Shown here: positions 1-64,000 of the stretch, in pieces | How the letters are laid out: every line of letters begins with the position of its first letter | Position numbering within the stretch: position 1 is the stretch's first letter | Assembly: GCA_965197925.1 (NCBI GenBank) | Contig: CBDAOC010000020.1 | Span: 832,001 to 896,000, forward strand | From: Nitrososphaerales archaeon | GTDB lineage: Archaea > Thermoproteota > Nitrososphaeria > Nitrososphaerales > UBA213 | Direction of reading: 5' to 3' | Length of the DNA: 64,000 nt | Notes under the pieces: model-generated | Told to the model about the DNA's origin: nothing | Seen by the model: the letters and a program-made list of their open reading frames with translations, nothing else | The model's database searches: none | Translations under genes and position numbers: made by a program

Positions 1-571
1 CACACAGGTCATTATTCCATCCTATGGTGAGGATCATGATAATTTTGCATTTGTGGGACCCATAGTAAGGGAGCTTAGCTCTAGTAGAGACGAATTGAGA
101 AAACAGTTTGGTTTTGATCGCAAAACTATATTGGTTACAATAGGTGGAACTGATGCTGGGCTGTTTCTAATAGATAAAGCAATAGAAGCTTTCAATGCAA
201 TAAATAAAAGGATAGACGCAGAAATGATAATTGCATCGGGACCTTCAGTGAATGTTGAACTATCAGGAATAAGAAATATTGGTTATGTTAAGAATTTACA
301 TGAAATGGTATCGGCCTGTGACCTTTTAATCTCTTTGGCAGGAAGATCAACCACTGACGAAGCAGAGGTTTATGGAACGCCTGGCATATTCATACCCATA
401 AAGTATCATTTTGAACAAGAAGATAACGCTAAACGACATGGTTATTCATTTGCCGATATATATAGACTGAAGGATCTAATCCCTCTGAAGCTGGATTCTT
501 CTCGGAAGAGGGTAAAAACCACTAATGGTTTGGCGAAAACCACGGCATTGGTATCCAAGCTCATGAAATAA
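1..571 (+). CDS. GT28/MurG-like glycosyltransferase, C-terminal part (5' partial)
   Basis: Frame is open from the window start; ILVTIGGTDAG, DLLISLAGRST, PGIFIP and EQEDNA motifs of the GT-B GT28 C-terminal domain. Confidence 0.75.
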   Translation, partial: TQVIIPSYGEDHDNFAFVGPIVRELSSSRDELRKQFGFDRKTILVTIGGTDAGLFLIDKAIEAFNAINKRIDAEMIIASGPSVNVELSGIRNIGYVKNLHEMVSACDLLISLAGRSTTDEAEVYGTPGIFIPIKYHFEQEDNAKRHGYSFADIYRLKDLIPLKLDSSRKRVKTTNGLAKTTALVSKLMK

Positions 572-630
572 TTGTTTTCAATCAAATACTTATTACGAAG
601 AAATGTTAGATAGCACAAAAGCGCAAAAAT

Positions 631-2046
631 ATGGAAATAGTAACTATAGCAAAATTCGGTGGAAGTGCGTTAGGTACGACAGGCTCCAATATACCGAAGG
701 TTGTGAAAAGAATAAAACAGATGATGAAAGAGGGTAAGGTTATTTCAGTATTTTCTGCTCCCTATGCAACATATAAAGATAAAACCCGTTCCCTTACAGA
801 TATTACACTAGAGATAGGCCAAAATTACGCAAATGTCAAACCCGTGGGGATTGAAATTTTAAAGGAAGTGTATCAAGAAATTGCATCAAGGTACATGGAT
901 GAAACTTGTAAAAAGGAATTTTTACCAATGCTTGATGATTTGTACGCTAATGTCATAACAACACTCAAACAAGCACTGGAATACAAAAGGTTTGTTGATG
1001 TAATAAGGGCAAAGGCACTGGCATACAGTGGGGAGGTTGCGATATCATGTACAATGAATTACGTTATGAGGAGTAGTGGAATCAAGTCTTCATTCGTTGA
1101 TCTGAACTCATGGCCTATAGTAACTGATGATAATTTCGAAGGTGCGAATTTCTTGCTTGAAGAATCTAGGATAGCCTCTAAGAATCTTCTAGATTTGATT
1201 AAGAATAATGAAGTTGTTTCCATCGGTGGTTTCATTGGAAAAACTACTGATGGTCTAGAAACCACATATGAGCGGGGAGGGACTGACAGAACAGCTGCGG
1301 ATCTTGCAATTTTGCTTTATGGAAATTATAAGTTAAAGGTTGATTTTGAAAAGGATAATCAAGTTTTAAGTGCGGATCCGAAGATTGTTGATTATGATCT
1401 TGAACATATAACAAGTCTTTCCTACAATGAGGCAAAACTTGCAGGAAGGTTTGGGATGAAAATACTTGATCCAATTGCTATAAAAGAAATAGAGGATAAT
1501 AATCTTGATATCCCATTGGTGATAACCAATATGCATTACCCTACCAATATTACCATAATAAGAAGGAATGCGCAAAGTTCGAATCAAAATCCGCTGAAGA
1601 TAGTAACAGGTAAGAAGAATTGCGCCGTGGTAAGGATGGAGTCCACATCTGCATCTTTTTTGCGTTTTGCGTTAAAGAAGGAAAAGATGTACGAAGATTT
1701 CATACAGTTGAGTCCTTACATAAAGGATCATAAAGAGATGTCTAGAATGCTGTTTCTAGACGCTGATTATGTGAGGAAAAACGAAAGGCATTTCAGAGCA
1801 TATGATAACAAAGTGGAAATTGTATTCGGAAAGGGTGTTGTGACGCTTATAGGTGATGAAATGTGGAAGGTACCAAAAATTGCGTCAATGGCAAGCAGTA
1901 CGATGGGTGATAATGATATCAATATTCTTAATATGGATGCGCAGGAAGAAACCTCGCGTATACTTTTGGTTGTAAATGACTATGGTGAAAACGTTGAAAA
2001 TGCTATTCGAGCTATACATTTGAAAAGAAAAGAGATAAAACTTTAG
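631..2046 (+). CDS. lysC: Aspartate kinase
   Basis: N-terminal KFGGS, ERGGTD, VLSADPKIV, LSYNEA and C-terminal ACT-like VTLIGDEM. Confidence 0.88.
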   Translation: MEIVTIAKFGGSALGTTGSNIPKVVKRIKQMMKEGKVISVFSAPYATYKDKTRSLTDITLEIGQNYANVKPVGIEILKEVYQEIASRYMDETCKKEFLPMLDDLYANVITTLKQALEYKRFVDVIRAKALAYSGEVAISCTMNYVMRSSGIKSSFVDLNSWPIVTDDNFEGANFLLEESRIASKNLLDLIKNNEVVSIGGFIGKTTDGLETTYERGGTDRTAADLAILLYGNYKLKVDFEKDNQVLSADPKIVDYDLEHITSLSYNEAKLAGRFGMKILDPIAIKEIEDNNLDIPLVITNMHYPTNITIIRRNAQSSNQNPLKIVTGKKNCAVVRMESTSASFLRFALKKEKMYEDFIQLSPYIKDHKEMSRMLFLDADYVRKNERHFRAYDNKVEIVFGKGVVTLIGDEMWKVPKIASMASSTMGDNDINILNMDAQEETSRILLVVNDYGENVENAIRAIHLKRKEIKL

Positions 2047-2089
2047 AAGTACTGTTACATTTATTTAAGAATCGATTTCTGATTGTTAT

Positions 2090-3001
2090 ATGCAAAAATC
2101 GTCTAAGATATGGATCAATGGAGGTTTGGTGGATTGGGATCAAGCAAAAATTCATGTGCTCACACATGGATTGCATTATGGTACCGGTGTCTTTGAAGGA
2201 ATCAGATGCTACCAAACAAATGAAGGTACCGTTATTTTCAGGATGCAGGAACATGTGAAGCGATTATTCGATAGTGCTAGGATATACATGATGAAAATGC
2301 CTTATGGATTTGATGATATATGCGATGCGATTATTCTTTTAGTCAAATCAAACAACATTCCAAATTGCTATGTTAGGCCAATAGCTTACTATGGGTATGG
2401 AAAGATGGGTGTCACCCCCTTGAATAGGGTAGATGTTGCAATTGCTTTGTGGAAGTGGGATGAATATTTGAAATCGAATTCAGCTAAGGGGCTAAAGTGT
2501 ATGATCTCTTCCTGGCGAAGGATAGATTCTAGAAGTATGCCAGTACAAGCAAAAGCAACTGCAAACTATGCTAACTCTGCTCTTGTCAGGATTGAAGCAC
2601 TGAAGAGTGGCTATGACGAGGGAATAATGTTGAATGTTGATGGTAAGGTCGCTGAGTCGAGTGCTGAAAATATATTCATAGTTAAGTGTGGTATTGTGAC
2701 AACGCCTCCTACAACCGCTGGGGCACTAGAAGGAATCACAAGGGATACAATTTTGGAGATTTCAAAGCAGAATAATATTCCAAATCAGGTCGCTAATATT
2801 ACTAGGGATGAACTTTATACAGCAGAAGAAATATTCCTAACAGGCACTGCTGCCGGAATCAAGCCTGTGATTGAAGTTGATAAAAGATTGATTGCTGATG
2901 GAGAAGCTGGTACGATAACGAAGGAATTGCGACGATTGTATGATGAATTGGTGATGGGTAGGGATAGACGGTTTACCAAATGGCTTACCCATGTAAAATA
3001 A
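2090..3001 (+). CDS. ilvE: Branched-chain amino acid aminotransferase (PLP class IV)
   Basis: LHYGTGVFEGIR, AKATANY (PLP lysine), LEGITR, EIFLTGTAA. Confidence 0.95.
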   Translation: MQKSSKIWINGGLVDWDQAKIHVLTHGLHYGTGVFEGIRCYQTNEGTVIFRMQEHVKRLFDSARIYMMKMPYGFDDICDAIILLVKSNNIPNCYVRPIAYYGYGKMGVTPLNRVDVAIALWKWDEYLKSNSAKGLKCMISSWRRIDSRSMPVQAKATANYANSALVRIEALKSGYDEGIMLNVDGKVAESSAENIFIVKCGIVTTPPTTAGALEGITRDTILEISKQNNIPNQVANITRDELYTAEEIFLTGTAAGIKPVIEVDKRLIADGEAGTITKELRRLYDELVMGRDRRFTKWLTHVK

Positions 3002-3089
3002 TATACTATTTATTTATCATAAGGTATTGATGTCTTAAACAGCTTTAATATAAGATTCTTCCACAAAAAGAGTTATATTCTAATCCCCT

Positions 3090-3869
3090 ATGAGAGTATT
3101 GATGAAACCAGCGCAATATGTTACAATAACACTGGTAATGATAGTTTTAGTTTCTGCAGTTGTTGTTTCGTATGATGCTGCCTTTGCGCAAAGAAAGAGC
3201 TCTGCGATAATTACGATAGATGAAGTACCTAAAAAGGTGAGACCTGGTCAGATGGTTCCTTTAACAGGTATGGTTATGACTGCTGGAGGAGAAAAAATAT
3301 CAAATGCACCGGTTAATATCGTTCTCCTTACATCTGATCCTAGGTTGATCGTAGTAGCTTCTGGAGTAACTGGGCTAGAGGGTACATATGAGATAGAATG
3401 GAATGTGAAATTAATTCCCCAAAAAAGGGTCCTTAACGATGTAACTCAGCAGATTGATACCCAAGTGGCATCATTATTTGCACAATTCGAAGGAAATGAC
3501 AACGCCTCCGCTTCAAAAACTGACAAGAGTACTGTTACTATAGATGTAAATTCTATAAAGACATTTGTCAACACCGATAAAAGGCAGTATAGAGAAGGTG
3601 AGGTAGCAACCGTGTTCTTAGGATTTGTTGATGAAGATGACGAATTCGTAGATCCAGATAGTATGAACGTGAACTTTAATATGAATTCAATTGCCTCGGA
3701 ACTGGAGAAGAAGAAGGTGGGATCGTACACATATTTAACACTTGCCCTCCAAAGTGGACATAACCAGATAACGGTTGTGCCTATGAAAGCCGGCTACAAT
3801 ATGCAAGCAGAGGCGGTAACTATTACAGTTCTCCCAGCAACTACTTCTGGTAGTTTTGGATTCGAGTAA
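3090..3869 (+). CDS. Secreted two-domain Ig-like protein, paralog 1
   Basis: Signal peptide; shares ASGVTG, AQFEG, DEFVDPDS and EKKKxGSY with ORFs at 5328 and 6297. Confidence 0.75.
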   Translation: MRVLMKPAQYVTITLVMIVLVSAVVVSYDAAFAQRKSSAIITIDEVPKKVRPGQMVPLTGMVMTAGGEKISNAPVNIVLLTSDPRLIVVASGVTGLEGTYEIEWNVKLIPQKRVLNDVTQQIDTQVASLFAQFEGNDNASASKTDKSTVTIDVNSIKTFVNTDKRQYREGEVATVFLGFVDEDDEFVDPDSMNVNFNMNSIASELEKKKVGSYTYLTLALQSGHNQITVVPMKAGYNMQAEAVTITVLPATTSGSFGFE

Positions 3870-4245
3870 ATCATCATACCAACGATAAGAATATGTGGTT
3901 ATTTGAATTCATTTTCCTGTAATTTTTTATTTAAAAAGCTAAATCAGTATAGCAGAATATCGTTGATGAATCCTTGAAAGTTAGGATATTTTAGGGATTC
4001 CTTGGCCAAAAAAGTCTACATGTTAACTTAGAATTGGGTTGTACCAATCTTAATTCTTCACATGGAATTCAGCATGATTCACTGTAGGTTACTGAATCTT
4101 TGTAACGGTACCGATTACCAGATCAAAGCAGAAGTAAATATGATGAAGATTATTGGATGTGTTATATTCAAGTTCAGATTAAATATTTTGGAATTGAATA
4201 ATAATCAAATAAATTAGTATTTTAACCGTGGATTCAAGTCGAATA

Positions 4246-4287
4246 ATGTAAGATTACCAAAGAATTATGTAAGATTACCAAAGAATT
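4246..4287. repeat. 21-bp tandem duplication
   Basis: ATGTAAGATTACCAAAGAATT x2. Confidence 0.9.
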
Positions 4288-4814
4288 TATTCTCCTATTG
4301 AAACTACAAATAGTTAAAAAAATAATTGTTGGTTTTTCCCCTCTTATCAACACTTGAAAAAACCATAATTTTCTATAAAGTGTACATAACAAAATATAGT
4401 ATATTCAATTGCTAGTGAATTCAATTCACATTAAGCATCAGATCAAAATTTGAGATCATTTACAACGGATATTATGACGTAATTTAATTTGTAATTCAGG
4501 ACTTGTTCATCCACAAGAGTAGATGTAGAATTATTGGACTAGATTGTAGCTTCTAACTCTGCTGAATAGGAAATAAAAATGGTGGGCTTAATATGTTAAT
4601 TGAGGTAGCTTTTCCTGTTTTGTTCTTAATACTAGTATCACTGCCATAGATACAGCTGTGATTACTAGTGGATACATTATCTCTCCTGAGCCAGTGACCA
4701 TGCCATGCCAAGCCCGACATGACAATGAGCGTGCCATCGATATACTTCTTCAGCTTTGATACATACTCATTCATGTTTGTATGTACTATTACCACGAGTT
4801 TTGATAAGGGACTC

Positions 4815-5126
4815 GTACTATATCTAGATGTAGAAAGATCCTCAGGTAGTATGCTTCATGCAGCCATTCCACAAACCTCCTGTAGCTCTTCCCTTCATGC
4901 TGCCTTAATACCAGAAGGATTGTATGCTGCCATACAGTGTAGATATGATTGCTCTTCTTGTGTATGTACAGGGGTATCCTGACCTTTATCAAAACATTGA
5001 GCATGGTTCTAGCAAGTTTGACATACCTTGACTCTTTCATGCATAGGCAGGAGTTATATGTGATACATTGATCTCATGGTGTAATTCCGTGCACAACAGG
5101 CTAAAATCTATGGTTTCTACACAGCC
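4815..5126 (-). mobile_element. Truncated 5' fragment of the IS at 61999-62959
   Basis: Same left end GGCTGTGTAGAAACCA and near-identical transposase N-terminus MKESRYVKLARTML; breaks off after HLDIV. Confidence 0.9.
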
Positions 5127-5327
5127 CGTGGGTTTATGGCATTTATATATTCCCTACACAATTATTCTGGGATTCCATGGCTATTGAGCATCTGATGAAC
5201 AATCCGTCTCAATCGTGATCTACACAATGAGGGAAAAAAGAAGATTACTTCCGAATTAGAATCGTTTATGATATATAAGTTAAAACTCGAGATATAATAA
5301 AGGTTATATTCTTGAGTTATCATACGA

Positions 5328-6140
5328 TTGGTCATGCAGTGGGCAATGATGGGTGCGTTAATAATGGGTATCGTTTTAATGCTCTCTATAACAAATGTAA
5401 ACTATATGTTTGCGCAGCAAAGTGGTGAACAGATTGGAGATTCACACTTTGAGAGGAAAACAAAATCAACGGCTTCATTGGCATTCAACATGAGTGGATG
5501 CAATAACGAAATGACATGTGGTGCTGATTACTTGGTGGGTGAAACTGTAGATATTAGTGGTACGCTGGAAAGTGCTAATGGAAGACCGATAACAAATGCA
5601 GAAATAACTATCCTACAACTGCTCCCGAAACCGGAGTTAGTACCTATAGCATCTGGAATAACAGGTATTGATGGTGAATATTCTCTGTCATGGGAAGTGA
5701 TGTTTACACCAATAGAAAGGGCTCATACTGACATAAATCAGAAGTACCAAGTGGAGACAATAGTGTTGTATGCTCAGTATGATGGGGATGAGACTTATCA
5801 AAAACAAATGTCAAACAAACTAACTGCTACTGTGAATGCAAACAAGATTTCGACTTTGATAAATGCAGAGAAACGGGTGTATGCTCCTGGTCAAGGAGCA
5901 CTACTGTTCTTGGGTTTCATAGATAAAAATGACGAGTTCGTGGATCCAGATAGTATAACGGTAATGTATGATGGTGAAGAATTAGAAGTGGAGAAGAAGA
6001 AGACGGGTTCATATACCGTGATGACGCCTACCCTTACAATGGATCATCACCAGGTAATCGTAATGCCTCAAAAACATGGCTATAATCTTGAAAACGGGTT
6101 CCTGACTATCCAGGTATCTGGATTCTTTGGCAAAGTATAG
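5328..6140 (+). CDS. Secreted two-domain Ig-like protein, paralog 2
   Basis: Signal peptide, SGCNNEMTCG cysteine pair, motifs shared with 3090 and 6297 ORFs. Confidence 0.75.
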   Translation: MVMQWAMMGALIMGIVLMLSITNVNYMFAQQSGEQIGDSHFERKTKSTASLAFNMSGCNNEMTCGADYLVGETVDISGTLESANGRPITNAEITILQLLPKPELVPIASGITGIDGEYSLSWEVMFTPIERAHTDINQKYQVETIVLYAQYDGDETYQKQMSNKLTATVNANKISTLINAEKRVYAPGQGALLFLGFIDKNDEFVDPDSITVMYDGEELEVEKKKTGSYTVMTPTLTMDHHQVIVMPQKHGYNLENGFLTIQVSGFFGKV

Positions 6141-6296
6141 AATAGAGAGCGCAAATGTGAGGTAGTGATATCCTCACTAGAGTAGTAATTATTATTATTT
6201 AGTTGAAATGGGATGATGAAAATCCTGACCTAATGGGAGTATATTCAACCACCCAAACAAAAGATATATTATTACCTACATTCGATTAAAGTTGGA

Positions 6297-7049
6297 TTGA
6301 TGAGGTTAGCTGTAGTACCAATGGGTTTAATGCTGGTAATATCGATTGTAGCAATTTCAGATACGTCCTTTGCCGCAAGACAAGAGTCAACTAATCTGGA
6401 ATTCGAGATGAGCGGATGCAAAAATACTATGACTTGTGGTGCCGAGTTGTTTGTGGGCGATGTAGTTGAGTTTAGAGGATTGGTAACAACTAGAAGTGGT
6501 AATCCAATATCGGGTGCAGAAGTAACAGTATACAAGTTTGTACCAACACCAGAGCTGATTCCGATAGCATCTGGTGTAACAGGAATAGATGGCGATCTTG
6601 AGCTAACATGGACGGTTGCTTTCACGCCAAAGAATAGAGCCCCAAATGATGTAACTAGTCAAATTCGTTCAGAGACAGTGAAAATATATGCACAATTTGA
6701 AGGTGATGATAATTACGCTGCTTCTAGGTCGTCTATGAATATAGGTACCATAAATATCAACGAATTGATAACTGTCATTAATTCTGACCAAAATCTGTAT
6801 AGACAGGGAGAATCTGCACTTGTCTTCATTGCCTTCGTAGATAGTAATGACGAATTTGTTGACCCTGATTCTTTGCGAGTTGTATTAAACGACAGGGAGA
6901 TTGAAGTAGAGAAGAAGAAAACGGGTTCATATACGGTGACTGTGCCTGCTCTACCAAAAGAACACACGCAACTGTTGGTGGTACCGACGAAGGAAGGATA
7001 CAACGTCAACAACGGATTTTTGACAATCATCGTAGATGGATTGAAGTAA
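6297..7049 (+). CDS. Secreted two-domain Ig-like protein, paralog 3
   Basis: Signal peptide, SGCKNTMTCG, motifs shared with 3090 and 5328 ORFs. Confidence 0.75.
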   Translation: MMRLAVVPMGLMLVISIVAISDTSFAARQESTNLEFEMSGCKNTMTCGAELFVGDVVEFRGLVTTRSGNPISGAEVTVYKFVPTPELIPIASGVTGIDGDLELTWTVAFTPKNRAPNDVTSQIRSETVKIYAQFEGDDNYAASRSSMNIGTININELITVINSDQNLYRQGESALVFIAFVDSNDEFVDPDSLRVVLNDREIEVEKKKTGSYTVTVPALPKEHTQLLVVPTKEGYNVNNGFLTIIVDGLK

Positions 7050-7166
7050 CAAAACCCCTCATTTTTGTTCTATATGTACTATATACAATATACATGTACA
7101 ATATTCGACTTCGCTGAGATTTTTAGAGTAACAATTTTAAAACCAAGTACATTGTTAAAAGTTACT

Positions 7167-8171
7167 ATGCGTATTCTGAGTGCAATTGTATTACTAGTTA
7201 TAATGTTAGCTCCAAATGTGTTATTAAACATCAATGCCCAGGGAGAAGAAAAAGTCGAAATAGTAGAAGGTTCAAAGAATATAGAAAACGGTAAATTTTA
7301 CACACCAAAGAAAATTACTATACCTGTAGGTACAAGTGTAATCTGGAATAACTCTGATGATGAGGCTCATACAGTCACCGATGGAACCGCCCAATCGATG
7401 TGGGGTAAAGTATTTGATTCTGGAATAATGCGGCTGGATGACGTTTATGAATTTACTTTTAATCAGACAGGAACATATCCCTACCTATGTGCTCTGCACC
7501 CATGGATGATAGGAAGTGTTACAGTATTAGGTGAGGGAGGGGAAGTACCGGTCGAATTATATGTCAAGTCAGAAAGAGCGTTATATCAAGTAGGTGATAA
7601 TGTAGATATAGAAGGAAGTGTAAGCACCATCATACCTGATATACCCCTGTTGATAGAGGTTTTGAATCCGAATGATGAAAATCTTGTAAAAGAGTCCCTA
7701 ACGATTGATAATGATGGTAACTTTATTTACAATCTTAAACTTTCAGACAAAAGCATTAGCCTTGGGTCATATACTGTGAAAGTCACCTACTCTGATGCAA
7801 GTGCTGAGGGTTTCTTTGTTGTTGAAGTTGCTGGTGAAAGTGCTGATGCACGGGTGGTTTCAAAACAGATAAGAAATATACTCCTTGTGCGGGTTAGAAA
7901 TGCTGAAAGCAGTGCCGCAAGTATTTATGGTGTGGCTATAGAGACTTCAGATTCGGTCATTCAAGCCTTTAAAGGACCACGAAGTTGGAACAATGTTGAT
8001 ATGACCTCGAGTGTAGGCAGCGCCTCCGTAGGTGAAGAACCTTTGATTCCAGGAGAAAAGGCTTTATTCAAACTTAAGGTCGCCAACGATAACTTTACAA
8101 TCAAGTGGACTGTTTACGATGCGAGCCAAGATGTGCTAGACCAGGGTGAAGCTAAACCAGTAAGAAGATGA
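7167..8171 (+). CDS. Secreted plastocyanin-like cupredoxin multidomain protein
   Basis: Signal peptide from ATG 7167; WNNSDDEAHTVT and GTYPYLCALHPWM type-1 copper ligands. Confidence 0.85.
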   Translation: MRILSAIVLLVIMLAPNVLLNINAQGEEKVEIVEGSKNIENGKFYTPKKITIPVGTSVIWNNSDDEAHTVTDGTAQSMWGKVFDSGIMRLDDVYEFTFNQTGTYPYLCALHPWMIGSVTVLGEGGEVPVELYVKSERALYQVGDNVDIEGSVSTIIPDIPLLIEVLNPNDENLVKESLTIDNDGNFIYNLKLSDKSISLGSYTVKVTYSDASAEGFFVVEVAGESADARVVSKQIRNILLVRVRNAESSAASIYGVAIETSDSVIQAFKGPRSWNNVDMTSSVGSASVGEEPLIPGEKALFKLKVANDNFTIKWTVYDASQDVLDQGEAKPVRR

Positions 8172-8181
8172 TCGTGAATTT

Positions 8182-8373
8182 TTACTTTTTATAAGAATGA
8201 TAGAGCCTAGCATGGCTCTTTAATTCTTGGCCACCTGTAAAGGTCAAATTGCATCTAGTACATTCATACAAGCTGTCCTTACCATGTACTACCTGCTGAT
8301 GCTGCATCAGCTTCTCAACTTGACCAAAACCTCTCTTACATAATTCACATTTATGCTTCCTCGTGAGCCACAC
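8182..8373 (-). CDS. Tandem C2H2 zinc-finger protein
   Basis: Two CxxC-x12-HxxxxH fingers (CELC..HQQVVH; CTRC..HARLYH). Confidence 0.8.
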   Translation of the reverse strand: MWLTRKHKCELCKRGFGQVEKLMQHQQVVHGKDSLYECTRCNLTFTGGQELKSHARLYHSYKK

Positions 8374-9061
8374 TTCCTACATATCGTTTTTATCAATATA
8401 AAAAATAGTATTCTGATTCATATCCTCAACCAAAGTCAAGGTCTCCCAATTCCCATCCGTTGTAACGATCTACTCGGCTACGCAACTCCCACTGCATCTG
8501 GCCTTGCGTGAATCTTCAAATGAGCATCTAGTTATTGCTGATTCTTGAATAGTTGACTAGGAATTTGAACCCCGCCTCGGACTTACCTAGGTCAAAATGC
8601 TCTAGAATATAGTAAAATTGTAGATTCTATATTGGCTGATTTGATCATTAGTGAATAAGCTAATATGATCCTCTGGCTTTTGAATCAATTCCCCATTCCA
8701 CTTTTTTCATAAATAAATTCATCAAGCGCATGAACAAAGAACAAAATAATTGAAATTTCCGATCGTATTCATCTCATATCATCAATTATTCAATAAAATA
8801 CTTGGAATATAGTATTATTAATGAATGTGTACTCGGATTGGTACCTTTTAGAATTATTCGTATCGTTATCCTATACTCTAAAGATAGTCGGAATTCGACA
8901 GAAAATGGTTGAATTCAATTGTCATCAACCCAATTTCTCAATAATTCAAACCCAGTGGAAACCTAGTCGCTGTGGAATGTAATTTACATCAACTATGTTA
9001 GAGCTGATCTCAGGGAGTTAATACGAGATCTACATGTGAAATAGAATTGTGTCAGTAAGCC

Positions 9062-9364
9062 ATGGTACAAGCAAATGCCCAAAAGATCATTATAGGATAT
9101 ACATATCAATCAAAAATGAGCAATAAAGATGAAACTATATTTGTTGAGCAAGCTGCAAAAGTTTATGGAAAAATGAGCTTGCTTGAGCTATTGTCTGAAG
9201 AGAATATGTTGCAAAGGTATAGGCATAGATATAAAGAGAGAATTATGAGTAAATTACATTTTATTCTGGAACAAGAAATTAGTCTGAAATTCAAGTTGTT
9301 CAATGGAATGCTGAAGGTTAGATTGGTATTGGAATCTAATCGAGAATGTCCATTTGCTATGTGA
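9062..9364 (+). CDS. Hypothetical protein
   Basis: 100-aa ORF, no recognised motif. Confidence 0.35.
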   Translation: MVQANAQKIIIGYTYQSKMSNKDETIFVEQAAKVYGKMSLLELLSEENMLQRYRHRYKERIMSKLHFILEQEISLKFKLFNGMLKVRLVLESNRECPFAM

Positions 9365-9515
9365 CCTCACAAGAATTGTGATAGCTCATAGCCAATTCCT
9401 AACCTAGTATTTTCTTACAGACACTTAGTCCGTCTCACATATACACTATTTCTGATTCACAGCATCTCAATGACAATTCACTTGTGAGGAATGCGTCATC
9501 AATGACTAGATATTA

Positions 9516-11567
9516 TTAATTGTTCAAGTTCTCCTTGATATCTTCTAACAAATGAAGGGGTAAAGAACATGTAAAATTCTTGCATACATACGCAGTGTAG
9601 GGTTTTTCTTTTATAGAATTCCTACCCTTGAAGAATGGTATGTCATGCAACCTAGCAATATTTTCAGAATCCACTATTGCAAATATACCTTCAGGAATAA
9701 ACTGCCTGTTGATCCAATTGATCGCATCATTGGCTCGTGAATCATTTTTTATTAAAGTAACTTCAGTCGGTTGTTTCACATAAGTAAATACCGTGTTAAG
9801 AAGCTGCCCAAATGCAAAAGGATTTTCGGCAGCCGAGCCAGCGTGAATATTCATTATCTTTTCCGCCTTCTTGAGATATTCCAGATCCTGAGTATAGTGA
9901 TAAAGGCGCAATAGGGCAAGTGCAGACATTGAATTCCCTGATGGAATAGATAAATCATAAACACTCTTTGTTCTTACTATGAGTTTCTCGTGATTATCAG
10001 ACGTAAAGAAAAAGTCTCCATGGTCTACATCCCAGAAGTGCTTGATCATGTGATCTGTATGAGCCAAGGCCTTATGAAGATACTCGGGTCTTGAATCTGC
10101 TTCGAAAAGATCAAGCAATCCATTTATATAAAAAGCATAGTCGTCAAGATAACCATCGAGCTTCGCCTGACCATCCTTGAATGTGTGTCTTAATACATCC
10201 CCATCCGTAAGTCTTGTTTCGATGAATCCTACAGCTTTCGTTGCAGCCTTGAGAAATGTTTGGTTATCAGTTACCCTATAACCCCTTGCAAATGCACTAA
10301 TCATTAGTCCGTTCCAGCTAGTTAATACCTTCTCATCCCTACCTGGTTTTATGCGTTCCTCTCTAACCCTCAAGAGATTTTCCCTTTCGTCAGAAATTAT
10401 TCGTTCGATTTCATTCTTGGGCTTGAATAGCTTCTTCGCAAGTGTTTCCATTGATGCACTTTTATGTAAAATGTTACGTCCTTCAAAGTTGCCCCCCTCC
10501 GTTATTCCATAATGCATACAAAAAATCTCGGCATCGGCACCAAGTGTTCTTATGATTTCGTTTTTCTTCCAAGTATAATATTTTCCTTCAATTCCCTCGG
10601 AATCTGCATCTTGTGCTGAATAGAATCCACCATCTAAATTTGTCATTTCGCGTAGAACATAATCCAAGGTGGTGCTTGCTATATCTCTGTATTTTCCCTC
10701 ACCAGTAACCTGGAACGCCTCCACATATACCATTGATATCAATGCATTATCATAGAGCATCTTCTCAAAGTGTGGTGCAAACCATTGGGAATCTGTTGAA
10801 TATCTGTGAAATCCCCCACCGACATGATCATGGATTCCACCAGCAGCCATTCTATCCAGTGTTAACAAAACAAAGTTCCTAAAATTACCTAACTTTGAGA
10901 TATAATAATAGCGTAACAGGAAGGAAAGATTGGATGCATTCGGGAACTTTGGTGCTGCTCCGAATCCACCATAAATGGGATCGCTGCTCTGGAGAAGATT
11001 TATTGCAGCCTCATCCAAAAGTGTTCTTTTAAGTTCTGTCGGAGGTGCCATGAATTCTGTCGTTTGGGCAAGTCCTTCCAATAAGATCTTCGCCTGTCGA
11101 TCAATGGATTCATGATCATTTCTGTATGCATGTGAAAGTTGTCGAAGCAATGACGGAAACCCCGGAGTTCCATATCGACTGTCGGGGGGAAAATATGTTC
11201 CAACAAAAAATGGTTTTTGCTCGGGAGTCAAGAAAACGCTTAGAGGCCAACCGCCAGATCCAGTCATTATCTGACAAACCTTCTGATAAATATCGTCGAG
11301 ATCTGGACGTTCCTCCCTATCCACCTTTATATTCACAAAACTTTCGTTCATAATTCTGGCTATCTCTTCATTTTCAAAGTCTTCATGAGCCATTACATGG
11401 CACCAATGACAAGCGCTATAACCTATACTGAGAAAGATCGGTTTATCTTCGCTCTTCGCCCTTTCAAGTGCTTCAGTTCCCCAGGGGTACCAAGCAACAG
11501 GATTGTATGCATGCTGTAAAAGATACGGACTTGTTTCATTGATTAACCTGTTTGTTTTTTTACTCAT
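9516..11567 (-). CDS. YyaL/SSP411 thioredoxin-domain protein
   Basis: [49 protein letters not shown]. Confidence 0.95.
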
Positions 11568-11605
11568 GTGAAATTTTCATCAGAATGTTATTTTTAGCTT
11601 TGGAT

Positions 11606-11779
11606 CTAATAAGAGATTTCCGAGCTTGGTCTTAGACCTCTCTTCCAACTCTCCTTTCCACATTTTGTACACTTGTAGAGTCGCTTTCGCTTGTAAGTAG
11701 CCATTTCCGGCATAAAAACGACCTCATGTTTTGTCTTGGTCATACAACTGTCGCAGAAGCGCAATTCTTCATCTGACAT
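11606..11779 (-). CDS. 57-aa basic zinc-ribbon protein (absent from ORF track)
   Basis: My translation MSDEELRFCDSCMTKTKHEVVFMPEMATYKRKRLYKCTKCGKESWKRGLRPSSEISY; two CxxC; fills the gap between co-directional genes. Confidence 0.7.
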   Translation of the reverse strand: MSDEELRFCDSCMTKTKHEVVFMPEMATYKRKRLYKCTKCGKESWKRGLRPSSEISY

Positions 11780-11811
11780 GATAGTATCAAAGACAAACCT
11801 CTACAAAATCA

Positions 11812-12675
11812 TTACTGTAATTGGCCAAGCCTTGGTCGTAGCCTAAAAGCTGCAATCATGGTGGTAAAAATCGCTGCAACAACAAGTAACACAACGGAGA
11901 ATTCTGGTATTACTTGCGTGCCTATTATTTCTATACTAGTGGTTTTTCTTTGTACAACTATTTCCAAAGTCCTTTCATCAGGTGTTGAAGATGTCTCATC
12001 ATAGAATCCTTCCTCTCCATCAACCAATACTACGAAATGATCGTCATTTCCGTTGGCCCTTGAATCAATTAAGTTCCTGTCCAATGAAATCTCCAACTTA
12101 CCAATAATTTCTACATCTTCCAAATTAATTATTAGGCTGTTGAAATCCGGATCTATTTCCATGCTCTTTATAATTCCACTCTGCAGTGAAACCATCCTCA
12201 CACCCGAGTCAGGTTCATTGAAGTCTATCTTTATTGTGTTAGATTCAGGCATCTCCTCCCTCTTGACTTCCTCTGATTCTACCATTATTTCTCCACGCAT
12301 GATCTTTGTAACCTGATCGAAGTACTTGTAACTACCCTCATATAGTCCTGAATGTATAAAGGTGAATTCATAGGTATCACCATTTTCCAACAATAATGAT
12401 TTTAACGGAGCAGTTATCTCTCCAGGTGAACCACTAGTTACTGTATGTCTTTCATCATCAGCGTTGGTCCAAACAACAGTGGTGCCTACCTTCAGAGTGA
12501 GAATCTTTGGTAGAAACCCTTCATCTGTTATCTTTACATTGCATATTTCCGAATCGCATATTTCTCTTGTGATTTTTTGGGCTTCAACTAACGTTGGGAT
12601 ATAATAAGTAGTTATTATCATAGACGTGAATATTGCAATAAGTGCTAGTCGCATGAAATTGTTGCTCATATTCAC
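11812..12675 (-). CDS. Cupredoxin-like protein with PEF(G)-CTERM-type sorting signal
   Basis: WTNADDERHTVTSG; Cys/His ligands absent (YKYFDQVTKIM); C-terminal IIGTQVIPEF + TM helix + basic tail. Confidence 0.8.
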   Translation of the reverse strand: MNMSNNFMRLALIAIFTSMIITTYYIPTLVEAQKITREICDSEICNVKITDEGFLPKILTLKVGTTVVWTNADDERHTVTSGSPGEITAPLKSLLLENGDTYEFTFIHSGLYEGSYKYFDQVTKIMRGEIMVESEEVKREEMPESNTIKIDFNEPDSGVRMVSLQSGIIKSMEIDPDFNSLIINLEDVEIIGKLEISLDRNLIDSRANGNDDHFVVLVDGEEGFYDETSSTPDERTLEIVVQRKTTSIEIIGTQVIPEFSVVLLVVAAIFTTMIAAFRLRPRLGQLQ

Positions 12676-12863
12676 TACATAAATGTAATCTTTCCCATAA
12701 TTTCATCCTAATTGTACTAGGGATCAAACAATGGGTCCAATTGATCAATTTCATCTAATCAAGTATGTCACACATAAAGCGACCGAGAGCTCCTTACCAA
12801 TACTCTCACTATTGAAAAACGTCACTTAGCTTTAAAACTGGCTTTGGAATATATTCTATTGAC

Positions 12864-13079
12864 ATGTCTCAATTGGAGGAATACAAGTGTAATAGACAAT
12901 TAAGGATACTTGCCATTACACGATGGACGATGGATAATGATATATCAAATTTCATGGTGATCGCAGATGAGGCTCAGAGAAAATTTAAAATCTCCAGATC
13001 AACTGCAAATTCATATGCTATTGAAGTGATTAAACTATTAGATAAATTGAGGATTAAAGATTTCTACTGTAGTATATGA
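12864..13079 (+). CDS. Small HTH-like protein, paralog of 42295-42510
   Basis: 47/71 identical residues to the 42295 ORF by my count; KFKISRSTANSY recognition-helix-like segment. Confidence 0.75.
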   Translation: MSQLEEYKCNRQLRILAITRWTMDNDISNFMVIADEAQRKFKISRSTANSYAIEVIKLLDKLRIKDFYCSI

Positions 13080-13255
13080 AATTTCAAGAAATTAGTTCAC
13101 TAGATTATACACAATAAACTTTGAAGACCCATTTATACTGATACAATCCAAATGATTATTATTTTATTATGAGATGTAAACTATAGCTAACTTTCAAGCG
13201 TTTAGTATAAAACTGTAAAGGTTTTTAATAAGTTGCTTTAAGGCTATAATATAAA

Positions 13256-13432
13256 ATGATAAAGAACTGCGCAAGACATGATAAGCCTATTCCAATGTTT
13301 CCAGCTATGATAGACTTTCATACGCACAAAATACAGATAGGTCACTATTGTATCTATTGTCATAACTTCGTTCCGGAGAATACGCCGGAGATTGAGATTT
13401 TTAAAAGGATGCTTGCAGAATTGAAACTATAA
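13256..13432 (+). CDS. 58-aa putative metal-binding protein (absent from ORF track)
   Basis: My translation MIKNCARHDKPIPMFPAMIDFHTHKIQIGHYCIYCHNFVPENTPEIEIFKRMLAELKL; CxxH and CxxC; TATA-like TTTTAATA ~26 bp upstream. Confidence 0.55.
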   Translation: MIKNCARHDKPIPMFPAMIDFHTHKIQIGHYCIYCHNFVPENTPEIEIFKRMLAELKL

Positions 13433-13526
13433 TCTTAATTAGAAAAGCAATTGATAAATCAAGTTCGTATATGTTGTATCTTACATTATTGAACAAAAAA
13501 CTTAAAGGTTTAAATCGGCACTAATC

Positions 13527-14024
13527 ATGCCAAGCTTGGTGAATACAGCCTACCTCATTGCTACTTTGTTGGTAGCACTATCATTGGTAATATTTCCCTT
13601 TGTTATTCATTTTGGTGATAGAATAATGGTAGTTACTTCTGACAGCATGCTTCCTACATTGAAACCAAATGATATGATTGCTGTGAAGCCCAGCAGCATA
13701 GAGGAGATTAAGGTGGGTGATATGGTCGCCTTTAATGCTCATTTTGGCGACATTGACGTGATAGCACACAGGGTAGTTGAAATAATTGATGAACATGGAG
13801 AGGTAGGACTGAAAACAAAGGGAGATAATATTGACTCAGTTGATCAGTGGATTGTTCGTGACCAGGATCTTATTGGTAGAATAGTGAGTGTTACACCAAA
13901 CATAGGGATTCTTCTGGTCGATCCTGTCAGATACTCGATTATTGCCTTTGTAGTGATACTTTCACTCTCCTTACTTTGGGAGCTTTCATCTAAGCACAAA
14001 GTCCCCGAGAAGAGGAAAAGTTGA
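13527..14024 (+). CDS. Signal peptidase I (S26, Sec11/SipW type)
   Basis: SDSMLPTL catalytic Ser, IAHRV, KTKGDN, flanking TM helices. Confidence 0.9.
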   Translation: MPSLVNTAYLIATLLVALSLVIFPFVIHFGDRIMVVTSDSMLPTLKPNDMIAVKPSSIEEIKVGDMVAFNAHFGDIDVIAHRVVEIIDEHGEVGLKTKGDNIDSVDQWIVRDQDLIGRIVSVTPNIGILLVDPVRYSIIAFVVILSLSLLWELSSKHKVPEKRKS

Positions 14025-14580
14025 TATCCCTGATACAAAACTTGGCTATTTAGAAATCTTGCACGTATCCACTGTAAACCTCATATGCTAAAGTTGTTAC
14101 ATTTGCTATAAACCCCAACCGTGAGACTTTATTTGAGATTCTCGTGGGTGAAAATTCTTCTCCTTGACTCCCTATGGGCATTAATGCCAGGTACATAGAG
14201 ATGGCCAAAAAAGGTCGTTAAAACCAATCCTGAAGTGGTGATGAGGCCGCTGACAAAACCCGTAATAGAATAGCTCATCATAACAACTACTTTCCTTATT
14301 TGTCTTTTAATATTGTGTCGAATAATAAACCTGAAGATACTGATAGTATGACAGAATGAGATTTTGACCAATTACTATCATTGAGATTTATGCCTAATAA
14401 GAACTGGAAGGAGTGAGGAGAAGCATTGGTAAGGGGAGAGATACTTTATATGGATTTCACAGATTCCCGATCTGACGAATTGGCAAGAAAGGTAATGTGA
14501 ATCTTAAACCAAGTCAGACCAAGTGAAATAATATAGTCAACACTCACAGTAATTAAAATAAAAAAAGTAGTTATTGTTTC

Positions 14581-17500
14581 TTACGAGAGGGCAGCACTAC
14601 ACGTTGCTGTACCGTCTGTAGTAGTACCATTACTATCTAAGATAGAGAGCACTTGACCATTGAGCAAGACGAAATCGGTAGATCCCACTGATGCGTCAAT
14701 CGTAGTGTCTACATCGTACCTCCAGTTGATGTTGTAACAAACTGTGAAAGCAATCCTCCCAGACTATCATATCTCTTCCAGTCCATACTGCTGTATGATC
14801 ATCTCTAGCTAATGGGGCATCTGTCATAGGAGGAGTCCATGTATCTGTGACTGGGTCATATCGACCTCCAGTATCAGTTCTACCTGAATCAGCGAATCCT
14901 CCCCACACAACCATCTCTGTTCCTGTCCATACAGATGTGTGGTCAGTTCTAGCCAATGGCCCTTCTGTGGTACTAGTTGTAGTCCATGTATCTGTTGACG
15001 GATCGTATCTAGCTCCAGTATTGGTCAAGCCTCCACCACCTATGGTTATATCCCCTCCCCACACAACCATCTCTGTTCCTGTCCATACGGCGGTGTGGTC
15101 AAATCTTGCTGTTGGTGCTCCTGTTGTACTAATCGAAGTCCATGTGTCATTAGATGGGTTGTATATACCACCAGTATCTGTTAAGGGAGTGCCATCATTA
15201 CCACCCCAAATAATCATCTCTGTTCCTGTCCATACGGCAGTGTGGCCCTGTCTAGCTGTTGGTGCTCCTGTCATATTGGTAGAAGTCCATGTGTCAGTGA
15301 TGGGATCATATCTAGCTCCTGTATCAGCAAGACCGCCTGGACCCCCCGCTGTATCTCCTCCCCAAATAATCATCTCTGTATCAGTCCATATCGCGGTGTG
15401 GAAGTTCCTGCCGGTTGGTGCGCCTGTAGTATTTACTGTAGTCCAAGTATCTGCAACTAGATCATAGATACCGCCTGTGTCCCGGTAATTACCTCCCCAG
15501 ACAATCATCTCGCTATCAGCCCATACAGATGTATGGAACTGTCTAACTGATGGTGCACCTGCTGTAGGGGTTGCATTCCATGTATCTGTTGATGGATCAT
15601 ATTCAGCTCCAGTCCTGAAGAAGGTACCATTACTGAATCCTCCCCATATGATCATCTCCGTGCCCGTCCATACTGCTGTATGTTCGGCTCTAGCTGAAGG
15701 TGTACCTACCGTGCTAGTAGGCGAAAATTCACCTGGAAAAACCGTAATATCTAGTGGCAATGTTGCTATCATCCATAGTATCATTTGCCTTGAAGGTGAA
15801 ACTGTCAGTACCATTGAAGCTTGTATCTGGCGTGTAGGTAATTTCAGCTGCTGTTGCGTTGATGGGGGTTATTGAGCTTAGTGTAGCATTCAATGGGTTA
15901 TCCACTATGGAGAATGTTAATGCATCTCCATCTGCATCTGAACCAGTTAAGGTAATGGCAATAGAAGCATTCACACCTGTTGAAACACTTTGGTTATCGG
16001 CTACTGGAGAATTGTTGATTGAGAACTCACTCATATCTCGATATAGAACTTGTCCTGCAGTGTTGAAAATAGCAGAATTGTACTGGTCACTAACTTCCTG
16101 GTCAGTTAATGTTCTATTCCATATGCGAACCTCGTCTATACTGCCGTTGAAGAACATACTTTCACCAGCAGAATTAGCTGCTATCCTTACTGGTCGTGAA
16201 CTACCATCATCAGGAATTGCCGACGTAGATAATGTTTCCACTACAGATCCATCAACGTATAGCTTGAGGGTTGATAGATCATAAGTAACAACTGCGTAAT
16301 GTGCGTTACCATCATTGTAAGATTCTGGGGAGAAAACGAAGTAATTTGTACCGTTTGAGGACTCAAAGCCTGCTGCAATACGCTCTAACCAATTCAAATA
16401 CATTCCAAAGTTCATGTTGTTACCAGCTCCTTCTCCTCCAAAGCCACCCTTGTTTAGAATCATGGCACTTGAAGTAAAGTCATTAGAAGTCCTGAACCAA
16501 GATGCAAAGCTGAATTCTTGAAGACGTAGGTCCGGTCTGTCCGGCTCATCAAGGTAGTTAGTACAGTTGGCTAAGAAGGATGGTTCAAAATCATTCAAAA
16601 CTGTAACTTCGAGTGTCTGCAGGGCTTGGATCTGTACCATCATGGACTAAAAGTTGGAATGTTAATAATGATACTCCGCCATTCGATTGGGCTGTGAAAG
16701 TAGGATTGGCGGAACCGGGGCCTGTTAATGTTACATTTTGACCTCCAACCTGTGTCCAAGCATATGATAAAGTACTATCTGGATCTGAGCTAAACGTACC
16801 ATCTAAAGTAACTATTTCTCCAGGTTGTGTTGTCTGGTCAATCCCAGCATCAGCGATAGGAGGAATATTGGTAGTGAATGTCATTCTCGTTGGGAGTATC
16901 AGTGCCCCACCAAACTTGGCACGCTTTGTATAATAAACCTCTACCGTTTCAGGATGATCATCAAGATTCAAGTCCAACCATACTATATGTGAATAACCTG
17001 TGAATGATTCTATTGCCATGTCCGCGAAATAGCTCCTCCCTGATGAATTGGTTATCCTTATATCATTTGCATTCAACCTTGTCCCATTGTTAGCGAGCTT
17101 TACAAAGTATATCTCTCCATTTCCAGGTCTATTGTCAGTCCATGTTACAGCTATCTCTCCCGACGCTTGTATTTTCATAGCAGGGTCGCTGCTCATGGCA
17201 CTGTTATCGGTTATCCTAGTGTCCGTGATCAAAGTGTTACCACTATTGTCTAGTTTCTTGTAGTATATCTCTGGATTACCATCTCTTTCGTCACTCCAAA
17301 CAATGTGCACATTTTGCGAAGTATCCACTCCTACATCGGGTCTATTACTAGTACCAGATGCATTAGTCACTCTTATATCATCAATCAATGTGTTGCCGAT
17401 ATCATCAAGCTTCTTATAGAATATCTCAAAGTCGCCGTCTCTAGTCTCTTGCCACACAACATGTAAGTTGCCAGAAGCGTCTACAGCAAAGCTTGGATTA

Positions 17501-19487
17501 ACGCTTGCATTGGTAGCGCCAGTCAAATTTTTGAGAACTGTTAGAGGGGTACCATTAGATTCATGCTTTACGTGGTAAAGATTCCTAAAGCCATCTATTG
17601 TGTCCTGCCGTCTCTAGTCAATTTTTGTATTGCAAAAATCTTGCCACACAACATGTAAGTTGCCAGAAGCGTCTACAGCAAAGCTTGGATTAACGCTTGC
17701 ATTGGTAGCGCCAGTCAAATTTTTGAGAACTGTTAGAGGGGTACCATTAGATTCATGCTTTACGTGGTAAAGATTCCTAAAGCCATCTATTGTGTCCTGC
17801 CATATCATATGTACATCATCATTAGAAGAGTCCAAACCAATTTTTGTATTTAGAGAGTAGCCATTGTTGACGGTAAGTCTACGTTGTGCAAAAATGGTAT
17901 TCCCTTCACTATCAAGCGTGGTAAGATACATCTCCATATTGCCCGCCCGGTTGTCCTGCCATCCCAATTGGATATTATTATCACTATCAATAGCTATCGA
18001 GGGACGTATGCTATATGCATCTGCATTGGTTAGCCTTTTATCGTAAATCAATTTGGTCCCATTGCTACCATCAATTTTCATATAGAACAACTCCGCGTTT
18101 TCAAAACGCTCATCGCCCCATACGACCTGAATATTACCTGAGGCATCTGTAGTCACTCCATTTGAAGGGGGATCTCCAAAAGGATGACCGTATGTCATTC
18201 TCAAGTCATCTATCAACACATTACCGCTGCTATCGAGCTTTGAGTAGAACAATTCGGGGCGCCTTGTCCTATCGTCCTGCCATATTATATACACGTCATT
18301 ATCCTGATCGGTTGCCAAGTAAGTTCTATCGCTTATCCTTTCACCTTAACTTATTCTGACGTCATCCAACAGCGTGTTGGCATTGTTGTCAAGTTTTTCA
18401 TAGTATATTTCTCGGTTTCCATCCCTTTCATCAACCCAAGAAATATGGATATTATCGTCTAAATCTATAGCCATATCAGGCCTAACACTTTCCTTTGGTT
18501 CATTCGTTAGTCTGATAAGATCGGGAAAACCATCATTGTCATAATCCATCAGAGGATTACCGTCGATATCAAGTTTTACAAGATAAATCTCGATGTTACC
18601 CAAAGTTGGCTCACCATTCATGAACGTTATCCAAACATTATCTGAGGAATCTACAACCAATGCGTTGCGTCCACTCAATTCAGTATTGTTGGTTAATCTA
18701 AAATCTGTTCCCAACTTAATTCCTGTAAGACCATCAAGCTTTGTGTAATACATCTCATAATTGTTGTTTCCGGTAAGCATACCGCCAACCCAAGAGTCCC
18801 TAGTATCCATATATGAAATGTGTACATCATCATTTGAATCGACGTCGAGATAGGGTCTCTGGCTCAAACCATCCGCATCTGTCACTCTTATATCATCCAG
18901 TATAGTGTTGCCGTTGTTGTCAAGTTTCTTATAATAAATCTCATGATTGGATGATACTCCTCCTATTGTACCTCCAGCATTTGGATCATCTCTGTCATCG
19001 TACCAAGTAACAAGAATGTTATCTTGACTATCTATAATCATGGAGGGTCTAACACTGCTCCCCTCTGCAAATGTCAATCTAGTATCATCTACTAACGTGT
19101 TCCCATCATTATCGAGCTTTTCATAATAAATCTCTGCGTTGGTGCCACCTTCCCGACGGTCCAGCCAAACAATATGAACATTATCCTGAGAGTCTATGGC
19201 AATATCAGGACGAGCGCTAAAACCATTAGCAGTTGTTATCCGTACTTCATCTACCAAAATTGTACCGGTTGTACCGTTCCATTTCAAGTAGTAAATTTCG
19301 TTGTTTCCAGATGCTGCAGTCCAATACACTGCATGTACATCACCAATTGAATCAATATCTAAACGGGGAAAGAAAGTACCGCCGGGATCACTTGCAAAAA
19401 TTGGTGTAATGGTGCCAAGCAGTAAAACTAGTACGCCAAAATTGCTAACATTGGAGCAGTATCAAGTCTCACAGAACGTATTTTCAC
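14581..19487 (-). pseudogene. Fragmented giant surface protein: beta-propeller repeats + PKD-like + LamG + Ig-like + Kelch propeller
   Basis: ORFs 18346-19329, 17614-18318, 16591-17526, 15729-16643, 14696-15814 are consecutive pieces; frameshift in signal peptide, in-frame TAA at 18346, internal duplication, further frameshifts; repeats HIVW.D.RDGN.EIYY and HTAVWTGTEMIIWGG. Confidence 0.85.
17447..17801. repeat. 163-bp direct duplication with a 29-bp patchwork linker
   Basis: 17447-17609 repeated at 17639-17801. Confidence 0.9.
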
Positions 19488-19852
19488 AATTATAGGCACA
19501 ATTTAAATAGGTATAAAGAATGCGGCGCCCATGTTATATACAAATAATATGGATTTTATGTTATATACAACTAATACATATCCCTCTTCATCAGACTAAA
19601 ATGATCCATCCTAAATTATGTATTAAATCTTAATTAATGACCATTAAATGGAACTAGAAAAACTGAACAAATGAAATAATAAATCTCTAGTTCAATATTT
19701 TATTGAATGGTAAAACATTTGCTTAGTAAAAATTTGGAAGGTCATATGCATCCTATTACCGGTAGTGGTTTGGACCAATTTCAGATCATGCCTTGGTAAC
19801 CTTCTTATCTTCAATGAACATGCTGCTTGTTCTCTTGGTTGACTATTACTTA

Positions 19853-20314
19853 TCATAAACATTTTCTCTGCTCCAGCAAAAGCGTAGTTTCTAAAAATGT
19901 GTATATTAATGTCTGACTCGAGACAGAAAATGTACCTGGCGTTGTTATCCCTGTTAGTTCTATTAGCTTAGCGTTAGTAACATCATAACCTGGTGGAAAT
20001 GTTATCTCGATGTTAGCCACACCTGCTGTAGTTCCAGGACTAAATGCAATAACGTAGTATGTTTTTGCTTTCACTATATTATTTGTTGGCATAGCTAAAA
20101 CATCAATTAATGGAGCTAAAGGTGGAGAAGGTACATCTGGTGCGTTAATGGGTTCTGTCTCGAAGGTATCAATTCCCCCATCCTCTGTACTTTGATTCTG
20201 TGCAAATATCTAGAATGGAATTATCATGGAAATTGCTAGTACCGATACGAGTCCTATTGTCAAATGCCTTCTGGTTATCTTTATGTTGATTTCTATATCG
20301 TTGTTGTTCGACAT
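19853..20314 (-). pseudogene. Truncated secreted protein
   Basis: ATG 20314, signal peptide LTIGLVSVLAISMIIPF then in-frame TAG, continuing into the 19853-20092 ORF (IEITFPPGYDVTNAKLIE). Confidence 0.6.
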
Positions 20315-21207
20315 TAAGTATTAGCGCACAATGTATCATTTATCCTTATACAAGTTAAATCCCTGAAAATGTATTGTTGGTATCATCAGAACGCAATAAT
20401 GTAACAAATATTTATTTTTGTAAGAAATTTTAATATCATTATTAAATCAAAGTGTACTTTCTACATAAGCAAGTTAATTGAACTGACTCTGTGTGTGGGC
20501 AATCACATAACGTCAACATCATGGACCGTTTTCTACTACATAACCCATACCTAATTTTTTATTAGATTTTCGTTGATTGGGATTATTCATAAGGTAAACC
20601 TCTTTTTAGTTTGTCCAATTCATAATCTAATCTTCTGTACAATTCTGGTTGCCCACCTATAAACAATCTTGCATTCTAGTTACCATCAATCAGTAACATA
20701 TTACACAATAAAACAGAAAACCTTTTTCCTTCTTGTGATTAAATAAATAAACATAAGCCAGATGTTCATGGCTAGATTTCAAATTATAAATGGGTTTTGT
20801 GTTTTACTTAATTACTAGTCTTGATCGTTTTGAGCTTAGCTGGAGAAGATCCAGTAGAGTTTATTCAGAAGAAAGCCCCAATACCCTCACAGTTTCTCAT
20901 TCAATAAACCTTAAGAAAATTAGTTCGGAGAAATAGAATTCAGTTAAGAACCTTTTTTGAGCTCGCCCTTTCTAGCATATCATTCCCCTATAGCAATCGG
21001 AGGAAGCCTTAGTACGATAATTCTTTCAGGTTACCTGAATTAGTTTTCTGGGTCTGCTTACTGCCTCCGATAGCCCCCTAGAAGATACTTTTTTCTTGCC
21101 AGACATTCCCATCAGGCATCAAGTTCTGGTAAGGCAACACTATCCTTTTTCATCTTTGAATTTTATTAGTTATAAGTGACGTTCTTGTTCATATACAAGA
21201 TATAGTA

Positions 21208-22833
21208 ATGAGGTATTTGTCTAAAGGCATATTTCTGGTAATTATTGTTGCAATTATCGGAGGACTAGTATCCTCTTCCGCTAGCGAGGAACAAGAGCCA
21301 TCCGATTCCAACGTGAAAAAGATTACAATTGGTTCGAAGGAGTTTACAGAACAATTGATACTTGGCAACATGATGAAGGTTTTGTTGGAAGATAATGGAT
21401 TCAAGGTAGATGACCGAATAGGACTCAGTGGAACAATGATAAATCATCGAGCTCTAATAAATGATGAGATAGATGTCTACATGGAGTATACCGGCACTGC
21501 TTACATTGTAATATTGGAAAAGAAAGAGGTTGTTCATGACCCCCAAGAAGTGTACGAGATTGTAAAGAAAGAATATAAAGAAAAATGGAATCTTGTTTGG
21601 CTTGATAGAGCCAGATTCGACAACACAAATGCTTTATTGATGAAAAAAGAAAGGGCTGTGGAGCTTGGTATCAAGACAATAAGCGATTTGGCAAGCATTG
21701 TCAAAACCGATCCAAACCAACTTTCTTTTGCTACAAACGCAGAATTTTTTTCACGACCTGATGGACTTCGTGAAATGGAGAAGCACTACAACTTCAGATT
21801 TCCCGATAATAACATAAAGAAGATGGGCATAGGCATCACTTACTTGGCCCTTAATGAAGATAGTGTGGATGTTGCCTTGGGCTTCTCAACTGATGGAAAT
21901 ATAAGGAAATTTGATCTTATGATTTTGGAGGACGACAAAAAGTTCTTTCCTATCTATAATCCTGCACCTGTGATAAGAAGTGAGGTAATTGAAATGTATC
22001 CTACGGTAGAGAACATACTCAACCAGATAGGACCACGCCTCACCACAACGGAGATGATTGAGATGAACTATGGAGTAGATATAGATGGTGAGAATCCGGA
22101 AAGAGTGGCAAGACAGTGGTTAGAAGATGAAGGTCTTCTAGGAGTCAGTGGATTACATCAACAACCTAAATCGAGATCAGCTATAGAATCCCCATCTTCT
22201 TTTGTCTTGTCTTTTCAAGATCAGGCAAGATTGCTCGCCGTAAAGATTGTTGAGCATATCAAAGTGAGCTTCATCTCGGTTGGTATTGCAGTAGGCACTG
22301 GCTTAGGTTTGGGCATTGCAATAACCCTTTTTAGAAATAAAGCATTTTCAAATGGGGTAATAAACATAGCAATTATTATCGTTACGATTCCCTCTGTTGC
22401 AATGTTTGGCTTCATGGTACCAATCTTTGGCATAGGGATAACTCCATCTATAATTGCGCTTGTACTTTATGCACAGCTTCCGATCTTGAGAAACACCTAC
22501 ACCGGGCTTACCACAATCAGGTCTGAGATTCTTGACGCTGCGGAGGGAATTGGTCTTAGCAAACTTGAAATGCTCTTTAAGATTCGATTCCCCATAGCCT
22601 TTCCAGTAATTATGGCAGGTATTAGAACCTCGATAGTGTTTACAATAGGTCTTGCTACAATAGCTGCGTTGATAGGGGCGGGGGGGTTAGGAGATCTGAT
22701 ATTTCAAGGCATTCAACAAAGTAATACTCAGTTGATTCTGGTAGGCACAATACCAGTTGCTCTGCTTGCGGTGTTTACTGACATCGGATTGAAAAAAGTT
22801 GAAGACAGGTTAACCCCGAGGGGGATGATTTGA
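21208..22833 (+). CDS. Glycine betaine/choline-type ABC transporter, fused substrate-binding protein + permease
   Basis: ITIGSKEFTEQLILG, DVYMEYTGT, STDG, LEDDKKFFPIYNPAP followed by permease TIPSVAMF..LPILRNTYTG..IGAGGLGDLI. Confidence 0.9.
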   Translation: MRYLSKGIFLVIIVAIIGGLVSSSASEEQEPSDSNVKKITIGSKEFTEQLILGNMMKVLLEDNGFKVDDRIGLSGTMINHRALINDEIDVYMEYTGTAYIVILEKKEVVHDPQEVYEIVKKEYKEKWNLVWLDRARFDNTNALLMKKERAVELGIKTISDLASIVKTDPNQLSFATNAEFFSRPDGLREMEKHYNFRFPDNNIKKMGIGITYLALNEDSVDVALGFSTDGNIRKFDLMILEDDKKFFPIYNPAPVIRSEVIEMYPTVENILNQIGPRLTTTEMIEMNYGVDIDGENPERVARQWLEDEGLLGVSGLHQQPKSRSAIESPSSFVLSFQDQARLLAVKIVEHIKVSFISVGIAVGTGLGLGIAITLFRNKAFSNGVINIAIIIVTIPSVAMFGFMVPIFGIGITPSIIALVLYAQLPILRNTYTGLTTIRSEILDAAEGIGLSKLEMLFKIRFPIAFPVIMAGIRTSIVFTIGLATIAALIGAGGLGDLIFQGIQQSNTQLILVGTIPVALLAVFTDIGLKKVEDRLTPRGMI

Positions 22834-23939
22834 GCGATAAAACATCATTCACTGAACCATCGTCAATATCAACAACAAAAAGAACGAGAAACCCAGATAT
22901 CTCGATTGAGTTTAATAATGTAACGAAGATCTATAGAGTTCAGCAGCGAAACAGGCAACAGGAAAAAGTAATCAAAGCAGTTGATGAGGTGTCATTCCAA
23001 CTCGAGCGTGGAAAGACGCTTGTGCTTGTAGGAACCTCAGGCTGTGGAAAGAGTACTGTTCTCAAGATGATTAACAGGTTGGTGGAATGTACCAATGGCA
23101 AAATACTAGTAGAGGGGGGAGACGTGACAGAACAAGATCCGGTAAAACTAAGGCGAAGAATGGGATACGTAATACAAGAAGTTGGACTCTTTCCTCATCT
23201 TACTGTTGAACAAAATCTCGCAATCCTTCCAAAACTTGAGAGGTGGGATAAATCAAAGATTCAAAAAAGAGTGAGTGAACTACTCAGAAAAGTAAAACTA
23301 GATCCAGAGACCTTTGCTCCGCGTTATCCAAGGGAACTCTCAGGTGGTCAGGCCCAAAGGGTGGGTATCGCAAGAGCACTTGTGCTGGATCCTAGTATTT
23401 TGCTCATGGATGAGCCTTTTGGAGCGTTGGACCCAATAATAAGGGCTGAGTTGCAGGAAGAATTTTCATCCATCCTGCAAAGAGAATCTGAAAAGAGTAA
23501 GACTATTGTCTTTGTTACACACGACCTTAATGAGGCTCTCAAGATAGGCAATCTCGTAGCTGTAATGAGTGAGGGTAAGATAGTCCAGCTCGATTCTCCT
23601 CAAAATCTTCTCAAGCACCAGGCAAACACTTTTGTCAGTAATTTCATTGGTTCTGACAAGGCAATAAAACTTCTCAGCATCTCGACAGTAAAAATGATTC
23701 TTGACGCAACTAAACAAAGAGAAAATATTCTATCTGAGAACCAAACAGGCAAACAGGAAAACGAAAAGTTGGATATGGACATCACTGTAACAGAGGATAC
23801 AAATGGTTTACTCGCACTTGAAACTATGCTTCAGAACAGACGTACGTTTCTACCGGTAAGAAGAAATTCAAGCGATGCCTTCGATGTAATTAGTGGTATT
23901 TTAACTTTCGACCTTATTATGGAATACATGGATAATTGA
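22830..23939 (+). CDS. Osmoprotectant ABC transporter ATPase (OpuCA/ProV-like)
   Basis: GTSGCGKS, LSGGQ, LLMDEPFGALD, FVTHD. Confidence 0.92.
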   Translation: MSDKTSFTEPSSISTTKRTRNPDISIEFNNVTKIYRVQQRNRQQEKVIKAVDEVSFQLERGKTLVLVGTSGCGKSTVLKMINRLVECTNGKILVEGGDVTEQDPVKLRRRMGYVIQEVGLFPHLTVEQNLAILPKLERWDKSKIQKRVSELLRKVKLDPETFAPRYPRELSGGQAQRVGIARALVLDPSILLMDEPFGALDPIIRAELQEEFSSILQRESEKSKTIVFVTHDLNEALKIGNLVAVMSEGKIVQLDSPQNLLKHQANTFVSNFIGSDKAIKLLSISTVKMILDATKQRENILSENQTGKQENEKLDMDITVTEDTNGLLALETMLQNRRTFLPVRRNSSDAFDVISGILTFDLIMEYMDN

Positions 23940-23952
23940 AAGGAGATTTTCG

Positions 23953-24597
23953 TTGGTTTTAGACTACCTTCTTGAACACAATATGCAAGTTCTCAACCTC
24001 GTTGCAGAACATATGCTTTTGGTGTTAATTGCGCAGTCCCTCGCAATCAGTGTGGGTGTAACCCTTGGTATCATCATTACCCGACCAAGATTTAAACGGT
24101 TTGCAAATTATGTAAACGGGTTTTCTAACATAGGACAAGCCGTACCAAGTCTATCGGTTCTCGGGCTGACCATTCCCTTGTTAGGGATAGGCTTCGCTCC
24201 AGCGATATTTGCGCTCTTTGTCTACGTTGTTTTACCCATTATACGCAACACCTATGCTGGATTGATAAGTGTCGACAAGAAGATCCTTGAGGCAAGTGCT
24301 GGGATCGGATTGAATCACTCACAAATCCTGCGTTATGTTGAGATCCCTTTGGCCTCAAAGGTTATCCTAGACGGGATTCGTACCTCAACAGTCTTTTGTA
24401 TCGCAACAGCAACTTTGGTTTTTTTGATTGGAGCCGGTGGTCTGGGAGAATTGATCTTTACAGGAATAGCGCTGGTAGATGTCGAAATGATTCTTGCAGG
24501 AGCAATTCCTGCAGCATTACTAGCATTTGGAGCAGACTTTGTGTTTGGAGCAATCGGAAGGATTGGGATGGGAGCCAGTAGAATTATGAAGAGATAG
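23953..24597 (+). CDS. Osmoprotectant ABC transporter permease
   Basis: QAVPSLSVLG, LPIIRNTYAG, IGAGGLGELI. Confidence 0.9.
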   Translation: MVLDYLLEHNMQVLNLVAEHMLLVLIAQSLAISVGVTLGIIITRPRFKRFANYVNGFSNIGQAVPSLSVLGLTIPLLGIGFAPAIFALFVYVVLPIIRNTYAGLISVDKKILEASAGIGLNHSQILRYVEIPLASKVILDGIRTSTVFCIATATLVFLIGAGGLGELIFTGIALVDVEMILAGAIPAALLAFGADFVFGAIGRIGMGASRIMKR

Positions 24598-25146
24598 ATA
24601 AGCAATTAGGTCAACAATACAACCTCAAAAGTTTTAGGTCATTAATAACTAGCAGTATACAAGGGACCATCACTATATACGACGATGTAATTTCCATTAG
24701 ATTAGTTGTAAGAACCTTATCCATTCTGATATCTAAAAAAGATATGAAATCTAATAGCCTGAATGGATCTTATTTTATTGCTTATTTATTAGAACAGAAT
24801 TTCATTTAATACATTCCAAAAATCTAAATTGCAAAAATTTCTCATGAAATAATTTGTCTTCTTTGGAGTTCTTCCGAGGTTGTATTTGTTCATTACGTAT
24901 GAACTAGGTGTTTCATGGAATGGGGAGTTTGAGTAAATGTAGATGCCTGTAAATGTTGTACTACAATATTCATTATGACATTAGGAATTCACATGAAGTA
25001 ATAAGAAATTTCTATCGAACGCTCTCTCAGCACTTAGGCAGACTAAGGCGGTAGAGATTTATTAAATATACACACTGATTATAATGTGACCAGGATTCAG
25101 CACGAGATAAAGAAGATCTCTTTCTTTCTACTTGGAATGCTACTTA

Positions 25147-26209
25147 GAGCCTATCCTAAAATTCTAGCTGATAGTTAATGATTGGTAGAAATAATATCAT
25201 TTAGAATGCAAGAATATTAGTTCAAACTGTCAGGTTTAGTTTTCTTACTATTGATTTTATTAGTATTGTAGATAGTAGATACTAGAAACAGTTGCATTAA
25301 CGTGTTTATGACACTACCAATAACCAATATATCGCTCTATACACTATTAGGCAGTTAGCAAATTCTACTAGCGCCTGATAATTTTCCTCTCTCTTCTCGA
25401 ACCTTACCAATAACTTTCTGAACCTGTTATGCCAAGATGCGGTTCTTTCTACAACCCATCTCTTTGCTTTGTACAAATTCTTTTTCAATACTTCACCCTT
25501 ATGACGAATGTGATCCACATATCCCCTTCCTAACTCCATATTTCATACTCCATACTCTATCTCAGGGAAATCATATCCTATTCATGCATATGTTCTGTTT
25601 AACTTTGGGCCTATCAACAACAATGCTATCTATTGTAGGAAAGGCTGATTTCATATCGTGCTTGTTTGCTCCAGTAATTACAGATGAGAGAGGAATACCT
25701 CTTCTATCAACCAGCATGTGACGTTTGGTACCTAGCTTGCCTCTATCCGTTGGGTTTGCTCCGGTCGTTTTCCCCCTAATGGGGCCTTCGGTACGCTATC
25801 CATGGATTGCCAGTCCCATCCTATACCCTTCAATTCATCATATATTTCCAGCAGCCTCTTCCATACCTTCTTGAATACTCCTATCCCAATCCATTCCTGA
25901 AATCTTGCATGGCAAGTTGAGCCAGAACCAAATTCTTTAGATACTTTCTTCCACTGGCATCCAGTTCTTAATACATACAGTATTCCATTCAACACTTTTC
26001 TAAATGGCACAGCTGGCCTTCCAACTGTTCTTGCTGGTTTCTCTGGTAGCAACACTAGTTTGAACTCTTCCCATAGATTGTCTGGTATATGCCATATGGT
26101 CGGCATGCTCTTTTTCTTTGATTTTCTCACAAATTTAGCTAGAGAGGACAGATCTAGATCTGTTTCGGTATAAACAATTAGGCTATGATGTTAATTTTCG
26201 GATAAGCTC
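25147..26209 (-). mobile_element. IS5-family element (IS1031-like), defective
   Basis: TIRs GAGCCTATCCTAAAATT / GAGCTTATCCGAAAATT, TTA target duplication, ILYVLRTGCQW, RWVVERTASW, GGGGAAAA slippery site plus an extra frameshift. Confidence 0.88.
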
Positions 26210-26381
26210 TTATTCTCTCTGCAATTTTTCCTTTAATTGATGAAGAATCTGTTGCCTTGACGTCGGACGGAGTTTACGTTGTGATGAAGCATACAAAAAA
26301 GATGACTTTGGTATCTGTGAAGAATCAAAGTGATGAGGCATTATATGGTGTTGTGCTGGAGAACCCTAATGGTGACATAAG

Positions 26382-27547
26382 CAACTGATCCCAAAACTGA
26401 TCATTTAGTGAATAATTGACGATCATTTGGATCTATTTGCAATGCTGCCCGTAGCAGATCATGAAATTTCAGGAGATAACAGGTGAACAATGGAAGATGA
26501 TATCACCGCATCTCCCAAAGCCAGCCAGAACCGGAAGGCCAAGGGCAGACGACAGAAAGACAGTCAACGGAATCCTGTTTGTCGGGATAACAGGATGCAG
26601 GTGGACTGGGATGTCACAAAGGTACGGCTCCAAATCAACTGCGCACCGCAGACTGCAGAACTGGCAGCGACGTGGAATATGGAAGAATATCCTCTCCGCT
26701 GCAGTCAAATCAGCCCACAGATCAGGCAAGATGCAGCTGCAAAAAACGGTCGATTCGTCATCAGTTCCGGCCAAAAAAGGGGAAGCGTCATAGGATACAA
26801 CGGATTCAACAGGATTTCAGGCACAAAAATACACGTTGCGGTGGAACAAAACGGACTGCCAGTCTCAGTAGTGATGGATCCTGCAAATCAGCATGACTCT
26901 GCAAGATTTGTAGACGTGATGGATGGCATCTCACAATATCTGGATGAGAGATCTATCAGAAAAATTGCGCGGTGCCAAGCAGACAAGGGCTATGATGCAG
27001 AATTCATCAGGAAATACCTTACCAAAAGAAAAATCTCTGACTGCATACCTTACAGAAAAAACAGTAAGACACAACAACAAAATGATGATACAGAACAATA
27101 CCTATACGGCAAGACGCGCTATGTTGTGGAGAGATTCTTTGCCTGGTTGAAGAATGGGTTCCACAGAACCAGGATCAGATAGAGAAGAATGCACAAAACT
27201 ATCTGGCATTTGTTATGATTGATACAGAACAATACCTATACTGTGTGAAATACAATCTAGGCAATTGCCTTAGAATCATAACCCTTGTCTGCATAAACTG
27301 ATGTAATTTGTTTTATTGAATCATCATCTAGATAGTCAGATGTTTTCCAATCAATTAATCTAGAGAGTCAATACCTATACGGCAAGACGCGCTATGTTGT
27401 GTTGAGAGATTCTTTGCCTGGTTGAAGAATGGGTTCCACAGAACCAGGATCAGATATGAGAAGAATGCACAAAACTATCTGGCATTTGTTATCATTTCGT
27501 GTAATGGAGATTATGATGGATGTATTGGAGAGTATTGGGATGACTTC
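26382..27547 (+). mobile_element. IS5-family element (IS427-like two-ORF), copy 1, with internal rearrangement
   Basis: ILFVGITGCRW, AAAAAAGGGG frameshift motif, ADKGYD, RYVVERFFAW; AAG target duplication; 3' part duplicated around a foreign patch at 27217-27368. Confidence 0.9.
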
Positions 27548-28055
27548 AAGATTTGTGAAGGCAAGGGGTTGGGATAGAGAGAGAGTGGATGCTAATAAAG
27601 TAGTTGAGGGCGATCGACCAATCATGCCCGGCAATAATTTGATAATTCTACTGATAACAAGAATTCCTGCATCCTCCTTGATGTGGACTGCAACCGATCG
27701 ATTCGAAAACATCCTAGCAAATGGAACTGTGATTGAACGTTCTCCGGAGATCAGAGTGGAGGCCGAGCCCGAAAGAACTGTTGGTGAGAATGAACCTAAG
27801 ACTGAATCAAAATCACAGAAAATCGTAGTTACACCTAGTGACACTTACGTATCATTTGTTGTTGATGAATTGAGCTCATGTCCTCTTTTCATTAAGGTAA
27901 TAACCTTTGTTAGTAGCCAACCAATATCCTTCGAAGTTGTAGATAAGCCGGATTGGCTAGATTTGAAAGTTAGTGAAACCGGACTCGATCTCTATTACAA
28001 CTGTCCCTCTGAACAGATAGTTGGTGCACTAACAAGGCTCCTTACACTGTCAGTC

Positions 28056-28101
28056 AAATCCGATGGTCAGGTTGTTGAAAATCCGATGGTCAGGTTGTTG
28101 A
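28056..28101. repeat. 23-bp frameshifting tandem duplication
   Basis: AAATCCGATGGTCAGGTTGTTGA x2. Confidence 0.9.
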
Positions 28102-29137
28102 TAACATAAACATTACCATTGATGGTCTCATAAAACCAGAAGTGATTCCTTCTAAGGAGGAATTCCAAGAGAAGGAACATCAACTCTTGGGTGATGCATA
28201 CATCCAAGGACGTGCAATGATAACATGTACGGACTATGGTGGAGATCCTAAGATAACCATTAGAATTGATGTTGTTAAAGCCCATCATGCTAAAGGTCGA
28301 AATTTGATTTCAGCTTTTATTGTTGACATTACGAAGAATGGTCCGGATAGCTACATACAAATTGGAAAGAGTGGTATACCCCATGTTGATTATGATTATA
28401 TCGCCTTCCAAGGTTTCTTTGGTAGCAAAGATTTTTCCAGAACTACTAACGATTCATGTCCTATAGGCGATGTAGGAAGAATAGTAGTGGTTATTGGAAA
28501 CTCTCCCCCTTCTGATCAAGATTCATTAAGCGAAGGCATTATAGACATCATAGCAGCCTCGAATTCTGGTACTGCCCAGATGGGCAAACTCTGAATATTT
28601 TGGTTCTGCTAAAGTTTCTGCTATTCTAACAATTTTTTAAATGAGGTAGTGTTAATTACACTTGAATTTGACTATTCTTTATTATCACGTCAAGCCAGCG
28701 AAGTCATATTCCCATATATTATAGATATGTATATTCTAAATTCTCCCAATTCATATGAAGTAGATTGCATGTGTATAATTATCAGTGTCTTTACCTAGAA
28801 TCATTTAAAGATAAGAAACATGGACACAGTAAATCTGCTAAGCAACCATAAATTGTAATGATGTGTATCTCATTGATCCAAACTCTTTTTTATTCTCACT
28901 TTGGAAGTATGCTAAATCTCCAATTGGATACATTGTATAGTTCAGTCTCACAACCTTGTTAATGCAAGAGATGGTTTCTTAGGACTTTCCCTCCCTACAA
29001 AATACAATCCATAGTTGTTCAACCGATGAACATTATTAGAATAGAACTGTCCAAGTCTATCATATTATGCTATAGCATCTTCATATATGTAATTCATGAA
29101 GGGTAGAACTGAACATAAATAACGCTTTAAAATATTT

Positions 29138-30404
29138 GAGGCTTGGGCGTAATTTGGCTCGAAACGATAAGATCAGGTTCTAGTTTTTATTGTTGATATG
29201 TTTAGCTCAGACTCGATACTTCTTCGTATATTATTTTTGATTGACGTGATTCCTCGGACAAAACCTCTTAAGAAGAGAGGTAAACCCTACTACTATTCTC
29301 CTACAGTTATGGTGAGATGCTTCATCGTTAGAGTATGGGTAAGAATACCAAGCAACAATGTGTTACATGAATATTTTTCGATAGACATGCCATACAACAG
29401 GAAGGTAATGAAGGCATGTGGTCTTGATAGATTACCAGACAGAAGAACATTCGACAGAAGGTCAAGGCCATATCAATTGACATAAGATCAAGGATAGGTG
29501 CTATGGGTATGCTCTTCATAAAAGATGGGTTGGTAGACTCATCCATAGTATCCGTTGACAGTTCATTGTTGAAAGCAAAGGGACATGTATGGCACAAATC
29601 TAGCATGAAGAAGAATGAAGTGCCACGCTCCGGTATAGATACAGATGCTCGATGGGGCTACAGCAGAACCAAGGGATGGATATTCGGATACAAGATGCAT
29701 CTAGCATGTAGCACAGGTTCGTTGATAGTTCCATTATCAGCTGATTTCACAACAGTTAACATTACTGATAACAAGATGTATGAAAGCATAACATCTTCAT
29801 TGCCTACAGGAATGGTAAGGTATGTTGTAGGATATGAAGGATATGAAGGATATGAAGGATATGAAGGATATGAAGGATATGAAGGATATGAAGGATATGA
29901 AGGATATGAAGGATATGGAAGGATATGAAGGATATGAAGGATATGAAGGATATGAAGGATATGAAGGATATGAAGGATATGAAGGATATGAAGGATATGA
30001 AGGATATGAAGGATATGATGATCACAAGTTATGTGATTTCAGCAGGTATAGAGGGCATCCAGTATTCCCATTGGAAAGGTATAGGCATACTACAGATAAT
30101 AATAGACTGGCATTGCTGTAGTTCTATAACTCTGAATATGGGCAGCATGTATATTCACAAAGAAGCATAAGTGTTGAGCCATTGATAGAGCAGATAAAGG
30201 ATGTATTTACCATAGATCCATTGCCAGTTAGAGGATTTGATAAAGCTAGGAGCATCGTTCTGATTTCTATATTGCTATACCAGCTGATGGTTTACTACAA
30301 CTACTTGACAGGAAGACCATTAAGGGCATTGAAGCACATGTTGGGAAGTTAATCAATCAGAGGCATCAAGTTATTTTTGTTATATGGAATAATGCCCATG
30401 TCTC
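29138..30404 (+). mobile_element. DDE (IS4/IS5-superfamily-like) IS, copy 1, pseudogenised
   Basis: Ends GAGGCTTGGGCGT / ATGCCCATGTCTC; VSVDSS, DTDARWG, FGYKMH, SVEPLI; frameshift, internal TAG and 9-bp repeat expansion. Confidence 0.85.
29830..30019. repeat. (GGATATGAA) minisatellite, ~20 units
   Basis: 9 units, one 10-nt variant, 10 units, terminal GGATATGAT. Confidence 0.95.
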
Positions 30405-30761
30405 ATATATTTATCAATTATAATCAGAATCCCATGCTAGTAGAATAATACAACATTGTTTCCTTTTTTTATGAATTCCCTACGTTGTTCAATGAGATAG
30501 TTATCTTCTAAGTTAATAGAATCAATCCTCCACCGCAATTTCGGTAATCGTCTGTTGATCTACTATTTCTATATCAATCCCGCTTGGCAGCTTTTTGTAA
30601 TATTCTTTCAAGGATTGAGGATGTCTCATCAAAGGCTTCATCCCCCAACAATAAGTAGCAAGAATCTATCGTCGTAACCATCAAATTTTGATCCTGGGTG
30701 GCCTAGAGCAAAACATATCGTTAAATTTCTTCTAAGAAAATTCATTCATGACTCATTCCAG

Positions 30762-32510
30762 TCAGGCATTGGTGTACACACTTGGAGATGCCAATGGAAT
30801 TCCCCCCTTACTTAATATGAACATCTTAATTGTGTACGTGTCCAACTCCTCAGTTATCCAACTCTTGTTAAAGATAATTTCATCATAGGGCTCGATTTGA
30901 ATACTCCTTGTTTCAATATGTGATGTTATTCCATCCCTATTCGCTATAAGCAATATTAGATCTGCAGCTATCCTATTATCAACACTGTTTTTAATTAGAG
31001 CTGACATTCTAAAGAGCAGACTAGACTTACCAGTATGTAATTCTACATTGAAATCTGTAGTAGAAAGCATGAATTCGGTGAGGGGATCGGCGATAAAGAT
31101 TCTATACTCTAGAACTGTAGATTCATTCCCTGCAATATCTTCTACTTTCAACTCTAGTTTATATGCACCAAGCCGAGGGATCTTGAAGGATATTTCGTAT
31201 GGAAATGACGCTGATTCAGTTTCCAATTTCTGCCAGTCAGTATCCAGAGCAGCTGAGTAGTTTCCATAACGGTAGTATACAGATTTCACACCGCTTATGA
31301 GATCATTTGGTAGAATTCTGAATGTAATGCTCTCGTTCGGAAAGGCCCGAACTATTATACACTGACGGTACCGTTCCTCATTCTTGTACTTGTCACAGTT
31401 GCTTCCTGTAAAAACGTTCTCTCTGCTTTCAGTAGAAATACTCAACACAGATAGCCTTGGTGGAAGTGTATCGACATATATGGAGAGTTTCTTTGGGACT
31501 TCTCTATTACCCATATTATCTTGGGCAAACCACCAGACACCAACCCTCCCAAGATCAATTTCATTGCGACGTGATAACGTCATATTTTCTCCTGGTTGTA
31601 AGGAACAGGCATTCCTGGTGCATAGGTTCCCCGCCGAGTCCCAATACTGTACAACTATATGACGCACGCCGGATGGCACACCTATATCGTTATGATCTAT
31701 GGCATTGAATGTTGCAACTGGAAACCTGTCATAATACCATTTGGTTTCATTATTGTACAATCCGTCAATTAAAACACTACTCGTAGGAGCCGTAAGATCA
31801 TAAGAAACAACAGACACCCTAAACACCCCGGAACGGTCCACAGGACCATATCCTAGCTTTTCTGCGATTATCCGCCAATTATGAAGTTTTGATTCCAACG
31901 GTGTAGTCGTATATGTGTAGATACCTTCTCTCTGTTTTGTTAAATTCACCGTCATGCCATTATGAATGGCCTCGATATTATCGGGGTCTATTAGATCTAT
32001 TCTATCAAAAAATAAAATTGTAATTTTGGCAGTTTGACCTACAAAATAATCATTGCGATCTTCATAAAATCCTACCTTCATGAGCTTAGGGTGTATCTCT
32101 AATCTACCAGCAGTGATACTTTTTGATCCAGTATAATGATCCTTTGAACCGTAATACTGATCACGACCATCAAAAATGGCAAAGATGGTAATAGTACCTT
32201 CTTTCCCACCTTGAATAAGCTCTGCAATCCATGAAGTTTCATATACTCCATCCTCATTGGTCCATGCCGTAATCAGTAATATGGATTCAGTTTCTCTTTC
32301 TTCCACAATTCTAATGGGCATATTAAAAAGACCCTCGCCGGTAGCTGATCTCAGAGTACCAGTAAATACAACCTCATCTCCAGGTGCAACCTTGGATGTA
32401 TGTAGATGGAAAGTCAAGCGAGTTGCCATATTATTATCTGCGATCGCAGTGGAAGAAATTCCTGCTAGAAATAATATCACTGTCAGTGACACGGCCGAAT
32501 ATTTAATCAT
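30762..32510 (-). CDS. Secreted multidomain Ig-like surface protein
   Basis: Signal peptide from ATG 32510; N-terminal module resembles the 3090/5328/6297 paralogs (IDPDNI, LTKQREGIYTY); C-terminus resembles that of the 46048 ORF. Confidence 0.75.
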   Translation of the reverse strand: MIKYSAVSLTVILFLAGISSTAIADNNMATRLTFHLHTSKVAPGDEVVFTGTLRSATGEGLFNMPIRIVEERETESILLITAWTNEDGVYETSWIAELIQGGKEGTITIFAIFDGRDQYYGSKDHYTGSKSITAGRLEIHPKLMKVGFYEDRNDYFVGQTAKITILFFDRIDLIDPDNIEAIHNGMTVNLTKQREGIYTYTTTPLESKLHNWRIIAEKLGYGPVDRSGVFRVSVVSYDLTAPTSSVLIDGLYNNETKWYYDRFPVATFNAIDHNDIGVPSGVRHIVVQYWDSAGNLCTRNACSLQPGENMTLSRRNEIDLGRVGVWWFAQDNMGNREVPKKLSIYVDTLPPRLSVLSISTESRENVFTGSNCDKYKNEERYRQCIIVRAFPNESITFRILPNDLISGVKSVYYRYGNYSAALDTDWQKLETESASFPYEISFKIPRLGAYKLELKVEDIAGNESTVLEYRIFIADPLTEFMLSTTDFNVELHTGKSSLLFRMSALIKNSVDNRIAADLILLIANRDGITSHIETRSIQIEPYDEIIFNKSWITEELDTYTIKMFILSKGGIPLASPSVYTNA

Positions 32511-33122
32511 CGTCACAAAAGTATGTGTTCGTTGGATCACTATATAGGTTTCAACACCAACAGTAACTAACAAATAATCCCATAAAGCTATCTTCAAAGG
32601 TGAAATATTGTTTAGAATTATGGAATTGATTCTCTATGTTACCTTTGCTGCAAAAACACCAATATCTTCACCCTATAAAAATTGAATATTTCTCAGACCT
32701 AATTCGGATAATACTTGATACGACGATGTAGGTCTATTTATTCAACCGTGAGATCATACAAAGGCGCAGAATTCAGAGATAAAATGTCTAATATCAATGG
32801 TTTGGAATCTAATCTTAACTCTTCCTTTCAGCAAATGTCTAATCTACACATATTTCCCTTCAGCTGAATTATAGAAAAGCCTTTTGGCATACACAATTTC
32901 ATTTATTGTGATTTTGAAAATATGTACTTAATTTAAGAACACTATACTCCCTCTTGTTTTTCACTAAGATTATTTTGATGGATAATTAATGCTAGGGACG
33001 TACATCGTATCCAGAACAGTAATGCTGATTGAAATTTGGTATGGATAGAAAAGGAAATCGATATTCTTTAAGATCACTAGTACCAATATGTAAAACATAA
33101 TCACAAAACCTTATAGATAGCT

Positions 33123-34222
33123 GAGACTTAGGCATAATTCAATTATAATATTATTTTGAAATTATTACTATTAACTTCCCAACATGTGCTTCAATGCCCT
33201 TAATGGTCTTCCTGTCAAGTAGTTGTAGTATACCATCAGCTGGTATAGCAATATAGAAATCAGAACGATGCTCCTAGCTTTATCAAATCCTCTAACTGGC
33301 AATGGATCTATGGTAAATACATCCTTCATATGCTCTATCAATGGCTCAACACTTATGCTTCTTTGTGAATATACATGCTGCCCATATTCAGAGTTATAGA
33401 ACTACAGCAATGCCAGTCTATTATTATCTGTAGTATGCCTATACCTTTCCAATGGGAATACTGGATGCCCTCTATACCTGCTGAAATCACATAACTTGTG
33501 ATCATCATATCCTTCATATCCTTCATATCCTACAACATACCTTACCATTCCTGTAGGCAATGAAGATGTTATGCTTTCATACATCTTGTTATCAGTAATG
33601 TTAGCTGTTGTGAAATCAGCTGATAATGGAACTATCAACGAACCTGTGCTAGATGCTAGATGCATCTTGTATCCGAATATCCATCCCTTGGTTCTGCTGT
33701 AGCCCCATCGAGCATCTGTATCTATACCGGAGCGTGGCACTTCATTCTTCTTCATGCTAGATTTGTGCCATACATGTCCCTTTGCTTTCAACAATGAACT
33801 GTCAACGGATACTATGGATGAGTCTACCAACCCATCTTTTATGAAGAGCATACCCATAGCACCTATCCTTGATCTTATGTCAATTGATACGGCCTTGACC
33901 TTCTGTCGAATGTTCTTCTGTCTGGTAATCTATCAAGACCACATGCCTTCATTACCTTCCTGTTGTATGGCATGTCTATCGAAAAATATTCATGTAACAC
34001 ATTGTTGCTTGGTATTCTTACCCATACTCTAACGATGAAGCATCTCACCATAACTGTAGGAGAATAGTAGTAGGGTTTACCTCTCTTCTTAAGAGGTTTT
34101 GTCCGAGGAATCACGTCAATCAAAAATAATATACGAAGAAGTATCGAGTCTGAGCTAAACATATCAACAATAAAAACTAGAACCTGATCTTATCGTTTCG
34201 AGCCAAATTACGCCCAAGCCTC
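33123..34222 (-). mobile_element. DDE IS, copy 2 (inverted relative to copy 1), pseudogenised
   Basis: Near-identical to 29138 element with the same frameshift and TAG; two GGATATGAA units; TIRs GAGGCTTGGGCGTAATT / GAGACTTAGGCATAATT. Confidence 0.88.
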
Positions 34223-34736
34223 AAATAATTAAGAAAATTTAAAAAAACATTAGCGACTGGGGAGATTGGGGTATAGATTATTTCGAAAAATCTGATTCTA
34301 AGAATATTTCAATGGAGTTTTCATTAGTGGTTACGGAGATGAGATTGAACATGTTATGGTTAAGAAAGGTAAAAACAAATTCGAAATACCTCTAAATGAG
34401 CCAGAAATTAATCAAGAATTTCAAGGTCGCTCCTAACTAGGAGTTAATGCGCAAGTAATGAATCATTAAAACTACAATCGGCAATATTTACAATTAGAAA
34501 ATTCACTCGAAAATGCATCTAGTCTTTATTATACAGATTCTAAATTAGTATTTCTAACAACTACATTTAATTCAATTGTTAGTTTTAAATAAAGCCAAGT
34601 GTAATCTATACAGGATTATACGAAAGATTCTGTTTTCTTTGGAAATAATTTTTATGAAGAACCTGAACTAGATTTTGATTTTTCAAGTACTGATTTTCAG
34701 CATTAGAATTGTGCGATTTGTATAAACATTATTATA

Positions 34737-34783
34737 TATAAGAAATCTTATAATTCGAGGTGATTTGTATAAGAAGTCTTATA
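34737..34783. promoter_or_regulatory. Two TATAAGA-NN-TCTTATA palindromes just past the ATPase stop
   Basis: TATAAGAAATCTTATA 34737-34752 and TATAAGAAGTCTTATA 34768-34783. Confidence 0.6.
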
Positions 34784-34786
34784 ATT

Positions 34787-35983
34787 TTACCCATAATTCT
34801 GCTTGAGAAATTCCTTCACTATCCTATCGCGTATGAAGAAAGTTCCTTTCTTTTCTACCAAATCTACCTTCACTAACTCATTCAGGTAAGGAACAAGAGA
34901 TGTTGTAGGTTCATTGAGTTTTTTGCCAATCTCTGAGTATGACATCCTATCAGATTTAGCTAATTCGGTCAAGATCGAATTTAGCATTGGTCCACCTTGA
35001 GCTCTAGATATTGATTCTGATAGTACATAATTGACATACAATCTCAAAATACCAACAGGTGAAGAAAGTGATTTTTCAATGATTTTAGGTAATGACAGAT
35101 TCGGTTTCCATTCTTCTGCAAGTGCCATAAGGTAGAAAGGATGTCCTCCTACCAAATCAAATGCTTCTTTTGCAAGTTTAGAGTTAGGTTTTTGATCTCT
35201 GTCTTTAAGATATTTGTTGAATAGTTCTATTGCTTCATTTTCTTTCATCTCTCTTATTGGAATTTGAATAAAATGCTGGAATAATGATGATTTTCCCTCT
35301 TGAAGCAAAGTATTAAGTAAATGAACATGCGATCCACAGATTACATAATATACATTTTTGCTTCTTTGTTGTAAAACACCCCGGAATAGATCGATAATAT
35401 TACGAAGTCCTTTGTGACGTTTGAGTTTGATAAGATCTTGGAATTCATCTAAAATAACTACAAATTTCATGCTAGATTCATCTGCTATGGCATTAATAGT
35501 AGCAAATACTGCTTCAAACATAGGACGATAGTCTTTTTCACTATCACCAAACTCTAATTTTGGGAGGACTTTGACTTCACCGGTAGTATCTGTAGATAGT
35601 TCAATCCCTATACCTTTAATTTTTTTAGAGGATAAGGCCCAAGTGATCTTGGAAACCAATTCAAGTTTTTTGGCTTTGACTTTTAATCTTTGAATAGTTC
35701 CTAATTTTTGTAGATAAGCATAAAAAATTGCAGCTTGAAGGTTTTTGAGAAAAGTTTTTGGTTCTCCAAGATTGTACTGAACATCAAAGTTAACGACAAT
35801 GGTTTTTTTATCTGATGATAATATATGCTCTACTTTTTTAAGGATGGAGGATTTGCCAATTCGTCTATATCCAATAAGTACCATATTGTATCCAACTTTA
35901 GATTTAATTTTGGATACAACATTATCTACTTCTTCTACTCTTCCTACTAGATCTTCTGGAGGAGATGGTTTTCCTACATACAT
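34787..35983 (-). CDS. Archaeal P-loop ATPase with C-terminal winged HTH
   Basis: LVGRVEE, GYRRIGKSS Walker A, VVILDEFQ Walker B, GGHPFYL, C-terminal wHTH. Confidence 0.88.
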   Translation of the reverse strand: MYVGKPSPPEDLVGRVEEVDNVVSKIKSKVGYNMVLIGYRRIGKSSILKKVEHILSSDKKTIVVNFDVQYNLGEPKTFLKNLQAAIFYAYLQKLGTIQRLKVKAKKLELVSKITWALSSKKIKGIGIELSTDTTGEVKVLPKLEFGDSEKDYRPMFEAVFATINAIADESSMKFVVILDEFQDLIKLKRHKGLRNIIDLFRGVLQQRSKNVYYVICGSHVHLLNTLLQEGKSSLFQHFIQIPIREMKENEAIELFNKYLKDRDQKPNSKLAKEAFDLVGGHPFYLMALAEEWKPNLSLPKIIEKSLSSPVGILRLYVNYVLSESISRAQGGPMLNSILTELAKSDRMSYSEIGKKLNEPTTSLVPYLNELVKVDLVEKKGTFFIRDRIVKEFLKQNYG

Positions 35984-35992
35984 CTATAACAA

Positions 35993-36024
35993 TATAAGAA
36001 TTCTTATATATAAGAACTCTTATA
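35993..36024. promoter_or_regulatory. Two abutting TATAAGA-NN-TCTTATA palindromes in the ATPase promoter
   Basis: TATAAGAATTCTTATA 35993-36008 and TATAAGAACTCTTATA 36009-36024, between a TATA-like box and the ATG. Confidence 0.65.
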
Positions 36025-36128
36025 TGGTTATATATAAAGGCTATTTAAATCAAGAGTGAATAAGAGCATAATTTGAACCATAAGACCATTAATTGAAAAA
36101 TAGTCTATAGAACGGTCTTTGTCTGTCA

Positions 36129-36238
36129 AAGCTCGGGACAGTGAGCGTTTGGGGTTTTGTAGCCACTCCAGTGGCTTACTGCCCAATTTTGATTCGATGG
36201 ACTTGAACTCACATTGGGTTCAAATCCCACCGAGCCTA
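36129..36238 (+). ncRNA. tRNA-like structured element (acceptor stem + T-arm, no D-arm, long internal hairpin)
   Basis: GCTCGG/CCGAGC terminal stem, TGGG-TTCAAAT-CCCA T-arm, nested stems GTGAG/CTCAC, TTGGG/CCCAA, GCCAC/GTGGC. Confidence 0.45.
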
Positions 36239-36348
36239 CTCAAGTTATGGTTTCAAACAAGTCGGTTTATTTCTGACCTGAATATTCTTGACGAACAAGT
36301 CAGAACGGTGAGATACTTTTATACTGTGAAGATTCCAGTTAAATGGTT

Positions 36349-36879
36349 TTATGTATGTCCGTGATTTTCTTCACCTTTCTCACCATGTATCGTTATCGTC
36401 ACAGTATATCCAGCATTACCATGGAAACGAACTCTTTCTTCCGATGTGTTTGCTAGAGCAATATCTGTAATACCTTCGCCTATATCAGCATGATACACGC
36501 ATGACAACGGGGGGTTCGAAAGTGGGGCAACATACTCCAATTCCAAAGGAGCAACATCTGGTGCCACACCGACAAGCAAAGTTAAAAGTTGTTTACCATC
36601 GGGTCCACATGGAACTTTCATTGCAACATGTCCCTCTTCAGACAAGTATGTTGTGATGTCCATTAGAAGTATGAAATCACTTGGATTTATCCAGCCATGA
36701 AGATTAATTGTTTCGGTATCGACTATATGCCTGCCAAATTCATCTTCTATCATCTCTTGCATAGATCCTTCTTCTTCCATTTCCTGACTAGCAGCCTGAT
36801 TCTGTCCCAGAAGAGCAAAAGGAATTAGTAAGCCTACTAAAACTACTGCAGAGACAATAACTATTTTGTTCGTTTTCAT
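36349..36879 (-). CDS. Secreted or membrane-anchored hypothetical protein, possible metal binding
   Basis: N-terminal hydrophobic helix, Met/Glu-rich linker, GHVAMKVPC, CVYHAD, C-terminal HGHT. Confidence 0.7.
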   Translation of the reverse strand: MKTNKIVIVSAVVLVGLLIPFALLGQNQAASQEMEEEGSMQEMIEDEFGRHIVDTETINLHGWINPSDFILLMDITTYLSEEGHVAMKVPCGPDGKQLLTLLVGVAPDVAPLELEYVAPLSNPPLSCVYHADIGEGITDIALANTSEERVRFHGNAGYTVTITIHGEKGEENHGHT

Positions 36880-37680
36880 AATGGGAATTATCTAAGAGAT
36901 GATGTGAGAATATTTAACCTTTTATTGAATAGTTCATTTAAAGTGATTAATTGCTAGACGTATAATCGCATTTATACTAATTTACACAAAAAATAAAATC
37001 ATCAAATATATTTTGCAACTTTCATCCCAATTGAATAGATGAAGGTTCTTACTCAAATTAAATATCATTCGTAAGAAAATGGTAAAACTACAACTAAATG
37101 GAACTAGTACTATGGTCTGAGATAGTAATTACCAAACTAGAAACTTCACAATTTTGTAAGATTATTCTTGACAAGTCACACGGCGGCACATATGCGTGTA
37201 TTTATACGCCCGCGTGTACTCTAATAATATGAAGGCAAGCCTCCAAGTCTGCAAAGGTAAATCCTACACCATCTTTATCTAGTCTATAAAAGCAGAAGAG
37301 ACAAGGGTTAGGTACAGGCAAAGACTCAGGAAGTTCCTTACTGTTGTTTGTCATGATACCGAAAGCCTAGCTGATTTGGGAAGGTCTAACCCAAAGAAGC
37401 TAACGGAAGTCATAATAACTTACATATTGAAGGAGAAGGAACGCGTCAGGTCTAAGGAAATAAAACCTGGTACTCTTGCAGAGAATATCAAACCTGTCAG
37501 ACTCTTTTTCGAAATGAACGACATACTTCTAAACTAGAAGAAACTTTACAGACTCTTGCTAGGGCAGGAAGAGAAAACGGAGGACAGAGCTTATTCAAAG
37601 GAAGAGATTGCAAAACTCCTTGAGTTTGCTGACATTCGATCAACAGTCATCGTCCTTAGTATGGTGAGCTCTGGTTGCAG

Positions 37681-38570
37681 GGTAAGGTAGGGTAAGGTAG
37701 GGTAAGGTAGGGTAAGGTAGGGTAAGGTAGGGTAAGGTAGGGTAAGGTAGGGTAAGGTAGGGTAAGGTAGGGTAAGGTAGGGTAAGGTAGGGTAAGGTAG
37801 GGTAAGGTAGGGTAAGGTAGGGTAAGGTAGGGTAAGGTAGGGTAAGGTAGGGTAAGGTAGGGTAAGGTAGGGTAAGGTAGGGTAAGGTAGGGTAAGGTAG
37901 GGTAAGGTAGGGTAAGGTAGGGTAAGGTAGGGTAAGGTAGGGTAAGGTAGGGTAAGGTAGGGTAAGGTAGGGTAAGGTAGGGTAAGGTAGGGTAAGGTAG
38001 GGTAAGGTAGGGTAAGGTAGGGTAAGGTAGGGTAAGGTAGGGTAAGGTAGGGTAAGGTAGGGTAAGGTAGGGTAAGGTAGGGTAAGGTAGGGTAAGGTAG
38101 GGTAAGGTAGGGTAAGGTAGGGTAAGGTAGGGTAAGGTAGGGTAAGGTAGGGTAAGGTAGGGTAAGGTAGGGTAAGGTAGGGTAAGGTAGGGTAAGGTAG
38201 GGTAAGGTAGGGTAAGGTAGGGTAAGGTAGGGTAAGGTAGGGTAAGGTAGGGTAAGGTAGGGTAAGGTAGGGTAGGGTAAGGTAGGGTAGGGTAAGGTAG
38301 GGTAAGGTAGGGTAAGGTAGGGTAAGGTAGGGTAAGGTAGGGTAAGGTAGGGTAAGGTAGGGTAAGGTAGGGTAAGGTAGGGTAAGGTAGGGTAAGGTAG
38401 GGTAAGGTAGGGTAAGGTAGGGTAAGGTAGGGTAAGGTAGGGTAAGGTAGGGTAAGGTAGGGTAAGGTAGGGTAAGGTAGGGTAAGGTAGGGTAAGGTAG
38501 GGTAAGGTAGGGTAAGGTAGGGTAAGGTAGGGTAAGGTAGGGTAAGGTAGGGTAAGGTAGGGTAAGGTAG
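37681..38570. repeat. (GGTAAGGTAG) tandem array, 890 bp
   Basis: 88 decamers plus two extra GGTAG pentamers at ~38271-38290. Confidence 0.97.
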
Positions 38571-38997
38571 GGTAGGCGCCCTTCCCAACTTGAAGGTGAA
38601 GGATATCATACCGGTTGAAATTGATGGAAAGGTAGTTTGTAGAAGAATTTGTTTATGCAAATTCGGCAGGGGAACTTGTAACATTCGTGAGCTTAGGGTG
38701 TTATCATGCTATTGAGAATTATTACGAATATAGAAAACGTAATCATGAAAAGCTCAACACGGAATCTCCCTTGTTGCGCGATTCTGTCAGGGTGTACAAC
38801 GTGAAAGAGATAGAACGGTGCAGGCCCCTTGAATAGAACGATCAAGATATCATGAAGACGTACAAATCCGGTCTTAGGGTGAAAATGGATGCTTGCAGAT
38901 ATGGGGTCTCAACTGACCGTGGTTTCCGCAAGTTCTTTAACGCCCAAGCAAAGCTTGCGGAGATGGAACCGCTTCATAAGGAAATGCTCTTGGGTCA

Positions 38998-39157
38998 CAA
39001 AGTAGGACTGGAGAGGAGCCATTATCTGAAAAGATCCGATATCTTGTCGATGTCATCACCTGTCAAAGTAGGACCAGAGAGAAGCTATTATGCAAACAGG
39101 GCCGGGATTGAAATACAGGGTGACAAGCCAGAGTAGGACCAGGAAGGATCTATTATC
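38998..39157. CRISPR. Non-canonical CRISPR-like array inside the integrase gene (3 repeats, 2 spacers)
   Basis: 29-bp repeats at 38998, 39064, 39129 (consensus CAAAGTAGGACCAGAGAGGAGCTATTATC, 2-4 mismatches each) with unrelated 37- and 36-bp spacers. Confidence 0.6.
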
Positions 39158-39469
39158 GATCCCCCTGAGAGTGCCCTTCTGAAAGACTACAGGGTCATGC
39201 CAAATCTTACAATCAACGATGCAGAGCCGGTACGACTTGCCCAGAGTTGAAAAGGGACTGAACTGAAATTGAGCCGCTGAAGGATAAAGTTGCAGGGTTT
39301 GGGGAACTAGCCAAACACCTCAAAGAGCATGGTGTACTGAAGGATACCTCTTTCTAGAATATGCTCAGATCCCCTTGAACCTGAACATGGCTTCTACACA
39401 TGGCAACTAACAAAACCAAATCAATATAATTTTTGTAATCAGGCATCCTGGCTCCGTTGGGCACATCAT

Positions 39470-39595
39470 TTCCACATAAGAGCTTGAACCATATCCGTCC
39501 TCGAACTTCACCCGTAGGGTTTCCAACAGTGTGAATGTTAACACGCGTATTTCCCGACGTCATCTCGGCAATGAGTGCAGACAACATCTTACCAT
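39470..39595 (-). pseudogene. CHRD-domain C-terminal fragment
   Basis: LSALIAEMTSGNTRVNIHTVGNPTGEVRGRI matches the CHRD pattern YVNVHT..NP.GEIRGQI. Confidence 0.65.
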
Positions 39596-39625
39596 CCTTC
39601 AACCCTGCAATGGTTCGATTCAAAC
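39596..39625 (-). CRISPR. Solitary CRISPR repeat
   Basis: CCTTCAACCCTGCAATGGTTCGATTCAAAC, 4 mismatches to the 41623 repeat. Confidence 0.75.
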
Positions 39626-39851
39626 CTATAGTATTTCACCGGGATAAGGAAACAGTGGATAGGCAACCAGCCAGGTATCTAATCCACCGAGTAATGACGG
39701 CAATAAAATTATTGCAAGGTGGAAAATAATATTTTTTAGGCGTGATCCTCTCTGCAAAAATGCAAAATAAGCATTGTTTGAGGATACTTATTTAACCATT
39801 AAGTGCCATAATACGTAGTAAAATCCAAAAAGAAGGCAAGAGATAGATACC

Positions 39852-39882
39852 CTTTCAACCCCTACAATGGTTCGATTCAAAC
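39852..39882 (-). CRISPR. Solitary CRISPR repeat
   Basis: CTTTCAACCCCTACAATGGTTCGATTCAAAC (one extra C). Confidence 0.8.
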
Positions 39883-40179
39883 ATATTTCTGCCATTTCTC
39901 TTTATTGGAAAAATATGCCGGACACACCTTGAAATTTTGATCTGAGAATCGATCCAAGGTAAAAGCTGGACTGCCCTAGGCCGTGGTCGTGTATGTATCG
40001 CTCTACGAGATCCTAGAGAATGTCGCTCATGGCCTTCCCCTCCTTTTGAGAAATTCTCTTAAAGTTTGCGATTAAATCTGACTCTGCCGAGAATCCGAAA
40101 CATTCACGATTTTTGTATTTCCGCGGGCGCCCAAACTCCTATCCCTTCCCGTCCATATTTTCTTATATATATATATATA

Positions 40180-41056
40180 CAACTGATCCCAAAACTGATC
40201 ATTTAGTGAATAATTGACGATCATTTGGATCTATTTGCAATGCTGCCCGTAGCAGATCATGAAATTTCAGGAGATAACAGGTGAACAATGGAAGATGATA
40301 TCACCGCATCTCCCCAAGCCAGCCAGAACCGGAAGGCCAAGGGCAGACGACAGAAAGACAGTCAACGGAATCCTGTTTGTCGGGATAACAGGATGCAGGT
40401 GGACTGGGATGTCACAAAGGTACGGCTCCAAATCAACTGCGCACCGCAGACTGCAGAACTGGCAGCGACGTGGAATATGGAAGAATATCCTCTCCGCTGC
40501 AGTCAAATCAGCCCACAGATCAGGCAAGATGCAGCTGCAAAAAACGGTCGATTCGTCATCAGTTCCGGCCAAAAAAGGGGAAGCGTCATAGGATACAACG
40601 GATTCAACAGGATTTCAGGCACAAAAATACACGTTGCGGTGGAACAAAACGGACTGCCAGTCTCAGTAGTAATGTCCTGCAAATCAGCATGACTCTGCAA
40701 GATTTGTAGACGTGATGGATGGCATCTCACAATATCTGGATGAGAGATCTATCAGAAAAATTGCGCGGTGCCAAGCAGACAAGGGCCATGATGCAGAATT
40801 CATCAGGAAATACCTCACCAAAAGAAAAATCTCTGACTGCATGCCTTACAGAAAAAACAGTAAGACACAACAACAAAATGATAATACAGAACAATACCTA
40901 TACGGCAAGACGCGCTATGTTGTGGAGAGATTCTTTGCCTGGTTGAAGAATGGGTTCCACAGAACCAGGATCAGATATGAGAAGAATGCACAAAACTATC
41001 TGGCATTTGTTATCATTTCGTCGATTATGATGTATTGGAGAGTATTGGGATGACTT
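40180..41056 (+). mobile_element. IS5-family (IS427-like) element, copy 2
   Basis: Near-identical to the 26382 and 57035 copies; extra frameshift at GTAATGTCCTGC; inserted beside a TA run. Confidence 0.92.
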
Positions 41057-41154
41057 TAGTATATTTATATGAATTAGTTAGCGTATAATATTCCTGACCG
41101 TCATAAACTGTGTCGCTAAGACCGGGTGACAAAATCCATGTGTAAGGAGATTTA

Positions 41155-41469
41155 TTACATTGAATCGCTTGCGTATTCCGTAAACTCATCGCAGTAATTA
41201 GAAACACTTTCCTCCACCTCTTCACCTTGTAAAGCATCATTGAATAACATCCCGCATAGTTGCATTGTTCCCTCATTCGTTAGACCTTCGACCTCCTCTG
41301 GGGAATAACCAGTAGAATCTATGAATGTGTTAATCTCATTAGCCCATGCACGCACTTCTTCGTCTGATTTCATTATTTCAATTTCAGGCGGCTGTATCAT
41401 GTTCATAATCACAGTACCAGCTATAATTCCAACTATAACAAGCAATATGATTTTTGTATTTTTCTTCAA
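41155..41469 (-). CDS. Small membrane-anchored hypothetical protein
   Basis: MKKNTK + hydrophobic helix, acidic domain with two Cys. Confidence 0.6.
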   Translation of the reverse strand: MKKNTKIILLVIVGIIAGTVIMNMIQPPEIEIMKSDEEVRAWANEINTFIDSTGYSPEEVEGLTNEGTMQLCGMLFNDALQGEEVEESVSNYCDEFTEYASDSM

Positions 41470-41556
41470 ACCAGTATCACTCCTTTACCTGCTCAGCTAC
41501 TCTTATTTATGTTTCTCGTAAACCTGCTCTGAAAATTCTATTTGTTGGTCTTGATT

Positions 41557-41738
41557 CTTTCAATCCTACAATAGTTTGATTCAAACAAAAAGGGTCAGTC
41601 GAAAAGATCGACTACATGACGCCTTTCAATCCTACAATAGTTCGATTCAAACGACTGATGTCAGGTTCCTTCACGGACTGGCACAAATAGCTTTCAATCC
41701 TATAATAGTTCGATTCAAACTAATAGTTCGATTCAAAC
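41557..41738 (-). CRISPR. CRISPR mini-array: three 30-bp repeats + 18-bp partial repeat, 2 spacers, no cas genes in window
   Basis: Repeats 41557-41586, 41623-41652, 41691-41720; minus strand GTTTGAATCGAACTATTGTAGGATTGAAAG with the ATTGAAAG end typical of type I-B-like repeats; spacers 36 and 38 bp. Confidence 0.92.
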
Positions 41739-41984
41739 TTGGTTAAAATTGTTCATTATTATATGATTGGAATGAATGAATTATTCTCTAATAGCCGGAC
41801 ACCTCGTAGAGTAATTCAAAGACAAACGTTCAACATATGCTTTCTATTGCCTCCTTTACTGGATTACCGCCATCATCGTTTAGAGAACAATCAACTGCGT
41901 TTAGCACAAGTCCACCCTTTGCTGAGCATTTTTATCTTGACTTTCATATTGGGTCATTATCTACCTTTAGGTTATGGTGATATT

Positions 41985-42078
41985 CTCAAAATATTCATCT
42001 ATGTTGATATTGGAGCATATTATACTAACTCAAAATATTCATCTATGTTGATATTGGAGCATATTATACTAACTCAAA
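41985..42078. repeat. 44-bp tandem duplication
   Basis: 41985-42028 = 42029-42072, CTCAAA microhomology. Confidence 0.9.
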
Positions 42079-42294
42079 TAATTGCTTTAGAATCATAGGA
42101 CCTTTCATCGCCTATTATTTCCCTGTATTAGGTTCTACAGTGAAAAATGGTAACTGGGGAAGCAGCAACAGTGTAGACAAAGAAAATTCTTGCAGAGGCT
42201 TCAATTATAGTTAAATTTGTTGTTAATGGTTAGTATTAATGCCTTCTCGGTAGAGTAACAGTTATTTAAGGTAATGTACCATAAACATATAGGT

Positions 42295-42510
42295 ATGTCT
42301 CAACTAGAGATCCACAAGCGTACTAGGGATTTGAGGATACTTGCCCTTACACAATGGACCATGGATAACAACATCGCAAATTTTACATACATTGTGGCTG
42401 AGACACAGAGAAGATTCAATGTTTCAAGATCGACTGCGAATTCTTACGCAAATGAAGTTGTTAAAAGATTAGATAAGTTGAAGCTTCAAACTTTCTACTG
42501 TAGTATCTGA
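42295..42510 (+). CDS. Small HTH-like protein, paralog of 12864-13079
   Basis: Same length (71 aa), RRFNVSRSTANSY, identical FYCSI terminus. Confidence 0.75.
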   Translation: MSQLEIHKRTRDLRILALTQWTMDNNIANFTYIVAETQRRFNVSRSTANSYANEVVKRLDKLKLQTFYCSI

Positions 42511-42669
42511 GAAAAGTCTACAGACGATACAATAACTGTCTTATATACTGTTATACACATAAAGAGTTACAGTGTATTAAAAGTTGGAACGCTTTTGAAC
42601 ACACATTCCTACTGTTCCGCAGGATTCCTAAAGTAAACCGCAATCCTATACTATGTAGAAGAGAGATGA

Positions 42670-43737
42670 GTGGTTTGGGAGGTTATGAAGATGGCATTAA
42701 GTGAATTACGCAGGGACTACCTAGTAAACCGGTTTGTAGTAGTTCCAACAGATAGAGGTACTAAGATTGGCAATGGCAATGGGCATCCAAGAAAGCTTGC
42801 TAGAGCGTGTTTGTATTGTCCCGGCAATGAACATTTGACTTCTCCAGCAGTGCTAGCAATGGTACAGAGGAACGGGATGTATCAGATGCTTAGTGATGGT
42901 GAAGGCGATCAGGTAAAGGACTGGTCTGTCAGGGTATTTCCAAGTAGCGAACCCGCAGTTAGTACGGCTCCGAATGTTTCTTATGGTGACGAACCCTTAT
43001 ATCGAGAACCTGCTTATGGTTTTCATTACGTAGTAGTACCGGCACCAGATCATAAGCAGAGTTTATGGAATATGCCAATAGAACAGTGGACAAATTCATT
43101 ATTGGCTATACAAGACAGGGTCAAATGGTTATATTCACAAAAAAGAGTTAATTATGTATCGATATTTGCAAGTGATGGAAATAATGGGAATGCCGTGAGA
43201 GAGCATTCACATATCAATCTAGTAACACTCCCAAATATACCGCATACAATTCTACAAGAGGCTGAAGCGGCAAAGAAGATAATAGAAGACACTGGGACAT
43301 GCCCCATATGTAACATAGTTCATTTTGAAGGGGATGGACCAAGAGAAATTTTGTCAACACAACATTTCGTTGCAATATGCCCATGGGCATCAACATCTCC
43401 ATACGAGTTCTGGATCGTACCGAAAAGGCATTCAGCAAATTTCTCATCAGTTACTCAGATGGAGGTCAATGACTTAGCTATGATGTTAAGGTCTACTCTT
43501 GGCGGATTATGCAAAACATTAAAGGATGTACAATTCAATTTGGCATTTCACTTGTCTCCAGAAAGGAAGAATAATGTAATGGTACATTGGCATGTAGAAG
43601 TGTATCCACAGATATCTAACTGGGCCGGATTCGAGAGAGCTTTCGGTGTTTACATGAGCAATACAAGTCCAGAAGATGCCGCACAGGAATTAAAGCCTAA
43701 TTGTAGGGAAGAGTTTGCAAAATCTGTTGGCGTATGA
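42670..43737 (+). CDS. galT: Galactose-1-phosphate uridylyltransferase (HIT) family protein
   Basis: SELRRD, CLYCPGNE, HSH motif, CPIC, PYEFWIVPKRH, HWHVEVYP, WAGFE; true start may be ATG 42691. Confidence 0.8.
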   Translation: MVWEVMKMALSELRRDYLVNRFVVVPTDRGTKIGNGNGHPRKLARACLYCPGNEHLTSPAVLAMVQRNGMYQMLSDGEGDQVKDWSVRVFPSSEPAVSTAPNVSYGDEPLYREPAYGFHYVVVPAPDHKQSLWNMPIEQWTNSLLAIQDRVKWLYSQKRVNYVSIFASDGNNGNAVREHSHINLVTLPNIPHTILQEAEAAKKIIEDTGTCPICNIVHFEGDGPREILSTQHFVAICPWASTSPYEFWIVPKRHSANFSSVTQMEVNDLAMMLRSTLGGLCKTLKDVQFNLAFHLSPERKNNVMVHWHVEVYPQISNWAGFERAFGVYMSNTSPEDAAQELKPNCREEFAKSVGV

Positions 43738-43978
43738 AAATTTCGTTGGCCTGATGAGTTTGAAGCTGAGTCAAAAGTAAAAGAATTTACGGAAAAAATC
43801 TAGATATATAATCCAATTAAGATGTGATGAACTATCCTATGGTTTGTTTTACTTTGGATATTCTGGGGTTGCTTGGTTTTATAACTAATATTAAGGTAGT
43901 ATCACATGACTTGCGAAAATGTAAAAAATAGTCAAGACCCAATGCTTTTATATAGAATGTATAGAAGTTAGACGAATA

Positions 43979-44683
43979 ATGGTAAATCCTAGAGCATGGC
44001 TTGCTGAAGCAATCTCCACTTTTGCTCTTGTCTTCTTCGGTACTATATCTATCACCCTAGCAGCCGTTTCCTTTGGAAATGGATTATCAGTTGAGGCAAT
44101 AATAATGATTTCCTTAGCACATGGGGGTGCGATAGGTCTTATGGTATATGCATTCGGACATATTTCTGGGGCTCACATTAATCCTGCGGTAACAATTCCA
44201 ATGATGATAACCAGGAAGATTGGTGTAGCAGACGGTTTTGCTTACATCGGGTCTCAATTGGCAGGAGCAGCTGCTGCCGCTTTTGCACATAAAGCAATAC
44301 TTCCTCAAGGGGCATCTGTAAATTTTGGCGTACAGACTGGCCCGAGCGAACTCTTAGGATTCAGCGTATCGTCTGCCATATGGGTAGAAATGATACTTAC
44401 CTTCTTCCTGGTTACTGTGATTTACATGGTCGCGGTTCATAAGAAGGCTCCAGCCGGAATACATGGAATAACTATTGGCGGTATGGTATTTCTAATTCAT
44501 CTTATAAGCGTACCATTGACTGGTGCAAGCGTAAATCCTGCCAGAACCTTTGGACCTGCTTTAGCATCTGGATTCTGGGAATTCCACTGGATTTATTGGG
44601 TAGCGCCCATAATAGGTGGAATAATTGCTGGTGTTATAATGCAGTACGTTTATGTCAGAAAGGCAGACAAAGAATCAACCTAA
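43979..44683 (+). CDS. Aquaporin (MIP family)
   Basis: SGAHINPAVT and SVNPARTFGP. Confidence 0.95.
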   Translation: MVNPRAWLAEAISTFALVFFGTISITLAAVSFGNGLSVEAIIMISLAHGGAIGLMVYAFGHISGAHINPAVTIPMMITRKIGVADGFAYIGSQLAGAAAAAFAHKAILPQGASVNFGVQTGPSELLGFSVSSAIWVEMILTFFLVTVIYMVAVHKKAPAGIHGITIGGMVFLIHLISVPLTGASVNPARTFGPALASGFWEFHWIYWVAPIIGGIIAGVIMQYVYVRKADKEST

Positions 44684-44777
44684 ATGTTGCAAATCGTTAC
44701 TAACATTTTGTAATTGAGAAAAATTGTTTATTGTCTACTTGATTCAATATACATTACTTAATTTAGGTAATAGCATC

Positions 44778-45362
44778 CTATCCGAGATCTAGTGATCTAG
44801 AATGTTTGTTAGTATGCGGTCTCTCTCCTGAAAACCTTCTCCTCATATGACCTGAGGGCCTTCCGTACAGAAGCTCCAAGAACCATGCTTCGTGTTCAAT
44901 TTCTTCCTTAAGAATATCTTTTGCTACATCAAATGTCGCAGGGTCTTTGCCGTATGTCATGTTACAGACTTTATTCCAGTTTACAATAGCTCCCTGTTCT
45001 GCTACAAGACACTTTTTCAAAATTTCCCTAATATCAGTTTTTTTTGGTGGCAATTGCAAAAATTCACAACCTGACATCCTGATAAATTCCTGCGCATCAT
45101 TTGGCAGCATTCCTCCAAGCTCATAAATCCTGGATAAACACGATTCAAAATGGCTCAAATCTTCCAGTCTGGCATCTTCGATTACACCTTTAATACTTTC
45201 TCCTTCAGTCCCAGTACAGTGTGCTCGAAGGTTAGTAAAATAATAGTATGCTGTGAATTCTACCGAGCAATTGAGCACCAATTGTTTTATGAGTTCATCA
45301 ATATTAACACCGTTCTGCTGTAGTATATTTACGCCAACTACATTGATTTTCTCTTCCGCCAT
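44778..45362 (-). CDS. Dps-like (DpsL) ferritin-superfamily protein
   Basis: EFTAYYY, EDARLEDLSHFE, RIYELGG, EEIEHEAWF, PSGH. Confidence 0.9.
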   Translation of the reverse strand: MAEEKINVVGVNILQQNGVNIDELIKQLVLNCSVEFTAYYYFTNLRAHCTGTEGESIKGVIEDARLEDLSHFESCLSRIYELGGMLPNDAQEFIRMSGCEFLQLPPKKTDIREILKKCLVAEQGAIVNWNKVCNMTYGKDPATFDVAKDILKEEIEHEAWFLELLYGRPSGHMRRRFSGERPHTNKHSRSLDLG

Positions 45363-46047
45363 ATTACAATACTCGACTACAAGGAAATTTGATTGTTAAT
45401 AAGTATTTTCCGCAATTATATCTTCCAGTGAACATACTCTTTCATTTGTTCAATATGTTCCTTTGAATTCTGAAGGACGCACGATAAAATGTAACTTTCT
45501 ATGAAAACTTTAGCTCATCCGCTTTTCTATAAGAACTATTTCAAGTAATTAATTCGTGGGAAACCTTTAGGAATCCCCATATAATTACAACGTATTAGGG
45601 AATTAATTGACATCTATTAGCCAATGTGAATGGGATCTGCATAAAAATACTGAGTTCGAAGATAGCGAACTTTCATACTATGGATGGTGTTTTGTTACTA
45701 TTTCCGTAAATATCACATTTATAGGAAAGATGATGGAATCTTACAAAAGTTTCATGAATTCAAATGGTTGGGCCAATTATGATAAGTTTGATATTTGGCT
45801 ATATACTACGATAGATGAAATAGGTTTCAAGACTGAGGTCAAGGTACCCCTTCTGGAAGAGTATAATGGATTATTCTTTTCCTATTATTCAGAAGTTAGG
45901 TTCTAGGTAGATATTATTTGAGATGATATTGATTATTAGTTTGGCCAGTTTAAAATAGTATCTTTTTTCATGCAATTTACCACAAGCAATCACTCAATAA
46001 AATTTAATTCATCATTATTTAATCGCTTTTATAAATAAAACACTATT

Positions 46048-47076
46048 ATGAGAGTATGGCCGATAATAGTTATTCTCAGTTTGCTTTTTTTGCCTGCATA
46101 TGGCACTTCAGATGTAAAGCCCTACAACTACTACACCTATATCAACTCTAGTGGGTCACCGGTTATAGTGGGGGAAGTTGTGAACGGCGGTAAGGATTCC
46201 ATCAGAGATGTTGAGGTTGAGGCTAGTTTCATAGATCACTCCGGCAATATTCTTGATTCCGAATCTACCATGGCTATGATTGATCTGATACCACCTGGGC
46301 AGAGGACACCATTCATGATTGTAGGCGATAAGGAATATGCATCTGATGTTAAGAGTTTCGAAATTGAAGTAATTGACTTTGCTAAAGGAAAAGTGAAGCC
46401 TGCCAAATTAGAAATCATTAAAACAAATGAATTTTCTGATGGTATACGGGAGGTCACCATAAGTGGGGAGATTAGAAACGCAGCAGAAAACGTGGCAGTG
46501 ATGTCAAAAGTTTATGCGACTTTTTATGATGATAGTAACAGGGTAATAGGATTTTCTTCCTCAAAAACAGATCCTTACTCGATCGCCCCAAATGCTAAAG
46601 CGAACTTCATACTTGAACTCCATGAACAAATTCCATTAATCAAGAGTTATACTCTTTATGCAGAATCTGAGCAATTTTCTACTATACCGTTTGGTCTGAT
46701 GAGCCTGGGCACCTACCCGGATATTGGTAACACGGTTAATCTATCAAGACTTATGCTTGTTGATCAACGAGGGGAAAGAATAAGTAAATTTGCTCCCAAC
46801 GAATCTGCATGGATAAAATCCGATCTACAGAATAAACTATCTGTTAAGCAGGATTTCACATATATAGTGCTTATCAAAGATAAGGATGGTTTTCCATTAG
46901 CATTCAAGTGGATCAGCGGTGTCCTTGGCCCAAACATGTCATTAACTCCAAATATATCATGGACTCCAGATCACGAAGGTATCTACTATGCAGAAATATA
47001 TGTATGGCACAGCATGGAGAATCCTATACCATTATCCACAAGCATTAAGACAATGCTCCTATACGTTCAAACCTAA
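46048..47076 (+). CDS. Secreted protein with tandem FxLYD-like Ig domains
   Basis: IVGEVVNGG..ASFIDHSG and ISGEIRN..ATFYDDSNRVIG repeats; signal peptide. Confidence 0.75.
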   Translation: MRVWPIIVILSLLFLPAYGTSDVKPYNYYTYINSSGSPVIVGEVVNGGKDSIRDVEVEASFIDHSGNILDSESTMAMIDLIPPGQRTPFMIVGDKEYASDVKSFEIEVIDFAKGKVKPAKLEIIKTNEFSDGIREVTISGEIRNAAENVAVMSKVYATFYDDSNRVIGFSSSKTDPYSIAPNAKANFILELHEQIPLIKSYTLYAESEQFSTIPFGLMSLGTYPDIGNTVNLSRLMLVDQRGERISKFAPNESAWIKSDLQNKLSVKQDFTYIVLIKDKDGFPLAFKWISGVLGPNMSLTPNISWTPDHEGIYYAEIYVWHSMENPIPLSTSIKTMLLYVQT

Positions 47077-47104
47077 GTAATTTTGTGTTAGAGAAGCAAA
47101 GAAA

Positions 47105-47287
47105 TTATTCGACAATCGATTGTACTTCATGTCCGCGTTTTATCTCTTCAACTTCATATCTTGCTATCTTGTTTCTTAATGCCTTTTTCAGCACACTTAC
47201 TTCATTCCTCAGTACTGATACTTCCTGTTCCAGTTGCATAATCTTGTCTTCGAGTTCTCCCAATATAATCAAAAAAGTATATACCAA
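47105..47287 (-). CDS. Small coiled-coil protein
   Basis: Heptad pattern LEDKIMQLEQEVSVLRNEV. Confidence 0.55.
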   Translation of the reverse strand: MVYTFLIILGELEDKIMQLEQEVSVLRNEVSVLKKALRNKIARYEVEEIKRGHEVQSIVE

Positions 47288-47405
47288 TTTAGCTTAAAAA
47301 TCTATCTATATCATGAATTTTGCACTACATTTCTCAAGCTTGCTCTCATTTCTTATTCAAAGGGATGAAGAATGATGAGATGGTGAATACAATTTCTAGG
47401 TATTA

Positions 47406-47960
47406 CTAGTTTTTTGTGAGATGTATAAAATTGCCTAGAATCTCCAACCCATCACTGCTCACTTCAGGATGAAACTGTGTTCCAAAAATATGCTTTTTCG
47501 CATGAGCTATAATTTCGTACTTGGCACTACTTGAATCAGCCAAACACGTAAATTCCTGAGGTAAGCGTGCAATATGATAACCATGACTTTCGAATACATT
47601 TAGTGACTTCCTATCAGTAAGCACATTTTCCTTCTTCACAGCAATTTCATTATAACCTATTATTCTGTTATTCATTCGTTGTAAAGAGCCACTGAATGCC
47701 AGCGCTGTGATTTCTGCACCATAACATATGCCAAGCAACGGTTTGTCATCTTTGTATGCGGATTTGAGAATTTTCATGTTAAAAACATTCATTTCCTTTG
47801 CATTGTTAGTTCTTCCTGACAGGATAATACCATCATAGTTGTTTATTGACTGGTCACTATGTTCATCATATTTCCTTACTACGTAGTTCACATTTAGTTT
47901 GTTCAAGCACTTTCTCAAGTCATCAAGGTATGAGGAAAGATTGTTTATCAGTAAGAGCAT
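47406..47960 (-). CDS. Class I glutamine amidotransferase (GMP synthase subunit A-like)
   Basis: GIILSG, PLLGICYG, ESHG, QFHPEV. Confidence 0.88.
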   Translation of the reverse strand: MLLLINNLSSYLDDLRKCLNKLNVNYVVRKYDEHSDQSINNYDGIILSGRTNNAKEMNVFNMKILKSAYKDDKPLLGICYGAEITALAFSGSLQRMNNRIIGYNEIAVKKENVLTDRKSLNVFESHGYHIARLPQEFTCLADSSSAKYEIIAHAKKHIFGTQFHPEVSSDGLEILGNFIHLTKN

Positions 47961-47963
47961 TCA

Positions 47964-50810
47964 TTATTCTACCTCAAAGGTTAGGTAATGCAATTCCGTT
48001 ATACCATCAATAATAACTGTGATACCAAAATTCACCTTTTCAGCATCGTCCCACACCATAACACGTTTTGTATCTACTCCTTTCCATTTGTCTACAAAGC
48101 CGTTGACCGTATTCTCTACGTTTCCAAAGTCCTCATCATTATCATAAGTTATTTGCTCCTCTTGGAAAGTAAGAGGCACAGAAATTGATGTAGGAATTAC
48201 AATGGTGTAATTCATACTCTCAAATATTTCTTGTATATTTGTTATTTTTTTGTTCCTGTCAAGTAATTGTAACGGGGCTGTGCCTGGTGTGCTAACGCCG
48301 GCAAGCTTTGCCAAATAAGCCCTGAACGCCTCTTCAACAGTTTGACCGAGACCTACATAATATTCACCTGTGAACGCTGCCCCTACGGCTGCTACCGTTC
48401 CTAGCTGGGTCACAACCCCACCAGCACCAGCAGTATACACCGGCATAAAGTAGACATCATTATCCCCAATCCTGTAAATTATGTTATCCCCAATCCTGGG
48501 ATTTCTCAACAGTGTCTTCAACTGTGCAAAATCGGGATCCCTATCAAGAGCTTCCCTAATGGCTGTAGGTCCTAGCAATTTTGTTTCAGCTTCTAAAGAC
48601 ACTTCATAAAATATCATTTCACCATCATGAGGATAGTCATTCCTTACTACCATGTAACCTGCAAGGTTCCTACCCGCAGCTCCCCGTAATTCCAATGACA
48701 ATAAACCTAGATACTCAGTCTTATCAAAGCCAGGTGGTTTTGCTATTATGTAGTATGGTGAAAGTTCAACCGGGATCTCAAAGAATTCCCTTGCACCAAT
48801 GAATGTAGATACATCAGTGACGTGATAGAAATTGTACATGTTTACCTTCCACCAGAAGAACTCTTCAGGGGACCTCAGTTGACTGTGTAGCCAGACAGGA
48901 ATTTCTTTCGTTACATGGTCTTGGTATCCCTCGACAAACATGTTTGTGAAAAAGTCATCTCCCTTGATCATAATATCTGGTTTACCATCGAAGGTGTTAA
49001 GCATGGCATAGCCTACAAATCTATACAAAGGATTGTTTGCGCTCCATGGAACGTTTGATGTATCCAATTTTACCAGGAGAGGCATAAGCCAGTATGTATT
49101 TGCCCCATCCGTTACGGGTAATACATCTACATCCCTGTTACCAAATTGATATTCAAAGTATGGGTAAAGTAACGACATTCTTTCATGTATATCCTTGTAT
49201 CTCATCACATGTATTGCCTTATCGGGATATGAAAGCAAAAAATTGGGTTCGAAGATCCAACTTACTGGAGGTGATACCGTTATTCCCCCATTTCCATTAT
49301 AGAAGAAGTCTCCTAACTCATCACTTTCTTCCCTATCCACAGGAAATGCTGACCAGACTTCTCCTATCAATCCTCCCTCTCCATAATAGATCTTACGTTG
49401 TTCAAAAAATTTATCACTGTTAGCTATTTCTCCCGAATGCGCATTAAGCATGAGAAAACCATTTGGTACGTGGGTATAAACCAAGTGCTGTGCATACCAC
49501 CTATTGTCTGCTGTAACACTGGAGGGAAGGATTGGTTTCATTGCAGCACTCCAGTATAGTGTGTTGTTAAATCGTATTACGTCTGAATCTTGAAAGTCAA
49601 CATATGGTATCAAACCTATTTCCGGTTTAAGTTTTGTAAAGGCCGCATTCCAGTCCCATAAACGAATTTTTGTCAGCACGTCCTGGTTATTTGCGACTAT
49701 ATTATTGATGTTACTTTGTTGCGTGGTAAATAACTTTACATCATAGTTGATCTCCTTTACTTCGTCGAGTTCTGCAAAATATCTATTAATTGCAATCTCT
49801 TGTGCCGTATAAGGACCCAGATACTCGATCTTTCTCGCATCTGCTATACTGTTGTTGACGGCCATGACAGATCCTACTATGACAGCTATTGAAACTATCG
49901 TCAACAATCGAATATACACGTTCCTCTTAGAAGGTAATATTATAACCTTCGATTTCCTTCTATCTATTACTGACCATGCTATGAATGCAGCACCAAGTAG
50001 AGCTCCACCAATGATGGCGTACTTCGTATTATAGTCTATGTTGTAAGTGAAGAACATATTGAAAGATGTCCAGAATAGTCCCACACCTAATACTAGTTCA
50101 ATTATTGATAGGTAGTAGAGGAACTTCGCCTTCCCTTCAGAAGAGTCTACGACATAACTAGACGCTATGTGTGCTATATTGCGTACACCAACATAAAGCA
50201 TCAGTCTTATGCCAATTGCTCCAAGTAGCGGTGGTATCAGTAACGTAAGAGATGGTATCATAGGTATTACGAGTTCATTTGCAATTGCAGGATCTGGAGA
50301 TGTTATGAATGGAAGATGGAAGATTTTTGGCAACGCCCCAATCCCAAGGTCGTTACCGTCAATCACATAAAGGGAACTCATCCCAAACATCAAGTTAACA
50401 AACAAAGGAGCAAGCAGTAGAACCTTGGTTATCTGCCATATTGTAAAATTAATCTTGCTAAGTTTGAATTCACTGTATTTTACCGGTATCTGTGTTGAAT
50501 CAAAAGCTTCACGTTTTACAAAAGAGATCCCCATTGCAAAAACCCACCATATCATGGATTCTCGCTTTCTGAAATCTATTCTAATAAGGGCGATTGTAGA
50601 TAATACGAGTCCAGAGAAGATTGCATAGTATATTGGCTTTACAAATAACTCACTAAATTCATCAACATTCATAAAAATATTAATTGATTGGTTACTGATT
50701 ATACCAAATATTACTATACCTATTAGAGCAAAGAGCCCTAGTCTAATGTATCTACCAACATCTAGTTTTGGCTTATCTTCTGGCTTATCTTCAGGCTGAG
50801 AATTCCACAA
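47964..50810 (-). CDS. UPF0182 family membrane protein
   Basis: Multiple N-terminal TMs, IRLWDW, HLVYTH, IYYGE, PYYII, RNLAGYM. Confidence 0.88.
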   Translation of the reverse strand: MWNSQPEDKPEDKPKLDVGRYIRLGLFALIGIVIFGIISNQSINIFMNVDEFSELFVKPIYYAIFSGLVLSTIALIRIDFRKRESMIWWVFAMGISFVKREAFDSTQIPVKYSEFKLSKINFTIWQITKVLLLAPLFVNLMFGMSSLYVIDGNDLGIGALPKIFHLPFITSPDPAIANELVIPMIPSLTLLIPPLLGAIGIRLMLYVGVRNIAHIASSYVVDSSEGKAKFLYYLSIIELVLGVGLFWTSFNMFFTYNIDYNTKYAIIGGALLGAAFIAWSVIDRRKSKVIILPSKRNVYIRLLTIVSIAVIVGSVMAVNNSIADARKIEYLGPYTAQEIAINRYFAELDEVKEINYDVKLFTTQQSNINNIVANNQDVLTKIRLWDWNAAFTKLKPEIGLIPYVDFQDSDVIRFNNTLYWSAAMKPILPSSVTADNRWYAQHLVYTHVPNGFLMLNAHSGEIANSDKFFEQRKIYYGEGGLIGEVWSAFPVDREESDELGDFFYNGNGGITVSPPVSWIFEPNFLLSYPDKAIHVMRYKDIHERMSLLYPYFEYQFGNRDVDVLPVTDGANTYWLMPLLVKLDTSNVPWSANNPLYRFVGYAMLNTFDGKPDIMIKGDDFFTNMFVEGYQDHVTKEIPVWLHSQLRSPEEFFWWKVNMYNFYHVTDVSTFIGAREFFEIPVELSPYYIIAKPPGFDKTEYLGLLSLELRGAAGRNLAGYMVVRNDYPHDGEMIFYEVSLEAETKLLGPTAIREALDRDPDFAQLKTLLRNPRIGDNIIYRIGDNDVYFMPVYTAGAGGVVTQLGTVAAVGAAFTGEYYVGLGQTVEEAFRAYLAKLAGVSTPGTAPLQLLDRNKKITNIQEIFESMNYTIVIPTSISVPLTFQEEQITYDNDEDFGNVENTVNGFVDKWKGVDTKRVMVWDDAEKVNFGITVIIDGITELHYLTFEVE

Positions 50811-50847
50811 TGTAAATCATGCCCAGAAGGCTAAATTAATATTTTTA

Positions 50848-52002
50848 CTATTTTAAATCGGCCAATCCCTTACATATAAGGTATACCGCTGCATATGTGG
50901 GCAGCTTTACATTCTGATCTTTGAAAGGACCAAAGGAATTTTCCTTCAGCCTAAACCTTGGCGAATATCGCACATGAATGTTGACTTCTTCATCACTAAG
51001 AACACAGGCAATAGTGAAAGGATCGAAGTTTTCAATATCATTGCATAGGACCTTTGTGAGACCACTTTTGCTGTTAAGCGTTCCTTGAAGTCTAAAGACC
51101 CTATGAATGTCCATAGTCACTTTCGGATCTATATGCACACCCACATCCTTTGTTATGTTGTTCAATTTAACTTTGAACTGTGAGTATCCCTTTTTCAGTA
51201 TCTTATTCACTAACCTAGGTTTCTGTGCATCATCCTTCATGAGTATACATGATATCCGTCCGCGCCAACCAAAATCATCTTTGTTCGGGAATTTTGAAAC
51301 TACGTCCTTTATTGACCGCGAATTTTTCCTTATTCCAAAGGTTTCAGGCAATATATTGTTGCACATCACATAATCAGCTATCTCTGCTCTACTATGAGCG
51401 TCCATAGACTCGAATTCTGTATTGTGTATATGAAGGTGAAAACCGTGATTTCCTGAAAAATACACTTTGATTTCATGCTCCCGAATACCAAGATCTTCCT
51501 GGAGCAATTTTAATAGTTTTTTCACTTCCCACTTTCCAGCATCCATACATCTATCACATGCCAGAGATACTTTTTCAACTTTCGAGCTTCTACATGTATT
51601 ACAATTCTCTCTGCTTCCCATAACATTATTGCAATCATTGCATATCCAGACTTCATGATTAGTTGCACATGTTAATTCAAGATCGTCGGCATCTATATCA
51701 AATATGAGATCGGCACCTCTAAAAATCTTCTCCTGCATTGGAGCAGTTGGGTTACTGTAATAAGCGCAGGAAGAATAAACGTCTGATGGAATATGTTTGA
51801 GCAAGTGTACATACATTTCATTTTGATCCTTGAATGACAAATGTCTTCTCATCCCACCAGTAAATTGCATGTAACCAAATTCCCTTTCCTTGATACGCAA
51901 TGGAGCTTCTAAATGGTCAGGATGCTTGAAATAAAACTCCTTAAATGACTGCTTAACCAGATTCAGGTTTTGCTCCTTCATTTTCCCCACTTTTTCTTCC
52001 AA
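50848..52002 (-). CDS. priS: DNA primase small subunit
   Basis: REFG, DLIFDIDAD, FSGNHGFH, IDPKVTMDIHRVFRL. Confidence 0.93.
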   Translation of the reverse strand: MEEKVGKMKEQNLNLVKQSFKEFYFKHPDHLEAPLRIKEREFGYMQFTGGMRRHLSFKDQNEMYVHLLKHIPSDVYSSCAYYSNPTAPMQEKIFRGADLIFDIDADDLELTCATNHEVWICNDCNNVMGSRENCNTCRSSKVEKVSLACDRCMDAGKWEVKKLLKLLQEDLGIREHEIKVYFSGNHGFHLHIHNTEFESMDAHSRAEIADYVMCNNILPETFGIRKNSRSIKDVVSKFPNKDDFGWRGRISCILMKDDAQKPRLVNKILKKGYSQFKVKLNNITKDVGVHIDPKVTMDIHRVFRLQGTLNSKSGLTKVLCNDIENFDPFTIACVLSDEEVNIHVRYSPRFRLKENSFGPFKDQNVKLPTYAAVYLICKGLADLK

Positions 52003-52990
52003 ATTGGATAGGATTTATTATTCCATTACATTCATCCGTTCTGTAGCAATTTTTATCACTGGCTACTTTTTTACATGAAGGAGATATGTACTTTGTTCTA
52101 CTACCCTTAATTCCAGCTAAATGTTCCACTTGATATCTGGTAATACGGTCATTGTAATCCGGTGCGGTTTCAAATAACATACAAATTTCATCTACGGATT
52201 TGCCTATTACAAGCATGTAGGTTGCTAGGAGAAATCTTGCAGAATGTGGTGGGTTTTCACCTTTAGAAAGCATCTGCAAAATATGCTCTATACACGGCGG
52301 ATATTTCTTTGTTAATAAATATCTCTTGTGCTCTACATATTTGCCGACCTTTCCCTTCAAGTCTTCTACTTTACTACCTATTGATTCTGGTAATTGTCTA
52401 AGTTCTATCTTGTTTATTTTATCGTAGATATACTGGCTAAGCTCATCACGGATGAGCCTAACACTTTCCCTGGGATCCAGATAAACAAAGCCCTTGTTAA
52501 CTACTCTATTCACCAACTGCCAATGAGCCTCATGGAAATAAGTAGAACGTTTCAGATAGTCCGAAACCTTTACCTTGAATTTGCCTTTCTCCATCACAAT
52601 ATCAATATAGAAGAGATCTTTGAAAATTCTCGTCAAAATTGATAACATTCGGTATTCGGGTTCGTTTTTTAGATCCCATTCTAGGAACATCTCTATTCTT
52701 CTAGCTTCACCAAGAGAATACTTCCTACTTATACTCTTAATATCAAGTGCACGAACCATTATCAATGCAAGTAGGAATGAAACAACTTCGGTATCCAGAT
52801 CATCCAATGCCTTGAATAACTTGCCGTCGACCGCAGTAAGTATGCGCTGGTACGCTCGTTCAATAATTCGTTTCCTAGACGGATCTCCAAACTCTTCAAG
52901 ATTATAATCAAGTTTTTTTAAGTATTCACCTGCCTCCGATAGAAATGGATATTTTGCAAGATCACCTTTTCCTAACTGGATGAAGATCAA
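51953..52990 (-). CDS. priL: DNA primase large subunit
   Basis: AKYPFL, YPPCI, HSARF, TRYQVEHLAG, PSC..C..C cysteine cluster. Confidence 0.93.
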   Translation of the reverse strand: MIFIQLGKGDLAKYPFLSEAGEYLKKLDYNLEEFGDPSRKRIIERAYQRILTAVDGKLFKALDDLDTEVVSFLLALIMVRALDIKSISRKYSLGEARRIEMFLEWDLKNEPEYRMLSILTRIFKDLFYIDIVMEKGKFKVKVSDYLKRSTYFHEAHWQLVNRVVNKGFVYLDPRESVRLIRDELSQYIYDKINKIELRQLPESIGSKVEDLKGKVGKYVEHKRYLLTKKYPPCIEHILQMLSKGENPPHSARFLLATYMLVIGKSVDEICMLFETAPDYNDRITRYQVEHLAGIKGSRTKYISPSCKKVASDKNCYRTDECNGIINPIQFGRKSGENEGAKPESG

Positions 52991-53066
52991 ATATCACAAT
53001 ATCGCACAAACCACAATAAAAGTTTGTGTGGCTACGGTTAAATTACCTCATGATTTCATTCCACGT

Positions 53067-53912
53067 ATGATGGTTGGTCTTCATGTTTCGATATCAGGAT
53101 CGATTGACAAGGCTGTTGATAATGCTATGTCGCTGAAATGCACGGCATTTCAAATTTTTACTAAAAGTCCAAGAGTATGGGCATTTAAGAATTTAGTAGA
53201 TAAAGAAGTGGAAGGCTTTAAGAAAAAGCTAGCAAGGAGTAACATTGATCAATATGCTGTGTGTGTACACATGCCATACCTTCCAAATCTATCCTCTCCA
53301 AAGAAGGACCTGTACAATAAATCATTAAGGGCACTAATAAATGAGGTTAGAAGATGTGGAGCCCTAGGTGTGCCTTACTTGGTTATTCATCTTGGTAGCC
53401 ATTTGGGGGCAGGAACAGAAGTTGGAATTAAAAATCTTGTTAATGCGTGTAATACTGCAGTTGAAATGGTGAATAACGATTCCATCATATTGTTGGAAAA
53501 CACAGCGGGGACCAAAAATAGCATAGGCTCAAGGTTTGAAGAGTTAAAGGAAATTCTGGAGGGGTTGGAACCCAGACAAAGGTTTGGAATTTGTCTGGAT
53601 ACATGTCATGCATTTGCTGCAGGCTATGATCTTAGGGGAAAAGATTCACTTGATGATGTAATTGCTTCATTTGACAAAAACATAGGAATGAAGGAACTGC
53701 GAATAGTACATCTCAATGATTCCAAGGGCGATTTAAATTGCAATAAAGATAGACATGAACATATTGGATTGGGTTACATTGGAGATAAAGGCTTCAAGGA
53801 ATTATTGGCAAATAATGAAATAAATGAGCTTCCATTAATCCTCGAAACTCCAATAGATGATAGAAGAGATGATATAGGAAATTTGGAGAAAATAAGGGAA
53901 TTAGCTTCCTAG
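53067..53912 (+). CDS. nfo: Endonuclease IV
   Basis: GLHVS, HMPYLPNL, HLGSH, ENTAG, DTCHAFAAG, HLNDSK, DRHEHIG, ILETP; likely start ATG 53067. Confidence 0.95.
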   Translation: MMVGLHVSISGSIDKAVDNAMSLKCTAFQIFTKSPRVWAFKNLVDKEVEGFKKKLARSNIDQYAVCVHMPYLPNLSSPKKDLYNKSLRALINEVRRCGALGVPYLVIHLGSHLGAGTEVGIKNLVNACNTAVEMVNNDSIILLENTAGTKNSIGSRFEELKEILEGLEPRQRFGICLDTCHAFAAGYDLRGKDSLDDVIASFDKNIGMKELRIVHLNDSKGDLNCNKDRHEHIGLGYIGDKGFKELLANNEINELPLILETPIDDRRDDIGNLEKIRELAS

Positions 53913-55340
53913 AATAGAATCTTTAGAAGTCATATTTTTCTGCTTAAGCGAGATTTCTGGTAAAAATCTCTTCACAAGTGTGATTACTTCTTCATCCAAC
54001 ATCGCGGTAACCCTACCTTCTTGATACTGTTTGATGACTTCATCTTGTATGTTTTGAACTGCTGGATCCTCCTTTTTTATTTTTTCTTCATCATTCAGTC
54101 TGAATGTTGAGTTTATCCAGAATGCTATACCACTAAGCCCTGAATGTTCGGATATCATAACTTTTGGAGGCAGGTCAAGCAATTCTTCTGTATCAAATGG
54201 TAAATACATTTCAGGGTTCTTCAACAATCCATCTGCGTGTATACCAGCCCTTGTAATGTTAAAGTTCTTTCCAATTATTGGGTAATAGTAAGGTAGTTCA
54301 TAATTTAATTCTGATTCGTAATAATCTCTTACATATCGCAAAACTCTTGTATTGATACCGTCAAAGGAACCTTTTATCATTGAATATACAAATATCATTG
54401 CTTCCAACGGAATATTACCTGCTCTCTCTCCAATGCCTAACAATGTGCAATTGTTAAGTGAAGCACCATAAAGCCATGCCGATGTTGCATTGGATACTCC
54501 AAGGTGGAAATCGTTCTGACCATGAAATTCAAGCCATTCTGATGGTACACCCAATGCTTTGTTGAGCAACCAAAACAGTTTGGGGATTCCTCTAGGTAAA
54601 GCAGCTTCTGCCCACGGTAAGCCTACACCTAATGTATCGGCACATCTGATCTTTACAGGTAAATCATATTTTTCTGCAAGTTTCATTGCTTTTTTTACTA
54701 GTGGAACCACTACCCCAAAAATATCGGCTCGAGTCACGTCTTCCATATGCAGTCTAACGGCGATGTTGTTCTTGAGAGCCTCTTCGGTAACATCCAAGTA
54801 ATTCTGCACTACTTGTGACCTGCTCTTTCCCTTGAACTTGTAGAAAATATGATAATCGCTTACCGAGGCCAGTATGCCAGTTTCTTCCAAGTTCAATTTT
54901 TTGATGTGCTCCAGGTCTGATTTAGAACTTCTTATCCACCCCGTTATCCTTGGAAATTCATAACCCAAATCCATACACTTTTTTATTGCCTCCCTATCCT
55001 TCATAGTGTAAGGGAAGAATTCAGTATAGTTTACTTTCCCATTCTTTCCACCAAGATCGTGTAATAATCTGAATAAACTTGCTATTTGGTTACTAGAGTA
55101 AGGCTCTCTAGATTGTTGGCCGTCTCTGAAAGTTGTATCAGATAACCATAATTTATCTGGTATGTTGGTATTTAATATAACACCGTCAAATACAGCTTTA
55201 GGAGCAGCCTTGAACGGGAATGTATCTTTGTAAAGTTTCGGTTTCTCCACATCCACAACTTCATAATCAGGGAGGTCAATCTCCTCACTTTTTACGAATG
55301 CTAGGAATTTCTTTCTTTCCTCAAATTCGAGTGAGCCCAT
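53901..55340 (-). CDS. DRE-TIM metallolyase, Re-citrate synthase / isopropylmalate synthase family
   Basis: DTTFRDGQQSREPY, SVSDYHIF, EDVTRAD, GIGERAGN, TRAGIHADG. Confidence 0.85.
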   Translation of the reverse strand: MGSLEFEERKKFLAFVKSEEIDLPDYEVVDVEKPKLYKDTFPFKAAPKAVFDGVILNTNIPDKLWLSDTTFRDGQQSREPYSSNQIASLFRLLHDLGGKNGKVNYTEFFPYTMKDREAIKKCMDLGYEFPRITGWIRSSKSDLEHIKKLNLEETGILASVSDYHIFYKFKGKSRSQVVQNYLDVTEEALKNNIAVRLHMEDVTRADIFGVVVPLVKKAMKLAEKYDLPVKIRCADTLGVGLPWAEAALPRGIPKLFWLLNKALGVPSEWLEFHGQNDFHLGVSNATSAWLYGASLNNCTLLGIGERAGNIPLEAMIFVYSMIKGSFDGINTRVLRYVRDYYESELNYELPYYYPIIGKNFNITRAGIHADGLLKNPEMYLPFDTEELLDLPPKVMISEHSGLSGIAFWINSTFRLNDEEKIKKEDPAVQNIQDEVIKQYQEGRVTAMLDEEVITLVKRFLPEISLKQKNMTSKDSILGS

Positions 55341-55535
55341 CTTTTCTAACTTTTTCTCCTGTCGCTTTATTAATAAGTCTAACTATAATTTTTTATAAAA
55401 ATCTTCATCAAATTTGTTCAAACAAGACAAATATTGATATTGATGCCACATTAATTGCAATAAGTATAGATCAAGTTTTTCTTAATTACCCTTTCGTCCA
55501 AATAAATTTAAGAGCCAACACAGCATGCAATAAGC

Positions 55536-56996
55536 ATGAATTACGATAATGTTATGAAACTAGCATTGGAAAGAGGGTTTTACTTTCCCAGCTGTGAGAT
55601 TTATCCTGATACACAAGCAGGTTTCTGGGATTATGGTCCTCTTGGTGTTAGTCTCAAGAATAAGTACATAGAATTGTGGAGGAAAGAATTGGTAAGAAGG
55701 GATGGCATGTTGGAAATTGATGGCTCCCAGATAATGAGCAAGAGCGTTTTTTTAGCATCGGGCCACCTAAACAGCTTCAACGATCCAATTGTTAAGTGCC
55801 TGAAATGCGGATCTATATTCAGGGCAGACAGGTTTGTGTCTGAGAAAATAGGTAAGAACGTTCCTGAGAAGTTGAATGATTCCGAGATAGATGAATTGAT
55901 CACTAAACATTTTGTGAAATGTACCAAGTGTAAGGGAGATCTTGGAAAGGTCAGCAGGTTTAACATGATGTTTCAGGTTTTGATTGGACCCAACGGTGAA
56001 GAAGCGTACCTAAGACCGGAAACTTGCCAGACAATCTTTATTGGATTTCCAAGAATATTCAAAACGATGCGTGGTAAACTACCATTGGGCATAGCACAGA
56101 TAGGTAAAAGTTTTAGGAATGAAATTTCTCCTAGACAGAGTTTGTTGCGATTGAGAGAGTTCTATCAAGCAGAAATCGAAGTATTTTGTAATCCTCGAAG
56201 ACTGAATGAACTTGACAGCTTCGAAAAAATCAAAGATACGATATTAAGAATATATGATGGAAATACAATAAAGGAATTAACATGTGATCAGGCCGTTAAT
56301 GATTATAACATAATACCCAACAAGTTGATAGGTTATTACCTTGCGCTGTTGAGCGAATTTTATTCTAAAACTGGTATTGATATGAAGAGAACTAGGTTTA
56401 GAAGACTAACCGATGATGAGAAGGCTTTTTATGCAACCGCTGCCTTTGATTTTGAAGCTGAAAGTACAATCGGCTGGCTTGAACTTGTTGCATGCAATTA
56501 TAGATCTAGTCACGACTTAGATGGCCATGCGAAAATTAGTAGACAGAATATGGAGGTGCTTGATATTGATGGTAAGGTATTACCACATGTGTTCGAACTT
56601 TCCATGGGTATTGATAGAAGCCTTTATTGCATATTAGAACACTCGTTTGTGGAGGACAAACCAAATAATAGATTTGTTCTAAAAATGAAACCCTACCTGG
56701 CTCCTATACTTGTAGGTGTATTTCCATTGGTTGCCAAAGATGGTCTTACCGAAAAGGCTTCGAATATATTTGATAGTATAAAGAAGAACTTTGATGCTGT
56801 TTTTGATGCGTCTGGCTCCATAGGCAGAAGATATAGAAGACTAGACGAAAGCGGTGTGCCCTTTGGGGTTACAATTGATAGACAGACAATTGAAGACGAT
56901 ACCGTTACAATAAGGGATAGGGACAGCATGCAGCAGGAGCGTATAAAATTCATAGATCTTGTAGATTATTTGACGAAAACAAAGGATGTCTATTAA
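55536..56996 (+). CDS. glyS: Glycine--tRNA ligase (alpha2 type)
   Basis: DYGPLG, YLRPETCQ, GKSFRNEISPRQ, SIGRRYRR. Confidence 0.96.
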   Translation: MNYDNVMKLALERGFYFPSCEIYPDTQAGFWDYGPLGVSLKNKYIELWRKELVRRDGMLEIDGSQIMSKSVFLASGHLNSFNDPIVKCLKCGSIFRADRFVSEKIGKNVPEKLNDSEIDELITKHFVKCTKCKGDLGKVSRFNMMFQVLIGPNGEEAYLRPETCQTIFIGFPRIFKTMRGKLPLGIAQIGKSFRNEISPRQSLLRLREFYQAEIEVFCNPRRLNELDSFEKIKDTILRIYDGNTIKELTCDQAVNDYNIIPNKLIGYYLALLSEFYSKTGIDMKRTRFRRLTDDEKAFYATAAFDFEAESTIGWLELVACNYRSSHDLDGHAKISRQNMEVLDIDGKVLPHVFELSMGIDRSLYCILEHSFVEDKPNNRFVLKMKPYLAPILVGVFPLVAKDGLTEKASNIFDSIKKNFDAVFDASGSIGRRYRRLDESGVPFGVTIDRQTIEDDTVTIRDRDSMQQERIKFIDLVDYLTKTKDVY

Positions 56997-57034
56997 TCTA
57001 ACATAGTTTTTTTAAAATTATTGCATCACACCAT

Positions 57035-57912
57035 GAAGTCATCCCAATACTCTCCAATACATCATAATCGACGAAATGATAACAAATGCCAGATAGTTTT
57101 GTGCATTCTTCTCATATCTGATCCTGGTTCTGTGGAACCCATTCTTCAACCAGGCAAAGAATCTCTCCACAACATAGCGCGTCTTGCCGTATAGGTATTG
57201 TTCTGTATTATCATTTTGTTGTTGTGTCTTACTGTTTTTTCTGTAAGGCATGCAGTCAGAGATTTTTCTTTTGGTGAGGTATTTCCTGATGAATTCTGCA
57301 TCATAGCCCTTGTCTGCTTGGCACCGCGCAATTTTTCTGATAGATCTCTCATCCAGATATTGTGAGATGCCATCCATCACGTCTACAAATCTTGCAGAGT
57401 CATGCTGATTTGCAGGACATTACTACTGAGACTGGCAGTCCGTTTTGTTCCACCGCAACGTGTATTTTTGTGCCTGAAATCCTGTTGAATCCGTTGTATC
57501 CTATGACGCTTCCCCTTTTTTGGCCGGAACTGATGACGAATCGACCGTTTTTTGCAGCTGCATCTTGCCTGATCTGTGGGCTGATTTGACTGCAGCGGAG
57601 AGGATATTCTTCCATATTCCACGTCGCTGCCAGTTCTGCAGTCTGCGGTGCGCAGTTGATTTGGAGCCGTACCTTTGTGACATCCCAGTCCACCTGCATC
57701 CTGTTATCCCGACAAACAGGATTCCGTTGACTGTCTTTCTGTCGTCTGCCCTTGGCCTTCCGGTTCTGGCTGGCTTGGGGAGATGCGGTGATATCATCTT
57801 CCATTGTTCACCTGTTATCTCCTGAAATTTCATGATCTGCTACGGGCAGCATTGCAAATAGATCCAAATGATCGTCAATTATTCACTAAATGATCAGTTT
57901 TGGGATCAGTTG
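57035..57912 (-). mobile_element. IS5-family (IS427-like) element, copy 3
   Basis: Near-identical reverse complement of 40180-41056. Confidence 0.92.
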
Positions 57913-58458
57913 ATTATAACATCCATGCATTTTGTACTGTCATGTTCATTTGCTGGACTCAACAGTATAGATATTGGAAATCCGTTACTCTCTACTGCGG
58001 CATGTATTTTTGTACCTGTTATTCTCTTGAATCCATTATATCCAGTTACATTGCCCCTTTTTTATCAGGAATGGATGAAGAGTCAACTGATATTTTTTGC
58101 AGATTAATTTTGCCAGATTTATGTGCTGAGTGAATAGTACGTGATAGAATATTTTTCCAAATTCCTTTTTGTTGCCATTTGTTTAACCTTCTGTTTGCAG
58201 TAGAATCATCACCATATCTTTTTGGCATATCGTCCCATCGGCATCCAGTAGTTAGAACATGGATTATTCCGTTAATGATTTTTCTATCATCATCCCTAGG
58301 CCTGCCAGTTTTTGCATGTGGTGGTATGTGTGATTCTATCATACTCCACTGTTTGTCTGATAATTCTTGGAATTTCATAAAATAATTTTAGATGTCGCTA
58401 TTCATGGATCTAAATGGTCACTAAAAATTGTCTAAATGGTTAGTTTTGAGATGAGTTG
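57913..58458 (-). mobile_element. Diverged sister IS5 element, truncated by copy 3
   Basis: End CAACTCATCTCAAAACT, MKFQELSDKQW..LTTGCRW, AAAAAAGGGG, stops at HDSTKCMDVI where copy 3 begins. Confidence 0.85.
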
Positions 58459-58484
58459 ATGATTCATTCAATTCTTTTATTAAT

Positions 58485-59063
58485 ATGGGAACTTTCTCCC
58501 TAGTTCCAAGTGACGAAGAAAAAACCACTACGCCGGAAAAAACGACCTCAACTTTACCTTTTAGTTTGAATGTTGTAGAAACTGAATTATGGCTCTACTT
58601 AGCTGGTCTTTTGATTGGAGCAATACTGGGAGGGATTTTTGGTTTCTCTAGAGTACAACGCATCAAGATTGCAACCATATCTGCTTTTACCATTATATTG
58701 GTTGCTGCAATAGGAGAAGGATTCTCTCTCTTTGGTGATACACAGTTCTTTAAATTCGATAGCTTTGCTTTGTTGATAGCTGTGGGATTTGGGATATTTG
58801 CGTTGGCCGGGGTATTGTATAATAAGAAGCGTTATAGAGCAACTGGAGTTTATATTTCGGACGACGATTTTTCCAAGTTAAAACAACTAGAAAATCAATA
58901 CGGGGCCGGCTTCAGAATAGATGATCTACGAATTTTGGAAGCCTACGATAAAGGGAAAAACAATCCAAAAGACATATCTATTTTTGTCAATATTAAAGAG
59001 AAACAAGTTAAAAAACGGATAAATTTCTTAATCAAAAAAGGAGTATTACGTAGAAACACATGA
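58485..59063 (+). CDS. Membrane protein with C-terminal wHTH-like domain, possibly 5'-truncated by IS
   Basis: Three TM segments then DLRILE..KDIS..VKKRINFLIKKGVL. Confidence 0.6.
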   Translation: MGTFSLVPSDEEKTTTPEKTTSTLPFSLNVVETELWLYLAGLLIGAILGGIFGFSRVQRIKIATISAFTIILVAAIGEGFSLFGDTQFFKFDSFALLIAVGFGIFALAGVLYNKKRYRATGVYISDDDFSKLKQLENQYGAGFRIDDLRILEAYDKGKNNPKDISIFVNIKEKQVKKRINFLIKKGVLRRNT

Positions 59064-59419
59064 GCCATCACAATTCACACGAGCAAAGTCACTTTCATAC
59101 TTTATTTACCTTCCAATTCGGCTTTTAGCTTCTTTGCAAAACCTTCACAGTCGTAATCAAACGGAAGTGAAAAGATGGAACAAAAGAACATGACAACTAA
59201 TTTCTTAATCATTATCCAACCGAAGAATTGTCCTAAAAGATGTTACATTTTATACATGTTCATAGAATAGCTGATTCCTGAGCTACAACATGTCTAATGG
59301 GTAATAATTAGTCCCTTCACATTCTCTGTTATTTCCTGATTTTCTTGGCAGAATTCATTTTATTATAAAAATCCAGTGTATTTTATAAATACATAATACT
59401 AATATTTGTCTAGCATCAC

Positions 59420-60076
59420 ATGCATTTAATTGATGAACTTGGTACAAGAATAGTTTTGTGCAAAAAGTGTCCCCGACTTGCGAAGTATATCAAAATTGTT
59501 GCAGAAGAGAAAACAAGACGTTACAATGATTGGGAATATTGGGGGAGACCATTACCAGGATTCGGAGACCCAGATGCAAAATTGTTGATAATAGGATTGG
59601 CACCGGCAGCTCATGGTGGGAATAGAACAGGTAGGATGTTCACAGGTGATTCCTCTGGTGATTGGCTGATTAGAGCGCTCTATGAGAATGGTTTTGCAAA
59701 TCAATCCAGTAGTGAGAAAAAGAATGATGGCTTGGAATTGAAAGGTGTCTATATTTCAGCAATAGTAAGATGTGCACCACCAAGAAACAAACCTATGAAA
59801 GAAGAAGTTAAGAAATGTACTAGTTATCTGGTTGAAGAGCTAAAGATCTTGAAGAACATTGATATTGTCTTAGCACTTGGTAGATTAGCCTTTAACACCT
59901 ATACATCTATACGTGGCATTAGCGGATTGAAGTTTTCACATGGCTTCCTTTACGACTTGGGTGATGTGACACTGGTCGCATCTTATCATCCAAGCAGACA
60001 AAATACCCAAACTGGGAGGTTAAAATGGGACGCGTGGATAAGTGTATTTAAAAAAATAAGGAACATATCAACTTAA
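59420..60076 (+). CDS. Uracil-DNA glycosylase, family 5 (UdgB-like)
   Basis: CKKCPRL, GLAPAAHGGNRTGRMFTGD, RCAPP, YHPSRQN. Confidence 0.93.
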   Translation: MHLIDELGTRIVLCKKCPRLAKYIKIVAEEKTRRYNDWEYWGRPLPGFGDPDAKLLIIGLAPAAHGGNRTGRMFTGDSSGDWLIRALYENGFANQSSSEKKNDGLELKGVYISAIVRCAPPRNKPMKEEVKKCTSYLVEELKILKNIDIVLALGRLAFNTYTSIRGISGLKFSHGFLYDLGDVTLVASYHPSRQNTQTGRLKWDAWISVFKKIRNIST

Positions 60077-60880
60077 AAAATCTAGCTTAAAATCAAGCCT
60101 AACCTCTTCGATTTTATCTTGTATACCAAGAGATCGCATAATACTTTCGAACTGAATTTTATTTTTTGAGACAAGTATACGCATGCTTCCTTTATTCTGA
60201 GAAGCTATGTCGTGATTATGCAGATAGGTCTTTACCTGCCTAACAGTGTCAGTTGCGGGATCAACGAATTTTATTCTAGGATAAAGTTCTGCTAGAAGAT
60301 CTTTAATTAGTGACAAGTGCGTACTGCCCAAAATTATGACATCAATTTGTGAGTTTGATTTTATATTTCGAGTATGTTCTACGATATTTTTCTTCACCGT
60401 TGTAACATCATCTAAAAACTTTCCTGATTCAACCAGATTTATTATTGGCGACGCATTTATTTTAAATATATTTGTGTTTGTAATGTAAGGTTTGATATAG
60501 GCATCAAGCCCTTCACTTTTTATTGTCCCTCCCGTTGCTAGAAGGGCAATGAATCTTGTTTTAGAAGACCCAACTGCATCACCTATATTTAGATAAACGC
60601 CAAAAACAGGAACATTTGCATATAACCTGCATTCCTTTAGTACATGCATTGATGGAGTAATGGACGCAACAATTATTGCTTTAGGATCAAACTTTTCTAG
60701 ATATTTCAGTGTCTGGATTATTATCGATTTTAATTGTCTATTAGTTTTAATGCCGTAAGGATAGTGAGCTCTATCGGCCAGATATACTATAGATTCATTA
60801 GGCATTTCCTTTCTTAATGATTCTATGACTGAGAACGAACCAATTCCAGAATCAAATACAGCTAAAGGTTTGTTATTCAT
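60068..60880 (-). CDS. murI: Glutamate racemase-like protein with both catalytic Cys replaced by Ser
   Basis: FDSGIGS, PYG, LLAT.GT; VASITPS and LGSTHL at the canonical IACNTA and LGCTHY positions. Confidence 0.75.
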   Translation of the reverse strand: MNNKPLAVFDSGIGSFSVIESLRKEMPNESIVYLADRAHYPYGIKTNRQLKSIIIQTLKYLEKFDPKAIIVASITPSMHVLKECRLYANVPVFGVYLNIGDAVGSSKTRFIALLATGGTIKSEGLDAYIKPYITNTNIFKINASPIINLVESGKFLDDVTTVKKNIVEHTRNIKSNSQIDVIILGSTHLSLIKDLLAELYPRIKFVDPATDTVRQVKTYLHNHDIASQNKGSMRILVSKNKIQFESIMRSLGIQDKIEEVRLDFKLDFLS

Positions 60881-61000
60881 TATATTGGAAAGTTAAGCAC
60901 AGTAATAATTTGATTACTGAAGGACTGATGTATCAGTTTGTCGTTTTTATCAATAAAAATACACACCTAAAATTATTAATAAAATGTATTAGGATCGCAT

Positions 61001-61633
61001 ATGAATGCTTTATCTAAGAACTGGACTAGAAGTGATAACAGGGGAATTAGTGAAAAGGCACGAGACACGATCAGACCTCAAGGACCTCTTAGACCACGGT
61101 TGGATACGGCCTCAAGCAGACTGCAAGCACAAATACAAAAGATGGATACAATGCTTGGAAAGATGCGGGAGAAGGACTCTACACTTTTCAGAAAGGTAGT
61201 AGATTCTATGCAACAACATGACATCGATGCAGGAAAGGTATTATCCAATGAGCTCGCTGAGGTTCGCAAAGTAACAAAACTATTAGGTAATACAAGGATG
61301 GCACTTGAACAGGTACACTTAAGATTGGGTACTCTTCATGACGTTGGAGATGCAGTTGTAGCACTTGCTCCAGCCATAGGTGCATTGAAGACTGTAAAGA
61401 CAGGTATAGCAAAATTCATGCCTGATGCAGAGAATGAGATGGGAGATATGTCAAATATGCTAGGTAACTTGTTAATGGATACACTACAAGGAGGTAACTT
61501 TGCCTTCCAGAACGATGTATCTAGTGAAGAAGTAGAGAAGATACTTTCAGAGGCCTCGGCAGTAGCGGAGAAGAATGTTGATAGCAGATTACCTTCAGTT
61601 CCAGGAGTGGAAGAACTGCCCAGGTTCACGTAA
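61001..61633 (+). CDS. ESCRT-III / CdvB-like Snf7-domain protein
   Basis: NELAEVRK, ALEQVHLRLGT, GDAVVALAPA, EVEKILSEA. Confidence 0.85.
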   Translation: MNALSKNWTRSDNRGISEKARDTIRPQGPLRPRLDTASSRLQAQIQKMDTMLGKMREKDSTLFRKVVDSMQQHDIDAGKVLSNELAEVRKVTKLLGNTRMALEQVHLRLGTLHDVGDAVVALAPAIGALKTVKTGIAKFMPDAENEMGDMSNMLGNLLMDTLQGGNFAFQNDVSSEEVEKILSEASAVAEKNVDSRLPSVPGVEELPRFT

Positions 61634-61646
61634 AAAGGTGCTTGCA

Positions 61647-61859
61647 ATGGGAAGACTTGCAGCACTCTCCATATTTTCTGCAATAGGATTTGCAATAGGT
61701 TTTCTAGGTTACCTTTCATACCCAACAGTTTTGGCTTTGGAATTGACCGGAGTTCTTAGTTTATTACTCAACCCTGTTTTTATAGGAGCATTTACCTCAG
61801 GATCAGTTGGATTGATTGCGAGTTTGGTTCTAGTGTTGAGATGGGCAAAAAAAGCCTAA
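61647..61859 (+). CDS. Small membrane protein
   Basis: ATG 61647 after AAGGTG; two hydrophobic helices, basic tail. Confidence 0.6.
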   Translation: MGRLAALSIFSAIGFAIGFLGYLSYPTVLALELTGVLSLLLNPVFIGAFTSGSVGLIASLVLVLRWAKKA

Positions 61860-61998
61860 TTTCAATTGCAAAAATATGACAATTCACAGATAAGAAATCT
61901 CAATTGGTTTGTTAGAAAATCCGGTCGTTCTATAAGGGTAACCTAGAATCTTAACCAAGGTCGAGGGTATTGTTCATGTATATTGCATCTCTGTCAAA

Positions 61999-62959
61999 GG
62001 CTGTGTAGAAACCATAGATTTTAGCCTGTTGTGCACGGAATTGCACCATGAGATCAATGTATCACATATAACTCCTGCCTATGCATGAAAGAGTCAAGGT
62101 ATGTCAAACTTGCTAGAACCATGCTCAATGTTTTGATAAAGGCCAGGATATCCCTGTACATACACAAGAAGAGCAATCATATCTACACTGTATGGCAGCA
62201 TACAATCCTTCTGGCATTAAGGCAGTATGAAGGGAAGAGCTACAGGAGGTTTGTGGAATGGCTGCATGAAGCATACTACCTGAGGATCTTTCTACATCTA
62301 GATATAGTACCCCATTATACAACACTGCAGAAGTTTGCTTCAAGGATGAATGACATGCTTCTGTACAGGATAATCAGTTCATTCATCCTTCTTACGAAGG
62401 TAAGGAAGATGTTTGTGGGAATAGATGCGTCTGGATTCAAATCCAGTAACGCTTCATCATATTATACTGATGTAGCAGGAATAAGGAAGCGTTACATCAA
62501 GCTGTCTATAGGTGCTGAAGTGAGAGAGCAGCTGGCATGTTCTTTGAAGATAAGAAGAGGGCCAAGACACGATACTATAGATTTCACACCATTGCTGCAA
62601 AGGGCATCAAGTATAATGCTATTGTCTATAGTTGCAGCTGATAAAGGCTATGATAGCGAAGCAAATCACGAATTTGTTAGAGAGTATCTAGGTGCTGTGA
62701 GCAGTCCCTGCTAGATATGGAGATGTACCAGTATGGAGAACGCATGGAAGATACAGGAAGCAGATGGAGAGGAGATTCTACAAGGAACTTTACTGTCAGA
62801 GTAACAAGAACGAAACCATACTGTCTGTGGTAAAGAGAATGTTTGGTGAGCATATACTATCAAGATCTGTTAGAATGCAGAACAGGGAGCTGTTCTTCAG
62901 AGTAATTGCCTACAACATGCATAGATTAACTGTATTTTTGGTATGGTTTCTACAGAGCC
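61999..62959 (+). mobile_element. IS5-family element (IS903-like GGC ends), frameshifted transposase
   Basis: TIRs GGCTGTGTAGAAACCA / TGGTTTCTACAGAGCC; near 8-bp target duplication CTGTCAAA / CCGTCAAA; IDASG, ADKGYDSE. Confidence 0.9.
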
Positions 62960-62980
62960 CCGTCAAAAGAATATTTAATT

Positions 62981-64000
62981 GAGGCTTGGGCATAATTAAG
63001 CCGGTCGAAACGATAAGATCAGGTTCTAGTTTTTATTGTTGATATGTTTAGCTCAGACTCGATACTCCTTCGTATATTATTTTTGATTGACGTGATTCTA
63101 GTCAAAACCTAATAGGAAAAGGGTAGACCATTCTACTATTCTCCTATAGTAATGATGAGATGCTTCATCGTTAGAGTATGGGTAAGAATACCAAGCAACA
63201 ATGCTTTGCATGAATACTATTCGATAGACATGCCATACAACAGGAAGGTAATGAAGGCATGTGGTCTTGATAGGTTTCCAGATAAAAGAACATTCGACAG
63301 AAGGTCAAGGCCATATCAATTGACATAAGATCAAGGATAGGTGCTATGGGTATGCTCTTCATAAAAGATGGGTGGTAGACTCATTCATAGTATCCGTTGA
63401 CAGTTCATTGTTGAAAGCAAAGGGACATGTATGGCACAAATCTAGCATGAAGAAGAACGAAGTACCACGCTCCGGTATAGATACAGATGCTCGATGGGGC
63501 TACAGCAGAACCAAGGGATGGGTATTCGGATACAAACTGCATCTAGCATGTAGCACAGGTTCGTTGATAGTTCCATTATCAGCTGATTTCACAACAGCTA
63601 ACATTACTGATAACATGATGTATGAAAGCATCACATCTTCATTGCCTACAGGAATGGCAAGGTATGTTGTAGGAGATGAAGGATATGATGATCACAAGTT
63701 ATGTGATTTCAGCAGGTATAGAGGGTATCCAGTATTCCCATTGGAAAGGTACAAGCATACTACAGATAATAATAGACTGGCATTGCTGCAGTTCTATCAA
63801 TCTGAATTTGGACAGCATGTATATTCTCGGAGGAGCATAAGCGTTGAACCATTGATAGAGCATATGAAGGATGTATTTACCATAGATCCATTGCCAGTTA
63901 GAGGGTTCGATAAGGTAAGGAGCATTGTATTGTTATCTGTATTGTTGTATCAGGTAATGGTGTACTACAATCATCTAACAGGAAGACCATTAAGGGCATT
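62981..64000 (+). mobile_element. DDE IS, copy 3 (more diverged, runs off window)
   Basis: Left end GAGGCTTGGGCATAATT; homologous to 29138 and 33123 elements; retains GDEGYDD. Confidence 0.88.

Follow-up and report, generated by a model that had tools for sequence, protein, structure and literature searches.

How new CRISPR arrays originate is an open question. According to the available portions of the source, experiments have described one route only, in E. coli cells that overproduce Cas1-Cas2 and integrate spacers off target, and the natural evidence given there is circumstantial (bioRxiv 10.1101/148544). In that system, overproduction of Cas1-Cas2 led to non-canonical integration and to what were called 'neo-CRISPR' arrays (Nivala, Shipman and Church 2018, via bioRxiv 10.1101/148544, PMC7054753 and PMC9456107), with off-target integrations detected elsewhere in the genome and with evidence from two other species that, in the preprint's accessible text, is only circumstantial (bioRxiv 10.1101/148544). 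A related archaeal system is that of P. furiosus, where Cas1-Cas2 was described as carrying out off-target full-site integration in vitro, the two strand transfers falling 30–31 bp apart and the leader being unneeded (Grainy et al. 2019, PMC6698737). In the sections of the paper at hand, the off-target sites of that system resemble the repeat in bases conserved by position and in their G/C borders (PMC6698737). Within the literature searched, which was available in part, no archaeal and no natural multi-event neo-CRISPR case was found.

Here, we describe a locus in the genome of a Nitrososphaerales archaeon, within a window of 64,000 nucleotides (the whole stretch of DNA analysed; positions 832,001 to 896,000 of contig CBDAOC010000020.1), where three copies of a 29-nt piece of tyrosine-integrase coding sequence alternate with two short fillers at 38998–39157. 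It is probable, in our judgement, that this locus records two old off-target Cas1-Cas2 integrations and is a natural two-spacer 'neo-CRISPR'. The strongest support for this reading is a set of sister events outside the window.

Structure and assembly support of the locus

The repeat finder (family D4) places the 29-mer copies at 38998, 39064 and 39129, with spacings of 66 and 65 nt and with identities to the middle copy of 86, 100 and 82% over 28 nt. All parts of the locus are given on the plus strand. The first copy, R1 (38998–39026), joins the upstream LLGH codons and codes for KVGLERSHY; a 37-nt filler, S1 (39027–39063), leads from it to the middle copy, R2 (39064–39092), which codes for KVGPERSYY and carries a derived CCA codon in common with R3; and a 36-nt filler, S2 (39093–39128), leads in turn to the last copy, R3 (39129–39157), which reads RVGPGRIYY one base off frame and joins the downstream RPPESALLKDY codons. 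The 29-mer starts and ends with C on the plus strand. Counted by hand, comparison of the three copies in pairs gives 5, 6 and 7 differences over 29 positions, which is a divergence of 17–24% (76–83% identity). When both strands of all 20 contigs (2,910,306 nt) were searched with up to 6 substitutions allowed, no further copy came up beyond the three; as these three places are the sole matches genome-wide, chance is excluded as the source of the copies.

An extra T follows CGA at 39160, a position read against the RPPE of the homologues, and it restores the frame, since the 131-nt insert plus this one base comes to 132 nt, a multiple of 3. The earlier note on this DNA had claimed that deleting two repeat-plus-filler units and one base would recover the integrase reading, and this proves correct when the base is the T at 39160: with the insert and the T removed the locus reads LLGHKVGLERSHYRPPESALLKDY, where intact homologues have LLGHKVGLERSYYRPPESALLKDY.

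The three copies and their periods of 66 and 65, as first reported from the letters alone, are borne out by the sequence, by the repeat finder and by the contigs of four sequencing runs. Logan contigs from four of four runs (two studies) cover 38580–39700 with 0 other letters, 0 gaps and 0 joints; the locus lies in one contig in three of these runs and in two overlapping contigs in the fourth, run X3. In addition, all sampled words of 38580–39400 are present in six public runs (two studies). An assembly artefact is therefore excluded, but the runs, which may include the assembly's own source, are not independent strains. Read-level variation in the number of units, for which the earlier note had proposed to look, is not seen: the contigs of the four runs, which may share the assembly's source, contain no unit-number variants, a result that does not count against their existence.

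The integrase pseudogene and its homologues

The target of the insertions is a tyrosine-integrase pseudogene (37229–39357, plus strand) that was delimited by tblastn with P0001, a 374-aa protein with Pfam PF00589. This homologue was retrieved with the 94-aa ORF at 38852–39133 as query and was the sole protein among 38 candidates with E <= 0.001. Aligned to 37001–39500, P0001 is colinear with the pseudogene from Met1 (37229) to the stop codon (39355–39357); the N-terminal part is identical at 140 of 152 residues, and the C-terminal part contains a clean gap of 44 residues, in a single frame, between ...LLGHKVGLERSHY and PPESALLKDY. The three members of the 90% cluster to which P0001 belongs (P0001-3) each carry LLGH(K/R)VGLERSYYRPPESALLKDY once, and a metagenomic homologue, L020 (67% identical), carries LMGHKVGLEDAYYRPADDKLL once. 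The segment is likewise single in two paralogues from this genome, the pattern common to homologues and paralogues being ...GH(K/R/S)(V/T)G...YY. The expectation that the 29-mer is single-copy in intact relatives thus held for P0001-3, for L020 and for both paralogues.

Homologous loci come from Nitrososphaeraceae-type records, which makes the organism a thaumarchaeon, in line with what the earlier note had taken for granted. None of 60 relatives gave a DNA match to the 721-nt region, and in the genome, metagenome and viral collections searched no DNA was closer than L020 (67% at the protein level), which is why the ancestral 29-mer DNA had to be deduced from protein. Against the ancestor deduced from the homologues' KVGLERSYYR, R1 differs at 1 position, R2 at 4 and R3 at 6. 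Residues of the pseudogene that differ from all of P0001-3 number 43 of 355 aligned (12%), with 5 of 27 and 9 of 35 in the last two pieces, and by our own arithmetic this implies a nucleotide change of roughly 5% overall and ~10% at the C-terminal end. The six changes in R3 compare with ~1.6 expected at the gene-wide rate given by the 12% of unique residues, and agree only with the higher rate at the C-terminal end (5/27 and 9/35). The events are old: drift among the copies is similar in extent to that of the C-terminal pseudogene sequence around them.

Besides the 131-nt insert, the pseudogene is damaged by in-frame stops, by frameshifts and by a microsatellite. The microsatellite, (AGGGTAAGGT) x 89.6 (37679–38574, plus strand; period 10, 99% matches, 896 bp), expanded within the codons for the box-I motif GCRVGALP, so that GCRV precedes it and RVGALPNLK follows; short-read contigs, which end ~36 nt before 38580, do not confirm its length. 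The earlier note had proposed that two successive spacer integrations created the array and destroyed the gene. The first half of this proposal is supported by the sister events, the sizes and the single-copy target; the second half is not, as the in-frame stops, frameshifts and 896-bp microsatellite are also present, and the insertions may either have killed the gene or have struck a dead one. As a separate observation, a minor variant in run X3 departs from the main sequence to the left of ~39353, where the integrase stop codon lies, and an element boundary may therefore be near.

CRISPR arrays and the adaptation module

The genome holds three families of CRISPR repeats (30, 31 and 37 nt), whose tiny arrays add up to 19 repeats and 10 spacers. 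Nine of the ten spacers are 33–38 nt long and one is 22 nt, the 31-nt family having a spacer of 36 nt, and none of the ten has a self match in the genome besides one duplicated array and one repeated spacer. The window contains a canonical mini-array (41557–41738, minus strand) of the 30-nt repeat GTTTGAATCGAACTATTGTAGGATTGAAAG, composed of three repeats and a duplicated half-repeat of 18 nt; its spacers measure 36 and 38 nt. On the minus strand this repeat reads GTTTG...GAAAG, and it gives a weak match to CRISPR-DR2 that is below the gathering score. Its periods of 66 and 68 (repeat finder, 41557–41726) and its distance of 2.4 kb from the 29-mer locus agree with the earlier description. The nearest CRISPR remnants are two degenerate copies of the 30-nt repeat (39596–39882, minus strand), with 4 and 6 mismatches and 257 nt apart, which lie 440 nt from R3, and an IS4/5-type transposase (40259–41053, plus strand; DUF4096 and DDE_Tnp_1 in two frames) sits between these degenerate repeats and the mini-array. 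The 30-nt family is found at only two loci genome-wide, and the 29-mer locus lies 0.44–2.6 kb from one of them, a proximity with a chance of ~0.4% by our own arithmetic.

The 29-mer itself is integrase coding sequence from after LLGH and not a CRISPR repeat, as had been recognized at the outset: its translations place it there, and neither it nor the other target sites described below resemble the cognate CRISPR repeats beyond what shuffled sequences give (best ungapped identity; 16 tests, lowest p 0.025). Rfam gives no CRISPR-DR match at 38998–39157. As a functional CRISPR array the locus fails, its repeat being integrase coding sequence, with no CRISPR-DR and no effector seen with four Pfam families. 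These families, Cas6_C, RAMP, DevR/Cas7 and Cas5d, have no match in the whole genome (98.7% complete); they do not span every effector, and 'no effector' therefore means none found with those four.

Pfam Cas1 matches six places in the genome, two of which are free of internal stops and span the full domain, the other four being partial. One whole Cas1 is part of an intact Cas1-Cas2 fusion, an ORF of 432 aa (Pfam scores of 307 bits for Cas1 and 66 bits for Cas2), that adjoins an intact Cas4 (156 aa) and an HD protein at C20:38.9–42.1 kb; there is no CRISPR array within 13 kb of this cas module. The second is a solo Cas1 of 398 aa at C1:31.6–32.8 kb, among metabolic genes. The cas1, cas2 and cas4 genes on which the idea of spacer integration depends are present, in the form of the intact Cas4 and Cas1-Cas2 fusion.

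Sister events in the same genome

A genome-wide scan looked for pairs of exact direct repeats, at least 20 nt long and with a period of 30–160, whose filler is unrelated to the neighbouring sequence. It returned 341 raw pairs, of which 158 passed a low-complexity filter and 21 were isolated, with no other local self-similarity. At a repeat length (R) of at least 26, there are 13 isolated exact pairs, equal to 10 independent events when one event present in four IS copies is counted once. Periods of 64–73 occur in 6 of the 10 events and periods of 65–73, the range of the canonical arrays, in 5, where ~0.7 would be expected under uniform periods (binomial p ~3e-4; own arithmetic).

In events A to G the flanking copies are exact and the inserts are 34–39 nt long. 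Event A (R 36, filler 37) is present in four IS copies, at C17:50384, C20:514583, C20:515586 and C20:533472, and event B (R 37, filler 36) in an IS transposase at C20:730231; both lie in an IS DDE transposase gene. Event C is at C20:935899 (R 36, filler 36), and event D at C15:78685 (R 36, filler 37), the latter having been dropped by the strict filter as its flanks repeat too, in the form X-R-F-R-X′. The remaining events have shorter duplications: E at C19:180281 (R 31, filler 34), F at C17:116185 (R 31, filler 39) and G at C19:147098 (R 26, filler 38). These sister events are spacer-length insertions with duplications of the organism's own repeat lengths.

Events A and B can be compared with their empty sites. 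For event A, 88 left-flank and 92 right-flank alignments of other IS copies meet at one R, and for event B there are 93 left-flank and 93 right-flank alignments with a single R; in base-level alignments of both events, the filled site equals the empty site plus (R + filler), exactly. Single-R paralogues also exist for event F and, less cleanly, for G, and for E in detail on the left flank only. The donors of A and B are likewise identified. The filler of event A is identical at 37 of 37 positions to unique host DNA at C13:68501–68537, and that of event B at 36 of 36 positions to unique host DNA at C19:469639–469674. The sequence around each donor is unique in the host and has no flanking duplication, the distance to IS copies being 0.3–1.1 kb, and the junctions of the two events show no microhomology. 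By eye, the donor flanks have no motif in common and yield no PAM, the contexts available for this being three only (A, B and part of E). A targeting bias against mobile elements, which was also considered, is unsupported: A, B and the integrase are mobile-element genes, and C to G lie beside ordinary genes. The four filled IS copies of event A have no variable column from -31 to +117 around R-F-R, where the IS flanks vary by 6–12%; either the region is constrained across the IS family or a patch has spread by conversion.

As a control, the same scan (in 76 pieces) of a Cas1-negative relative, G016, represented by one contig of 1,504,337 nt, returned 0 raw and 0 isolated pairs, a control that is weak because this genome is also without IS elements and tandem repeats.

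The fillers and alternative explanations

The fillers S1 and S2 are not copies of each other (local alignment, p 0.52 against shuffles), and S1 is also unlike the nearby sequence; the earlier note had named alignment of the fillers to each other or to adjacent integrase sequence as something that would refute it. For S1, local alignment to 60 nt downstream gives p 0.81 against shuffles, and alignment to 50 nt downstream gives p 0.91–0.98 over four scoring schemes with dinucleotide shuffles. Alignment of both fillers to the upstream sequence gives p 0.76–0.92, and their reverse complements give p 0.23–0.52 (shuffles). The claim that the fillers are unrelated to the adjacent integrase stands for S1 and is weakened for S2, which has a weak resemblance to the 50 nt downstream (p 0.006–0.036; four scoring schemes, dinucleotide shuffles). 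Its 3′ half, TTGAAA---TACAGGGTG, aligns with CTGAAAGACTACAGGGTC, the LLKDYRV codons, in a colinear manner that includes the window-specific YRV junction. The likeness of S2 to downstream integrase codons is the main result against off-target integration, and it is what a decayed tandem copy would show. Many comparisons were made, and p values near 0.01 are indecisive in either direction.

Searches for the fillers further afield gave a mixed result, with nothing for S1 among phage, plasmid and host sequences and, for S2, one close match on a contig of a sequencing run. Neither filler shares a 14-mer or longer with the rest of the genome, and against a set of 57 loci nothing is significant (all E >= 0.09). 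Among phage sequences S2 has no match and S1 chance-level matches only (E >= 2); S2 has no exact match in IMG/VR and, with as many as 3 mismatches allowed, is absent from 400 further genomes of the class; and a plasmid search found no match to the whole 160-nt locus. However, S2 matches a separate 837-nt contig of run X3 at 34 of 35 positions without a gap (39092–39126), this contig having a depth of 2.78 against 22.9 for the main contig and matching the locus only at 39092–39126. This match cannot be chance. Most simply, a different and less abundant DNA molecule in the X3 sample would carry the donor of S2 or a sister copy of it; the contig may also be a diverged copy of the same integrase region. 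S2 further contains the 9-mer GGATTGAAA, which recurs in each of the three CRISPR repeat families of this genome, at their conserved end.

The best-surviving alternative, which we nonetheless consider unlikely, is a duplication-insertion by replication or repair without CRISPR proteins, in which template switching or break repair would have copied a filler from elsewhere, twice. The partial likeness of S2 to the adjacent downstream sequence speaks for such a process, as do the microsatellite in the same pseudogene, a sign of local replication instability, and target sites without likeness to the repeats; the closeness of the A and B donors to IS copies could point to break-associated repair. 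Against it, the junctions of A and B are without visible microhomology, the inserts are clean, whole fragments of 36–37 nt, and the sizes cluster at the organism's repeat and spacer lengths instead of being spread. Nor do the flanks template S1 and S2: alignments to both strands of the 300 and the 1000 nt to either side are at chance level (16 tests, lowest p 0.04). An origin of S1 and S2 as a templated mosaic, tried as a candidate in its own right, is rejected on the same flank alignments.

An old tandem triplication of a unit of ~66–72 nt, made up of the 29-mer and the codons that follow it, with junctions at CAAA microhomology and with decay since then, is much less probable still. It would account for the colinear likeness of S2 to the downstream sequence at a similar offset, for the agreement of S1 and S2, in register, at 7 of their first 12 nt, and for the total of 132 nt, divisible by 3, that insert and extra T make up. 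It would have to leave S1 unlike both S2 and the downstream sequence (p 0.5–0.98) within a locus whose 29-mers are still 76–83% identical; neutral decay cannot erase a filler and spare the repeat beside it, and the unique residue changes of the pseudogene amount to only 12%. With the 29-mers at this identity and S1 at chance, plain tandem triplication followed by neutral decay is excluded, and triplication gives no reason for the external 34/35 match of S2.

In SSV1-type integrases, attP lies inside int, and int is split into two distant parts at a tRNA gene. Tyrosine recombinases exchange strands 6–8 bp apart and are not known to duplicate 29 bp. The suggestion, also made in the earlier note, that the 29-mer is an attachment core of this type and the inserts are scars of integrase recombination can draw on the position of the site in an integrase gene and on a nearby element boundary, if the X3 variant marks one, but is hardly credible for a pseudogene that is colinear with P0001 from Met1 to stop and not split into distant N and C parts, in a 64-kb window without a tRNA gene and in a genome without another copy of the 29-mer.

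Probable off-target spacer integration and known systems

Two off-target spacer integrations account best for the locus. Cas1-Cas2, here the Cas1-Cas2 fusion with Cas4, would twice have placed spacer-length DNA at a target other than a CRISPR array, within the 3′ portion of an integrase gene that belongs to a mobile element, and each integration would have duplicated a 29-bp, repeat-length target by staggered strand transfer and gap filling. The first event would give R1-S1-R, and the second would duplicate the right-hand copy and add S2. This order is suggested by the derived CCA that R2 and R3 share, where R1 and the Leu of the homologues imply CTG, and it suggests the same polarity as in the canonical array. 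We infer that Cas1-Cas2 was the catalysing enzyme and, from copies that now differ by 17–24%, that these were identical at birth.

The sizes agree with this reading, the 29-nt duplication standing beside repeats of 30 and 31 nt, the fillers of 37 and 36 nt beside spacers of 36 and 38 nt, and the 36–37-nt duplications of the sister events matching the 37-nt repeat. It is further favoured by intact homologues that have the 29-mer once, by fillers that are not copies of each other, by the external match of S2, as expected of a captured spacer, and by the presence in one genome of clean events of the same architecture and an intact adaptation module. Against it, a perfect target duplication is deduced from copies that differ at 5–7 of 29 positions, R3 has changed more than the gene-wide rate predicts, S2 resembles the downstream codons, the targets are unlike the repeats, the donor flanks yield no PAM, the runs show no unit-number variants, and the duplications fall into two size classes, 36–37 and 26–31, which would require a second ruler or a second enzyme.

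Natural cases in this genome combine all the marks of such an event, namely empty sites, an exact repeat-length duplication, a spacer-length insert and an identified donor, and one locus (38998–39157) has gone on to a second spacer. Held more tentatively, as a possibility to which we do not yet commit, is the broader proposal that the stand-alone Cas4 and Cas1-Cas2 are running free, now or until recently, inserting spacer-sized and often host-derived DNA across the chromosome, breaking genes and seeding arrays. The genome also suggests that such a module can survive and stay active where interference genes are missing, and that it then behaves as an endogenous insertional mutagen whose targets at times include mobile-element genes. 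If the module does run free, the integrase locus would be a natural array caught after its second spacer, and thus direct genomic evidence of the birth of an array de novo, and it would show the cost to the host of an unguarded spacer integrase.

The locus is set out like the genome's own canonical array (41557–41738), with periods of 66/65 against 66–68, spacers of 37/36 against 36–38 nt and probably the same polarity; unlike that array, its 29-mer is integrase coding sequence, imperfect and without likeness to a CRISPR repeat, and has no known leader or processing signal. It shares with SSV1-type int genes a repeated sequence inside an integrase gene, and is unlike them in that the gene is colinear here and the copies are 66 nt apart. 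Casposon integration yields duplications of ~14–15 bp around kilobase inserts with terminal inverted repeats. As with casposases, a Cas1-family integrase with target-site duplication would be at work here, and this genome has a solo Cas1 (398 aa), whereas the duplications of 26–37 bp and inserts of 34–39 nt are unlike those of casposons. Like the P. furiosus system as described in the available text, the present case is archaeal, with a 30-bp repeat and non-CRISPR targets; unlike the off-target sites reported there, its targets lack repeat likeness. The E. coli neo-CRISPR arrays, in so far as the accessible accounts describe them, are the closest counterpart, with spacer-length inserts at non-CRISPR sites that have the potential to seed arrays. 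There, Cas1-Cas2 was overproduced in the laboratory; here, the case is natural, thaumarchaeal and drifted with age, with two integrations in tandem inside an integrase gene, and is accompanied by sister events that have empty sites and self-derived inserts.

Spacer-sized insertions elsewhere in the genome

Beyond the window, the assembly of this archaeon (G000, contigs C1-C20) holds two insertions in copies of an insertion sequence (IS) that encodes a DDE transposase and is present in roughly 95 copies (C17:50384, C20:514583, C20:515586, C20:533472 and C20:730231). The target duplications are exact, at 36 and 37 bp, and the respective inserts, 37 and 36 nt long, match unique stretches of host DNA base for base (C13:68501-68537 and C19:469639-469674); about 90 IS copies provide the empty sites. 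Six further isolated pairs, in which two copies of a duplicated target (R, 26-36 nt) flank a spacer-sized filler (F, 34-39 nt), share these CRISPR dimensions: C20:935899, C15:78685, C19:180281, C17:116185, C19:147098 and C19:161234. The pair at C15:78685 has an odd layout, X(37)-R(36)-F(37)-R(36)-X'(37), where X and X' are about 97% identical, as if the target of insertion had been an earlier spacer.

The integrase pseudogene and its surroundings

Within the decayed tyrosine integrase (window 37229-39357), the second filler, S2 (39093-39128), includes the 9-mer GGATTGAAA, which the genome's three CRISPR repeat families all share at their conserved end (...GGATTGAAAG/C). By our own arithmetic the chance of this occurrence is about 0.005, and the 9-mer overlaps the part of S2 that is similar to downstream integrase codons. 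The pseudogene also carries a microsatellite, (AGGGTAAGGT) x 89.6 (37679-38574, 896 bp), expanded from a natural GTAGGGTAGG in the box-I codons (GCRVGALP); its length is known from the assembly alone, because short-read contigs break inside it. At the right edge, a 1224-nt contig of one public sequencing run (X3), with a depth of 5.5 against 22.9 for the main contig, matches the window over 43 nt only (39353-39395), at the contig's end, and leftward of this match that contig differs from the window. It is a minor variant whose divergence starts exactly at the integrase stop codon, a point that is perhaps the right border of an integrated element. A CHRD-domain fragment is encoded at 39354-39623 (minus strand, Pfam 1.5e-06), and its 5′ end overlaps a degenerate CRISPR repeat; extra run-contig matches at 39401-39581 arise because CHRD paralogues exist elsewhere in the genome. 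The pseudogene and the CRISPR remnants lie in a mobile-element graveyard, with clustered genes and gene fragments of IS4/5-type transposases (DUF4096, DDE_Tnp_1) at 25700-34200 and 40259-41053, and a microsatellite with a 9-nt unit, (AGGATATGA) x 21, at 29829-30018.

Adaptation genes and canonical arrays

A stand-alone adaptation module, made up of Cas4, a Cas1-Cas2 fusion ORF (432 aa) and an HD protein, is encoded at C20:38968-42098 (locus L062:8915-12098), where no array lies within 13 kb. Another Cas1, of 398 aa, stands by itself at 31.6-32.8 kb on C1, and no Pfam match to Cas6_C, RAMP, Cas7 or Cas5d was found in the whole genome. The window's 30-nt-repeat mini-array (41557-41738) has a tandem duplication of the repeat's 3′ half (TAATAGTTCGATTCAAAC; 41703-41739) at what is presumed to be its leader-proximal end, and the presumed leader contains a perfect 44-nt tandem duplication (41985-42078). 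One three-repeat array of the 37-nt family is present twice (C18:164620-164801 and C19:7563-7744), its spacers identical between the two places; each time it follows an IS copy at a distance of about 460 nt, and it seems to have moved or been duplicated along with the IS.
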